DNA of 64,000 nt from Pristiophorus japonicus (taxonomy: Eukaryota), in contig NC_091984.1 in the NCBI RefSeq assembly GCF_044704955.1, forward strand, positions 145,018,001 to 145,082,000, written 5' to 3'. How positions within the stretch are numbered: position 1 is the stretch's first letter; each line of letters opens with the position of its first letter. A model generated the notes under the pieces. It was not told the origin of the DNA. It worked only from the letters and a program-made list of their open reading frames with translations, and did not search any database. Shown in pieces: positions 1 to 64,000 of this stretch. A program made the position numbers and the translations under genes.

Positions 1-432
1 AAATTATTGACAAGTTTTGCTCATTGCAAAATATCAGTAACATTGCAAAATATTACCTGCTGATATTTACTGGCACCCTCAAGGGGTCACAATACTGAAA
101 GATGTTGCAGCAACACTGTGGGTGCATTCACCAGGTGGACTGCAGCGATTGAAGAAGTGGCCCCACCCCCACCTTCTCAAGGGCAACTAGACGGGATTCC
201 CCATCTATTGTCCCCAATTCCGGGGTCCTCATCTTTTTATCTGTTATTTCCCACGATACTTCTGTATCCATGGCAACACCCCCACCCCCATAATCAATAG
301 ACTCAACTTATATTCTCCTAAAATCACCTGATACAATTTGCTTCTAAGAGTCTATTGTGTGACTTCAGTTCTACAGGAATACAGTTACTTATTCCATCTC
401 AGTTCCCTTACTGTGCTCAGGCTCTCTGCTCT

Positions 433-692
433 NNNNNNNNNNNNNNNNNNNNNNNNNNNNNNNNNNNNNNNNNNNNNNNNNNNNNNNNNNNNNNNNNNNN
501 NNNNNNNNNNNNNNNNNNNNNNNNNNNNNNNNNNNNNNNNNNNNNNNNNNNNNNNNNNNNNNNNNNNNNNNNNNNNNNNNNNNNNNNNNNNNNNNNNNNN
601 NNNNNNNNNNNNNNNNNNNNNNNNNNNNNNNNNNNNNNNNNNNNNNNNNNNNNNNNNNNNNNNNNNNNNNNNNNNNNNNNNNNNNNNNNNNN
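433..692. other. Assembly gap (260 N)
   Basis: Run of N. Confidence 1.
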
Positions 693-784
693 CTCTGTCC
701 CTTCCTCTCTCTATAGATCTCGAATTATCGTTCTGTCCCTTCCTCTCTCCAACTCTCTCGTTCCGTATGTCTCGCTTTCTCTAT

Positions 785-945
785 CTCAACAACAACTTGT
801 ATTTATATAGTGCCTGTAACGCAGTAAAACACCCCAAGGCCCTTCACAGCAGTGTTATAAGACAAAACAGATAAATTTGACACGAGCCACATAAGGAGAT
901 GTCAGGGCAGGTGACCAAAAGCTGGGTGAGAGAGGTCGTTTTTAT
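785..945 (-). mobile_element. L2/SINE 3'-end fragment
   Basis: AACAACAACTTGTATTTATATAGTGCC... is the reverse complement of the L2-type tail also seen at ~33340-33380 and ~23955. Confidence 0.6.
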
Positions 946-1662
946 CTTTTCTTTCTCCTTCCCTCTCTTCATCTATCAATCTCTGGCTTTTTCTCTCTCT
1001 ATCTGTCTCTCCCCCTCAATACACATTAACCCATAATATGCCTTAGCAATATCAAGCTGATAACCGGTTATCTGACCAACTATCCCACACATCAAAGGCA
1101 TCTGAGTCAAACAGTCCTGAATAGCGCATCTAATGTGGATTGATTTGGAAGCCCGGGTACATATGGTGTCCATACTCCCTGCAATGTACTCTTGGACAGC
1201 CCTCCATACCAGGGCGATCAATTCTCCACAGTGATCATGGGTCACAGGAAGATTACACATGGGTCCAATTCACAGGTAAGACTTTTGCAGTCATTGACCG
1301 CAATCGTTGTGTATGAGTCTCGGTATGTAGCTTCCTGTCCTGTGTGGAACCACATCCTCTATAGTCACTTTCAATGCTGTGAACAAGGGATCACTGACAT
1401 TACCTCGCTCTGAAGTTTGCTGCATTGTCAGAGGTGTCAAAGCGAGCTGGGGATTGTGACTCTGGTTGCATGGTGTTTGGATGGTCCATTTGATCCTGGG
1501 TTAATATATCAAGGGAAGGTTGTGTTGTTGCTGCTTACTGATCACCTTCTCCCCCTTGTAGTCATTGCTGCACTTTCCCCACATGGTGTTGCACTGTTGA
1601 AGTCGCAGATGAGAAAAACCTGCCTTTGTGAGCGAGGCAAAGTCTGTTGACCATGTGAGCTC

Positions 1663-1883
1663 TGTGATCTATTTAGCACTCAAATCACTGACTCCACACA
1701 GTCTGGTGTTGTAGTAACTGCTGTGACCTTAGTCCTTTATTGTTTAACTCCAGAGTGTCTCTCAGGTGTGGTGGGCAGCCTTTTATACTCTGTCTTGTAG
1801 GTACTTTCAGCTCTCCCACCACAGCGCCATCTGTGGCACACCATTGTAACCATACATTTAATGTACCTGGACAATACATAACA
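1663..1883 (-). repeat. Gypsy 3' LTR
   Basis: TGTGAT...ATAACA; homologous to 4453-4662; PPT at 1884-1898. Confidence 0.85.
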
Positions 1884-3085
1884 TCTCACTCCCCCCCCAA
1901 TTCCAAAAGCCTTTGCCGGTAACCTCGGCATTGTTCGTCCTGGTTGATTTGTGAGTATAAGTCCATGACCATCCACTTCACTCTTCTTCCCATGTAGGGA
2001 TTATGCTTGCGATCCAATGCAAGCATGTGGTATTTGCAGTCCTTACATGGGTGATGAAGTACACGAGCATAACCTCCAACAGAAAGCAGGTATACATAGA
2101 CAGTACATTTGTATGGTACATATAGATGCATTGAAGAATTATAACAAAAGGTTGCAGGTACACTGAACAGTTATTTAATCCCAGCTCTACTGGGTGAGGT
2201 ACAGTGGGGCCATAGAGCCCCTTTTTGCCTGAGGTAATGGGCTGCGCTGAGACAGGGTATCGCAACTAGTGCATTGCCTCTGTTCTCACAAAGTAGTCAC
2301 CTTTGTGGCTCATCTGCAGCCGCTGAACCATTACATGAATCACCTAAAATCGGAAATCGCATTAGTCCATTAGTCATGTTAGTCACAGATCCATTAACCC
2401 TTTTACTTGTACCTTGTGGTAATAACTCTTTTCATAAATCATATCCATCATTTTAAACACAGTAATCATTTCAGCTTCAAAATATTAACTTGTGTCAAAA
2501 ATCACGTCATCATACAAATCACATTACTCATTTAGACTCGCTCTTGCCTTACAACGGCCAAGGGCCCTTTTAAGACTCCAGGGTTCATTTCCCTTTTAAG
2601 ACACCATCTTGTTTTTCCCACGAGGCTTCCACTGGGCTCCGTCATTTTAGGTGCTCTGCTTGCCTTTCTCTGGAGAACTCTGCTGCCACGAGGCTTGCCA
2701 CCATCTTGAGCTCGCTGTGCCCCTTTACATTGAAACAACTCCGTCAACAGTTGCAGCTAATTACAGAAAAGGAGGTTCCAAGCCAAAAGAGACGTAGCGT
2801 ACATGAAGAAATGGTACAGAAAAGGCGTCGGTTAAACACTCATTTTGTTGAGGAGGAACTTCCTGCAATTACTGAACCAATTGAGGATGTGAATGGCTTG
2901 ACTGCACTGCTGAGCGAGTTGGGGAAGAAAAATGTGAATCCCGTTTCTGCTCTATCTATTTTGCAAGCGCAGAGGATGCCATCTGCATTTCCAAGAGGTG
3001 GAGAATTCAGAGGCTTCTGGCATGACATGTTACTTTCTTCCTGCAGTTGTGGATGGGGTGGAGTTTAAAGAAGGAATAGGTGTCA

Positions 3086-3595
<510 letters not shown>

Positions 3596-3609
3596 TCACC
3601 TGCAATGAT

Positions 3610-3849
3610 CTACAAAGATAAACCGCGCGTCTCGCCCCCGTGATATACCTGCACACCCGCTCTGCCAAGAACAGGTATCAGTTCCTTGGTGTAGGTGTAC
3701 AGCTTTGCCGTGACCAGGACCAGCTTGGGTCGTGCAGCTGGGTTGATCCACAGTTTATCAAAAGTTTCCTGACTCATCAGCGACTGAACCGATCCAGTGT
3801 CCACTTTCATACTCATTGGGACTCCATTAATCTTGACTTCCAAAACCAC
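3610..3849 (-). pseudogene. Gypsy aspartic protease remnant
   Basis: VKINGVPMSMKVDTGSVQSLMS (DTG active-site motif). Confidence 0.85.
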
Positions 3850-3898
3850 TGGGGCTGAATCGTTGGTACAAGTATACAGTCCAAATGCCTCATCTTCT

Positions 3899-4417
3899 TC
3901 AAGTCGAGGTCATAAATGCCCGGCTGATGATGATGGCTTGCCGCAGGCTGACTGTAGGTTCAGTGGATAGCAGCTTGTGAAGGAGACCCTCATGGCCAAT
4001 CCCCATAACAAAAACATCTCGCAACGCCTCTTCAAGGTGTGTGCCTAAATCACACGGCACCGCGAGTCTCCTGATGTCCGCAGCATATTTGGTGACATCC
4101 TGGCCCTCAGGTCTGCAGTGGTGGTAGAATTTGTGCCTGGCCGTGAGGATGCTCTCCTTCAGTTTCAGTTGGTCACGAATAAGTTCAATCAGCTCCTCAT
4201 ATGACTTGTCCTTGGTGCTCGCGGGTGCCAGCAAATCCCTGACGAGATAGTAAACGTCATCGCCACAACTGGACAGCAATATCGCCTTACGCTTCTCTCT
4301 CAGTGCGTTCGTATCCCCCGTCAGGTCGTTTGCTATAAAGTAGTACTCGAGCCTTTCCATAAAGGCCTCCCAATCATTACCCACTGTAAAATCCTTTAGT
4401 GAGCCCAGAGTAGCCAT
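3899..4417 (-). pseudogene. Gypsy gag (N-terminal part)
   Basis: DWEAFMERLEYYFIAN...ARHKFY...LRDVFVMGI; same type as gag at 63102. Confidence 0.85.
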
Positions 4418-4452
4418 GGTTGCGTGAAGCTCATCCGTGCCCTCATCGCCAA

Positions 4453-4662
4453 TGTGATGTATGTAGCACTGAAATCGCTGACTCCACAGTCTGGTGTTGA
4501 TATAACTGCTGTGACCTTAGTCCTTTATTGTGTAACTCCAGAGTGTCTCTCAGGTGTGGTGGGCAGCCTTTTATACTCTTGCAGGTACTTTCAGGTCTCC
4601 CACCACAGCGCCCTCTGTGGCGCACCATTGTAACCTTACATTTAATGTACCTGGACAATACA
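4453..4662 (-). repeat. Gypsy 5' LTR
   Basis: Homologous to 1663-1883; adjacent PBS. Confidence 0.85.
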
Positions 4663-5239
4663 GAACAAGCTCTTCACCTGGTGGATAGTAAACACAGACC
4701 GCTGCTACTTGCACCAGTTGACCTACAACAAATCCCCTTCTAACATGCTGTCTGAAGCGCTGTCGTCCCCAGTCTTTCGTCACGGCCCCCAGTTTGAGAA
4801 TAAAATCTGACAACTGCGACCAGCGGCTGGTAATGTGCTCCCTTCTCCTGATCCTGGACACAAACCCAGCCAGCAGTGCTCACCCTCCGTGCTCTCCATT
4901 TTACACTGAACACATTCCGGGCCTGCTTCATGCTCACTGCTGCCCATTCATTGTCTCTCTCTCAGTTTACAATCCAACACTTAGCATTTATTTGTCGTTT
5001 TCTCAGGTTTTATTTTCATTACTTCATTTGTTCTTCCATCACAGAAATGCTACTTATTTTAATTATGCATAATTAATTGTAATTATGAACAAATATGATG
5101 TCGCGTTCCATTTGCTGGTGTAATGAAACGGCCGGTAATTTAATCCGAGCTGCCCCTGTTTGCACCGCACTTCCCACCAAGTTGTGGCGACGGAGCGAGA
5201 GCAGCTCCCAGTAAATTCCCAGAGTTTTTGATTCACAGC

Positions 5240-6350
5240 ATCAGATATTCATACAACAGTACAGCAGAGAAGGGGCCATTTGGCCCATCGAGTCTGCGCT
5301 GGCTCTTACAAAGAGCAATCCAGTTGTCCCACTCCCCCGCTCTTTCCCCATATCCATGCAACATTTTCTCCTTCAAATATTTATCCAGTTCCCTTCACAA
5401 GTTTACCGTTGAATCTGTCTCCACCAACCTCAGGCAGTGCATTCCCAATCCGAAGCACCCGTTGGTAAAAAAGCCTGTCCCAATGTCGCCTCTCATATTT
5501 TGAACAAGTGTGTAACAATTACAATGCTCCAGTCCTCTGGCACCACCCTTGTGTGTAATGCGGATTGAAAGATTGCAGCAAGCCCCCTGCAATTTCTACC
5601 CTGACTTCCGTCAGCAACCTAGGAAGCTTCCCACCCACACCGGGTGACTCCCCCACTGTAAGTAATGCCCGCCTTTCTTACTTCCTGTTCATCTATTTTA
5701 TCTCACCTGCTTAACATCCTTATTTACCAGAGTGTTGGCAAAGTCTGCTTCTCTGGTAAACACTGATGTAAGTTGCTCATTTAGTACATCAGCCATGCCT
5801 GCTGCCTCCACCAATAGATCTTCATTTCAGTCCCTAATCGGCCCCACCGCCCCTCTGACAACCCTTTTACTGTTAATATACCGATAGAAGACTTTGGATT
5901 TGTTTATATGTCAGACGCCATTGTAATGGTGTCCTATGGCTTTGCCCCTCTTATTCCCCTTTGTACTTCCCCTCTGTACTTTTTATTATTCTGCTTGATT
6001 CTCCCTTGTATTATCAAGCTGACCTCTGTCATATGTCCCACTTTTCTGCTTCATCCTACTCTCTAACTCCTCTTCATCCCCAGGGAGATCTGGCTTTGGC
6101 TGTCGTCCCTTCCCCCTGTGGGATTGTACATAGTCTGTACCGGGACCATCTTCTCTTTAAATGCCACCAATTTCTCCAGTATGTTTCTGACTGTCAGTCT
6201 ATGACTCAATTTATCCAGGCCAGATCCCTCCCCAATTCCCTGAAATTAGCCCACCTCCAGTTAAGTATTTGTATTCTAGATTGTTCCTCTTTCGTCAAAT
6301 CTAATCTAAACCTTCCTCTATAATGATGGCTATGCCCAGGATGTTCCCCA
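5240..6350 (-). mobile_element. Degenerate CR1 LINE fragments (3' end and ORF2 pieces)
   Basis: Antisense similarity to CR1 3' UTR (GGCCATTTGGCCCATCGAG) and ORF2 of other copies in the window. Confidence 0.6.
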
Positions 6351-6606
6351 CTGTGACATCCTCAGCACTTTTGGAACATTCTCCATGATGTCTCTGCCCC
6401 TGGCACCAGGGAGTACATACCATGCACTTTAACCCACATTCCATGTTACAATCGCTCTCCAGTCGACAGATCCAGCAGGAATAAAGCATCAAGTTCCCAT
6501 CCGGATTCTGCAGTAAAGCTGTACATTTCACCCAAACACTCTGAAAGGCCTAATGTGTTGTAACCTGCTGGCTGATTCCCTATTTCTGTTTGTTTCCCAT
6601 TTACAG

Positions 6607-7515
6607 CCAACGTGATGACGATTGTGATCCTGTCCCGGGGAAAGTGTGATCTCTCCGGATGTGTCACTCGCTACCTGGTGGCCATGGCAACAGCTGATCT
6701 ACTGGTCATTATCATTGACGTGATACTGTCTTGGATTAATGATTATTATTTCCCTACTACCTTCCTGTTGATCACCCCTGTGTGCTCTGTCCAATGTGCC
6801 CTAAAAGATGCCGTCACAGACATTTCTGTCTGGTTAACCGTCGCTTTCACTTTTGATCGATTTGTTACCATTTGTTGTCAGAAGCTGAGGACTAAATATT
6901 GCACCAAGAAAACGGCCGCCGTGGTGATCGGAACCGTGTGTCTGCTGTTCTGTTTAAAACCATTCGCTGGTACTTTGTAATGGAACCCTACTATACAATC
7001 GACAACATACCCTGGGGCTGCCGTGGTAAACTAGAGCATTACCCTGCAACTGCTTGGGTAGCATTTAGCTGGATTCCCCGCTGTGTCACCCCACTGCTCC
7101 CGATATTGCTGATATTGTTGCTCAATGCTCTGACTGTACGACACATTTTGATGGCCAGCAGAGTCTGCAGGAGGCTGAGGGGCAGCAGGAATGATGTGAA
7201 TCACAAAGATCCAGAGCTGGAGAAGCAAAGAAAATCCATCATCTTGGTCTTCGCTATATCCGGCAACTTCATCCTGCTCTGGGTGGTGTACGTGATAGTT
7301 TTTTTACTCAGCCGAATTACAAAAAATTATTATTCAATAGGTGTCAAAGACCCGTTGTTGATCACAGATCAAACCGCCTACATGCTCCTGCTCTTGAGTA
7401 GCTGCACAAACACGGGTATTTATGCAGTGACCCAGACTAAATTCCGAGAGGAGCTGAAGAATGGGCGAAATATCCACTGAATCAAATATTGAGATTAGTT
7501 AAACATGCACAATAA
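6607..7515 (+). pseudogene. Rhodopsin-class GPCR, GPR139/GPR142-like (expanded elasmobranch family), main exon with two frameshifts
   Basis: Splice acceptor TTTACAG ending 6606; TM segments TIVILSRGKC..YLVAMATADLLV, SVWLTVAFTFDRFVTICC, TPLLPILLILLLNALTVRHI, LLLLSSCTNTGIYAVTQTKFREEL; 1-bp deletions near 6958 and 7465. Confidence 0.85.
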
Positions 7516-7587
7516 CAGGACAATGACCAGCATTAGACTTCTCTCTCTTAGGCCATCCCCCAGAATCGAGGTGACTTGCTTCCACAC

Positions 7588-8076
7588 TGAAATGGAGTAT
7601 TTAAATAAACACTCGACACCAGGTCTGTGTTCGAAGATTCAAGCCGTCTTTATATTGCACCGGTAGGGAGGTGACCTGCTCCGGGTCTAACCAGGTCACT
7701 GTCCAACGATACATCAGTTTCAACAGCTTTTTATACACTTAAACATACATGCTCAACCTCACGATTCTTTGGCACCATTTGATTCGTTCAAAACCCATGT
7801 GCACAGTGGCTGATTGGTTACCTATTTTTATGCCTAGCTCGCGTAACATTCAAAGTTTGTCTGAAGTTTGTGGTTTGTATATTTGAAGCCGTTACTGCTC
7901 CTTAGACTAGCCGTTTACCAACCACATCCCGTGCTTGTGCTTCGGACGTTATTTTATAGGATTCTTTGTAGCTTAAGCCTGTCTGCGGTTTATGTGTATA
8001 TGCCCTCTCAGCCATTGAAGGTAGTTTGCAGCTTTTTAAACCCCTTAATTCCTGAAGGTTGCAATGTCCCACTTCA
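7588..8076 (-). repeat. ERV 3' LTR
   Basis: Roughly 90% identical by eye to 18145-18631; adjacent PPT (AAAAGGGGGGAC on -). Confidence 0.9.
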
Positions 8077-9764
8077 GTCCCCCCTTTTGGTACTTGGGTA
8101 CCCGGCCCAAGAATACGAACCTAATTCTGCTCCATCCTGTGTCCCCTGCCCCATTCTGTGGTGATCAGCCACAGGTTTGGGGGGCCCGGGACGTAACCTA
8201 CGTCTCAGAATATTTCAGGGTGCTCGGCTTGTAATTTCCGCTGTTCCATAATCAACGACTTTGCTTTCCTTTTCCTGCATGCCAGAAATAACGCAATTCC
8301 CCATCCCACTGCAAATCCTAACTGTATAACCACCAGTACGTGAGAAGCTATAGGAATCCATGGATGGATATCCACATTCATTCCCAAAACCCATACATGT
8401 TTCCACCACTGAGTGTCCTTTAGGGTTTCTTCGATGTCCTTCGAATGCTTTATGGTATCTCCCAAAATCTCCTGATAATGTACTTTTACTTTCTCAGTGT
8501 CCTTTTCCAATTGTTTCAAATGTTCTTCGAGACGGGGAATGCTCTGCCAGCTGGGTATCTCGAATTGTTTCATTTCATCATTCCATTCTGGGTTGTTCAC
8601 AGTCCTCCTTTTGTGGGAATAGGTATCAATGGCCGATCTGGACCACAGCTTTGGACGTAAAACAAAAATTAAGTTCTGGGATCGCACATATGACATTACC
8701 ATGCTTGTACTCATTTTCCTTGGTAGGTATGCAGTACGTCTCATCATCCCGGGCTGCCACCTCAGTCCCTCCCTGACTAAGGGGGCTGATTTCCAACGTG
8801 TAATTAACCGTCTGATTGACCCCGCACGCTGTACGTTGCCCTCCTTCTATGGTGTGTGCACACACGATCACATCTGAATATTGCGTGCAGCTGTCGATGT
8901 GCACCCCTTGGAAAGGGCCACTTATTTTTAATGCATGGGGGGCATATCGTGAAATAAAACCCAGGATTGACCTTGTATCTCGCCAATGTTTCGTACTGTC
9001 CACAGAGGTCCGCCCTTCGCGCCCTCTATCTGTGGGATAGCTAGGACCATACCTATCAATTTCACTTCTCTGGTAATACAATTACTTGGAGACAAAAACT
9101 CTTGTGTTGCCTTGTGAACATCGCAGAGGGTAATACCGTCCTTCGTCCATTTGCACAACTGATCATTACTTGTCCAATCGGGTACTTTTTCCTGTTTGAT
9201 CAGGTTTACATTGTATCGGATGTTCCCTAGTAACCATGTGCCATACATTGTATATACAAGTTCTTTATATGTTTCTTGGGTTAGGTCAGTCACACACTTA
9301 CCTTATTGATAGTTTGGGCATGAGGTTCTCGGATTTCCTCAACTTGCTGCATTTGTCTGGCGACCTCCTCCCCTGTTTCTGACAACTGCGAAGTCAGATT
9401 GTTTCTCTTTAGTAAAAGGTTTCTCAAACGTTGGTCTAAGTCGTGAACTTCTTGGTCTACACTGGCTGTGTCAAATGTGTTAACAGTTGCCACCCTCGCC
9501 GCATACCAACAGTGTGTGTCGGTTGTTGTTAGACAATCGATAACATGAAAGCCACACATCGTCTCGTGGTTCATTGTCGGACTATCTCAATCGTATGTAC
9601 CGTAAGTATCACCTCAGCGTCTAGCCGTTGTGACCCTCTGTTCCCCATTTCACATAATGCCCATTGTCCTTGGGCCTCAATTGGCCCAATTAACTATCCA
9701 AATTCATTTTATCTTCCCTTTGGCAGTCACACGTTTAACTCTATTCCGGGGGCCCAGTGTCGGC

Positions 9765-10100
9765 GGCAGTCGGGAGCAGCGTCGAAGAGGTGCGTGGAGA
9801 GGCCTATAAAGGCACAGCAGGGAGTCGGGAGCAGCGTCGAGGAGGTGTGTGGAGAGGCCTATAAAGGCACAGCAGGGAGTCGGGAGCAGCATCGAAGAGG
9901 TGCGTGGAGAGGCCTATAAAGGCACAGCAGGGAGTCTGGAGCAGCGTCGAGGAGGTGCGTGGAGAGGCCTATAAAGGCACAGCAGGGAGTCGGGAGCAGC
10001 GTCGAGGAGGTGCGTGGAGAGGCCGATAAAAGGCACAGCAGGGAGTCCGGGGCCTAGCGTCGACGGCAGTTGGGAGGTGCGTGGAGAGGCCTATAAAAGG
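9765..10100 (+). repeat. About six 55-bp TATA-containing monomers in the CR1 5' UTR
   Basis: CTATAAA at 9804, 9859, 9914, 9969, variant at 10024, and 10091. Confidence 0.9.
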
Positions 10101-10284
10101 TGGGACTTGTGCAGCTACAGGGAGAAGGCAAAAAAGAAGTAGAAAGAAATCAAAAGGTGACGTCACAGCCAAGAGGGTAAGTGATTGGCTGGATTGGTGA
10201 GTACTTTTTCTTTTTACTCTTCTATAACAGTGAGTAACTTTTAACATTGTTGTTGCCAATTTAAGTGTATCTAAGGGTTAAGTC

Positions 10285-11232
10285 ATGGCAGGACGGCTCG
10301 GTCGGGTGTTATGCTCCTCCTGTACCATGTGGGAACTCAGGGAGGACTCCAGTGTCTCTGTCGACTATGTGTGCAGGAAGTGTATCCACCTCCAGCTCCT
10401 GATGGACCGCGTTGCGGAGTTGGAGCTGAGGGTGGATTCACTCTGGAGCATCCAAGATGCTGAGAATGACATGAGTATCACGTGTAGCAAGTTGGTCGTA
10501 CCGCAGGGAAAGGGTCCACAGCCAGATAGGGAATGGAAGACCAGCAGGAAGAGCAGTGCAAGGAAGGTAGTGCAGGAGTCCCCTGTGGTCATCCCCCTGC
10601 AAAACAGATACACCGCTCTGGGTACTGTTGAGGGGGATGACTCATCAGGGGAGGGCAGCAGCAGCCAAGTTCATGGCACTGTGGCTGGCTCTGCTGCACA
10701 GGAGGGGAGGAAAAAGAGTGGGAGAGCAATAGTCATTGGGGATTCAATGGTGAGGGGAATAGATAGGCATTTCTGCGGCCGCAACCGAGACTCCAGGATG
10801 GTATGTTGCCTCCCTGGTGCAAGGGTCAAGGATGTCTCAGAGTGGGTGCAGGACATTCTAAAAAGGGAGGGAGATCAGCCAGTTGTCGTGGTGCACATTG
10901 GTACCAACGACATAGGTAAAAAAAGGGATGAGGTCCTACAACACGAATTTAAGGAGCTAGGAGCTAAATTAAAAAGTAGGACCTCAAAAGTAGTAATCTC
11001 GGGATTGCTACCAGTGCCACGTGCTAGTCAGAGTAGGAATCGCAGGATAGCGCAGATGAATATGTGGCTTGAGCAGTGGTGCAGCAGGGAGGGATTCAAA
11101 TTCCTGGGGCATTGGAACCGGTTCTGGGGGAGGTGGGACCAGTACAAACCGGACGGTCTGCACATGGGCAGGACCGGAACCAATGTCCAAGGGGGAGTGT
11201 TTGCTAGTGCTGTTGGGGAGGATTTAAACTAA
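10285..11232 (+). CDS. CR1 ORF1p (Cys-rich zinc finger, coiled coil, SGNH esterase)
   Basis: CSSC...CRKC; IVIGDSMVRG; VVVHIGTND; DGLH; open 315-aa frame. Confidence 0.9.
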   Translation: MAGRLGRVLCSSCTMWELREDSSVSVDYVCRKCIHLQLLMDRVAELELRVDSLWSIQDAENDMSITCSKLVVPQGKGPQPDREWKTSRKSSARKVVQESPVVIPLQNRYTALGTVEGDDSSGEGSSSQVHGTVAGSAAQEGRKKSGRAIVIGDSMVRGIDRHFCGRNRDSRMVCCLPGARVKDVSEWVQDILKREGDQPVVVVHIGTNDIGKKRDEVLQHEFKELGAKLKSRTSKVVISGLLPVPRASQSRNRRIAQMNMWLEQWCSREGFKFLGHWNRFWGRWDQYKPDGLHMGRTGTNVQGGVFASAVGEDLN

Positions 11233-11237
11233 TATGG

Positions 11238-14192
11238 ATGGGGGATGGGAACCAATGCAGGGAGACAGAGGGAAACAAAAAGGAGGCAAAAGCAAAAGAC
11301 AGAAAGGAGATGAGGAAAAGTGGAGGGCAGAGAAACCCAAGGCAAAGAACAAAAAGGGCCACTGTACAGCAAAATTCTAAAAGGACAAAGGGTGTTAAAA
11401 AAACAAGCCTGAAGGCTTTGTGTCTTAATGCAAGGAGTATCCGCAATAAGGTGGATGAATTAACTGTGCAAATAGAAGTTAACAAATATGATATGATTGG
11501 GATTACGGAGACGTGGCTCCAGGATGATCAGGGCTGGGAACTCAACATCCAGGGGTATTCAACATTCAGGAAAGGTAGAATAAAAGGAAAAGGAGGTGGG
11601 GTAGCATTGCTGGTTAAGGAGCAAATTAAGGCAATAGTTCGGAAGGACATTAGCTTGGATGATGTGGAATCTATATGGGTAGAGCTGCAGAATACCAAAG
11701 GGCAAAAAATGTTAGTGGGAGTTGTGTACAGACCTCCAAACAGTAGTAGTGATGTTGGGGAGGGCATCAAACATGAAATTAGGGGTGCGTGCAATAAAGG
11801 TGCAGCAGTTATAATGGGTGACTTTAATATGCACATAGATTGGGTTAACCAAACTGGAAGCAATACGGTGGAGGAGGATTTCCTGGAGTGCATAAGGGAT
11901 GGTTTTTTAGACCAATATGTCGAGGAACCAACTAGGGGGGAGGTCATCTTAGACTGGGTGTTGTGTAATGAGAGAGGGTTAATTAGCAATCTCGTTGTGC
12001 GAGGCCCCTTGGGGAAGAGTGACCATAATATGGTGGAATTCTGCATTAGGATGGAGAATGAAACAGTTAATTCAGAGACCATGGTCCAGAACTTAAAGAA
12101 GGGGAACTTTGAAGGTATGAGGCGTGAATTGGCTAGGATAGATTGGCGAATGATACTTAAGGGGTTGACTGTGGATGGGCAATGGCAGACATTTAGAGAC
12201 CGCATGGATGAACTACAACAATTGTACATTCCTGTCTGGCGTAAAAATAAAAAAGGGAAGGTGGCTCAACCGTGGCTATCAAGGGAAATCAGGGATAGCA
12301 TTAAAGCCAAGGAAGTGGCATACAAATTGGCCAGAAATAGCAGCGAACCCGGGGACTGGGAGAAATTTAAAACTCAGCAGAGGAGGACAAAGGGTTTGAT
12401 TAGGGCAGGGAAAATGGAGTACGAGAAGAAGCTTGCAGGGAACATTAAGACGGATTGCAAAAGTTTCTATAGATATGTAAAGAGAAAAAGGTTTGTAAAG
12501 ACAAACGTAGGTCCCCTGCAGTCAGAATCAGGGGAAGTCATAACGGGGAACAAAGAAATGGCGGACCAATTGAACAAGTACTTTGGTTCGGTATTCACTG
12601 AGGAGGACACAAACAACCTTCTGGATATAAAAGGGGTCGGAGGGTCTAGTAAGGAGGAGGAACTGAGGGAAATCCTTATTAGTCGGGAAATTGTGTTGGG
12701 GAAATTGATGGGATTGAAGGCCGATAAATCCCCAGGGCCTGATGGACTGCATCCCAGAGTACTTAAGGAGGTGGCCTTGGAAATAGTGGATGCATTGACA
12801 GTCATTTTCCAACATTCCATTGACTCTGGATCAGTTCCTATGGAGCCCCACTTTTTAAAAAAGGAGGGAGAGAGAAAACAGGGATTTATAGACAGCCTGA
12901 CATCGGTAGTGGGTTAAATGATGGAATCAATTATTAAGGATTTCATAGCAGTGCATTTGGAAAGAGGTGATATGATAGGTACAAGTCAGCATGGATTTGT
13001 GAAAGGGAAATCATGCTTGACAAATCTTCTGGAATTTTTTGAGGATGTTTCCAGTAGAGTGGACAAGGGAGAACCAGTTGATGTGGTATATTTGGGCTTT
13101 CAGAAGGCTTTCGACAAGGTCCCACACAAGAGATTAATGTGCAAAGTTGAAGCACATGGGATTGGGGGTAGTGTGCTGATGTGGATTGAGAACTGGTTGT
13201 CAGACAGGAAGCAAAGAGTAGGAGTAAATGGGGACTTTTGAGAATGGCAGGCAGTGACTAGTGGGGTACCGCAAGGTTCTGTGCTGGGGCCCCAGCTGTT
13301 TACACTGTACATTAATGATTTAGACGAGGGGATTAAATGTAGTATCTCCAAATTTGCGGATGACACTAAGTTGGGTGGCAGTGTGAGCTGCGAGGAGGAT
13401 GCTATGAGGCTGCAGAGCGACTTGGATAGGTTAGGTGAATGGGCAAATGCATGGCAGATGAAGTATAATGTGGATAAATGTGAGGTTATCCAGTTTGGTG
13501 GTAAAAACAGAGAGACAGACTATTATCTGAATGGTGACAGATTAGGAAAAGGGGAGGTGCAAAGAGACCTGGGTGTCATGGTACATCAGTCATTGAAGGT
13601 TGGCATGCAGGTACAGCAGGCGGTTAAGAAAGCAAATGGCATGTTGGCCTTCATAGTGAGGGGATTTGAGTACAGGGGCAGGGAGGTGTTACTACAGTTG
13701 TACAGGGCCTTGGTGAGGCCACACCTGGAGTACTGTGTACAGTTTTGGTCTCCTAACCTGAGGAAGGACATTCTTGCTATTGAGGGCATGCAGCGAAGGT
13801 TCACCAGACTGATTCCCGGGATGGCGGGACTGACCTATCAAGAAAGACTGGATCAACTGGGCTTGTATTCACTGGAGTTCAGAAGAATGAGAGGGGACCT
13901 CATAGAAACGTTTAAAATTCTGACGGGGTTAGACAGGTTAGATGCAGGAAGAATGTTCCCAATGTTGGGGAAGTCCAGAACCAGGGGTCACAGTCTAAGG
14001 ATAAGGGGTAAGCCATTTAGGACCGAGATGAGGAGGAATTTCTTCACCCAGAGAGTGGTGAAGCTGTGGAATTCTCTACCACAGAAAGTTGTTGAGGCCA
14101 ATTCACTAAATATATTCAAAAAGGAGTTAGATGAAGTCCTTACTACTGGGGGAATGAAGGGGTATGGTGAGAAAGCAGGAATGGGGTACTGA
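11238..14192 (+). pseudogene. CR1 ORF2p (AP endonuclease + reverse transcriptase) with a few stops/deletion
   Basis: LNARSIRNK, GITETWL, MGDFN, SDHN; KSPGPDG; GVPQGSVLGP; FADDTK; stops at 12917 and 13241. Confidence 0.95.
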
Positions 14193-15732
14193 AGTTCCAT
14201 GTTCAGCCATGAACTCATTGAATGGCGGTGCAGGCTAGAAGGGCCGAATGGCCTACTCCTGCACCTATTTTCTATGTTTCTATTCTTACAGTGATATTTA
14301 CTTGCCTATGCAAATAAATCCTTAATGACACCCGTGCCCCAAGTCTCACAGTTTGGACTGGGGTAAAACAAACATTCCCGTCGCGAAGGGACAAGTCAGG
14401 TTGGTACCGTATTGGTATTCCTGGTATAAGGTGCTGACACAATATTGATACTTCCCTCTTTATACGGATCCTACAGGAAAATGCTGTCCTTCATGCTGCA
14501 GTTCCATGTTATCCCATCCCAATTGAACCCGCCTGCAGAGGCTGCAAGTTCTACCAGGTTGTAGAGGCAAATGTCCTGAGCTTGAGCACACCCAATTCAG
14601 CCTGGGGCGACACATGTTTTTCCTATCCACCCGGGTTACATCTCCGGTGTTCATTGTATCCTACTACATTTTCCCAGGCAATACCCTACTATCTCTAACA
14701 GGGTGGTGTTATTCTGTTCCTGTAAATGGCACTCGTGCCACCGGGTACATCTGTACCAACCTTCTGACTTGCCACAGAGTCTCAGTAAGTTGATAAGTCG
14801 AACTTGCCCTCAGATCTCGATCAGTTACCCAGAAAGGGAGCTTTCCCTCTGCAATATGCTGCAGTTTACCTTGGGCTTGTTCCACTAACCAAGATCCATA
14901 CATTACTTCCAGCCGTTTCATTGAAGATGATTTGTTCCCCTTCTATAATCTGGTTTACCCCCTTTTTAGCATAAACCAGTTGCAACATATTAATCAGGCC
15001 TCACTGCCTTCTGTTATGATTCTCCCCAATAGTCTCGACACCATTCTTGTCAAGGTACGATCAAGCCCATCACACTCCCTAAATTCAGTGCTGGTTGTAC
15101 TGGCCCTCTCCCAAAATCCCTTGATCATTCTCCCATGTAGCCACGCTGTTTTAGGCTTGCACCACCCAGTAGTCCCACTTTGGTCAGACTCAATATTACA
15201 GGTACCACTTTGTGATGCACATCATGGTACAATATCATCTGAGTTGAGATTACCATTAGCCCAGTTGTTGGCCCTGGAATGTGTTTATGACAGACAATTT
15301 GCCTTTCCCACAAATCTGTTTATTCATTGGAGAAGGATCCTTGGGATGAGTTTAAAAAAAAACTCTACTGCTTGTACAACCGTGCTCCTGTCCTTGCACA
15401 CCTTGATATACTGGACGGTTAGAGTGGGATGATTACCATGCCACTGTAAATGTACCCTTATCCTATACACTCGGCCATCCCTACTTCCACCATTCACAAT
15501 ATGTCTCTTACTACATTGTGGGATTGGCGGGGTTTGCGAGGTATGTCTGTGAACAGGAGGTGGATCCAGATCTGGGACCCGAGGAGATTCTTCCACGTCC
15601 GTGTCCTGTCCACTTCCCTTTGGATCATACTGTACCTGATTAGGTGGGGTATCCCATTAGGCACCCCTTCTTCCTGATCCCCCTGGAGAGGATGAATCCC
15701 ATTCCCCATGTTCATAACCATTTCCTCTTGTC

Positions 15733-15880
15733 TCAGTACCTGTTGGTGAACTGAAAAAGCTTAATCTGGTTAATATAAAACCATTTAATTCTCCTAGTTA
15801 ACCGGGCTGCATATACCATGCGACTAGCTTTATCAACAATATTATACGGTCCCTTGTTCCGGAGTTCAAAACTTCTACCC
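15733..15880 (-). pseudogene. Integrase C-terminal (GPY/F) remnant
   Basis: NKGPYNIVDKASRMVYAARLTRRIKWFYINQIKLF directly upstream of env. Confidence 0.65.
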
Positions 15881-16744
15881 TGACATAGTTTTGTTCTATT
15901 ATCTGGCCCCCCACCTCCCACCCCTGAGATTTACTCAGGGCCACATGTACTCGGTTACGGTGGTGTGCCATCCTGATCCCTCAGGCGCAATCCACGAATC
16001 CTTTTCTTCCCGATGGTCACCAACTTAAAACAAAAGAAACAGAGAATCTCTGGTGATTCTGCTTAAGAGCCCGAGGGGTTAATTTGTAATATGATCCTAA
16101 AATTCCTTCTACCCCAGGAGCAAATATTCTCTTCAAATTAAGAAAATCTCCAATATTCAAAAGGTATTGCCCATTGAATTAAAACAGAGTTCACAGCTGC
16201 CTGTGAAAGGGTTAACTTCCTTTGTTTCAAAAGCCGACAAACACAGACACCATCAATCAATGTCAACCTTCGTCCCACAGCTTGCAGCCTTTCCAGTTTA
16301 ACCTCTCTGTGTGTTTACACTTAAAGTAAGCTTAAAATAAACATTCAGAAACATAACTCTGCACACAATTGCATTTCATTTTTTTCTTCCCAGATACACA
16401 TCGGTCAGAATTTTTTAAACCATACCAATTATTGATGTGAAATGCCTTATGTTCGAATCTAAAGTCTCTCCACACAATTTACACCAACCAGAATTTTATC
16501 GGCCAGAATAAAAGTCTGATTTTTAATAGGTTAATTAATCTCAGTAATTCCAATCTTAAACTCTCCAATGCCACTTGGAAAAGGGGGAGGAGCCACAATT
16601 ACATGAAGGAGTATGCCTTCCGAAAAACTTTAAACACAGAAAAACACCAGAACAGTGAAGAAAAACATAATCTTCCCTTTTCTCCTTTTAATTGACTCAT
16701 AACTATTCATTATTCCTTAAACCAGTTTCAATTTCTGATCCCCA

Positions 16745-16875
16745 TACACTCCAAGTGCACCTCTGATTACCTTTTAAATGTGGTGAGGGTTTCTGCCTCT
16801 ACCACCCTTTCAGGCAGTGAGTTATAGACCCCCACCACCCTCTGGGTGAAGAGATCTTCTCTAATCCTCCCCCCT
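16745..16875 (-). mobile_element. CR1 3' fragment inside the ERV leader
   Basis: Matches the antisense CR1 3' ORF2 at ~31450-31570. Confidence 0.7.
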
Positions 16876-17312
16876 TCTATATTGTCATCCTGACGTGTGC
16901 TGTCACCATCACACCTTCTGTCGGTTTATTTCGTCACTTCTCAGTCAATAGTCTAGTCCGTCTACTTAATTCTCAATACGCGCTGGTCAATAAATGAGGA
17001 CTTTCTCCTCTTTTTGTTTCTTTTCCGACTCCCACCACTTCCTTTGTGCCACAGGTGCATTGTCTGGTTTCCAATTTAGTTTAATCATTATTTCAATTAG
17101 TTTTCAATTTTTATCTGTTAGGTACAATGTCAGAGACCGCTCTAGTCCCAACTCGAGTTTCTCACTTCCCATGGGTAGATGTTGTCAGCTGTACATTCCT
17201 TAATTACTCGCCCTGAGTGAGACTGATACTTGCAACCCTATCCTCTTGGTTGTCAGTGGTACGTCCCTTACTTACTCCTCACAAGTGAGACCGATACTTG
17301 TAGCATTTACTC

Positions 17313-17531
17313 GACCCATCCACCTCCACGGAGGTGTGTGGGGGACCTGACCCATCCACCTCCATGGCACGAACCTGGTATTGCAGTACTTCCAGGAACG
17401 GTGCAGTGGCTCTAGGCCTTTTGGCTAAGAGCATTGGCGCAGAGTGATCCTTGGCGTGTGCAAGGTGACCTCTGGCGTTTGTGATTTGACAAAGAATTGG
17501 AACGATTGGCTACGAATTTAAAAAAAAAAAA
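17313..17531 (+). mobile_element. 5'-truncated copy of snRNA-mosaic retroposon
   Basis: Direct repeat of 17682-17894; U2 3' segment; A-tail. Confidence 0.8.
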
Positions 17532-17541
17532 TACCAACCCA

Positions 17542-17894
17542 ATCGCTTCTCGGCCTTTTGGCTAAGATCATGCGTAACTGACCTGACAGGGGAGTAACCA
17601 CCATAACCCCAAGGTGGTTCTCCCTGGATCAGGAAGGTATATGCTTGCTTTTTTGGAAATAGGAGGTGGGTGGGGTGGCTTGACCCATCCACCTCCACGG
17701 AGGTGTGTGGGGGGCCTGACCCATCCACCTCCATGGCATGAACCTGGTATTGCAGTACTTCCAGGAACGGTGCAGTGGCTCTAGGCCTTTTGGCTAAGGG
17801 CGCAGAGTGATCCTTGATGTGTGCAAGGTGACCTCTGGCGTTTGTGATTTGACAAAGAATTGGAAAGATTGGCTATGAATTTCAAAAAAAAAAA
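17542..17894 (+). mobile_element. U2/U1 snRNA-derived chimeric SINE-like retroposon with poly(A) tail
   Basis: U2 nt 1-29 exact at 17542-17570; U1 5'-like at 17575-17633; U2 3' end 31/32 at 17743-17774; second U2 5' piece at 17784-17798; A-tail; A-run+TACCAAC on both sides (TSD-like). Confidence 0.8.
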
Positions 17895-18124
17895 TTACCA
17901 ACTATCAATCGCAACATTAATCAGACACACTTTTATATAACCGATCGCTTTACCTGGGATCTTCCACTGACTACTTGAAGTCTTGGCCAGACCTGCAGAT
18001 TCAGATCTCTCAGGCAGCTGACAACAGACAGATTTCTGCCCATGTCCTAACTGTGCGTGGTAATTAAATTGTAATCACACCTTTGACATGGCCTCTATCC
18101 GCCGGTGTCCGCTGTCTGCTTGAG

Positions 18125-18142
18125 ATCCTGCCGATTACGCCA
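18125..18142 (-). promoter_or_regulatory. ERV primer-binding site, tRNA-Ser
   Basis: ATCCTGCCGATTACGCCA vs tRNA-Ser 3' end ATCCTGCCGACTACGCCA (17/18). Confidence 0.85.
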
Positions 18143-18144
18143 AT

Positions 18145-18631
18145 TGAAGTGGAGTATTTAAAATAACCACTCGACACCAGGTCTGTGTTCGAAGATTCAA
18201 GTAGTCTTTATTTTGCACTGATGGGGAGGTGACCTGCTCTGGGTCTAACCAGGTCACTGTCCAACGATACATAAGTTTCAACAGCTTTTTATACACTGAG
18301 AGGTACATGCTCAACATCACAATTCTGTGGCACCATTTGATTCGTTCAAAACCCGCATGCACAGTGGCTGATTGGTTACCTATTTTTATGCCTAGCTCGC
18401 CAAACATTCAAAGTTTGCCTGAAGTTTGTGGTTTGTACATTTGAAGCCGTTACTGCTCCTTAGACGAGCCGTTTACCAACCACATCCCGTGCTTGCGCTT
18501 CCAACATTAATTTTGAGGATTCTTTCTAGCTTCAGCCTGTCTGTGGTTTATGTGTACATGTCCTCTCAGCCATTGCAGCTAGTTTGCAGGTTGCAAACCT
18601 TAATTCCTAAAGGATGCAATGTCCCACTTCA
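18145..18631 (-). repeat. ERV 5' LTR
   Basis: TGAAGTGG...CCACTTCA terminal inverted repeat; adjacent PBS. Confidence 0.9.
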
Positions 18632-18830
18632 AGGACTAATAGGAAAGAGCCATGTTTCCTGGTTCTTATTGGGGGACCAATAGGAAGAAACCATGTTTCC
18701 TGGGTCCAATTGGGGGACCAATAGGAAGGAGCCATATTTCCTGGTCCCTTTTGGAGGACCAATAGAATGGAGCCATGTTTCATGGTCCCTATTGGAGGAC
18801 CAGTGGGACATGGAGTCCATGGTAGTCATG
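18632..18830. repeat. Degenerate ~40-bp tandem repeat
   Basis: GGACCAATAGGAAGGAGCCATGTTTCCTGGTCC units. Confidence 0.75.
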
Positions 18831-19284
18831 GAATGTGGACCCTTCCTGTTGTAAATGTGGGATCGTTGGCACCTGATCCCAGTAAAAACACCCTGACACG
18901 GAGCGGGGCCATGGAAGGGGAAGGAGAGGGGAGGGGATTTGAAGATGTTCTGATCGGACAGGATGGGGCAGTGGGTCAGACCCTGTCCTGTCGCTCCAGC
19001 TCACACTGATGGGGTGAGGATCTCCTCCCTCTGCTGGGCCTTCATGAAATGAGCTTTCTGTCCAAACCGGTCCCCACTGAGAATAGGCCCACAGCACAGA
19101 ACAGCCCTTAATTGGGCAATAAACAGCCAGTGTACTGAGAGAGGCCAAGGGATGGCCACTGTGGGGAATGGGGCCTTACTCCAGGAGAAGGCATGCTCTG
19201 GGGTCAAGGGTTAATATCCATTGGTGGGGCAGGGCACAGGGAGGTTTACTTTGCATTTCAGTGTGCAGCAGCTGGGAGTCTGTG

Positions 19285-19540
19285 GGGAAGGGAGAGCGAG
19301 AGGGAGGGAGGGAGAGAGCCAGAGTGAGAGAGAGAGAGAGACAGGGAGAGAGAGGCTGTGAATCAGAGATAGAGAGGAGTAGAGGGAAGCTGTGCGACAG
19401 AGGGCGATGAAGGCTGAGACAGACAGAGAGAGGGAGATGGAGGGAGAGGAACTGCTCAAGAGGGAAAGCGAGGTGAAGAGGGAGGGAGAGGTATGGAGAG
19501 GGAGGTGAAGAGGGAGGGAGACAGAGGAAGATAAGAAGAG
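19285..19540. repeat. GA-rich purine tract/microsatellite
   Basis: (GA)n and (GGGA)n runs. Confidence 0.85.
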
Positions 19541-19640
19541 GAAGTGAAATGTGCTGATGTGGCTTTCTCTGGGTAAAGACATTTACATACTGAGGGATGG
19601 GCAGTGAGACTCTCACAGGCTGCAGGTTTCTAAAGCAGAG
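19538..19640 (+). promoter_or_regulatory. Putative Vk promoter (Ets-IRF composite element, octamer variant)
   Basis: GAGGAAGTGAAA at 19538-19549; ATTTACAT (7/8 octamer) at 19581-19588, about 110 bp before the ATG. Confidence 0.55.
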
Positions 19641-19693
19641 CCCAGTGAAGGGCAGTTTATCAGTAAGCAGGCACAGGGACAGGAGCAGACACC

Positions 19694-19742
19694 ATGATTT
19701 CACCCATCCAGCTGATCTGGCCTCTGGCATTCTGCATCGCAG
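19694..19742 (+). CDS. IGKV: Ig kappa (type III/NS4) leader exon
   Basis: ACCATG; MISPIQLIWPLAFCIA(G); 49 nt then GT donor at 19743. Confidence 0.93.
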
Positions 19743-19929
19743 GTACGAACCTCTCTCCTTCCACGTTTAATATCTCCCTGCTGTCGATTTCTGTCCAACT
19801 CGACTGACCAGTGATTGAAGGGCAAATGCTGACACTAGAGGAGAGTTCAGTGTCTCGAGCAATCTCTCATTTTACAGCGTCTTTCTGTGACAGTGCTTAC
19901 TTCACTTTCTTTCCCCATTTCCCCCTCAG

Positions 19930-20228
19930 GTATCAGTGGGGACATCATCAGGACCCAGTCTCCCCCGGAGCTGTCAGTGAGTGAGGGACAGACTGCAACC
20001 ATCACCTGTACCGCCAGTGCATCTGTTAGCAAGTATGCTGCTTGGTACCAGCAGAAAGCCGGGCAGAAACCCACTCTGCTGATCTATGCAGCAACAAATC
20101 GTTTCACTGGAACCTCCAATCGCTTCACCGGCAGTTACCAGTCCAACACGTTCACCCTGAGCATCAGCAACGTGCAGAGCGAGGATGTCGCAGTCTATTA
20201 CTGTCAGCAACATAACAGCCTCCCTCTA
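19930..20228 (+). CDS. IGKV: Unrearranged Ig kappa V exon, open frame
   Basis: Acceptor CCCCCTCAG; [26 protein letters not shown]...[15 protein letters not shown]...[15 protein letters not shown]. Confidence 0.95.
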
Positions 20229-20256
20229 CACTGTGATACACAGCTGTACAAAAACC
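20229..20256 (+). promoter_or_regulatory. 12-RSS of Vk
   Basis: CACTGTG + 12 bp (ATACACAGCTGT) + perfect ACAAAAACC. Confidence 0.95.
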
Positions 20257-20364
20257 TCAATATACACAGCCCCACCTCCTGTACTGACTCACCCCACAGT
20301 TATATATAATATATAATAATGGACACACAGCCCCACCTCCTGCACTGTGCTGTCGGCCCACAAC

Positions 20365-20885
20365 ACCACCCCTCTCCCACCCCCAACACTGCCCCTCTCC
20401 CACTCTCAACACCCCCCCTCTCCCTCCCCCAACACCGCCCCTCTCCCACCCCCAACAATGCCCCTCTCCCACCCCCAACACCCCCCCTCTCCCGCCCCCA
20501 ACACCCCCCTCTCCTGCCCCCAACACTGCCCCTCTCCTGCCCCCAACACTGCCCCTCTCCCATCCCCAACACCCCCCTCTCCCATCCCCAACACCGCCCC
20601 TCTCCAACCCCCAACACTGCCCCTCTCCCACCCCCAACAACGCCCCTCTCCCTCCCCCAACACCCCCCTCTCCTGCCCCCAACACTGCCCCTCTCCTGCT
20701 CCCAACACCGCCCCTCTCCCATCCCCAACACCGCCCCTCTCCCATCCCCAACACCTCCCCTCTCCCATCCCCAACACCCCCTCTCCCATCCCCAACACTG
20801 CCCCTCTCCCAGCCCCAACACCGCCCCTCTCCCAGCCCCAACACCGCCCCTCTCCCACCCCCAGCACCGCCCCTCTCCCGCCCCA
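20365..20885. repeat. C-rich ~23-bp minisatellite
   Basis: CCCCAACACTGCCCCTCTCC(CA) units. Confidence 0.95.
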
Positions 20886-21069
20886 TTCATTTTTTACAAC
20901 AAAATGGATGAATTTCGATCATTTCTCCGCTCCATCTATTCTGGCGTAAATCCTACATTTTGCTCGAATTATCCACCCCAAACGGTTCAGAGGACAATTT
21001 TCAGCCCATCGTCCTGTATCTGAATCGCTGCCAAGCCATTCAACAATCAAAGCAGAATTAATTTGTTTA

Positions 21070-21670
21070 CACATGTGTTAGTAGAAAGCTGGAATTGTCT
21101 CCCACATAAGGCAATGGATTTTCGGACAATATGGAGATTTCAAGGCGGAGATAGATAGATTTTTGTTGGGTAAGGCTATGCTGACATAGGGAGCAAAGGT
21201 GGGTAAATGGAGTTGAGGTTCAAATCAGCCATGATCTAATTGAATGTTGGAAAATACCCGAGGGGCTGAATGGCCCCCTTCTGATCCTCATGTTCCTATG
21301 TTCCTGTACTAGAGAGTTTTTCCCAAGCGGTGGGCGCAGGCAAAACTGGGGTTGGAAGGCTGGGGGTCAGGGGTCATACAATGAATTGGCCAATGATGAC
21401 GGCCTTGTCAGTGATTGAGAGCGTGGAAGTAGTGAGGCCAGGAGAGAAAGCAAAGTGTAGGGGGTGGCCCATGGTGATGGGTGGGAGTGTTTCAGGGGCA
21501 ACAGGAGGTCAGTGAAATCAGAGGAGACAGGATAAGGGGAGGTGAGATGGAGATTGAGATCAGTGAGGATGAAGAGTTACTGAGTGTCGAGACTGAAGGA
21601 GGAAAGCAGGGAGGATATGGAGGGGAGAAACCTGGGCTGGTCGGCAATAGATGGCCATTTTAAAGGGGCG
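21070..21670. mobile_element. Old CR1 3' end (+) and probable L2 fragment (-)
   Basis: CR1-type 3' UTR ...GGGGCTGAATGGCC...TGTTCCTATGTTCC; following sequence only weakly assignable. Confidence 0.5.
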
Positions 21671-23004
21671 AAGACTGGAAAGCATGTCACAATAGACCGT
21701 TCTGATGTCACAACAAAATGCTCTGATGTCACAAGCACTTCCTCATGACATCATTAAACAGTTTCAATCCTCGACACATGAAAATCCCAATTTGGGGCAA
21801 TGCTGCTGGAAATGTCTGTGGGACACTCCCATTTCTACACCTTTTGCCACAAGTCTGTGGTGTGGAGGGCTGTCTATTCGGAAGAGCCAGCTGCTCAATC
21901 CAGCATGGTTGCCCAGGGGTGTGAATGTTGCCTTGTCCGTATGGTCTGTATCTCAGGTCTGGCCCTTCACCCCCAACACCCACCTTAAACTGACACACAC
22001 AGCGGGCAGGACTTATATGGGCACATGACCACCCCCCGCGGGACACATCACCACTGAGGGGTCATGTCCCCTGGCCTCACAATGGAAACCATGGCAACAC
22101 AGAAACCGCAGGGGTGGACCAATCACAGCAAAGTGGTACAGACTGTGTATTTGTGCCTGAGAGAGCAACGAGGAGAGAGCTTCAATCTATTTAACCCTTC
22201 GATCCCTGGCTGCTGTCTGAAAACTAAGCCCGAGTTGGCAGAGGCGGTGACTACATTATTCCCGCTATTATTCTGCGCCCTGCTCATTCATCTCAACCCC
22301 TGTGTTAATGTTTCTCTGATCAATGGTACTGCTCCCCACGGCAAATCCAACCAGAGAGATTTCTCAGCTGTGTGTGAAACATGGAGAAGCAGAGATGGGC
22401 ATGGACTGTGTGGGGGCACTAAAGGACCCACTGGCTCCGACCAATAATAAAACAGTCGGTAAGGACACGGTGAAAAGGGGGGGATGGGACCAGATGATGG
22501 GCCTGGGCAAGTCCGACAAGGAGGCTCTCCTGCCGGGGGGGTGAGAGCTGAGGAACATACCATTATTGTCCTGGTGGGGGGGGTAAGAGGAGGGGGAGAG
22601 GTGAGGAACATGCAGGTGTTGTCCTGGGTGGGGGGGATGGGGGGAGAAGAGCAGGAGAGTTGAGGAACATACAATTTTTGTCCCGGGGGGGTGGGGGAGA
22701 GGAGAGAGAGAGGTGAGGAACATACCATTAGAGAATAGGATTGACTGGCAGGAGTTCAAGCCAGGCAAACCTGACGAAGGTGCATTCATATACAACCGGA
22801 CATTTCACACTGACAGGCTGGGTGGCAGGGAACCCAGGCCCATTGATGTCATCACCATCTAATGTGATTCCTGGGAACAATACCCCGAGAGGTAACTCAG
22901 AGACACTGTCCCTTCACATTATTAAAGCACAGTCACGACTCAGTCCCAACCCAAACTGGTACAAAGCAGGAAATGGCTTTGCCATTGTCTTCCAGGAGTT
23001 AAGC

Positions 23005-23815
23005 CAGCCCTCAGTGCAGCCCCATCGACAGGGCGGCACTCCCTCAGTACTACCCCATCGACAGAGCGGCATCCCCTCAGTACCGCCCCACCGACAGAGC
23101 GGCACTCCCTCAGTGCAGCCCTATCGACAGTGCGGCACTCCCTCAGTAATGCCCCTCCGACAGTGCAGCAATCCCTCAGGACTGCCCCTCCGACAGTGCA
23201 GCACTCCCTCAGAACTGCCCCACTGACAATGCAGCACTCCCTCAGTACTGCCCCTCCGACAGTGCAGCACTCCCTCAGTGCTGTCCCTCCGACAGTGCAG
23301 CACTCCTTCAGTACTGCCCCTCTGACAGTACAGCACTCCCTCAGTACTGCCCATCTGACAGTGTGGCACTCCCTCAGTACTGCTCCTCCGACAGTGCAGC
23401 ACTCCCTCAGTACTGCCCCTCCGACAGTGCAGCAATCCCTCAGGACTGCCCCTCCAACAGTGCAGCACTCCCTCAGTACCGCCCCTCCGACAGTGCAGCA
23501 CTCCCTCAGTACTGCCCCACTCACAGAGCAGCACTCCCTCAGTACTGCCCCTCTGACAGTGTGGCACTCCCTCAGTATTGCTCCTCCGACAGTGCAGCAC
23601 TCCCTCAGGACTGCCCCTGTGACAGTGTGGCACTCCCTCAGTACTGCTCCTCCGACAGAGCAGCACTCCCTCAGTACTGCCCCTGTGACAGTGCAGCACG
23701 CCCTCAGTACTTCCCCTCTGACAGTGTGGCACTCCCTCAGTTCTGCCCCTCCGACAGTGCAGCACGCCCTCAGTACTGCCCCTCTGACAGTGCAGCACTC
23801 CCTCAGGACTGCACA
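23005..23815. repeat. 33-bp tandem repeat derived from the SINE core
   Basis: CAGTGCAGCACTCCCTCAGTACTGCCCCTCCGA about 24 times; same sequence inside SINEs at ~27352-27385 and ~36525-36560. Confidence 0.95.
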
Positions 23816-25448
23816 GTGGTGTATGTCTTTATTTTACACTCAGGTCCCTAGAGTGGGGCTTGAACCCACGATACAACATTGCATCACTGGATGCCGCACA
23901 GTCTGAGCTGTGAGTCATATCCCGACCTCAGTTGGAACAACTAACTCAGAACAAACAACAACAGCAACTTTTATACAGCACCTTTAACACAGTAAAACTC
24001 CCCGAGCGCTTCACAAGAGCGTTATAGAATAAAGATTGACAGCGAGCCACGTAAGGAGACATTGAAAATTGCAGCTCAGTCAAATTGTGAGGGAAATTGG
24101 CAGTGCTGTCTTCATATCAAAAGGGGGCGATGTTGGTTCTGAAAAGGCCAAATTTTTGGACAATTTCTGTGTCACTCAATTGATTGGTTTGTAAAACCCG
24201 TTTGGACCAAATCTCCAGTCAGGTTTGCAGAATCATTTCCAGTTCCCCACGTGTCATTTGATGGTGGATCTCAGCGGCATCTCCTCGTCCACTCGTGAGC
24301 CGGTGTCTCAGACCGATTGGCGGGTCAGCAGCCACTCCACACTGCAGCGAGCATCGGCAGGCTATTCCACTGTGGGAGGCCTCACCGCGGAGCTCGGTGC
24401 ATGGGGTATATCCACACAGAGACGCTCAGCCGCCAGGTACAGCTATAGCAACTGGAACATTAGAGCAACATCCCGAGGCAGCTGACAAGAGGCGTAATCT
24501 GGTCAAAGTGGTGCTGAGCCAAAGGGGGAGGGGCTGTGAGGGGGATCAAAACCCTCAGTCACAGATTGGGTTTGAAGGGAGGTCTTTAAAGAGGAGAGGG
24601 GTGGAGTGGCAGAGAGGTTTAGGGAGCAGGGAGTTAGGGCCCAGGCAGCTGAAGGCACGGCCCCCAATGGAGGGGGAAGGGAAGGGGGGATGGATAAGAA
24701 GCCTGAGCCAGATACAGCGGCCCCTGAACACAACAACAACTTGCATTTATAAAGCGAGTGTTGTGACAATGACAGACAGCGAGAATATAACCCAGATAAT
24801 GTAACACAGTATTTGCAGCACTTGACACTGTGGGGAAAGCTGTCATTTTAAATCCATGAGCTGTACATAAGCGAGAGCAGGACCTGTTTGTGACCGGTGC
24901 GGAGATCACCACTTACAGAAGGTAGTTACTGCAGGGAATTCAGGGCCACAGTGACCTCCTGGACTAGTTTCCATCGCCCGGGGGTGGGTGGGCGTCGGAG
25001 AGGAGTTTCTCAGATTTATTTCCCCCCAATGGGTTTTTTCCCTGGTTTTTCGCCTCTCCCAGGAGATCAGGTAGTTTTGGGTGGGGTGGAGAGTCTATAC
25101 TGTGATACGCAAGGTATCACAATTGTGTGGGTCGGGCTGGATGGACCACAGGGTCTTTACCTGTCCGTCACTGTCCGCAGGTTTGGGTTTCAAAGATGTG
25201 GAGCTGAATTGGAAAGAAAGACTTGCATTTATGTAGCGCCTTTCACCACCTCAGGACGTCCCAAAGCACTTTACAGCCAATGAAGTACTTTTGAAGTGTT
25301 GTCACTGCGGTAATGGAGGAGACACGACAGACAGTTTGTGCACAGCAAGCTCCCACATGTGACTATGACCAGATAATGGGCCCAAATTGCGTATCGCCCC
25401 TATTGGGGCGGTAACTTTTCCCACGCCCATTCCCACCCCGGAAACGAA

Positions 25449-26350
25449 ACGGCTCACGGGGAGCGGACACGGCTCACGGGGTGTGGACACGGCTCACGGT
25501 GTGCGGCCACGGTTCACGGGGCGAGGACACGGCTCACGGGGCGCGGACACGACTCACGGGGTGCGGACACGGTTCACGGGGCGAGGACACGGCTCACGGG
25601 GCGCGGACACGACTCACGGGGTGCGGACACGGGTCACGGGGTGTGGACACGGCTCACGGGCTGCGGCCACGGCTCACGGGCTGCGGCCACGGTTCACGGG
25701 GCGAGGACACGGCTCACGGGGCGCGGACACGACTCACGGGGCGCGGACACGGGTCACGGGGCGCGGTCACGGCTCACGGGTCGTGGACACGACTCCCGGG
25801 GCGAGGACACGGCTCACGGGGCGCGGTCACGGCTCACGGGGCGCGGTCACGGCTCACGGGGCGCGGTCACGGCTCCCGGGGCGCGGTCACGACTCACGGG
25901 GCGCGGTCACGACTCACGGGGCGCGGTCACGGCTCACGGGGCGTGGACACGGCTCACGGGTCGTGGACACGGCTCACGGGGCGAGGACACGACTCCCGGG
26001 GCGTGGACACGGCTCACGGGTCGTGGACACGGCTCACGGGGCGAGGACACGGCTCACGGGGCGAGGACACGGCTCACGGGGCGAGGACACGGCTCACGGG
26101 GCGAGGACACGGCTCACGGGGCGAGGACACGACTCACGGGGCGAGGACACGGCTCACGGGGCGTGGACACGGCTCACGGGGCGAGGACACGACTCACGGG
26201 GCGTGGACACGACTCACGGGGCGAGGACACGACTCACGGGGCGAGGACACGGCTCACGGAGCGTGGACACGACTCACGGGGCGAGGACACGACTCACGGA
26301 GCGAGGACACGGCTCACGGGGCGTGGACACGACTCACGGGGCACGGACAC
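25449..26350. repeat. 20-bp CpG-rich minisatellite
   Basis: GGACACGGCTCACGGGGCG(A/C/T) about 45 times. Confidence 0.97.
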
Positions 26351-26413
26351 AGAAAACAATGTGATAATCTGTTCTTTTGTCATGTTGATTCAGGGATAAA
26401 TATTGGCCGGGAC

Positions 26414-27251
26414 GTATAATGTGGATAATGTGGATAAATGTGAGGTTATCCACTTTGGTGGTAAAAACAGAGAGACAGACTATTATCTGAATGGTGACAG
26501 ATTAGGAAAAGGGAAGGTGCAAAGAGACCTGGGTGTCATGGTACATCAGTCATTGAAGGTTGGCATGCAGGTGCAGCAGGCGGTTAAGAAAGCAAATGGC
26601 ATGTTGGCCTTCATAGCGAGGGGATTTGAGTACAGGGGCAGGGAGGTGTTGCTACAGTTGTACAGGGCCTTGGTGAGGCCACACCTGGAGTATTGTGTAC
26701 AGTTTTGGTCTCCTAACCTGAGGAAGGACATTCTTGCTATTGAGGGAGTGCAGCGAAGGTTCACCAGACTGATTCCCGGGATGGCGGGACTGACCTATCA
26801 AGAAAGACTGGATCAACTGGGCTTGTATTCACTGGAGTTCAGAAGAATGAGAGGGGACCTCATAGAAACATTTAAAATTCTGACGGGGTTAGACAGGTTA
26901 GATGCAGGAAGAATGTTCCCAATGTTGGGGAAGTCCAGAACCAGAGGTCACAGTCTAAGGATAAGGGGTAAGCCATTTAGGACCGAGATGCGGAGGAACT
27001 TCTTCACCCAGAGAGTGGTGAACCTGTGGAATTGTCTACCACAGAAAGTTGTTGAGGCCAATTCACTAAATATATTCAAAAAGGAGTGAGATGAGGTCCT
27101 TACTACTAGGGGGATCAAGGGGTACGGCGAGAAAGCAGGAATGGGGTACTGAAGTTGAATGTTCAGCCATGAACTAATTGAATGGCGGTGCAGGCTAGAA
27201 GGGCCGAATGGCCTACTCCTGCACCTATTTTCTATGTTTCTATGTTTCTAT
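26414..27251 (+). mobile_element. 5'-truncated young CR1 (same subfamily as 9747-14278)
   Basis: Near-identical RT C-terminus and (TTTCTATG)n tail; GGGAC TSD. Confidence 0.95.
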
Positions 27252-27599
27252 GGGACACCCGGGAGAATGCCCCTGTTCTCCTTCAAAATAGTGGCATGGG
27301 ATCATTAACATCCGCCTGAGAGAGCAGAAAAGCCTCTTGCCTGAAAGACATCCCCTCCGACAGTGCGGCACGACCTCAGTACTGCACTGGGACTGTCAGT
27401 CTAGATTTCTGAGCTTAGTATCTGGAGTGTGACCCACAACCTTCGGACTCAGAGACGAGTGTGATGCCCATTGAGCCACAGCTGACTGAGTTGAAAACTT
27501 AAGGCCCATTAATGGCCCATCGATGGTGTTCGCCCTCAGTGGCGTGAACAAATCCAGAAATTATGGCCTGAATGATGTAGGTCAGGCCATTATTTGCTT

Positions 27600-30500
27600 T
27601 TTTTAAATTGTAATTTATTTCTGCTAAGTTAGTTCTCAGTCTATTAAATAGAGGCATGGCAGGGCAGTTCTGTCCCATGGAGTGCACATCCTATGCCATG
27701 TGGGAAGTCCTGGACACTTCTCGTACCCTGGACAATCACATGTGCAGGAACTGTCACCAGTTACAGCAACTCGAGCTCTGCGTTTCAGAGATTGAGCGGC
27801 GGCTGGAGTGCAGCCGTGAGCTGAGAACTTCGTGGATAGCACGTTTCTAGAGGTGGCCACCCCGCAGCTTAAGGGTGTGCAGGCAGAGAGGGAATGGGTG
27901 ACCACCAGACAGAAGAGGAGGTCCAGGCAGGTAGTGCAGGAGTCCCCCGAGTCCATCTCGCTATCCAACCAGTATTGTGTTCTGAGTACTGGTGGGGGCG
28001 ATGGTGCCTCTCGGAAGTGCAGCCAGAGCCAAGTCCATGGTACCACGGGTGGCTCAGCTGCACAGCAGGGAGGAAGAAGAGTGGAAGAGCAATAGTGTTA
28101 GGGGATTCGATAGTTAGGGGAACAGACAGGCATTTCTGCGGCCGCAGACGTGACTCCAGGATGGTATGTTGCCTGCCTGGTGCCTGGGTCAAGGATGTCA
28201 CTGAGTGGCTGCAGTACATTCTGAGCAGGGAGGGTGAACAGCCAGAGGTTGTGGTCCATATCGATACAAATAACATTGGTAGAAAGAGGGATAAGGTCCT
28301 ACAGGCAGAGTTTAGGGAGCTAGGAGAGAGATTAAACAGTAAGACCTCAAAGGTAGTAATCTCCGGATTACTCCCGGTGCCACGTGCTAGTGAGTACAGA
28401 AATAGGAGGATAGAGCAGATGAATGCGTGGCTGGAGAGATGGTGCAGGAGGGAGAGCTTTAGTTTCCTGAGGCATTGGGACCGTTTCTGAGGGAGGTGGG
28501 ACCTGTACAAGCCGGACGGGTTACACCTCAACAGAGCCGGGACCAATATCCTCGCGGGGGGAGTTTGCTAGTGTTGTTGGGAGGGTTTAAACTAGCTTGG
28601 TAGGGGGATGGGAACCGGAGAATGGATTCAGTGGGGAGAGAAGCAAAGCTGGAATTGGAAAGCAGAAAAGTAGAAAGTGAATTTAGAATATAGAGGAAAC
28701 AAAGCCTAGAAAATAGACAACAAGGCAGTTTGACAGTGCTAAATGGTATATACTTCAATGCAAGGAGTATAGGGAATAAGGCAGATGAGCTGAGAGCACA
28801 GATAGACACTTGGGAGTCCGATATTTTAGCTATTACTGAGACATGGCTGAAAGAAGGGCAGGTATGGCAGCTCAACATTCCTGGTTACAGGGTTTTCAGA
28901 CGGGATAGAGAGGGGGTAAAAAAGGAGAGGGTGCTGAATCAATTGAAAGAAACAATTACAGCTGTGAGGAGGGATGATATATCGGAAGGATCATCAAATG
29001 AGGCCATATAGGTCGAATTGAAGAACGGAACAGGGGTAATCACACTGCTGGGAGTGTACTATAGACCCCCAAACAGTCAGAGGGAGAGAGAAGAGCAAAT
29101 ATGCAGGCACATTTCTGATAAGTGCAAAAACTATAGGGCAGTAATAGTAGGGGATTTCAACTATCCTAATATTAACTGGGATAAAATTAGTGTGAAAAGT
29201 ATAGACGGCACGGAATTCCTAAAATTAATTCAGCAGAACTTTTTTAGCCAGTATGTAACAAGCCCAACAAGGGAGGGGACGGTTCTGGACTTGGTTTTGG
29301 GGAATGTGGAGGGGCAGGTGGAAGGGGTATCAGTGGGAGAGCATTTTGGTGCCAGTGATCACAATTCAGTTAGATTTAGGGTAGTTATGGAAAAGGACAA
29401 AGATAGACCAGGAATAAAGGTTCTCAATTGGGGAAAAGCCAATTTTGCTGAGCTGAGATGAGATTTGGCCAAAGTGGACTGGAAATGGCTACTTGAAGGT
29501 AAATCAGTGTCAGAGCAGTGGGAGGCATTCAAGGAGGAAATCCTGTGGTTTCAGAGTAAGTCTGTTCCCTTAAAGGAAAATGTGGGGCTAACAAATCTAG
29601 AGGCCCCTGGATGTCAAGAGAAATACAGTGTAGGATAAAGTAAAAAAGGGAGGCTTATGACAGATACCGAGGGCTCAATACTGCAGGAACTTTAGAGGAG
29701 TATAGAAAGTGCAGGGGTGCAATTAAAAAGGAAATTAGGAAAGCAAAGAGAGAGCATGAAAACATTTTGGCAAGTAAAATCAAGGAAAACCCAAAGATGT
29801 TTTATAAATACATTAAGAGCAAGAGAATAATTAAAGAAAGAGTAGGGCCTAATTGTCGGCGTAGGTGTGATGCAGACATTGCAATCAGGGAGGAGGAGTG
29901 TGAAATATTAGATGAAATTAACATAGTGAGAGAGGAAGTATTAAGGGGCTCAGCAGCTTTGAAGTTGGATAAATCCCCCAGTCCGAATTAAATGTATCCC
30001 AAGCTGTTAAGAGGATCAAAAGAGGAAATAGCAGAGGCTCTGACCAAAACTTTCCAATCCTCTTTGGCGACAGGTGTGGTGCCGGAGGACTGCTAATGTG
30101 GTACCTTTGTTTAAATAGGGAGAAAGGGATAGACCGAGTAATTATAGAGCAGTCAGCCTAACTTCATGGTGGGAAAATTATTGGAAGAAATTCTGAGAGA
30201 CAGGTTAAAACTTCATTTAGAAAGACTCGGATTAATCAAGGAGTCAGCATGGATTTGTTAAGGGAAGATCGTCTCTGACTAACTTAATTGAATTAATCGA
30301 GGCAGTAATAAGGAAGGTCGAAGAGGGCAGTGCGTATGATGTAGTGTACATGGATTTTATCAAGACTTTTGAAAAGGTCCCAAATGGTAGACTGGTCACG
30401 AAAGTAAAAGCCCATGCGATCCAGGGCAAAGTTGCAAGTTGGATCCAAAATTAGCTCAGAGGCAGGAAGCAAAGGGTAATGGTTGATGGGTGTTTTTGTG

Positions 30501-30870
30501 ACTGGAAGGCTGTTTCCAGTGGGGTTCCACAGGGCTCAGTACAAGGTCCCTTGCTTTTTGTGGTATTTATCACTGATTTAGACTTAAATGTCGGGGTATG
30601 ATGTAGAAGTTTGTAGATGATACTAAAATCGGCCGAGTGGCTGATAATGAAGAAGAAAGCTGCAGACTGCAGGAAGATATCAATGAAATGGTCAGGTGGG
30701 CAGAACAGTGGCATATCGAATTTAATCCAGAGATGTGTGAGGTAATGCATTTGGGGAGGTCAAACAAGGCAAGGGAATACACATTGAATGGCGGGACACT
30801 GAGAGGTGTAGAGGAACAAAGGGACCTTGGTTTGCATGTCCACAGATCCCTGAAGGTAGCAGGCCAGGTA
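27600..30870 (+). mobile_element. Degenerate near-full-length CR1 (second subfamily)
   Basis: ORF1 esterase (VLGDSIVRG, VVVHIDTN) and APE/RT remnants with many stops. Confidence 0.9.
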
Positions 30871-31306
30871 GATGGGTTTTTACGACAATCCGGCAGTTTC
30901 CTGGTCACCATTACTGACACTAATTTTTTATTCCAGATTTATTTAATTAACTGAATTTAAATTGCCAGTTGCCGTGGTGGGATTTGAACTCGTGTCTCTG
31001 GATCATTAGTCCAGGCCATAGTAGTCCATAGCTCTTTCAAAGAGCCAGCACAGGTTTGATGGGCCGAATGGCTTCCCTCTGTGCTGTGAGATGCTGTGAT
31101 TAAGAAGCGGGGCTCCAGCTAGCGTAGGCAATGTGGGTTCAAGGGTTGAAAGCAGGGGTTTGGGTGGAGCCCATATCGATGTACCACAAGGGGGCGCTAC
31201 AGCATCGATTGATCCAATTATTGGCAGCGGGGAAACCGGGGACGGAAATAGCTTCAATAAAATGTATGCTGTGACTTTTAAAGTGGTCAACACCACCAGC
31301 ACGATC

Positions 31307-32094
31307 ATAGAATCATAGGAAATTACAGCACGGAAGGAGGGCATTTCAGCCCATCGTGTCAGCACCGGCCAACAAAGAGCTACCCAGCCTAATCCCACTT
31401 TCCAGCTCTGGGTCTGTAGCCCTGTGGGTTATGGCACTTTAAGGGCACATCCAAGTACTTTTTAAATGTCGTGAGTGTTTCTGTCTCTACCACCCTTTCA
31501 GGCAGTGAGTTCCAGACCCCCACCACCCTCTGGGTGAAGAATTGTTTCCTCATCTCCCCTCTAAACCTTCCACCAATTACTTTAAATCTATGCCCCCTGG
31601 TTGTTGACCCCTCTGCTAAGGGAAATGGGTCCATTCTATCCACTCTATCCAGGTTCCTCATCATTTTATGCACCTCAATAAGGTCTCCCCTCAGCCTCCT
31701 CTGTTCCAAGGAAAACACCCCGAGCAGATCCAATCTTTCCTCATAGTTAAAATTCTCCAGTCCTGGCAACATCCTCGTGAATCTCCTCTGTACCCTCTCT
31801 AGTGCAATCACATCTTTCCTGTAATGTGGTGACCAGAACTGTATGCAGTACTCTAGCTGTGGCCTGACGAGTGTTTCATACAGTTCAAGCATAACCTCCC
31901 TGCTCTTATATTCTATACCTCGGCTAATAAAGGCAAGTATTCTGTATGCCTTTTTAACCGCCTTATCGACCTGGCCTGCTACCTTCAGGGATCTGTGGAC
32001 ATGCACTCCAAGGTCCCTCCGTTCCTCCACCCCTCTCAGTACCCTCCCATTTATTGTGTATTCCCTTGCCTTGTTGTCCCTCCCCAAATGCATT
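31307..32094 (-). mobile_element. CR1 3' portion, antisense
   Basis: RT C-terminal ORF 31389-32192 (ERRDLGVHVH, RPQLEYC, TRGHRFK). Confidence 0.9.
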
Positions 32095-32279
32095 AGAACA
32101 AGGCTGCAGTTAGAGCAGCCTTTCCACCCACTGACAGCACTCACTGAGTCTGACTCATGGCATCGATCAGCTGGACATTGATCTGGAAACACCAGCCCCC
32201 TGGTGAGGGAATCAAGGCTCTGATGCGACTGATAAAAGTCAAGATGAGGTTGTGGAGAGGTACACAGCTGCTGCTGGAC

Positions 32280-33810
32280 ACAATGAACAGGAGGAGGCCA
32301 TTCAGCCCCTTGAGCCTATTCCCCCATTCAATCAGATCACGGCTCATCTGTATCTGAACTCCATCTACCCGCCTTGGTTCCACAAGTTCCAAGACCTATA
32401 CTCTCTAGAGTTTAGAAGAATGAGAGGGGATCTTATTGAAACATACACAATTCTGACAGGGCTTTACAGGGTAGATGCAGGGAGGATGTTTCCTCTGGCT
32501 GGGGAGTCTGGAACCAGGTGTCACAGTCTCACAATAAGAGGTCGGCTATTTAGGTCTGAGATGAGGAGAAACCTCTTCACTCAGAGGGTGGTGAATCTCT
32601 GGAATTCTCTACCCCAGAGGGCTGTGGATGCTCAGTCTTTGAGTATATTCAAGACAGAGATTGATAGATTTTTGAATATTAAGGGAATCAAGGGATATGG
32701 GGACAGTGCAGGAAAGTGCAGAAGATCAGCCATGATCTCACTGAAGCGCAGAGCAGACTCGAGGGGCCGAATGGCCTACTCGTGCTCGGGAGGGGTGGAG
32801 GGGATGAGATGGGGGAGGAGGATCGTGTGTGATAGGGGTGCAGGAAGGTGGGGAGGGAGGGTGAGGGATGGAGTGTGAGGATGTCGGGAGTGAGGGAGGG
32901 GAGGGAGGGAGGCGGGAGCAGCTCGGGTGGCGGGGGGGAGGGTAGAGACCAACATGAGATTCCGGTTAAGCAATGCCTCGAGTTTTAAGGTTCTTATCCT
33001 TGTTTTCAAATCCCTTCATGGCCTCACCCTTCCCCATCTCTGTCATCTCCTCCAGCCCCACAACCCCCAGAGATGTCTGCGCTCCTCCAATTCTGCCCTC
33101 CTGAGCATCCCTGATTATAATCGCTCAACCATTGGTGGCCGTGCCTTCTGTTGCCGAGACCCCAAGCTCTGGAACTCCCTACTTAAACCTCGCCGCCTCT
33201 CTGCCTCTCTTTCCTTGTTCAAGACTCCGTAAAACTCCGTAAGATGCTCTTTGGTCACTTACACTAATTTCTTCTGATGTAACTCGGTGTCAAATTTTGT
33301 ATCTCATAATACTCCTGGGAAGTGCCTTGGGACGTTTCACTACGTTAAAAGCGCTATATAAATACAGGTTGTTGTCGTTGAATTGAGGCTGGTTCTCGTA
33401 TTGGACTGTTCAGTCACCTTACGACTCATATTAAGATTGGAAGCAAGTCTTCCTCGATTCCGAGGGACTGCCTATGATGGTGGCTGGGAAAGCACATTGT
33501 GAGGAGGACACTAAAAATCTGCAAAGGGATATAGACAGACTCAGTGAGTAGGCAAAACGTTGGCAGATGGAGTATAATGTGGAAAAATGTGAGGTTATCC
33601 ATTTGGCAGAAAGAATAGGAAAGCAATATATTTTTTAAAAGTACCTGCTGCAGTACAGAGGGACCTGGGTGTCCTGGTGCATGAAACACAAAAAGTTAGT
33701 ATGCAGGTACAGCAAGTGATCAGGAAAGCCAATGGAATGTTGTCCTTTATTGTAAGGGGGATGGAGTATAAAAGCAGAGAAGTCCTGCTACATCTGTACA
33801 GGGTATTGGT
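32280..33810. mobile_element. Patchwork of CR1 fragments and an L2 3' end (32960-33380, +)
   Basis: RRMRGDLIETY; L2-type FKVLILVFKSLHGL...LWNSL and tail GCGCTATATAAATACAGGTTGTTG. Confidence 0.75.
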
Positions 33811-33989
33811 GAGACTCCCTGAGAACACCCCCAGATCACCCTGATTCCCACCGTTCCACACAAGGTCAGCCCCTGATCATCCGCCCTGGTCACCCCTCCA
33901 CTCCCCTCCTCCCCCACATTCCCCTAAAGACCTCCGACATCCCCAGGAGCTGGAGCATCACCGCGGAGCACTCCTCAGGCCGACATAAC

Positions 33990-34003
33990 AGTGCTGGGTA
34001 ACA

Positions 34004-34037
<34 letters not shown>

Positions 34038-34615
34038 CAGAGGGTGCTGGGTAACATTCACACACACACACACACACACACACCTACAGAGGGTGCTGGG
34101 TAACAGTCACTAACACACACACACACCTACAGAGGGTGCTGGGTAACACTCACACACACACACACACACCTACAGAGGGTGCTGAGTAACAGTCACTAAC
34201 ACACACACACACACACCTACAGAGGGTGCTGGGTAACACTCACACACGCACACACACACACACACACACCTACAGAGGGTGCTGAGTAACAGTCACTAAC
34301 ACACACACACACACACCTACAGAGGGTGCTGGGTAACACTCACACACACACACCTACAGAGGGTGCTGGGTAACACTCACACACACACACCTACAGAGGG
34401 TGCTGGGTAACAGTCACTAACACACACACACACACACCTACAGAGGGTGCTGGGTAACAGTCACTAACACACACATACACACACCTACAGAGGGTGCTGG
34501 GTAACAGTCACACACACACCTACACACACACACCGATAGAGGGTGCTGGGTAACAGTCACACCACACACACACACACACACACACCTACAGGTGGTGCTG
34601 GGTAAGCCACACTAA
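33990..34615. repeat. Minisatellite with embedded variable (CA)n
   Basis: CCTACAGAGGGTGCTGGGTAACA(G/C)TCAC(TA)(AC)n about 14 times. Confidence 0.95.
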
Positions 34616-34786
34616 CACTCAGGGACATGTACACAATGATACACTGACTGCTCCTCTTCCTAAGCTGAGGCCTCACTCGGTACAGTTTTGTGCTGCTGCC
34701 ACGAGCCACATGTTAAGGAGAGAGAATGCAACGTTGTGACTGGGGCCTCCTGCCCCCAGATTGCCCCCAGCAGTCAGCACAGAGTG

Positions 34787-34825
34787 CACAGTGCGATCCC
34801 ACCATCGGGAGCTGCCCCAAAAACC
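34787..34825 (+). promoter_or_regulatory. Orphan 23-RSS downstream of Ck (KDE/RS-like)
   Basis: CACAGTG (34787-34793) + exactly 23 bp + CCAAAAACC (34817-34825, 8/9). Confidence 0.8.
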
Positions 34826-35196
34826 CCAGTGTGCTGAGTGAGAGTCAATGCTCAGACTGGGAGGGTTTAATCCCAGCGTCTCTGTGTTTAATCTTGTGCA
34901 CTCCAGGGGTTCGAGGTCAAATTTATCGTTTTAAAATGATTGATAATTGACTTTAAATCAAATCTCCTGCTGACGTGCCATTGATTGACAGCCCACCCAG
35001 CCAATCAGGACAGACACTTACTGAAATGCAGTCAATCCAGCTGAGGGGGAGGTGGGACATTTCCAAAGCACTCGCCAGACACAGACTGAATATTTTTCAT
35101 GTTTATTGCCTTTTACAGATTCACATTTACAGAAACAAGATTTGAATAAACAGCCCAGCGAGAGCAAGCTGGAGACATTCACAGGGAGAATGCAGC

Positions 35197-35202
35197 TTTA
35201 TT
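35197..35202 (-). terminator. Ck polyadenylation signal AATAAA (second candidate at 35102-35107)
   Basis: TTTATT on + about 430 bp past the Ck stop. Confidence 0.6.
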
Positions 35203-35632
35203 AAAACAGTTGTGGGGATTCTCTCCACACCGTGAGAATCCTGTCCCTTTAAACGGGGACAAAACCTTGCATTGTAACAGCAGGGTGAGCAGGGAGGGGG
35301 TCTGCTTACTGAAGCGGCACTTCGCAGTTTAACATTAGTTTTACTCTGCAGACAGTCTTCAGCATCTTCGAGAGGTATTACTTGGCAGCACGAGTCAACA
35401 CTGTCCCATCAAACCCTCCCCGGGCAGGTACAGCACGGGTTAGATACCGAGTAAAGATCCCTCTACACTGTCCCAATAACTTGCCTTACCCCCTGACCCT
35501 CAGATGCTTTCCCTGACCCAGTCCCGAGAAGGAAGAGAGTAGAAATGCAGTGCTGACAATGACCTTTGCCCTCCCGGCTCACCCCCTGTTCTATTTAAAG
35601 TTGCGTCTCCCCCGCGGACTGTCCTTGACACA

Positions 35633-35961
35633 CTACGCACATTCTGCTCTCCTGATGCCCTTGCTGAGGGGAGAGGAGAGGCTCTCGTGGGTGAGGCTGC
35701 AGGAGAAGCTGGCGTTGGACTCCCAGTCGTAGCCAGAGAGGGTCAGCAGGCTGCTGACACTGTAGGTGTTGTCCGAAGCTCGCAGGTAGTCGCTGGTCTG
35801 GACCCCGGTCGAAATGGTCGCCCCGTTCTTCATCCACTCCACCTCCACCGCATCGGGGTAGAAGTGATCGGCGAGGCACACCAGAGTGGCAGTGCCCTTG
35901 GTCGTGACCTCCTCCAGGGAGGGGGGCAGCAGGGTCAGCGTGGGTGGTGTCTTCCCTCGGC
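35633..35961 (-). CDS. IGKC: Ig kappa (type III/NS4) constant exon, intact
   Basis: Acceptor CCCTTTCAG; 329 nt, phase 1; RGKTPPTLTLLPPSLEEVTTKGTATLVCLADHFYPDAVEVEWMKNG...SDNTYSVSSLLTLSGYDWESNASFSCSLTHESLSSPLSKGIRRAECA*. Confidence 0.95.
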
Positions 35962-36001
35962 CTGAAAGGGAGGAGAAGGATGTTTAATAGGTGTATATTA
36001 A

Positions 36002-36029
36002 TGTGTGTGTGTGTGTGTGTGTCACTGTG
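36002..36029 (-). promoter_or_regulatory. Intronic isolated heptamer / cryptic 12-RSS facing Ck
   Basis: On -: CACAGTG + 12 bp (AC)6 + ACACACACA (6/9 nonamer), about 60 bp 5' of the Ck exon. Confidence 0.5.
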
Positions 36030-36199
36030 GGTGTTTCCGTGTGTGGATAATTTACATCTGGTAAGGGAGAGTTGGGTTAATGAACTCCTGGCTAGCGATT
36101 AACCATTAAAGGCGAGCAACACAAATTCTTAATCTTCTTTGCCTCGCTTGATAAGTTTTATCTCAATATAAATGCGTTTGATGTTAAGGTGATTAAAAA

Positions 36200-36662
36200 A
36201 AAGAAAGCCTTGCATATATATAGCGCCTTTCACAACCACCGGACATCTCAAAGCACTTTTCAGCCAATGAAGTACTTTTGGAGTGCAGTCACTGTTGTAA
36301 TGTGGGAAACACGGCAGCCAATCTGTGCACAGCAAGCTCCCACAAACAGCGATGTGATAACGACCTGATAATCTGTTCTTTTGTCATGTTGGTTGAGGGA
36401 TAAATATTGACCAAGACACCGGGGAGAACTCCCCTGCTCTTCTTCAAAATAGTGGCATGGGATCTTTTCCATCCACCTGAGAGGGCAAACAGGGCCTTGG
36501 TTTAACATCTCATCTGAAAGAGGGCACCTCCAACAGTGCGGCGCTCCCTCAGCACTACACTGCAGTGTCAGCCTCGATTTTTGTGCTCAAATCCCTGGAG
36601 TGGGACTTGAACCCACAACCTTCTGACTCAGAGGCGCGAGTGCAACGCACTGAGCTCCGGCT
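36200..36662 (-). mobile_element. Full-length tRNA-derived Deu-type SINE
   Basis: tRNA-like head with B-box GGTTCAAGTCCC on -, central core, L2-type tail. Confidence 0.8.
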
Positions 36663-37139
36663 GATACTCAAAATCATATTGGACTGTTGTATAAACATCT
36701 GCAGTGCAGGGTTGGCACACATTCAGCACTGAAATGGTTAACAGTAAGAGTCGGCAAAGACTGAGTGTCTCGTTAAGACGCTGTTCACTGGCAGGAAGCT
36801 CGAACTGTAGATGGGTGGATACAGGGGAAACAGGCTCAGCAGTGAGAAAGCTCAGATCACACACAGATCGGGAGAACTTTATCAGGGAACATTGCAGCAC
36901 ACTTGTATAAACACACTTCAGCAAGGCTTCATGTTGGGTGTCGGTGTAGAAGCTTCTAGATTGCATTTAAAAGCTTGCTGCCCAGCACCGGGGTGAGGTC
37001 AAGGGTGAGGCTACAATTAGCCTCAGTGTACCGGGGTCAGGCAGGGTCACTGCTCCCAATGATCCTGTGACCTCCTGGAAGGTCAGAGTGCGCAGACAAT
37101 GGGCGAGGATCAGGATCAGGGCCCTCCCACTTCAATGAA

Positions 37140-40100
37140 AGAAAGCCTTGAATTTATGTAGCGCCTTTCACAACCTCAGGACGTCCCAAGTTGCTTTACA
37201 ACCAATTGCACACAGGAAGATTTACGAGGATGTTGCCTTGACTGGAAAATTTTAGCTATGAGTAAAGATTGGATAGGCTGGGGTTGTTTTCTTTGGAATA
37301 GAGGAGGCTGAGGGGAGTGTATAAAATTATGAGGGGCCTAGATAGAGTGGATAGGAAGGACATATTTCCCTTAGCAGAGTGGTCAACAACCAGGGCATAG
37401 ATTTAAAGTAATTGGTGGGAGGCTTGGAGGGGATTTGAGGGGAAATGTCTTCACCAGAGGGTGGTGGGGGTCTGGAACTCACTGCCTGAAAGGGTGGTAG
37501 AGGCAGAAACCCTCACCACATTTCAGAAGTACTTGGATGTACACTTGGAGTGCGGTAACCCACAGGGCTATGGACCAAGAGCTGGAAAGTGGGATTAGGC
37601 TGGATAGATCTTTGTCGGCCGGCGTGGACACGATGGGCCGAATGGCCTCCTTTCATGCTGTAAATTTCTTTGATTCTATGAAGCTCCCAGACTGCAATGA
37701 GATCATGACCAGATCATCGGTTTTAACTATGTTAGGTGAGGGACAAATATTGGCCAGGACACTGGGAAGAACCCCCTTGCCCTTCCAGTATTGATTCTGA
37801 GATCTTTTATGTCCACCTGAGAGGACAGATGGGACTTCGGTTTAACATCTCATCTGAAAGACAGCACCTCTGACAAAGGGATGAGATGTTAGAAGGATCA
37901 TCAAATGAGGCCATATGGGTTAAACTGATGAACATAAAGGGGCGATCACACTGCTGGGAGTGGACTATAGACACCTAAACAGTCAGAAGGAAATAGAAGA
38001 GAAAATATGTCGGCAAATTGCTGAGAAGGTCAAAAACAATCGGGCAGCAATAGTCGGGGATTTCAACTCCCCTCACATTAACTGGGATGGAATCAGTGTC
38101 AAAGGTATAGAGGGTGCAGAATTCTTAAATTGCATTCAGGAGAACCTTCATAGCGAGCTCGTAGCAAGCCCAACAATGGAGGGGGCGTTTCTGGGCTTAG
38201 TTTTAGGGAATGAAGCTGGGCAGGTGGAAAGGGTATCAATGGGAGAGCATTTTGGTGCTAGTGATCATAATTCAGTTAGATTTAGCGTAGTTATGGAAAA
38301 GGACAAAGATGGAGCAGGAATAAAGGTTCTCAATTGGGGATAGGTCAATTTTACTCATCTGAGAGGTGATTTAGCAAAAGTGGGCTGGAAACAGCGAATT
38401 GAAGGTAAATCAGTGTCAGAGCAGCGGGAGGTATTCAAGGGGGAGATAGTGAAGGTTCAGAGCAAGTATGTTCCCACAAAGGAAAAGGGTGGCACTCCCA
38501 AATCAAGAGCCCCATGTGTGGCAAAGGGCATACAGGGTAGGATAAGGCAAAAAAGGGAAGCTTATGTCAAATACCCAGAGCTAAATACTGCAGAAAGCCC
38601 AGAGGTGTATCGAACATGCAAGGGTGAAATTAAAAAGGAATTTAGGAATGCAAAGTGAAGGCGTGAAAAAACATTGGCAAATAAAGTCAGGGAAAATCCA
38701 AAGATGTTTTATAAATACATAAAGAGCAAGAGGATAACTAAGGAAAGAGTTGGGCCTATTGGAGACCAAAAAGTTAACCTGTGTGTGGAGGCGGAAGATG
38801 TGGGTATGGTTCTCAATGAATACGTTTATCTGTCTGCACAGAAGAGAGGGACGATGCAGATATTGTAATTAAAGAGGAGGTGTGAAATATTAGATGAAAT
38901 AAACATAGTGAGAGAGGAAATGTTAAGGGGTTTAGCAGCTTTTAAATCCCCAGGCCCGGATGAAATGTATCCCAGGCTGTTAAGAGAAGGAAGGCAGGAA
39001 ATAGCAGAGGCTCTGACCATCATTTTCCAATCCTCTCTGGCTACAGGTGTGGTGCTGGAGGACTGGAGGACTGCTAACGTGTACATTTGTTTAAAAAGTG
39101 AGAAAGAGATAGACGGAGTAATTGCAGGCCAGTCAGCCTAACCTCGGTGGTGGGAAAAGTATTGTAAACAATTCTGAGGAACAGCATAAATTGTCATGTA
39201 GGAATGGATGGATTAATCAAGGACAGTCAGCATGGATTTGTTAAGGGAAGGTCGCGCCTGACGAACTTGATTGAATGTTTTGCGGAGATAATAAGGAGGG
39301 TCGATGAGCGTTGCACCTTTGATGTAGTATACATGGATTTTTGCAAGGCTTTTGGCAAGGTCTCACATGGCAGAAAAGTAAAAAGCCCATGGGATCCAAG
39401 GGAAAGTGACAAGTTGGATCCAAAATTGGCTGAGTGGCAAGAAGCAAAGGGTAATGTTCAACAGGTGTTTTTGTGACTGGAAGGCTGTTTCAAGTGGGGT
39501 TCCACAGGGCTCAGTACTAAGTCCCTTGCTCTTTGTAATATACACCAATGATTTAGACTTCAATGTAGGGAACATGATTAAGAAGTTTGCAGATGATACA
39601 AAAATTGGCTGTGCGATTGATAATGAGGAAGAAAGCTGTACACTGCAGGAAGATATCAGTGGACTGGTCAGGTGGGCAGAACAGTGGCAAATGGAATTCA
39701 ATCCAGAGAACTGTGAGGTAATGCATTTGGGGAAGTCTAACAAGGCAAGGGAATACACATTAAATGGTAGGACACTGAGAATTCCCTGGATTCTGAGGAG
39801 GTCCCAGCAGATTGGAAAAGTGCAAATGTATTGCCCCTACTTAAAAAAGGAGGCATATAAAAAACAGGAAACTATTGATCATTTAGCTTAACATCTGTGG
39901 TTGGGAAATGTTGGTGTCCATTATTAACGAGGCAATAGCAGGACATTTGGATAAGCAAAATTCGGTCAGGCAGAGTCAGCATGGATTTATGAAGGGGAAG
40001 TCATGTTTGACAAATTTGCTGGAGTTCTTTGAGGATGTAACAAACAGGGTGGATAAAGGGGAACTGGTAAATGTGGTGTATTTGGACTTCCAGATGGCAT

Positions 40101-42900
40101 TTGACAAGGTGCCACATAAAAGGTTACTACACAAGATAAAAGTTCGCGGAGTTAGGCATAATATATTAGAATGGATCGAGGATTGGCTAACAGAAAACAG
40201 AGTGTCAGGATGAATGGTTCATTCTCGGCTTGGCAATCAGTAACTAATGGGGTGCCACAGGGATCAGTGCTGGGACCCCAACTATTTGCAATCTATATTA
40301 ACGACTTGGATGAAGGGACTGAGTGTAACGTAACCAGGTTTGCTGATGATACAAAGTTGGGAGGAAAAACAATGTGTGAGGTGGACACAAAAAACCTGCA
40401 AAATGACATAGACAGGCTAAGTGAGTGGGCAAAAATGTGGCAAATGGAGTATAATGTTGCAAAGTGTGAGGTTATGCACATTGGCAGAAAAAAAATCAAA
40501 GAGCAAGTTGTTATTTCAATGGAGAAAAATTGCAAAGTGCTGCAGTACAGCGTGACTTGGGGGTACTTGTGCATGAAACAAAAAAGGATAGTATGCAGGT
40601 ACAGCAAGTGATCAAGAAAGCTAATGGAATCTTGCCCATTGTTGCAATGTGGATGGAATATAAAAGCAGAGAAGTCTTGCTACAGTTATATAGGGTATTG
40701 ATGAGGCCACTCCTGGAATAATGCGTACAGTTTTGGTTTCCATATTTAAGAAAGGATACATTTGCTTTGGAGGCATTTCAGAGAAGATTCACTAGGTTGA
40801 TTCCGAAAATGAGGGGGTTGACTTCTGAGGAAAGGTTGAGTAGGTTAGGCATCTACTCATTGTCAATCAGAAGAATGAGAGGTGATCTTATCGAAACATG
40901 TAAGATTATGAGGGGCTTGACAAGGTGGATGCAGACAGGATGTTTCCACTGATAGGGGAGACTAGAACTAGGGGGCTTAATCTTAGAATAAGGGGCCGCC
41001 CATTTAAAACTGAGAAGAGGAGGAATTTCTTCTCTCAGAATCTTTAATCTCTTGTTATTCGCTAATGTCCGGATTACTCCCGTTGCCACGAGCTAGTGAG
41101 TACAGAAATAGGAGGGTAGAGCAGATGAATGCATGGCTGGAGAGATGGTGCAGGCGGGAGGGCTTTAGTTTTCTGAGGCATTGGGACCGTTTCTGGGGGA
41201 GGTAGGACCTGTACACGCCGGACAGGTTGCACCTCAACAGAGCCGGGACCAATATCCTCGAGGGGGGCGTTTGCTTGTGCTGTTGGGGAGGGTTTAAACG
41301 AGCTGGGCAGGGGGCTGGGAACCTGAAAATGGATTCAGTATGGAGGGGATTAAAGCTGGAATTAGAAAGCAAAAATAAAGAAAGTGAGTTTGAAGGAGAG
41401 AGGAAACAAGCAGGAAAAGAGCATAAAAAAACAAATTTAATGGCTCTTCGTCTGAATAACAAAATGGATGAATTGACGGCACAAATAGATACAAATGAAT
41501 ATGATCTGATATGCATTACAGAGACATGGTTGCAAGGTGAGCCGGATTGGGAACTAAATATTCAGGGGTACTTGACAATCCGGAAGGACAGACAGAAAGC
41601 AAAAGGGGGTGGGATAGCTCTGCTGATAAAGGATGGAATCACTGCAATAGTGAGAAATGAAATTGGCTCAAATGATCAGGATGTTCCCTTTATTATTCCT
41701 TATCTCCACCCAGGATGTGGGTGGAGATAAGGAATAATAAAGGGAAAAAGTCACTGGTGGGCGTAGTCTATAGGCCCTCTAACAGTAGCACCTCTGTTGG
41801 TTGGAGTATAAACCAAGAAATAGTGGGGGCTTGTAAAAATTGAACAGTAATAATCATGGGTGATTTCAACCTCCATATTGATTGGACAAATAAAATTGCT
41901 CAGTGTAGCCTTGAGGAAGAGTTCATAGAGTGCATAAGGGACAGGTTCCTTGAGTAGTATATAATGGAACCAACCAGGGGGCAGGCAATCTTCGATCTGG
42001 TCCTATATAATGAGACAGTATTAATAAACAATCTCCGAGTAAAGGATCCTCTTGGACTGAGTGATGATAACATGGTTCAATTTCAAATTCAGATTGAGGA
42101 TGAGAAATCTGATCTCTAACCAGCATACTCAGATTAAATAAAGGAGACTACAAAGGTATGAGGGCAGAGTTGGTTGAAGTGGAAAATAGATTAAAGTGCA
42201 GGACGGCTGATGAACAGTCGTATACATATCAGGAGATATTTCACAACTCTCAAGAAAAATATTTTCCAGTGAGGAGGAAAGGGTGTAAAAGAAAAGATAG
42301 CCATCTGTGGCGAACTAAAGAAATAAAGGACAGTATCCAATTAAAAACAAGGGCATACAAAGTGTCCAAAACTAGTGGAAGGGCAGAAGATTGGGAAGCT
42401 TTTAAAAGCCAGCAAAGAATTAATAAAAAAATGATTAAGAAAGGGAAGATAGACTCTAAAAGTAAACTAGCACAAAATAAAAAAACAGATAGCAAGAGTT
42501 TCTCTCGGTATGTAAAAAGGAAAAGAGTGGCTAAAGTAAATGTTCGACCCTGAGAGGACAAAACCAGGGAATTAGTGATGAGGAACAATGGAGATGGCAG
42601 AAACTCTGAGCAAATATTTTGTATCAGTCTTTACGGTAGAGGACACTGAGATGAGGAGGAATTTCTTCTCAGAGGATAGACAGTTTCTCAATAAGGGGTT
42701 ATGGGGAGCAGGCAGGGAAGTAGACCTGAGTCCATGATTGGATTGGCCATGTACATATTAAATGACGGAGCAGGCTCGAGGGGCCGCGTGGCCTACGCCT
42801 GCTCATATTTCTTATGTTCTTAAAGTGAAGGGGAATGGGACTAATTGGGTAATTCTTTCAAAGATCAGGCACAGGCACGATGGGCCGAATGGCCTCCTTC
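37140..42900 (+). mobile_element. Nested degenerate CR1 copies (plus a split SINE at 37140-37870)
   Basis: Repeated APE/RT motifs (GDFN, SDHN, KSPGPD, QHGF, PQGSVL, FADDT). Confidence 0.85.
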
Positions 42901-42919
42901 TGTGCTGTAAGATTCTAGG

Positions 42920-43170
42920 CTGTGAGCGCGGTTCACAGTTTTCTCCCGTGTTATTAACAAACATACAGCTGTGACAACCTCCCTCTTTCACTTCCTCTGT
43001 GGGTGAAGTTTCATTCTTCCGATCTGACAGTCTCTTCAGTTATTTTTTGCACGGGGGATTTCTGCTGTGGTCTGAGTCTCTAATAATAACCGTCCAATCA
43101 GGCAGAATAACAGCAGCTCGGACCGGCTCGGACAGCGGACCCAGGCTCAGTGCTGACCCTGCAACGTCCT
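42920..43170. promoter_or_regulatory. Non-repetitive island with B-cell TF motifs (candidate intronic kappa enhancer)
   Basis: E-box CAGCTG 42966; EICE (TTTCACTTCCTC) 42986-42997; kB-like GGGGATTTCT 43054; RUNX TGTGGT 43066. Confidence 0.4.
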
Positions 43171-43399
43171 CCTCACCAACATCTGGGGACTTGTGCCAAA
43201 AGTGGGAGAGCTGCCCCACAGACTAGTCAAGCACCAGCCTGACATAGTCCTACTCACAGAATCAGACCTTTCAGCCAATGTCCTACTGCAGCACTCCACC
43301 CCCCCACCCCAGAATCCTGTGAACCCTTAAACAGGAACCCTTTTGAAGAAGAGTCTGTTCTGAGATTCTGGGTGTGAGAGATTCTGTGCTGAGAAAACA

Positions 43400-46300
43400 A
43401 TCACTATCACTACAGAAAAAGTACTCGGTAAAATAATGGAACTAAAGGTGGACAAGTCCCCTGGACCTGATGGCCTGCATCCTAGGGTCTTAAATGAAGT
43501 GGCTGCAGAGATAGTGGATGCATTGGCTTCAATCTACGCAAATTCCCTGGATTCTGGAGAGGTCCCAGCAGATTGGAAAACTGCAAATGTATCGCTCTTA
43601 TTTTAAAAAAGAAGGCAGTCAGAAAGCAGGAAACTATAGACCAGTTAGCCTTACATCTGTCGTTGGAAAAATGCTTTGGAGTCCATTATTAAGGAAGCAC
43701 GAGCAGGACATTTGGAAAAGCATAATTCAGTCAGGCAGAGTCAGCATGTTTTTATGAACGGGAAATCATGTTTGACAGATTTGCTGGAGTTCTTTGAGGA
43801 TGTAACGTGCATGGTGGATATATGGGAACCAATGGATGTGGTGTATTTTGATTTCCAGAAGACATTCAATAAGATGCCACATAAAAGATTACTGTGCAAG
43901 ATAAGAGTACACGGGATTGGTGCTAATATATTAACATAGCTGGAGGATTGGCTAACAAACAGATAACAGAGAAACATAGAAACATAGAAATTTACAGCGC
44001 AGAAGGAGGCCATTTCGGCACATAGTGTCCACACCGGCCAACAACGAGCCGCACGGCCCTTGGTCAGCAGCCCTAAAGGTTACATATAAACCTATGAACA
44101 ATGACGGAAAGGCAAAGAGCACCCAGTCTAACCAGTCCGCCTCACACAACTGCGACACCCCTTATACTGAAGCATTCTACACTCCACCCCAACCGGAGCC
44201 ATGTGATCTCCTGGGAGAGGCAAAAAACAGATTAAAAACCCAGGCCAATATATGGAGAACAAATCTGGGAAAATTCCTCTCCGACCCATCCAGGTGATCG
44301 AAACTAGTTCAGGAGATCACCTTGGCCATATTCTATGCCCTGCAGTACTTACCATTATATCTGCGCCATCCAACAAAAGGTCATCCAGTCTAATACCAAA
44401 TACCAGCTCTCGGTCTGTAACCCTGCAGGTTACGGCACTTTAATTGCCCATCCAACCATCTCTTAAAAGTGGTGAGGGTTTCTGCATCCACCACTCTTCC
44501 AGGCAGCGAGTCCCAGATCCCCACAATCCTTTGTGTAAAGAAGCCCCCCCTCAAATCCCCTCTAAACCTTCCACCAACCACCTGAAAACTATGCCTCCTT
44601 CTAATAGACCCCTCCACCAATGGAAATAGGCCCTTACTATCCACTATGTCCAGGCTCCTCGATATTTTGTACACCTCAATGAGGTCTCCTCTCAACCTCC
44701 TCTGTTCCAATGAGAACACACCAGCCTATCCAATCTGTTCTCATAACTATGATTCTCCATTCCAGGCAGCATCCTAGTAAATCTACTCTGCACCCTCTCT
44801 AGTGCAATCACGTCCTTCCTATAATACGGCAACCAGAACTGTACGCAGTACTCCAGCTGTGGCCTAACCAAAGTATTATACAATTTAAGCATAACCTCCC
44901 TGCTCTTATATTCTATGCCTCGGACAATAAAGGCAAGCATTCCGTATGTCTTCTTAACTACTTTCAGGGATCTGTGGACAAGCACTCCAAGGTCCCTTTG
45001 TTCATCTACACTATTAAGTGGCCTACCGCTTAATGTGTATACGCTTTCCTTATTAGCCCTCCCAAAGTGCATCGCCTCACACTTCTCTGAATTAAATTCC
45101 ATTTGCCACTGCTCTGCCCACCTGACCAGTAGATTGATATCCTCCTGCAGCCCATGACTTTCCTCTTCATTATCAACCACACAACCAATTTTAGTGTCGT
45201 CTGCAAACCTCTTAATCATACTCCGTATATTCAAATCTAAATCTTTGATATATATCACAAAAAGCAAGGGGCCCAGTACTGGGCCCTGCAGAACTCCACT
45301 GGAAACATCCTTCCAGTCACAAAAACATCCATCAATCATTACCCTTTGCTACCTACCTCCAAACCAAGTTTGGATTTAACTTGCCACTTTGCCCTGGATC
45401 CGATGGGCTTTAACCTTCATGACCAGTCTGCCATGTAGGACCTTATCCCAAGAGTTGGGATAAATGGTTCATTTTCCGGTTGGCAAAAGGTAACTAGTGG
45501 GGTGCCACAGGGATTGGGGGATGACTTGGATGAAGGGACCGAGTGTAATGTAACCAAGTTTGCTGATGATACAAATATAGATGGGAAAGCAAGTTGTGTG
45601 GAGGGCACAAAGAATCTGCACAGGGATATAGACAGTTTAAGTGAGTGGGCAAACATTTCACTGATGGATTATAATGTGGAAAAGTGAGAAGTTATCTACT
45701 TTCGTAGCAAAAATAAAAATGCAAGAGATTACAAAATGCTGTTGTACAGAGGGACCTGGGGGTCCTTGCACATGAAACACAAAAAGTTAGTATTCAGGTA
45801 CAGCAAGTAATCAGGAAAGCAAATGGAATTTTGGCCTTAATTGCAAGGAGGAAGGAGTATAAAAGCAGGGAAGTTCTGCTACATCTGTACCGGGTATTGG
45901 TGAGGCCACACCGAGAGTACTGCATACAGCTTTGGTCTCCTTATGTAAGGAGGGATATGTTTGCATTGGAGGCAGTTCAGAGAAGGTTCACAAGGTTGAT
46001 TCCTGAAATGAAGGGGTTGACTTATGTAAAAAGATTGAGCAGGTTGGGCCTATACTCATTGGAGTTTTGAAGAATGAGAGGTGATCGTATTGAAACATAT
46101 AAGATTCTGAGGGGGCTTGACAAGGTGGATGCAGAGAGGATGTTTCCGCTCGTGAGGGAATCTAGAACTAGGGCGCATAGTTTCAGAATAAGGGGCCGCC
46201 CATTTAAAACTGAGATGTATGGAATTTCGTCTCTGAGGGTTGCAAATCTGTGGAATTCTCTGCCCCAGAGAGCTGTGGAGGCTGGGTCCTTGAATATATT

Positions 46301-46640
46301 TAAGGTGGAGATAGACAGATTTTTGAACGATAAGGCAGTAAAGGGTTATGGGGAATGGGGAGGGAATTGGAGCCGAGCACAGGATCAGATCAGCCATGAT
46401 CTTATTGAATGGAGGAGCAGGCTCCAGGGGCCAAATGGCCTAGTCCTGCTCCTATTTCTTAAGTTCTTATGTTTCTTTCGCCTAGAATTCCATTGGTGTC
46501 TGTCACCGGTTATGGGGAGTGGGCGGGGAAGTGGAGTTGAGGCCAAGATCAGATCAGCCATGATCTTATTGAATGGTGGACCAGCTCGAGGGGCCGTATG
46601 GCCCACTCCTGCTCCTATTCCTTATGTTCTTGTGTATGAG
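43400..46640. mobile_element. Nested CR1 copies (+, with an antisense insertion at ~43970-45450)
   Basis: RT motifs on both strands; (GAAACATA)n tail at ~43970. Confidence 0.85.
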
Positions 46641-46739
46641 TCCTGATTGCTAGAGATTGTTGGTAGTGGGTGATGGGGGTGTGGTGCATTGAGCAATGTG
46701 TGAGACTAGTGGTGCAGTTGGCGGGACACGGCATTTGAA

Positions 46740-47276
46740 GATGAATTCACCGACCTTGACCACTCTCGTGAGGTCATTGAATATTTGGCGGCACTGCATC
46801 CCGGTCCTCGGATCCTGGTCTCACTGCCTTCGAAACGTTTGTCTGGTGGAGCCTCCTCGCCCCGTGTGGGTAGAGAACATCTTTCCCCCTCTGCACCTCC
46901 TTCCCCAAGGCCTCCAGTGCAGCGCTGGAGGATCTTGGAGCCGGCTCTCTCCCCTGTTGTGTCATCAGTGCGTCTTGGTCCAGGTCAGAATGTCTTCCAC
47001 AGCCACTTCCAGCACCTGCTCCAGACACATTTCACTTGTCCATTAAGAGGTGCAGGCCAGCTTTAACTGGTGCCAGCCTCACACAACCTTGGGCCCCGGG
47101 CACTGAGGCCTGTAGCCACTCAACAGCACAGTTAGTGCTGGGTGCACGCACCAATCATGTAGGTTAGCAGGCAGCACAACTTTGGCCTGCTGCCTGCATC
47201 GGGAGCTACGGGCGTGGGTTAATCCCGCATCATGATCCTCGCGCCCATTTGCAGGGCCTATCGAATTTATTCCCCA
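46740..47276 (-). mobile_element. Harbinger-like DNA transposon remnant (Myb/SANT-like ORF)
   Basis: PAPRSSSAALEALGKEVQRGKDVLYP... and, frameshifted, MQCRQIFNDLTRVVK. Confidence 0.55.
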
Positions 47277-47499
47277 TAGAGTCCGTGATCATAGAGATTC
47301 TGCGCCGTGTGCAGGAGGGGATTCAATGGGTTGGAGAGTCCATGATAGGGTGGGTGTACATGGTGTGTGGGAGGCGATTCAATGAGCTAATGGGTAAAAA
47401 GCCTTTTCTCATTCCAGGTATATGATATTCTGAAGGAAAATAAAACATGGGAGCATTCAGCTCGCTTCCCCGTGACATTGGTAATTACGGTTGGGTGAA

Positions 47500-48510
47500 A
47501 GAAAGAAAGAGACAGACTTGCATTGAGATAGTGCCTTTCACATCCTCAGGATGACAAATCACTTTACAGCCAATGAAGTACTTTTTGAAGTGTAGTCACT
47601 GTTGTAATGTAGGAAACGTGGCAGCCAATTTGCGCACAGCAAGCTCCCACAAACAGCAATATGATAATGTGCTGATAATCTGTTTCAGTGATGATGGTTG
47701 AGGGTGAAAGAGGAAAGTGTGTCCTATTCTCCTGAACTGTCATCCCATGGGTTTTTTATTAATTCATGGAATGTGGGCGTTGTTGGCAAGGCCGGCATTT
47801 ATTATAAGAACATAAGAAATAGGAGCAGGAGTAGGTCATTTGGCCCCTTGAGCCTGCTCCGCCATTTAATAAGATCATGGCTGATCTGATCATGGATTCA
47901 GCTCCACTTCACTGCCCGCTTCCCAGAACCTTTTCTTCCCTTATCGCTCAAAAATCTGTCCATCTTCGCCTTAAATATATTCAATGACCCAGTCTCCACA
48001 GCTCTCTGGGGCAGAGAATTCCATCGATTTACAACCCTCTGAGAGAAGAAATTCCTCCTCATCTCAGTTTTAAATGGGCAGCCCCTTATTCTGAGACTAT
48101 GCCTCTTAATTTTAGTTTCCCCTATGAGTGGAAATATCCTCTCTGCATCCACCTTGTCGAGCCCCCTCATTATCTTATATCTTTCGATAAGATCACCTCT
48201 CATTCTTCTGAATTCCAATGACGATAGGCCCAACCTACCCAACCTATCTTCATAATTCAACTCTCTTATCCCTAATTGCCCTTGAGAAGGTGGTGGTGAG
48301 CCACATTCTTGAACTGCTGCAGTCCTTGTGGTGAAGGTATTCCCACAGTGCTGTTATTGAGGGAGTTCCAGGATTTTGATCCCGTGACAATGAAGGAACG
48401 AATATATTTTTCCAAGTCAGGATGGCGTGCGACTTGGAGGGGAACATGGAGGTGGCGGTGTTCCCATGCGCTGGCAGCCCTTGGCCTTCTCAGAGGTAGA
48501 GGTCGTGGGT
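47500..48510. mobile_element. SINE fragment and antisense CR1 3' end
   Basis: SINE tail 47510-47710; ORF 47898-48260 RRMRGDLIE. Confidence 0.75.
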
Positions 48511-50122
48511 AAAAGTAGTAATCTCAGGATTGCTACCAGTGCCACGTGATAGTCAGAGTAGGAATCGCAGGATAGCGCAGATGAATACGAGGCTTGAGCA
48601 GTGGTGCAGCAGGGAGGGATTCAAATTCCTGGGGCATTGGAACCAGTTCTGGGGGAGGTGGGACCAGTACAAACCGGACGGTCTGCACCTGGGCAGGACC
48701 GGAACCAATGTCCTAGGGGGAGTGTTTGCTCGTGCTGTTGGGGAGGATTTAAACTAATATGGCAGGGGGATGGGAACCAATGGAGGGAGACAGAGGGAAA
48801 CAAAAAGGAGGCAAAAGCAAAAGACAGAAATGAGATGAGGAAAAGTGGAGGGCAGAGAAACCCAAGGCAAAGAACAAAAAGGGCCACTGTACAGCAAAAT
48901 TCTAAAAGGACAAAGGGTTTTAAAAAAACAAGCCTGAAGGCTTTGTGTCTTAATGCAAGGAGTATCCGCAATAAGGTGGATGAATTAACTGTGCAAATAG
49001 ATGTTAACAAATCTGATGTGATTGGGATTACGGAGACGTGGCTCCAGGATGATCAGGGCTGGGAACTCAACATCCAGGGGTATTCAACATTCAGGAAAGA
49101 TAGAATAAAAGGAAAAGGAGGTGGGGTAGCATTGCTGGTTAAGGAGCAAATTAAGGCAATAGTGCGGAAGGACATTAGCTTGGATGATGTGGAATCTATA
49201 TGGGTAGAGCTGCAGAATACCAAAGGGCAAAAAACGTTAGTGGGAGTTGTGTACAGACCTCCAAACAGTAGTAGTGATGTTGGGGAGGGCATCAAACATG
49301 AAATTAGGGGTGTGTGCAATAAAGGTGCAGCAGTTATAATGGGTGACTTTAATATGCACATAGATTGGGTTAACGAAGCTGGAAGCAATACGGTGGAGGA
49401 GGATTTCCTGGAGTGCATAAGGGATGGTTTTTTAGACCAATATGTCGAGGAACCAACTAGGGGGGAGGCCATCTTAGACTGGGTGTTGTGTAATGAGAGA
49501 GGATTAATTAGCAATCTCGTTGTGCGAGGCCCCTTGGGGAAGAGTGACCATAATATGGTGGAATTCTGCATTAGGATGGAGAATGAAACAGTTAATTCAG
49601 AGACCATGGTCCAGAACTTAAAGAAGGGTAACTTTGAAGGTATGAGGCGTGAATTGGCTAGGATAGATTGGCGAATGATACTGAAGGGGTTGACTGTGGA
49701 TGGGCAATGGCAGACATTTAGAGACCGCATGGATGAACTACAACAATTGTACATTCCTGTCTGGCGTAAAAATAAAAAAGGGAAGGTGGCTCAACCGTGG
49801 CTATCAAGGGAAATCAGGGATAGTATTAAAGCCAAGGAAGTGGCATACAAATTGGCCAGAAATAGCAGTGAACCCCTTGGACTGGGAGAAATTTAGAACT
49901 CAGCAGAGGAGGACAAAGGGTTTGATTAGAGCAGGGAAAATGGAGTATGAGAAGAAGCTTGCAGGGAACATTAAGACAGATTGCAAAAGTTTCTATAGAT
50001 ATGTAAAGAGAAAAAGGTTGGTAAAGACAAACGTCGGTCCCCTTCAGTCAGAATCAGGGGAAGTCATAACGGGGAACAAAGAAATGGCGGACCAATTGAA
50101 CAAGTACTTTGGTTCGGTATTC
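48511..50122 (+). mobile_element. Doubly truncated young CR1 (ORF1 end + APE), near-identical to ~10987-12595
   Basis: Direct nucleotide and protein identity. Confidence 0.95.
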
Positions 50123-50632
50123 TCTCTTGTTGGAAGAATGCTCATTGCCTGGCACTTGTGTGGCGTGAATGTTACTACCAAGCTTGAATGTTGTCGAGGT
50201 CTTGCTGCATGCGGGCACGGACTGCTTCATTATCTGAGGAGGATTAATTAAGGAACGCCAAAATGGATTTGTTCAACGCAAATTGTGTTTAACTAAATTG
50301 ATTGAGTTATTTGACGAGGTATCAGAGAGGGTTGATGAGGGAAATGCTGTTGACGTATTCCAAAAGGCGTTTGATAAAGTGCCACATAATAGGCTTGCCA
50401 GCAAAGTTGGAGCCCATGGAATGGGGAATGGTAGCATAGTGGTAATGTTACTGGCTAGTAATCCAGAGACCTGGACCAATAATCCACAGACATAAGTTTA
50501 AATCCCATCATAGCAGCTGGCAAATTTAAGTTCAGTTAATTAAATAAATCTACAATAAAAAAAAGCTAGTGTTAATAATGGTGACTATGTGGTTAACACT
50601 TAACTACCCTGTGAAATGGCCCAGTGAGTCAC

Positions 50633-51258
50633 TGTAAGATGTGTGGATTTACCCCTCACCCCATCCAACAGTTTATAGAGTTTGGACCTGTGGAACAGAC
50701 AGCTCAAGACAAAGATTTCTGGAATAAGTTCTTTTTACTCAAAATCAACAAGAGATTACGAGTAAGCTTCTCATAGTACTTTTACACAGAGTAATCCCGG
50801 ATTATAAATAAACCTCTAATAGTACTGTTACACACAGTAATTCCAGATTATAAATAAACAACTTCTGTTACACACGTTCGTAGCCCTTTTTATAACCCAA
50901 AACTGGGCAGTCCCTCAGTGTGTCTGTGTCCCATTCGATGGGAGTAATGGCCGTAGATGTTCTTCTCTTCTCCTGATCAACCAACTAGACAGTTAATCAG
51001 TGGGCCTCAAAACTGGAGACTTCATGTGTGCTGATGTTCCTGTTTCTGAGTCTGTTCTCGCAAAGCTCTCATGGTCTGAAGGCCACTATTTCCCTTACCT
51101 GTGAAACACAGCTTTCGAAGTAGCTCAACCACAGGACAGCTTGCAGTGTTCAGCAGCTTTAATGGACATTTGTGCAGCAGAAAGTCCTGTTGACCTCACG
51201 AGGCATGCTGGTACATAAAATCTGGTCAAGTTACAGCAAACTTGTACAAAATCTTACC
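50633..51258. mobile_element. Probable solo LTR inserted in an older repeat
   Basis: TGTAAGAT...ATCTTAC ends; imperfect 4-bp TSD TCAC/CCAC; flanks rejoin as one repeat. Confidence 0.5.
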
Positions 51259-51598
51259 CCACTCAGTTGTACAAACCGCTATTAAAAAAAGGAACAGCGG
51301 TTCTTCTCAAGGGCAATTAGGGATGGGCAATAAATGCTGGCCTTGCCAGTGACATCCACATCCCAGAAACAAATAAAACAAATAAACGGGACAGTGGCAG
51401 CATGGATACGAAATTGGCCAAGTGACAGGAAACGGAGAGTAGTGGTGAACGGTTGTTTTTCGGACTGAAGAAGCTATACAGAGGTGTTCCCCAGGGGTGG
51501 TAATGGGACCACTGCTTTTCTTGGTGTATATTAATGACTCGGATGTGAGTACACAGGGTGCAATTTCAAAATTTGCAGATGACACAAAACTTGGAAGT

Positions 51599-52120
51599 AC
51601 AGGTTGTACCTCCCTTATCCAGAAATCCCTTATCCGGTACCATCCCTCGCCAGACCCATTCCCGTCCATTCCAACATGAACAAATTGAAGAAATTTAAGT
51701 CCTTCCTTGCTGCCGAGTCTCACAATCACTGGCCTGACCCCGTGATCCACCGTAACCCCCCCCCGCCCCCATGATCTTTCTGCCGCACTCCCAGCCCCAA
51801 GCCAGCCAGCCCCGATATCCCCTTGCTCAGTACCTGCACCATCCAATTTAACGTGACCAACCCTCGTCCAGAAAAATCCCTTATCCAGCGATTGCGAGAC
51901 TCGGCAGCAAGGAAGGACTTCAATTTCTTCAATTTGTTCATGTCGGATTGGACGGGAATGGCTCTAGCGAGGGGTGGTTCCAGATAAGGGATTTCTGGAT
52001 AAGGGAGATACAACCTGTACTTCCAAGTTTTGTGTCATCTGCAAATTTTGAAATTGCACCCTGTGTACTCACATCCGAGTCAGGTCGCGAGAGTTCTGGA
52101 TAACGGAGGTTCAACCTGTA
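51599..52120. mobile_element. Tc1/mariner (Tigger-like) MITE in CR1, with an internal fold-back
   Basis: TA-CAGGTTGTACCTCCCTTATCCAGAA ... TTCTGGATAACGGAGGTTCAACCTG-TA. Confidence 0.7.
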
Positions 52121-54306
52121 AGTGATCAGTGAGGAGGATAGTGATCGGCTTCAAAACATAGACAGGCTGGTGGAATGGGCATTGACGTGGCGATGAAATT
52201 TAACACAAAAAAGTGCAAAGTGATACATTTTGGCAGAAAGAATGATGAGAGGAAATATAAACTAAAGATTACAATCCTAAAGGGGGTACATGAACATTGA
52301 GACCTGGAGGTATATGTGCACACGTCATTGAATGTGGCAGGGCAAGTTGACCAAACGATTTCAAGAAAGCATACGGGATCCTGGGTTTCATAAATAGAGG
52401 CATCGAGTACAAAAGTGTGGAAATTATGATGAACTTGTATAAAACACTGGTTTGGCCTCAACTGGAGTATTGTGTCCAAGGGGGTGAAAACCTTGGAGAG
52501 GGTGCAGGGGGGATTTACAAGAGTGGTTCCAGGGATGAGGGACTTCAGTTACATTGATAGATGGGAGAAGCTGGGATTGTTCTCCTTGGAGCAGAGAAGG
52601 TTGAGAGGAGATTTGATTGAGGTGTTCAAATCATGAGGGGTATGGACAGAGTAGATAGAGAGAAACTGTTCCCATTGGCGGAAGGGTCGAGAACCAGAGG
52701 ACACAGATTTAAGGTGATTTTGTAGAAGAACCAAAGGCGACATGAGGGAAAACTTTTTTACGCAGCGAGTGGCTAGGATCTGGAATGCTCTGCCTGAAAG
52801 GGTGGTGGAGGCAGACTCAATCATGGCTTACAAAAAGGGAATTGGATAAGTAAACATAGAAACATAGAAAATGGTGCAGGAGTAGGCCATTCGGCTCTTT
52901 GAGCCTGCACCACCATTCAATAAGATCATGGCTGATCATTCACCTCAGTACCACTTTCCAGTTTTCTCTCCATACCCCTTGATTCCCTTAGCCATAACGG
53001 CCACATCTAACTCCCTCCTGAATATATCCAATGAACTGGCATGAACAACTCTCTGCGGTAGGGAATTCCACAGGTTAACAACTCTCTGAGTGAAGAGGTT
53101 TCTCCTCATCGCAGTCCTAAATGGCTTACCCCTTATCCTTAGGATATGTCCCCTCGTTCTGGACTTCCCCAACATCAGGAACATTTTTCCTGCATCTAAC
53201 CTGTCGAGTCCCGTCAGAATTTTATATGTTTCCATGAGATCCCCTCTCATCCTTGTAGCTCCAGTGAATTCAGGCCCAGTCTCTCCTCATATGTCAGTTC
53301 TGCCTTCTCGGGAATCAGTCTGGTGAACCTTTGCTGCACTCTCTCATTAGCAAGAATGTCCTTCCTCAGATTAGGAGACCAAAACTGAACACAATATTAC
53401 AGGTGAGGCCTCACTAAGGCCCTGTATAACTGCAGTAAGACCCCCCTGCTCCTATACTCAAATCCCCTAGCTATGAAGGCCAACATACCATTTGCCTTTT
53501 TCCCCCCCTGCTGTACCTGCATGCCAACTTTCAAAGACTGATGTACCATGACACCCAGGTCCCGTTGCATCTCCCCTTTTCCTAATCTGCTGCCATTCAG
53601 ATAATATTCTGCCTTCGTGTTTTTGCCACCAAAATGGATAACCTCACATTTATCCACATTATACTGCATCTGCCATGCGTTTGCCCACTCACCTAACCTG
53701 TCCAAGTCACCCTGCAGCCTCATAGCGCCCTCCTCACAACTCACACCGCCACAGAGCTGAGTGTCATATGCAAATTTGGAGATATTACACTCAATTCCTT
53801 CATCTAAATCATTAATATATATTGTAAATAGCTGGGATCCCAGCATTGAGCCCTGCGGCACCCCATTAGTCACTGCCTGCCATTCTGAAAAGGACCCTTT
53901 TATCCCAACTCTCTGCTTCCTGTCTGCCAACCAGTTCTCTATCCACGTCAGTACATTACCCCCAATACCATGTGCTTTAATTTTGCACACCAATCTCTTG
54001 TGTGGGACCTTGTCAAAAGCCTTTTGGAAGTCCAAATACACCAAATCCACTGGTTCTCCACTCAACTAGTTACATCCTCAAAAAATTCAGGAAGATTTGT
54101 CAAGCATGATTTCCCTTTCATAAATTGATGCTGACTTGGACCGATCCTGTCACTGCTTTCCAAATGCGCTGCTATTTCATCTTTAATAATTGATTCCAAC
54201 ATTTTCCCCACTACTGATGTCAGGCTAACCGGTCTATAATTACCCATTTTCTCTCTCGCTCCTTTCTGAAAAAGTGGTGTTACATTAGCTACCCTCCAGT
54301 CCATAG
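52121..54306. mobile_element. CR1 RT fragments (+ to ~52850; - 52852-54306)
   Basis: ORFs 52945-53250, 53397-54065 and 54062-54304 carry RT motifs. Confidence 0.9.
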
Positions 54307-56011
54307 GATGCTCTCAGTCGGCTACCATTGCCCACCACAGGGGTGGAAATGGCGCAGCCTGCAAACTTGTTGATGGTGGCACAGCCCGCAGACTTGTTGA
54401 TGGTCATGAAAGCATTTGAAAATGATAACTCACCTGTCACGGCCCGCCAGATTAGGACTTGGACCTGCCAAGATCCTCTGCTGTCCCGAGTAAAAAACTG
54501 TACTGCATGGGAGCTCGGCCAGCATTCCCGTTGAAATGCAAGACCTAATCAAGCCGTTCCAGCAGCGAAAGGACGAGCTGTCCATTCAGGCAGACTGCCT
54601 GTTGTGGGGTAACCATGTAGTGCTACCCAAAAAGGGCAGGGAGATGTTCATCTCAGATCTCCACAGCACACACCCGGATATAGTAATGATGAAAGCGATA
54701 GCCAGATCCCACATGTGGTGGCCCGGTATCGACTCTGACTTGGAGTCCTGTGTACGGCAATGCAGCATGTGTGCTCAGTTGAGCAACGCGCCCAGAGAGG
54801 CACAACTAAGTTTGTGGTCCTGGCCCTCCAGACCATGGTCGAGGATCCATGTCGACTATGTGGGCCCGTTTTTCGGTAAAATGTTCCTGGTGGTGGTGGA
54901 TGCTTTTTCAAAATGGATTGAATGTGAAATAATGTCGGGAAGCACCGCCACCGCCACCATTGACAGCCTGAGGGCCATGTTTGCCACCCACGGCCTGCCT
55001 GACATACTGGTCAGTGACAACGAGCCATGTTTCACCAGTGCGAATTTAAAGAATTCATGACCCGCAATGGGATCAAATATGTCACTTCAGTCCCATTTAA
55101 ACCAGCCTCCAATTGGCAGGCAGAGCAGACAGTACAAACAATCAAACAGAGCCTTAAACGAGTCACAGAAGGCTCACTCCAAATCCACCTGTCCCGAGTA
55201 CTGCTCAGCTACCGCACGAGGCCCCACTCGTTCACAGGAAAAGGACACTTAAAACCAGACTCTCGCTGGTCCAACCTGCATGATCAGGTAGTGGGCAGGC
55301 GGCAGCAACCAAATGTAAACGATGGTCGCGCCACTGTGTCACGGGAAATTGATCTGAATGACCCTTTGTATGTGCTAAACTATGGACATGATCCCAAGTG
55401 GATCGTGAGCACGATGATAGCTAAAGAAGGGAATAGGGTGTTTGTAGTCAAACTAGACAATGGACAAATTTGCAGAAAGCACCTGGACCAAACAAGGCTG
55501 CAGTTCACAGACTGCCCTGAACAACCCACAGCAGACACCACCTTTTTTGAGCCCACAACATACACCCAAAAGATCAACGACACCACCCCGTACCAAGAAA
55601 TTGAACCCATCATGCCCAAGAGCCCAGCAAGACCAGGCTCACCCAGCAACCCTGCAGGGCCAATAACACACCAGCCCAGCGAGGGCACAGCCAACACACC
55701 AGAACAGACATTTGTACCGAGGCGTTCCACCAGGGAAAGAAAGGCTCCCGACCGCCTCAACTTGTAAATAGTTTTCATTTTGACTTTGCGGGGGAGTGAT
55801 GTTGTGTATCTGTAAAGCATGCACTCCCATGTTCCGCCACCAGGGAGCGCATCCCCTGAAGTCCCAAGGGATCCATCCCAGCATCCCTTGGGAGCACTGT
55901 ATAAAAACCGGCCCCTCAGGCCTGTTCCTTTCTCTGAGTGTCTTAATAAAGACTGAGGTCATTGTTACTTTAACCTCCCTGTGTGCAGTCTCATCTGTGT
56001 TAGGAACACAA
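54307..56011 (+). mobile_element. Gypsy 3' part: integrase pseudogene, PPT and 3' LTR (55800-~56011)
   Basis: HSTHPDI..WWPGID..CSMC zinc finger, RIHVDY, VSDN core; RRSTRERKAPDRL end; GGGGGAGTGA PPT. Confidence 0.9.
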
Positions 56012-57667
56012 TAAATACGTGGCTGGAGAGCTGGTGCAGGAGGGATGGGCTTTAGATTCCTGAGGCATTGGGACCATTTCTGGCGGAGGTGGGACCTGTA
56101 CAAACCGGACGGGTTGCACCTCAACAGAGCCGGGACCAATATCCTCGTGGGGGGGCGGGGGACGGGGGGTGGTTGCCAGTGCTGTTGGGGACTTGGCAGG
56201 GAGACGGGAACCGGAGAATAGATTCAGTGGGGAGAGAAGTAAAGCTGAGATTGGGCAGCAGAGAAGTAGAAAGTGAATTTGGAAGACAGAGGAAACAAGG
56301 GCTGGAAAATAGAAAACAAGCGAGTTTGGTAACACTGAATGGTATATACTTCAATGCAAGGAGTATAGGGAATAAGGCAGATGAGCTGAGAGCACAGATA
56401 GACACTTGGGAGTCCGATATTATAGCTATTACTGAGACATGGCTGAAAGAAGGGCAGGTATGGCAGCTCAACATTCCTGGTTACAGGGTTTTCAGACGGA
56501 TAGAAAGGGGGTAAAAAAGGAGGGGATCGCAGTATTAATTAAAGAAACAATTACTGCTGTGAGAAGGGATGATATGTTAGAGGGGTCATCAAAGGAGGCC
56601 ATATAGGTTTAATTGAAGAACACAAAAGAGGCGATCACACTACTGGGAGAGTACTATAGACCCCCAAACAATCCAAGGGAGATAGAAGAACAAATATTTG
56701 GGCAAATTGCTGCGAAGTACTAAAACTATAGAGCTGTAATAGTGGGGAATTTCAACTACCCGACTATTAACTGGAGAAAAAGTCGTGTGAATGGTACAGA
56801 ATTCTTAAAATGCATTCCGGAGAACTTCTTTAGCCAGTATGTAACAATCCACCAGGCAGCGGGCGGTCGAGGGGGTCATTCAGCCCAACTGCCTGCCTCT
56901 CTTCCGCGGTTACATTCGAGCCAGAGTGTCCCTGGAGATGGAGCACGCAGTGTCCAGCGGTACGCTCGCGGCCTTCCACGAGACGTGGGCACCGGAGGGA
57001 CTGGAGTGCATCATCACCCCCGGCAACCAAATTTTCATTTTTAAGAAGGGGGCACTTAATTCATCGTTTCTTCAAAATAGTTGTAACAAGTCCAACAAGG
57101 GAGGGGGTGGTTCTGGACTTGGTTTTGGGGAATGAAGAGGTGCAGGTGGAAGGGGTATCAGTGGGAGAGCATTTTGGTGCTGGTGATCAGAATTCAGTTA
57201 GATTTCGGGTAGTTATGGAAAAGGACAAAGATAGGCATGGAATAAAAGTTCTCAATTGGGGAAAAGCCAATTTTGCTCAGCTGTGATGAGATTTGGCCGA
57301 AGTGGACTGGAAACGGCTACTTGATGGTAAATCAGTGTCAGAGCAGTGGGAGGCATTCATGGAGGATACCTCTACCACCTTTTCAGGCAGTGAGTTCCAG
57401 ACCCCCAACATCTTCTGGGTGAAGTAATTTCCCCTCAAATCTCCTCTATAACTCTCCACAATTACTTTAAATCTATGCCCCCTGGTTTTTGACCCCTCTG
57501 CCAAGGAACAGAGGTCTGTCTTATCCACTCTATCCAGGCCCCTCATAATTTTATACACCTCAATCAAGTCTCCCCTCAGCCTTCTCTGTACCCCAGCCTA
57601 TCCAATCTTTCCGCATAGTTAAATTTCTTCAGTCCAGGCAACATCCTCGTAAATCTCCTCTGTACCC
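56012..57667. mobile_element. Degenerate CR1 pieces with a Tx1-like 3' fragment at ~56850-57050
   Basis: APE motifs; FRGYIRARVSLEMEHAVSSGTLAAFHETWAP resembles a Tx1 ORF2 C-terminus. Confidence 0.7.
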
Positions 57668-59407
57668 TCGGTTTAATGTCTCATCCGAAGAAAGCGTACT
57701 GTTAATTAAACACAAAAGGCAAGAACTTTGAAGTGGTGGGAATACTTGTAGAATTTACCAATATTTCACAAAGATTCCTTGTACCTTTCGCCTGCAGAGG
57801 AGAAAAATCCCTTTCTGGACTTTTAAAATAGATGGAAAAACCTTGGGAAACAAATGAGTTTAAAGGGCAGATGAGGCATGCAGGGGATAAAAGGGGATGC
57901 ATTCATGGAGACCCCTGCCCCCCACCCGCCCCCCCAGTGTTTGGACTCATAGGAAAGGGAATTTAATTTGGAAATCGATGACGATTTTGGTATCCTCGAA
58001 AAAATCTCTGAGGAAGATAGCTAAGAGCTTTACAAGTATAAGATCTCTAAAGGAGCATGTTGGAAGAGACTGCCAGAACAGAGGGTGGGGGACTGAACTC
58101 AGGAATTGGGTATTTAATTTGTCTGGGAGAATGAGTTGATCGATAACTAACAAGAACTGTGAGACATAAAAATTCACTCCCTAGTGAGAATAAACACATC
58201 AAGAGCTATCAGGCTAATCACCGGAGACCATTATTGGTATGCATGAGCAAATAGACCGATAGAATTCACAGGCCCAGCCCAACGGCCCAAGAATTTAAAC
58301 AATGCCAACCGGTGATTTTCCACATTACCACATCATAATCAAATTACTGCTGAACAAGCCCGACAAATTCTGACAAAGAAGAGAGCTCAAAACTAATGAG
58401 TAGCTCCCTTGAAACAAAAAGCTGGGCCAGATTTGGTGGGAGGGAAGGAAGCCTTTTTGGGGTATATCTATTCCCAGTTTTACAAGGAAAAGAACACAAG
58501 CAGCAGGCGGTGGGGAGTGAAGAAATGGAGTAGTGGAGAAATCTACAAGAAATCATCCAGGACCGACCGAGCACGAGGCCCATGAAATGGAAGGTTGTCA
58601 GCAACCAAATTGACAACCCAAGTCACCACAACCAGCGAAATGACCAACCGAAACCAACTCAGCAAAAACCGAAGAATCGACATTTATTTCTACTCTACAA
58701 GCTAATTCTGAATGACCAACGGGTGAGAAATTGCCTAAAAGGACTAACTAAAACTATTCCTAACCAAAGAAAGTGGGCACTTACCCCACACATCCAAAAC
58801 GAGACTTACCGCATCTTCGGACTCACCCCAACTGAAGACTATGCAGTCGGAAGTGCTCTCCTCCGTCCGGGGTTTGGCCCACACCCCAAAAACGCAATTC
58901 ACCGGCAACTGTCAAAAGGGATTGGTGAGCATTGCTCCTGAACCCCCAGAGCTATAACTTAGTTAGTTCGGCGAATTGGGAGGGGGAGGCTGGGATAACT
59001 TGTGTACATGTGTCTACATTCTCCTCTTTACCCCATTTAGAGTTGAAGCTGTATTTTTTTCCCAACAGGCCGTATGTTGACAATTTATTCAATGTGTTGT
59101 ACCTCTCAGGGTGTATTGGTATTACTATTCTGTGTGTGTTATTAAAGGTGTGCCCTTTTACTTCCTTTAAGACACAATAAAGCCGTACCTGCTTCCTACC
59201 TTGAAACCGATTGTCTGTTCAAGTCTGTCACAGTCCCTTCATAATTCCAGAGTCTAGAACCAAAGGTATGGGAGCGATTCAAAACCATTCTATAAGGTCA
59301 GAAGGGAAAGCTGACACCCCACCGAAAACCACCCCTTACATAATGGCGACCACGAATGGGGCAAGGGATGTGATAAGAGAGAGACTGGTCTCAGGAAAAG
59401 AAGCAAA

Positions 59408-61141
59408 ATGGAAGAGGGGATTTCCTCGCATGTGTTTAAGAGGGTAAATGTGGCTAAGGAGTGGGTACTCGATCTATTGTATGCTGAGCATCCAGAAGAT
59501 GCTGCAGCTCAATGGACCAAGAGCAAGGACCATAAAAGGTCGATAGAGAAGGTCATTTGGCTAATTTGCCTTCAGCCACAGATCCGGCTTCTCGATGAGG
59601 AGAATGAGATATTAAAGGAAGTATTGAAGCAGGCAGAAGAGAGGTCCAATGCAAGGGCCACAGTCGGGGAAAGGCTGTGAACAGAGATGGGGCAGTTGAA
59701 GGAAAGTAGAGACCTCACTAAAGAAAGGCACAAAACCCAACTGGACCTTTTACAGTGTCAGATTATTGAAGCCAAGAATAGCGAACTGACGTTGCGAGAA
59801 GAGAATTCCTGCCTCGCCAAGCAAGTTAAAGCATACGGGGAGAGGGTGAGAGACATTCAGGTAGCCTATAAGGTAGCCAGTACCAGGGAATTTGAGGCAG
59901 GAGACCACGGCCCCTGCCAGCAGCAGATCCAAAGCTTGAACCTTGCTCTATCCCGGGCGAAAGGCATGGTGTGCCTGATAAACTCGGGTTTAGCCCAGGA
60001 ACACCTGGTAGTGCAAGAAACCCCTCAGTCACTGCCTGCAGCTCCCGGGAACGGCCCGGAGCAGCAGGGGTGTCAGCCAGAGTGCGGGGCAGGCAAGGAT
60101 TGCGAACTACCAACACCGGCGGCCCCGAGTTTTAACTCGGCTTGGCAGCAGGGGGAAGAGGGCGAGCCAATACAAGAAGGGCCGGAACCAGGGCCAATGC
60201 ACCCGGTCCGGCAGCAGAGGTTTGGCCCGCCTGACACCAATGGGGCAGCAGGACCCCTAGAAAACAGCTTCGTAGTCCCCCATGACCCCCAAAAACTGAG
60301 TGCTAAGATAGGCCACCTAAGTAAGCTCACCCAACAGGGAGATCCCTGGGTCACTTCCTGGAAGTGGAACACACGGGATATTAACGGGTGCGATGATTCG
60401 GAGCAGGCGAAGCTGTTGCTGTGCCATTCCCTCTCTGCAGACAGCAGAAAGGGGCAAAACACGTACGTTACGGTTAAGGAGGAGGTTCTAGAGGACATGG
60501 GTATGAACGACAGGAGTCGTTTCTCCAGAGTGGAGAAAACAGTGCAGCTTTATGGGGAGACTCCACAGGTTTTCGGCGACAGGTTGTGGCCAGTCTACGA
60601 AAGGGCCTGTAGTGGGGTTCTTGACCGGGGCCCACCTGAACCCTAACGAGCTGGCTCACTGGCTCCGCAGCCTGGTGGCAAACAGCCTACCTGGAGTAAA
60701 GGCAAAAGCCGAGGTCTGGTTCGATCCAAGAGATCCCAGAACCACCGAGGAGACAGTGGTCAGGCAGTTGACCCTGGCTTACCGGAATGGTGGATGGACA
60801 GAGGAGCTCTCCTCTAAAGGGAAGGTCCATGACACTAAACCCAGCAAGGCAAGAGAGAGTGGCATCAGGAAGGTGGGAACCCTCCCCACAAAGGGGGCGA
60901 GTGTTTTGGGTGTGTGAAAAGTGGGCACTGGAGGAAGGACTGTAGGAACCCCTGGAAAGAGACTAAGGGAAAGGCCACTCCAGCCCCAGCCCGTAAGGCC
61001 GGGGCAGGAACACCCGACACATATGAGACACTCGTAGCCACCCTACAGACACTCATAAACGGACAGGGAGCAGTAGCTATCGCAACCGGTCCAGCAGTCG
61101 GTACGGTAAAACCCTCTGCTCCAACCCACCCAGATGCATGA
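59408..61141 (+). pseudogene. gag: ERV gag (coiled coil, CCHC knuckle), frameshifted
   Basis: CFGCVKSGHWRKDC at ~60902-60943. Confidence 0.8.
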
Positions 61142-62805
61142 CTAAGGCCAGTGCAGCCTGTGTACCTGTGTTCCCTAGAGTACGATGCCTGGAAGAGACC
61201 ATGCGTTACGATGGAGGTGGAGAAAGTGAACGGGACCTACCTGCTAGATACTGGTGCTTCCAGCACCCTTGTATATGCAGATAACCCAGCTACCTCACCT
61301 CTATCGAACGGGGTCCCGTACAGTCTAGTGGGGTTCACAGGCAATGAGCAAACTGGTTCGTTTTCCATCCCGCTCACCATTCAGTTAGGGACACTCAAAA
61401 CCAAATGGAAGTGTGTCCTGATAAAATGGGAGCAGAAGGGAAAAGGGATCCTGGGAGCTGATTTTATCATTTGCCACCAGATCCTAGTGGATCTCAGGAG
61501 CCACTGTCTATGGGGAGCCATAGTGACTGACAGGGAAGGTGAGGTGACAGTGATCCCAGAAAAAGGGGCCAAGGGAACGTTGTGTACCGTGAAGCCAAAG
61601 GAGGGTTATGACTTGGAATTACTGGTCAGTAGCACCCCAGTGGAGTACCAGGCATATGTACGGGCACACCTTGCAGCCTTCGCCACCCACAAACATGACT
61701 GTGGTAGGGTAACGGGGGTGGAAGTTGGTATAAAAGGGAACCCCATGACCCGACCACAGATGCAATATAACTTCCCCAGGAAGGCAAAGGCAGACCTGAC
61801 AACGGCGCTGGGATCACTGGGAGAGCAAGGGGTGTTAAGACCGATAGCAACCTATGTGAACTCTCCACTGTGGCGGTTAAGAAACCGGACAACTCATGGA
61901 GGGCCACCATGGACTATCGAGTACTAAATAAGAATATCCCTGCCTGTGCACCCACTGTAGCAGCCGTAGCGGATCTCATAGGGAGTATTCCAGCATCCGC
62001 GACCACTTTCATGGTGCTGGATATTTCAAATGGGTTCTGGTCCATTCCTTCAAAACGGGAGGACCAGTACAAGTTCGCCTTTACCTTTAAGGGCCAACAA
62101 TACACGTGGAACTGTCTTCCCCAAGACTTCCACAACAGCCCCAGCATTTTTCACCAATGTATGGTGAACTGTTTAAAGGGCTTTAGCAGACCCCAGCAGT
62201 TGGTGCAGTATGTGGATGACCTGCTCCTGTTCACCGATCAGGGGGAGGAGCATGGCCCACTGCTGGCTGAGCTGCTGGAGCTGCTAAAAGAAGAAGGATT
62301 TAAGTAAACCCCAAGAAGGCACAGATCAGCCAGAAGGAAGTCAAATTCCTGGGGCTGACTCCGCGCTGGGGAAAGGGCCATAGATAAGGCTAGAAGGGAG
62401 GCAGTACAGGAGTTACTAGCCCCCAACACAGTGACAGGGGTAAGATCCTTTCTCGGACTCACCGGGTACTGCAGAGACTTCATTGAGGATTATGCAGCCA
62501 CCGCAGCCCCTCTGCTCAGGCTCCTACACAAGGGTGTAGAGTGGGACTGGGATGAGGGTTGCGAGGCAGCATTTAATCAGCTCAAGAAGGACTTGCAGAC
62601 CACGCCAGCCTTAGGAGCGATAGATGTAGGAAAGGAGTTTTCCTGGAGGTGGCAGCCAGCGGGGACAGTTTGAGCTCAGTGCTGCTTCAAGAGCGGCACG
62701 GCCAGCTGAGACCGGTGGTTTACTCCTCCAGGATCCTCACAGATGTGGAGAAGGGGTACTCCAACTGTGAGAGACACCTCCTAGCCACACATTGGGAAGT
62801 GAAAA
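61142..62805 (+). pseudogene. pol: ERV pro-pol (protease, RT, degenerate RNase H/tether)
   Basis: YLLDTGAS; LDISNGFWSIP; FAFTFKGQQYTWNCLPQDFHNSP; YVDD; VRSFLGLTGYCR; RPVVYSSRIL. Confidence 0.9.
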
Positions 62806-64000
62806 TGTCATGTTTGTAACCTCACATAACTGCAACCTTTATGTAACAACATTCTACACTGTATACACCTGAGAAATGCACACCTTGACCACAGGGGGTG
62901 AACTTGTGGGAGACACTCCTCACCTGGTCATCCAGGTATATAAAGGGAGGTCCCACGCAGGGTCATCACTTCTTGGTCCTGTGAATAAAGGTACAGGTCA
63001 CAGAGTGACCTTGTCTCCAGTATGTGCCTCGTGTTGATTTGCTGTAATATGTAAGGACACAACATTTGGCGACGAGAAACGGGAATCAACGACTCAAGAG
63101 AATGGCCACCGGCAGCACGGAGGAATGGTACTGTGTTGGTGAGGACTGGGACGATTTCGTTGAGAGGCTCCAGCAGAGCTTTGTCGCGAAGGACTGGCTG
63201 GGAGCGGCAGCGGCTGACAAGCGAAGGGCACATCTACTGACCAGCTGTGGACCTAGGACGTACACGCTGATGAAAGACCAGCTCACCCCCGAGAAGCCGG
63301 TGGACAAGACCTTCGAGGAGCTCAGTAAACTGATCGGTGAGCACCTCAAACCGGTGAGTAGTATACACATGGCCCGACACCGATTCTATACGCACCGATG
63401 TTGGGAAGGGCAGAGCATACCGGACTTCGTCGCGGACCTTCGGCGCTTGGCCAGCCTCTGTAAGTTCACAGAGCGGGGAGATGTTACGGGATTTCTACAT
63501 TGAGGGCATTGGTCATGCCAGGATTTTTAGGAAGCTAATTGAGATCAAGGACTTGACCTTGGAAGCGCTGGCGTTGATGGCTCAAACCATCATGGTGGCC
63601 GAGGAGCCAAGATCATATACACGCGCAACTCTGCTCCCAACGTGGCGATGGAGCAGGGAGTAAACGCGACTCAGGACCCCACAGGAAGGCAAGGGCAATT
63701 CAACACCAACCAGGCAGTAAACAGACTCTAGAGTGGGTCCACAATAGAGCCAATGGCAGGTTGAACGGACATTTACACCATCACAAGCGACATTACGTCC
63801 CGGGATGGGACCACTGACACCTACAAACAGATTCCTCAAGAGTAATCAAAGAGACAATCAGAGTGGAATGCCTGGTAACAGCTCTTTTGTTCACAACAAT
63901 CTCAGCTCAAGCTGGAGGTGCGCGGGCAGACATGCTGCGAAGACCTGCAGGTTTCAGCAATTTACCTACAGAAATTGAAACTTGAGTGGACATTTAGCCA
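62806..64000 (+). mobile_element. Gypsy element inserted in ERV pol: 5' LTR 62806-63064, PBS 63067, gag from 63102
   Basis: TGTCATGT...ACAACA; TGGCGACGAG PBS; EDWDDFVERLQQSF...ARHRFY. Confidence 0.88.

What the first reader, a model, noticed from the sequence alone, without database searches (positions are those of the whole stretch)
34787..34825. Orphan 23-RSS just 3' of shark Ck: candidate kappa-deleting element (RS/KDE analogue)
Seen: a perfect heptamer CACAGTG, a spacer of exactly 23 bp and an 8/9 nonamer, about 810 bp past the Ck stop in non-repetitive DNA. On the Ck coding strand it reads nonamer-23-heptamer, the Jk orientation, with no functional J or downstream C attached. Established: mouse RS and human KDE are J-less 23-RSSs downstream of Ck that recombine with Vk 12-RSSs or an intronic heptamer to destroy the locus (receptor editing, isotype exclusion), and shark V-J-C clusters are generally described as lacking such secondary rearrangement. 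Inference: this locus may carry a RAG-dependent inactivation switch, implying an ancient or convergent editing system in cartilaginous fish.
Basis: partly seen in the sequence, partly recalled or inferred. Interest (0 to 1): 0.92.

Follow-up and report, generated by a model that had tools for sequence, protein, structure and literature searches.

The report
Dead-J recombination signal behind shark Cκ
A near-perfect antibody-gene recombination signal, attached to a decayed J-like segment, sits about 0.8 kb behind an intact shark kappa light-chain constant exon; by its sequence the RAG recombinase should be able to cut it, but nothing here shows that the shark uses it to switch the gene off.

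Summary
On the + strand, CACAGTG (34787-34793), a 23-nt spacer and CCAAAAACC (34817-34825) lie 807 nt past the stop of an intact kappa-type C exon (35961-35633, minus strand), in J orientation on that strand. A motif of this quality is expected 0.0025 times per 64-kb window, so it is not chance.

It is not bare. Its coding flank is a dead J-like segment reading WGQEAPVTT, with an 11-nt tandem duplication, no GxG, no splice donor and no C behind it.

The window holds no functional J. Its only V (19694-20228, + strand, canonical 12-RSS) is inverted relative to C, so V-to-signal joining would invert 14.5 kb and would not delete C. Deleting C would need the weak heptamer plus CA-repeat site at 36029-36002.

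Public contigs show that RNA-like runs end near 35107. Close copies cross the J/heptamer border in the same organism. A second species keeps the 3'UTR, signal and J relic on one contig with no indel in the signal.

The scan's first readers noted look-alike signals behind C-kappa in four other clusters of this chromosome (unchecked).

My verdict is a real RSS of J descent, most likely a fossil (0.55). A kappa-deleting-element-like function is possible (about 0.2) but untested.

The parts
34787..34825 (-). 23-RSS. On the + strand it reads heptamer CACAGTG (34787-34793), 23-nt spacer, nonamer CCAAAAACC (34817-34825). On the C-kappa strand it reads nonamer-23-heptamer (J orientation).
   Evidence: chance expectation 0.0025 per window
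34732..34786 (-). Dead J-like segment abutting the heptamer. One frame reads ..I-W-G-Q-E-A-P-V-T-T. There is no GxG, a TGA lies upstream in that frame, and there is no consensus splice donor.
   Evidence: the motif [WF]G....[VL]T occurs only here, plus once with an internal stop, across all six frames of the window
34749..34770 (-). 11-nt tandem duplication (CTGGGGGCAAT / CTGGGGGCAGG) inside the J-like relic. Organism B carries a 21-nt insertion at 34765.
35633..35961 (-). Intact kappa-type light-chain C exon (C1-set), including the TAG stop.
35102..35632 (-). 3'UTR of the C-kappa transcript family. AATAAA lies at 35202-35197 and 35107-35102 (minus strand). RNA-like contigs reach 35107 and not beyond. 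A fragment at 35398-35476 is repeated at very high copy number in every run laid (I take it for a SINE).
36002..36029 (-). Heptamer CACAGTG (36029-36023), 12 nt, then ACACACACA (6 of 9), 41 nt upstream of the C exon. It is a weak 12-RSS-like site facing the 23-RSS and the only deletional partner in the window.
19694..20228 (+). Intact V-kappa gene (leader 19694-19742, V exon 19930-20228), inverted relative to C-kappa.
20229..20256 (+). Canonical 12-RSS of the V gene (CACTGTG-12-ACAAAAACC). It has the same orientation on the + strand as the 23-RSS, so the pair is inversional.
34012..34581 (.). 47-bp CA-rich minisatellite that bounds the J-like relic region on its far side.

Best explanation
This is a genuine recombination signal by descent: the 23-RSS of a decayed J-type gene segment (a pseudo-J) left about 0.8 kb 3' of an intact C-kappa exon. 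It most likely arose when a J-C or V-J-C unit was duplicated and the second unit lost its other parts. It was then copied along with the kappa minicluster family.

By sequence it keeps what RAG needs: a perfect heptamer, the A tract of the nonamer and a 23-nt spacer. I infer that it can be cut when the cluster chromatin is open.

In this window, joining it to the V 12-RSS would invert 14.5 kb and make a sterile V-pseudoJ joint. I take it to be a fossil with no selected function. Any rearrangements at it would be non-productive by-products.

Shown here: the motif, the J-like relic, the geometry, its position beyond the mRNA end, the existence of close copies, and a cross-species counterpart. 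Inferred: the origin by duplication, RAG competence and the lack of selection.
For: - The motif is far better than chance allows.
- A J-like relic abuts the heptamer on the correct side and strand, and its motif is unique in the window.
- The relic is decayed: an 11-nt duplication, the GxG motif lost, no donor, and a 21-nt indel relative to organism B.
- No functional J, second C or second V exists in 64 kb, so the local 'cluster' is itself incomplete.
- RNA-like runs X5 and X6 cover only 35107-35946, so the RSS lies outside the mRNA.
- Organism A contigs 34712-34800 and 34716-34802 cross the relic/heptamer border with 3-4 differences, which means close copies exist.
- An 856-nt contig from organism B spans 34608-35420, and all 36 of its gap letters fall outside the RSS.
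- At about 14% divergence, a neutral 16-nt consensus keeps at most 1 change in roughly two of three cases (my calculation). An intact RSS therefore needs no selection to explain it.
Against: - The RSS matches consensus at 15 of 16 positions with exact spacing, while the adjoining J part is badly decayed. That is the pattern expected if only the signal were under selection.
- A facing heptamer sits 41 nt upstream of the C exon. Two other first-reader notes on this chromosome describe RSS pairs around C-kappa spanning 1253 and 1256 nt, against 1243 nt here (unchecked).
- Summed contig depth peaks over 34694-34787 at about the level of the C exon. The tool itself warns that depth from contigs is unreliable.
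Confidence: 0.55

Rival explanations
1. It is a functional kappa-deleting element analogue. After an out-of-frame or self-reactive VJ join, RAG pairs this 23-RSS with the heptamer in the J-C intron (36029-36023), or with an upstream V 12-RSS in clusters that have one. That excises the C exon and silences the minicluster, which otherwise has no way to rearrange a second time.
For: - The position, orientation and spacer class match RS/KDE, and no functional coding segment is attached.
- A perfect facing heptamer lies in the intron 41 nt from the C exon.
- The signal quality is far above chance.
- The spacing is kept in a second species.
- The scan's first readers noted similar signals in four other kappa clusters of the same chromosome (unchecked).
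- The logic fits: in a one-V, one-J cluster, only an intron-to-3' signal deletion could inactivate a finished VJ.
Against: - No junction has been seen. That result is uninformative, because contigs cannot show rare somatic events.
- The intronic partner has a CA-repeat 'nonamer' (6 of 9, no A tract).
- This particular C has no J or V upstream within 28 kb, and its only V is inverted.
- Recurrence among paralogues follows from common descent alone.
- The difference in preservation between the RSS and the relic is not significant.
- Base-level conservation of the RSS in organism B could not be read from the output.
Confidence: 0.22
2. It is the working or recently working J signal of an unrecognised, teleost-like inversional architecture (J and C on one strand, V inverted). 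Alternatively the local order is an assembly error, and the true unit is not represented correctly in this window.
For: - The V 12-RSS and this 23-RSS form a correct inversional 12/23 pair 14.5 kb apart.
- Teleost light-chain clusters do rearrange by inversion (PMC3014032).
- Another first-reader note reports a V-J unit flanked by two opposed C-kappa genes (unchecked).
Against: - No C exon lies between the relic and the V on the minus strand (tblastn).
- The relic lacks GxG and a splice donor.
- The RSS and C are only 0.8 kb apart with no assembly gap nearby; the only run of N is at 433-692.
- A single organism B contig confirms the 3'UTR-RSS-relic order.
Confidence: 0.08
3. It is the footprint of a germline RAG event or of a transposon end: an RSS-bounded cassette carrying the C exon, or the terminal repeat of a Transib-type element.
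For: - On the C strand the layout is heptamer-12-like ... C exon ... 23-heptamer with the heptamers outermost, which is the form of an excised signal-ended fragment.
- RAG has acted in shark germ cells (PMC2193156).
Against: - There is no target-site duplication: ACACC before the left heptamer against CACTC after the right one.
- The left 'nonamer' is a CA repeat.
- The flank of the 23-RSS is J-like, which means the signal sits in its native context.
- No other copy of the flank exists in the window.
Confidence: 0.05
4. It is a chance cryptic RSS with no relation to immunoglobulin gene history.
For: A genome of several Gb should contain on the order of a hundred motifs of this quality by chance (extrapolated).
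Against: - The expectation is 0.0025 per 64-kb window, and about 1e-5 for the right strand and spacer within 1 kb of a C exon.
- A J-like relic is attached.
- The same layout appears in a second species.
Confidence: 0.02

Closest known systems
Mouse RS / human kappa-deleting element (KDE)
   Same: A 23-RSS lies downstream of C-kappa in J-kappa orientation without a usable coding segment. A facing isolated heptamer is present in the J-C intron.
   Different: - It lies 0.8 kb rather than about 24-25 kb from C-kappa (distance from my own knowledge).
- A recognisable dead J-like segment is attached.
- It belongs to a multi-copy minicluster family rather than one translocon locus.
- No recombination product has been shown, and homology to RS/KDE was not tested.
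- In this window the only V is inverted, so V-to-signal joining would invert DNA rather than delete C.
Pseudo-J segments that keep their RSS (for example mouse J-kappa 3, non-functional through a defective splice donor; from my own knowledge)
   Same: An intact RSS is attached to a J-like segment that cannot produce a functional chain.
   Different: Known pseudo-J segments lie upstream of their C within the J cluster. This one lies downstream of C with no C behind it, and its motif (WGQ...VT) is nearer to heavy-chain J than to this family's J-kappa (FGKGTKLRL).
Teleost light-chain clusters with inverted V segments (zebrafish; PMC3014032)
   Same: The V lies in opposite polarity to the J and C elements, giving an inversional 12/23 pair.
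   Different: Here the J partner is dead and no C lies on the correct side. Cartilaginous-fish clusters are described as having a single polarity.
Cryptic RSSs at CA repeats (from my own knowledge)
   Same: The upstream partner at 36029-36002 is a heptamer followed by a CA repeat.
   Different: The 23-RSS itself is near-consensus and of J descent, not a repeat by-product.

Membership tests
RS/KDE-type deleting element | Heptamer-23-nonamer downstream of C-kappa in J orientation | tested here: met
   The signal is at 34787-34825, 807 nt past the stop, and reads nonamer-23-heptamer on the C strand.
RS/KDE-type deleting element | No functional coding segment attached | tested here: met
   The flank is a dead J-like relic without GxG or a donor, and no C lies downstream.
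RS/KDE-type deleting element | A 12-type partner (V RSS or intronic heptamer) placed so that joining deletes C-kappa | tested here: inconclusive
   The intronic CACAGTG at 36029-36023 has the right orientation, but its nonamer is a CA repeat matching 6 of 9. The only canonical 12-RSS (20229-20256) is inversional.
RS/KDE-type deleting element | Somatic recombination products in B cells (C deleted, signal circles) | not testable with these tools
   The public runs are kept as contigs only. No joint appears at 34786/34787 among the listed joints, and this says nothing about rare events.
RS/KDE-type deleting element | RSS conserved above its flanks in paralogous and orthologous C-kappa flanks | tested here: inconclusive
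   The organism B contig spans the region with no indel in the RSS, but its substitutions beyond 34784 were not listed.
RS/KDE-type deleting element | Sequence homology to mammalian RS/KDE | not tested
Functional J gene segment | [F/W]-G-x-G motif, a splice donor and a C exon downstream | tested here: not met
   The segment reads WGQE and not WGxG, has no consensus donor after ..ACAACG, and no C lies downstream on the minus strand.
RAG/Transib-type transposon end | Paired terminal signals with a 5-bp target-site duplication | tested here: not met
   The flanks are ACACC and CACTC. No other copy exists in the window.

The most novel reading that the evidence does not exclude
Each kappa minicluster of this shark lineage carries its C exon inside an excisable cassette of about 1.25 kb, bounded by RSSs (an intronic 12-type heptamer and a 3' 23-RSS recruited from a dead J). 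RAG uses this cassette to delete C-kappa. That would give cartilaginous fish a KDE-like inactivation or editing switch, either convergent with or ancestral to the mammalian RS/KDE.
Probability: 0.2. Interest if true: 0.9.

Novelty: new variant of a known kind. Interest (0 to 1): 0.55.

Why it matters
Shark light-chain miniclusters, with one V, one J and one C, are described as unable to undergo secondary rearrangement. How a B cell silences a failed or self-reactive cluster is therefore an open question.

A RAG-competent 23-RSS directly behind C-kappa, facing a heptamer in the intron, would provide a physical means of doing that. It also makes the question testable with a single PCR or long-read assay on B-cell DNA.

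If it is only a fossil, it still records that the kappa unit once carried a second J behind C, and that this J resembles a heavy-chain J. It also marks sites where off-target RAG cuts could occur in every cluster.

Tried and rejected
- V-relic reading of the left flank. The organism B insertion creates a TATTAC...CAGCAG string, which suggested the end of a V gene. Local alignment of 34600-34830 against the window's V was no better than shuffles (score 20-21 against a mean of 17; 18-54 of 300 shuffles as good).
- V-relic reading of the flank upstream of the intronic heptamer (AATCGCT, CCAAC, GATGT strings). It was not significant (144 of 500 and 154 of 1000 shuffles as good).
- Signal-joint reading. 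The 7 nt left of the heptamer (CAGAGTG) match an inverted heptamer at 5 of 7, but no nonamer follows at 12 or 23 nt (read).
- Target-site duplication around the RSS pair: none found.
- Search for a real J-kappa. Protein motifs in six frames and a degenerate FGKGTKL DNA pattern found none in 64 kb.
- Homology of 34600-35632 to the rest of the window, including the DNA downstream of V: none.
The protein search gave only three hits: two shark cDNA-like sequences filed under bacterial names and one Scyliorhinus torazame fragment. Scans of metagenome and prokaryote-genome contigs for a C-kappa pattern gave 0 matches.
- The search of earlier findings by sequence and by relatives returned nothing.
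- Literature searches found no report of an RS/KDE-like element in cartilaginous fish.
- The RIC score was not computed, because no model is available.

Full report
**The observation**

The + strand reads CACAGTG at 34787-34793, a 23-nt spacer (CGATCCCACCATCGGGAGCTGCC) and CCAAAAACC at 34817-34825. The nonamer departs from ACAAAAACC only at position 1. From my own knowledge, the positions that matter most for RAG are the CAC of the heptamer and the A tract of the nonamer, and both are intact.

In 400 first-order Markov simulations of the window, a perfect heptamer with a nonamer of at most 1 mismatch at spacing 12 or 23 appeared 0.0025 times per window. With one heptamer mismatch also allowed, the window holds only one other signal of this quality, the 12-RSS of a V gene. 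The motif is therefore real and not chance. I could not compute a RIC score.

**The neighbourhood**

An intact light-chain C exon lies on the minus strand at 35961-35633. It has an AG acceptor, a C1-set domain (E 6e-24), both domain cysteines, a C-terminal ...AECA and a TAG stop.

It is 80-81% identical to two light-chain sequences with YYCQQ...FGKGT(K/E)LRL V-J ends. Those two are filed under bacterial names and look like shark cDNA contamination. It also matches a Scyliorhinus torazame V+C fragment whose leader is nearly identical to the one in this window. Together with the V described below, this supports calling it kappa-type (type III/NS4).

The nonamer end lies 807 nt beyond the stop.

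**What the signal is attached to**

On the minus strand the heptamer is followed by CACTCTGTGCTGACTGCTGGGGGCAATCTGGGGGCAGGAGGCCCCAGTCACAACG. One frame of this reads ..I-W-G-Q-E-A-P-V-T-T-L (34758-34732).

The loose J motif [WF]G....[VL]T occurs only twice in all six frames of the 64 kb. One occurrence is here; the other contains a stop.

The segment is dead:
- The GxG motif is lost (it reads G-Q-E).
- A TGA lies upstream in that frame.
- There is no consensus donor after ACAACG.
- An 11-nt tandem duplication (CTGGGGGCAAT / CTGGGGGCAGG, 34770-34749) shifts the frame.

By my count against degenerate codon consensuses, it matches a heavy-chain J (WGQGTxVTV) at 15 of 21 specified bases. It matches this family's J-kappa (FGKGTKLRL) at 11 of 21. 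The heavy-chain consensus comes from memory, so this is a lead and not a test.

The signal is thus a pseudo-J with its RSS, not a bare RSS.

**No complete cluster is present**

tblastn finds one C and one V in the window. No FGxG-type J exists in any frame, and no match to a degenerate FGKGTKL pattern lies next to an RSS.

The V (leader 19694-19742, V exon 19930-20228) is intact and ends in a canonical 12-RSS, CACTGTG-12-ACAAAAACC, at 20229-20256. It lies on the + strand, convergent with C.

A 23-bp minisatellite (20357-20884) fills the place where its J would be expected.

**Consequences of the geometry**

Both RSSs read heptamer-to-nonamer on the + strand, so they form an inversional 12/23 pair 14.5 kb apart. 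Joining them would fuse V to the dead J and invert 20229-34786. C would stay in place and antisense to V. It would not be deleted.

Deleting C requires a 12-type signal upstream of C on the minus strand. The only candidate is CACAGTG at 36029-36023, followed by 12 nt and ACACACACA (6 of 9, no A tract), 41 nt before the exon. That is a plausible cryptic site but a weak one.

The flanks of this pair show no 5-bp duplication (ACACC against CACTC), so nothing points to transposition.

**Evidence from public runs (contigs only)**

- Runs X5 and X6 are small data sets of unknown kind. They cover only 35107-35946, which is the C exon plus 3'UTR ending at the AATAAA at 35107-35102. I read them as RNA. 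On that reading the family is expressed and the RSS lies about 260 nt beyond the mRNA end.
- Run X1 (organism A, probably DNA) gives short contigs at 34712-34800 and 34716-34802. They cross the relic/heptamer border with 3-4 differences, so close paralogues or alleles keep the junction. At 34743 nearly all other copies carry T, which makes the relic read ...E-A-T-V-T-T.
- Summed depth peaks over 34694-34787 at about the level of the C exon and falls on both sides. The tool warns that depth from contigs should not be used to rank regions, so I treat this as weak evidence.
- Run X8 (organism B, another species) gives one 856-nt contig spanning 34608-35420, with 103 substitutions and 36 gap letters. 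All 36 gap letters are listed and none falls in 34787-34825. One is a 21-nt insertion inside the relic at 34765. The order 3'UTR - RSS - relic and the 23-nt spacing are therefore shared. The substitutions beyond 34784 were cut from the table, so I cannot say whether the heptamer and nonamer bases are conserved.
- No joint or loose end at 34786/34787 was listed. Contigs cannot show rare somatic events.

**Other notes of this scan (AI notes, unchecked)**

First readers of other windows on the same chromosome reported the following:
- A 23-RSS with a dead J-like segment 3' of C: s1-876527 and s1-877714.
- RSS pairs flanking the C exon, spanning 1253 and 1256 nt: s1-874779 and s1-877267. The heptamer-to-heptamer span here is 1243 nt.

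If these hold, the layout belongs to the duplicated unit. That shows age, not function.

**Weighing the readings**

The intact RSS beside a decayed J is the pattern expected if only the signal were selected. The numbers are small, however. At the roughly 14% divergence seen between the two species' copies, a neutral 16-nt consensus keeps at most 1 change in about two of three cases. Having no indel in 39 nt when 2 occurred in about 60 nt is also unremarkable. My combined rough estimate is P about 0.2.

I therefore rank the readings as follows:
- A real RSS of J descent that is a fossil of a duplicated J-C or V-J-C unit, RAG-cleavable by sequence but not shown to be used: 0.55.
- A KDE-like switch that works with the intronic heptamer: 0.22.
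- Part of an unrecognised inversional architecture, or an assembly problem: 0.08.
- The footprint of a germline RAG event or a transposon end: 0.05.
- Chance: 0.02.

**Literature**

The reviews and primary papers I could search describe cartilaginous-fish light-chain genes as miniclusters of a single polarity that rearrange within a cluster by deletion, with up to about 100 loci (PMC3014032, PMC12227049, PMC2193156). I found no report of an RS/KDE-like element in these fish. Many subscription papers are not in the library.

**Limits**

Noticed in passing
window 19694-20256: An intact V-kappa gene (leader, intron, V exon, canonical 12-RSS, and an octamer-like ATTTACAT about 100 nt upstream) lies on the opposite strand to C-kappa, 15.4 kb away, with no J of its own.
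   Followed up: partly
window 20343-20884: A CACTGTG heptamer without a nonamer, followed by a 23-bp C-rich minisatellite (about 23 copies), sits where the V's J segment would be expected. The J may have been destroyed by expansion of the repeat.
   Followed up: no
window 35398-35476: A fragment of about 79 nt inside the C-kappa 3'UTR is repeated at very high copy number in both shark species. Thousands of contigs and summed depths in the millions were laid on it. I take it for a SINE core.
   Followed up: no
window 34960-35010: A TGACGT (CRE-like) motif at 34971 and a CCAAT box at 35001 lie between the poly(A) signal and the RSS. They could be a leftover germline-J promoter or part of a 3' enhancer.
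   Followed up: no
P0001, P0002: Two NCBI proteins filed under Aeromonas veronii and Salmonella enterica are shark kappa light-chain V-J-C fragments, 80-81% identical to this C exon. The bacterial assemblies are probably contaminated.
   Followed up: no
window 23008-23812 and 25449-26350: Two further long minisatellites (33-bp unit, about 24 copies; 20-bp unit, about 45 copies) lie between the V and the C.
   Followed up: no
window 51535-52082: A 198-nt inverted repeat, 94% complementary with a 152-nt loop, sits inside a LINE reverse-transcriptase fragment. Each arm carries a weak RSS-like string (CACAGGG-23-ACACAAAAC).
   Followed up: no
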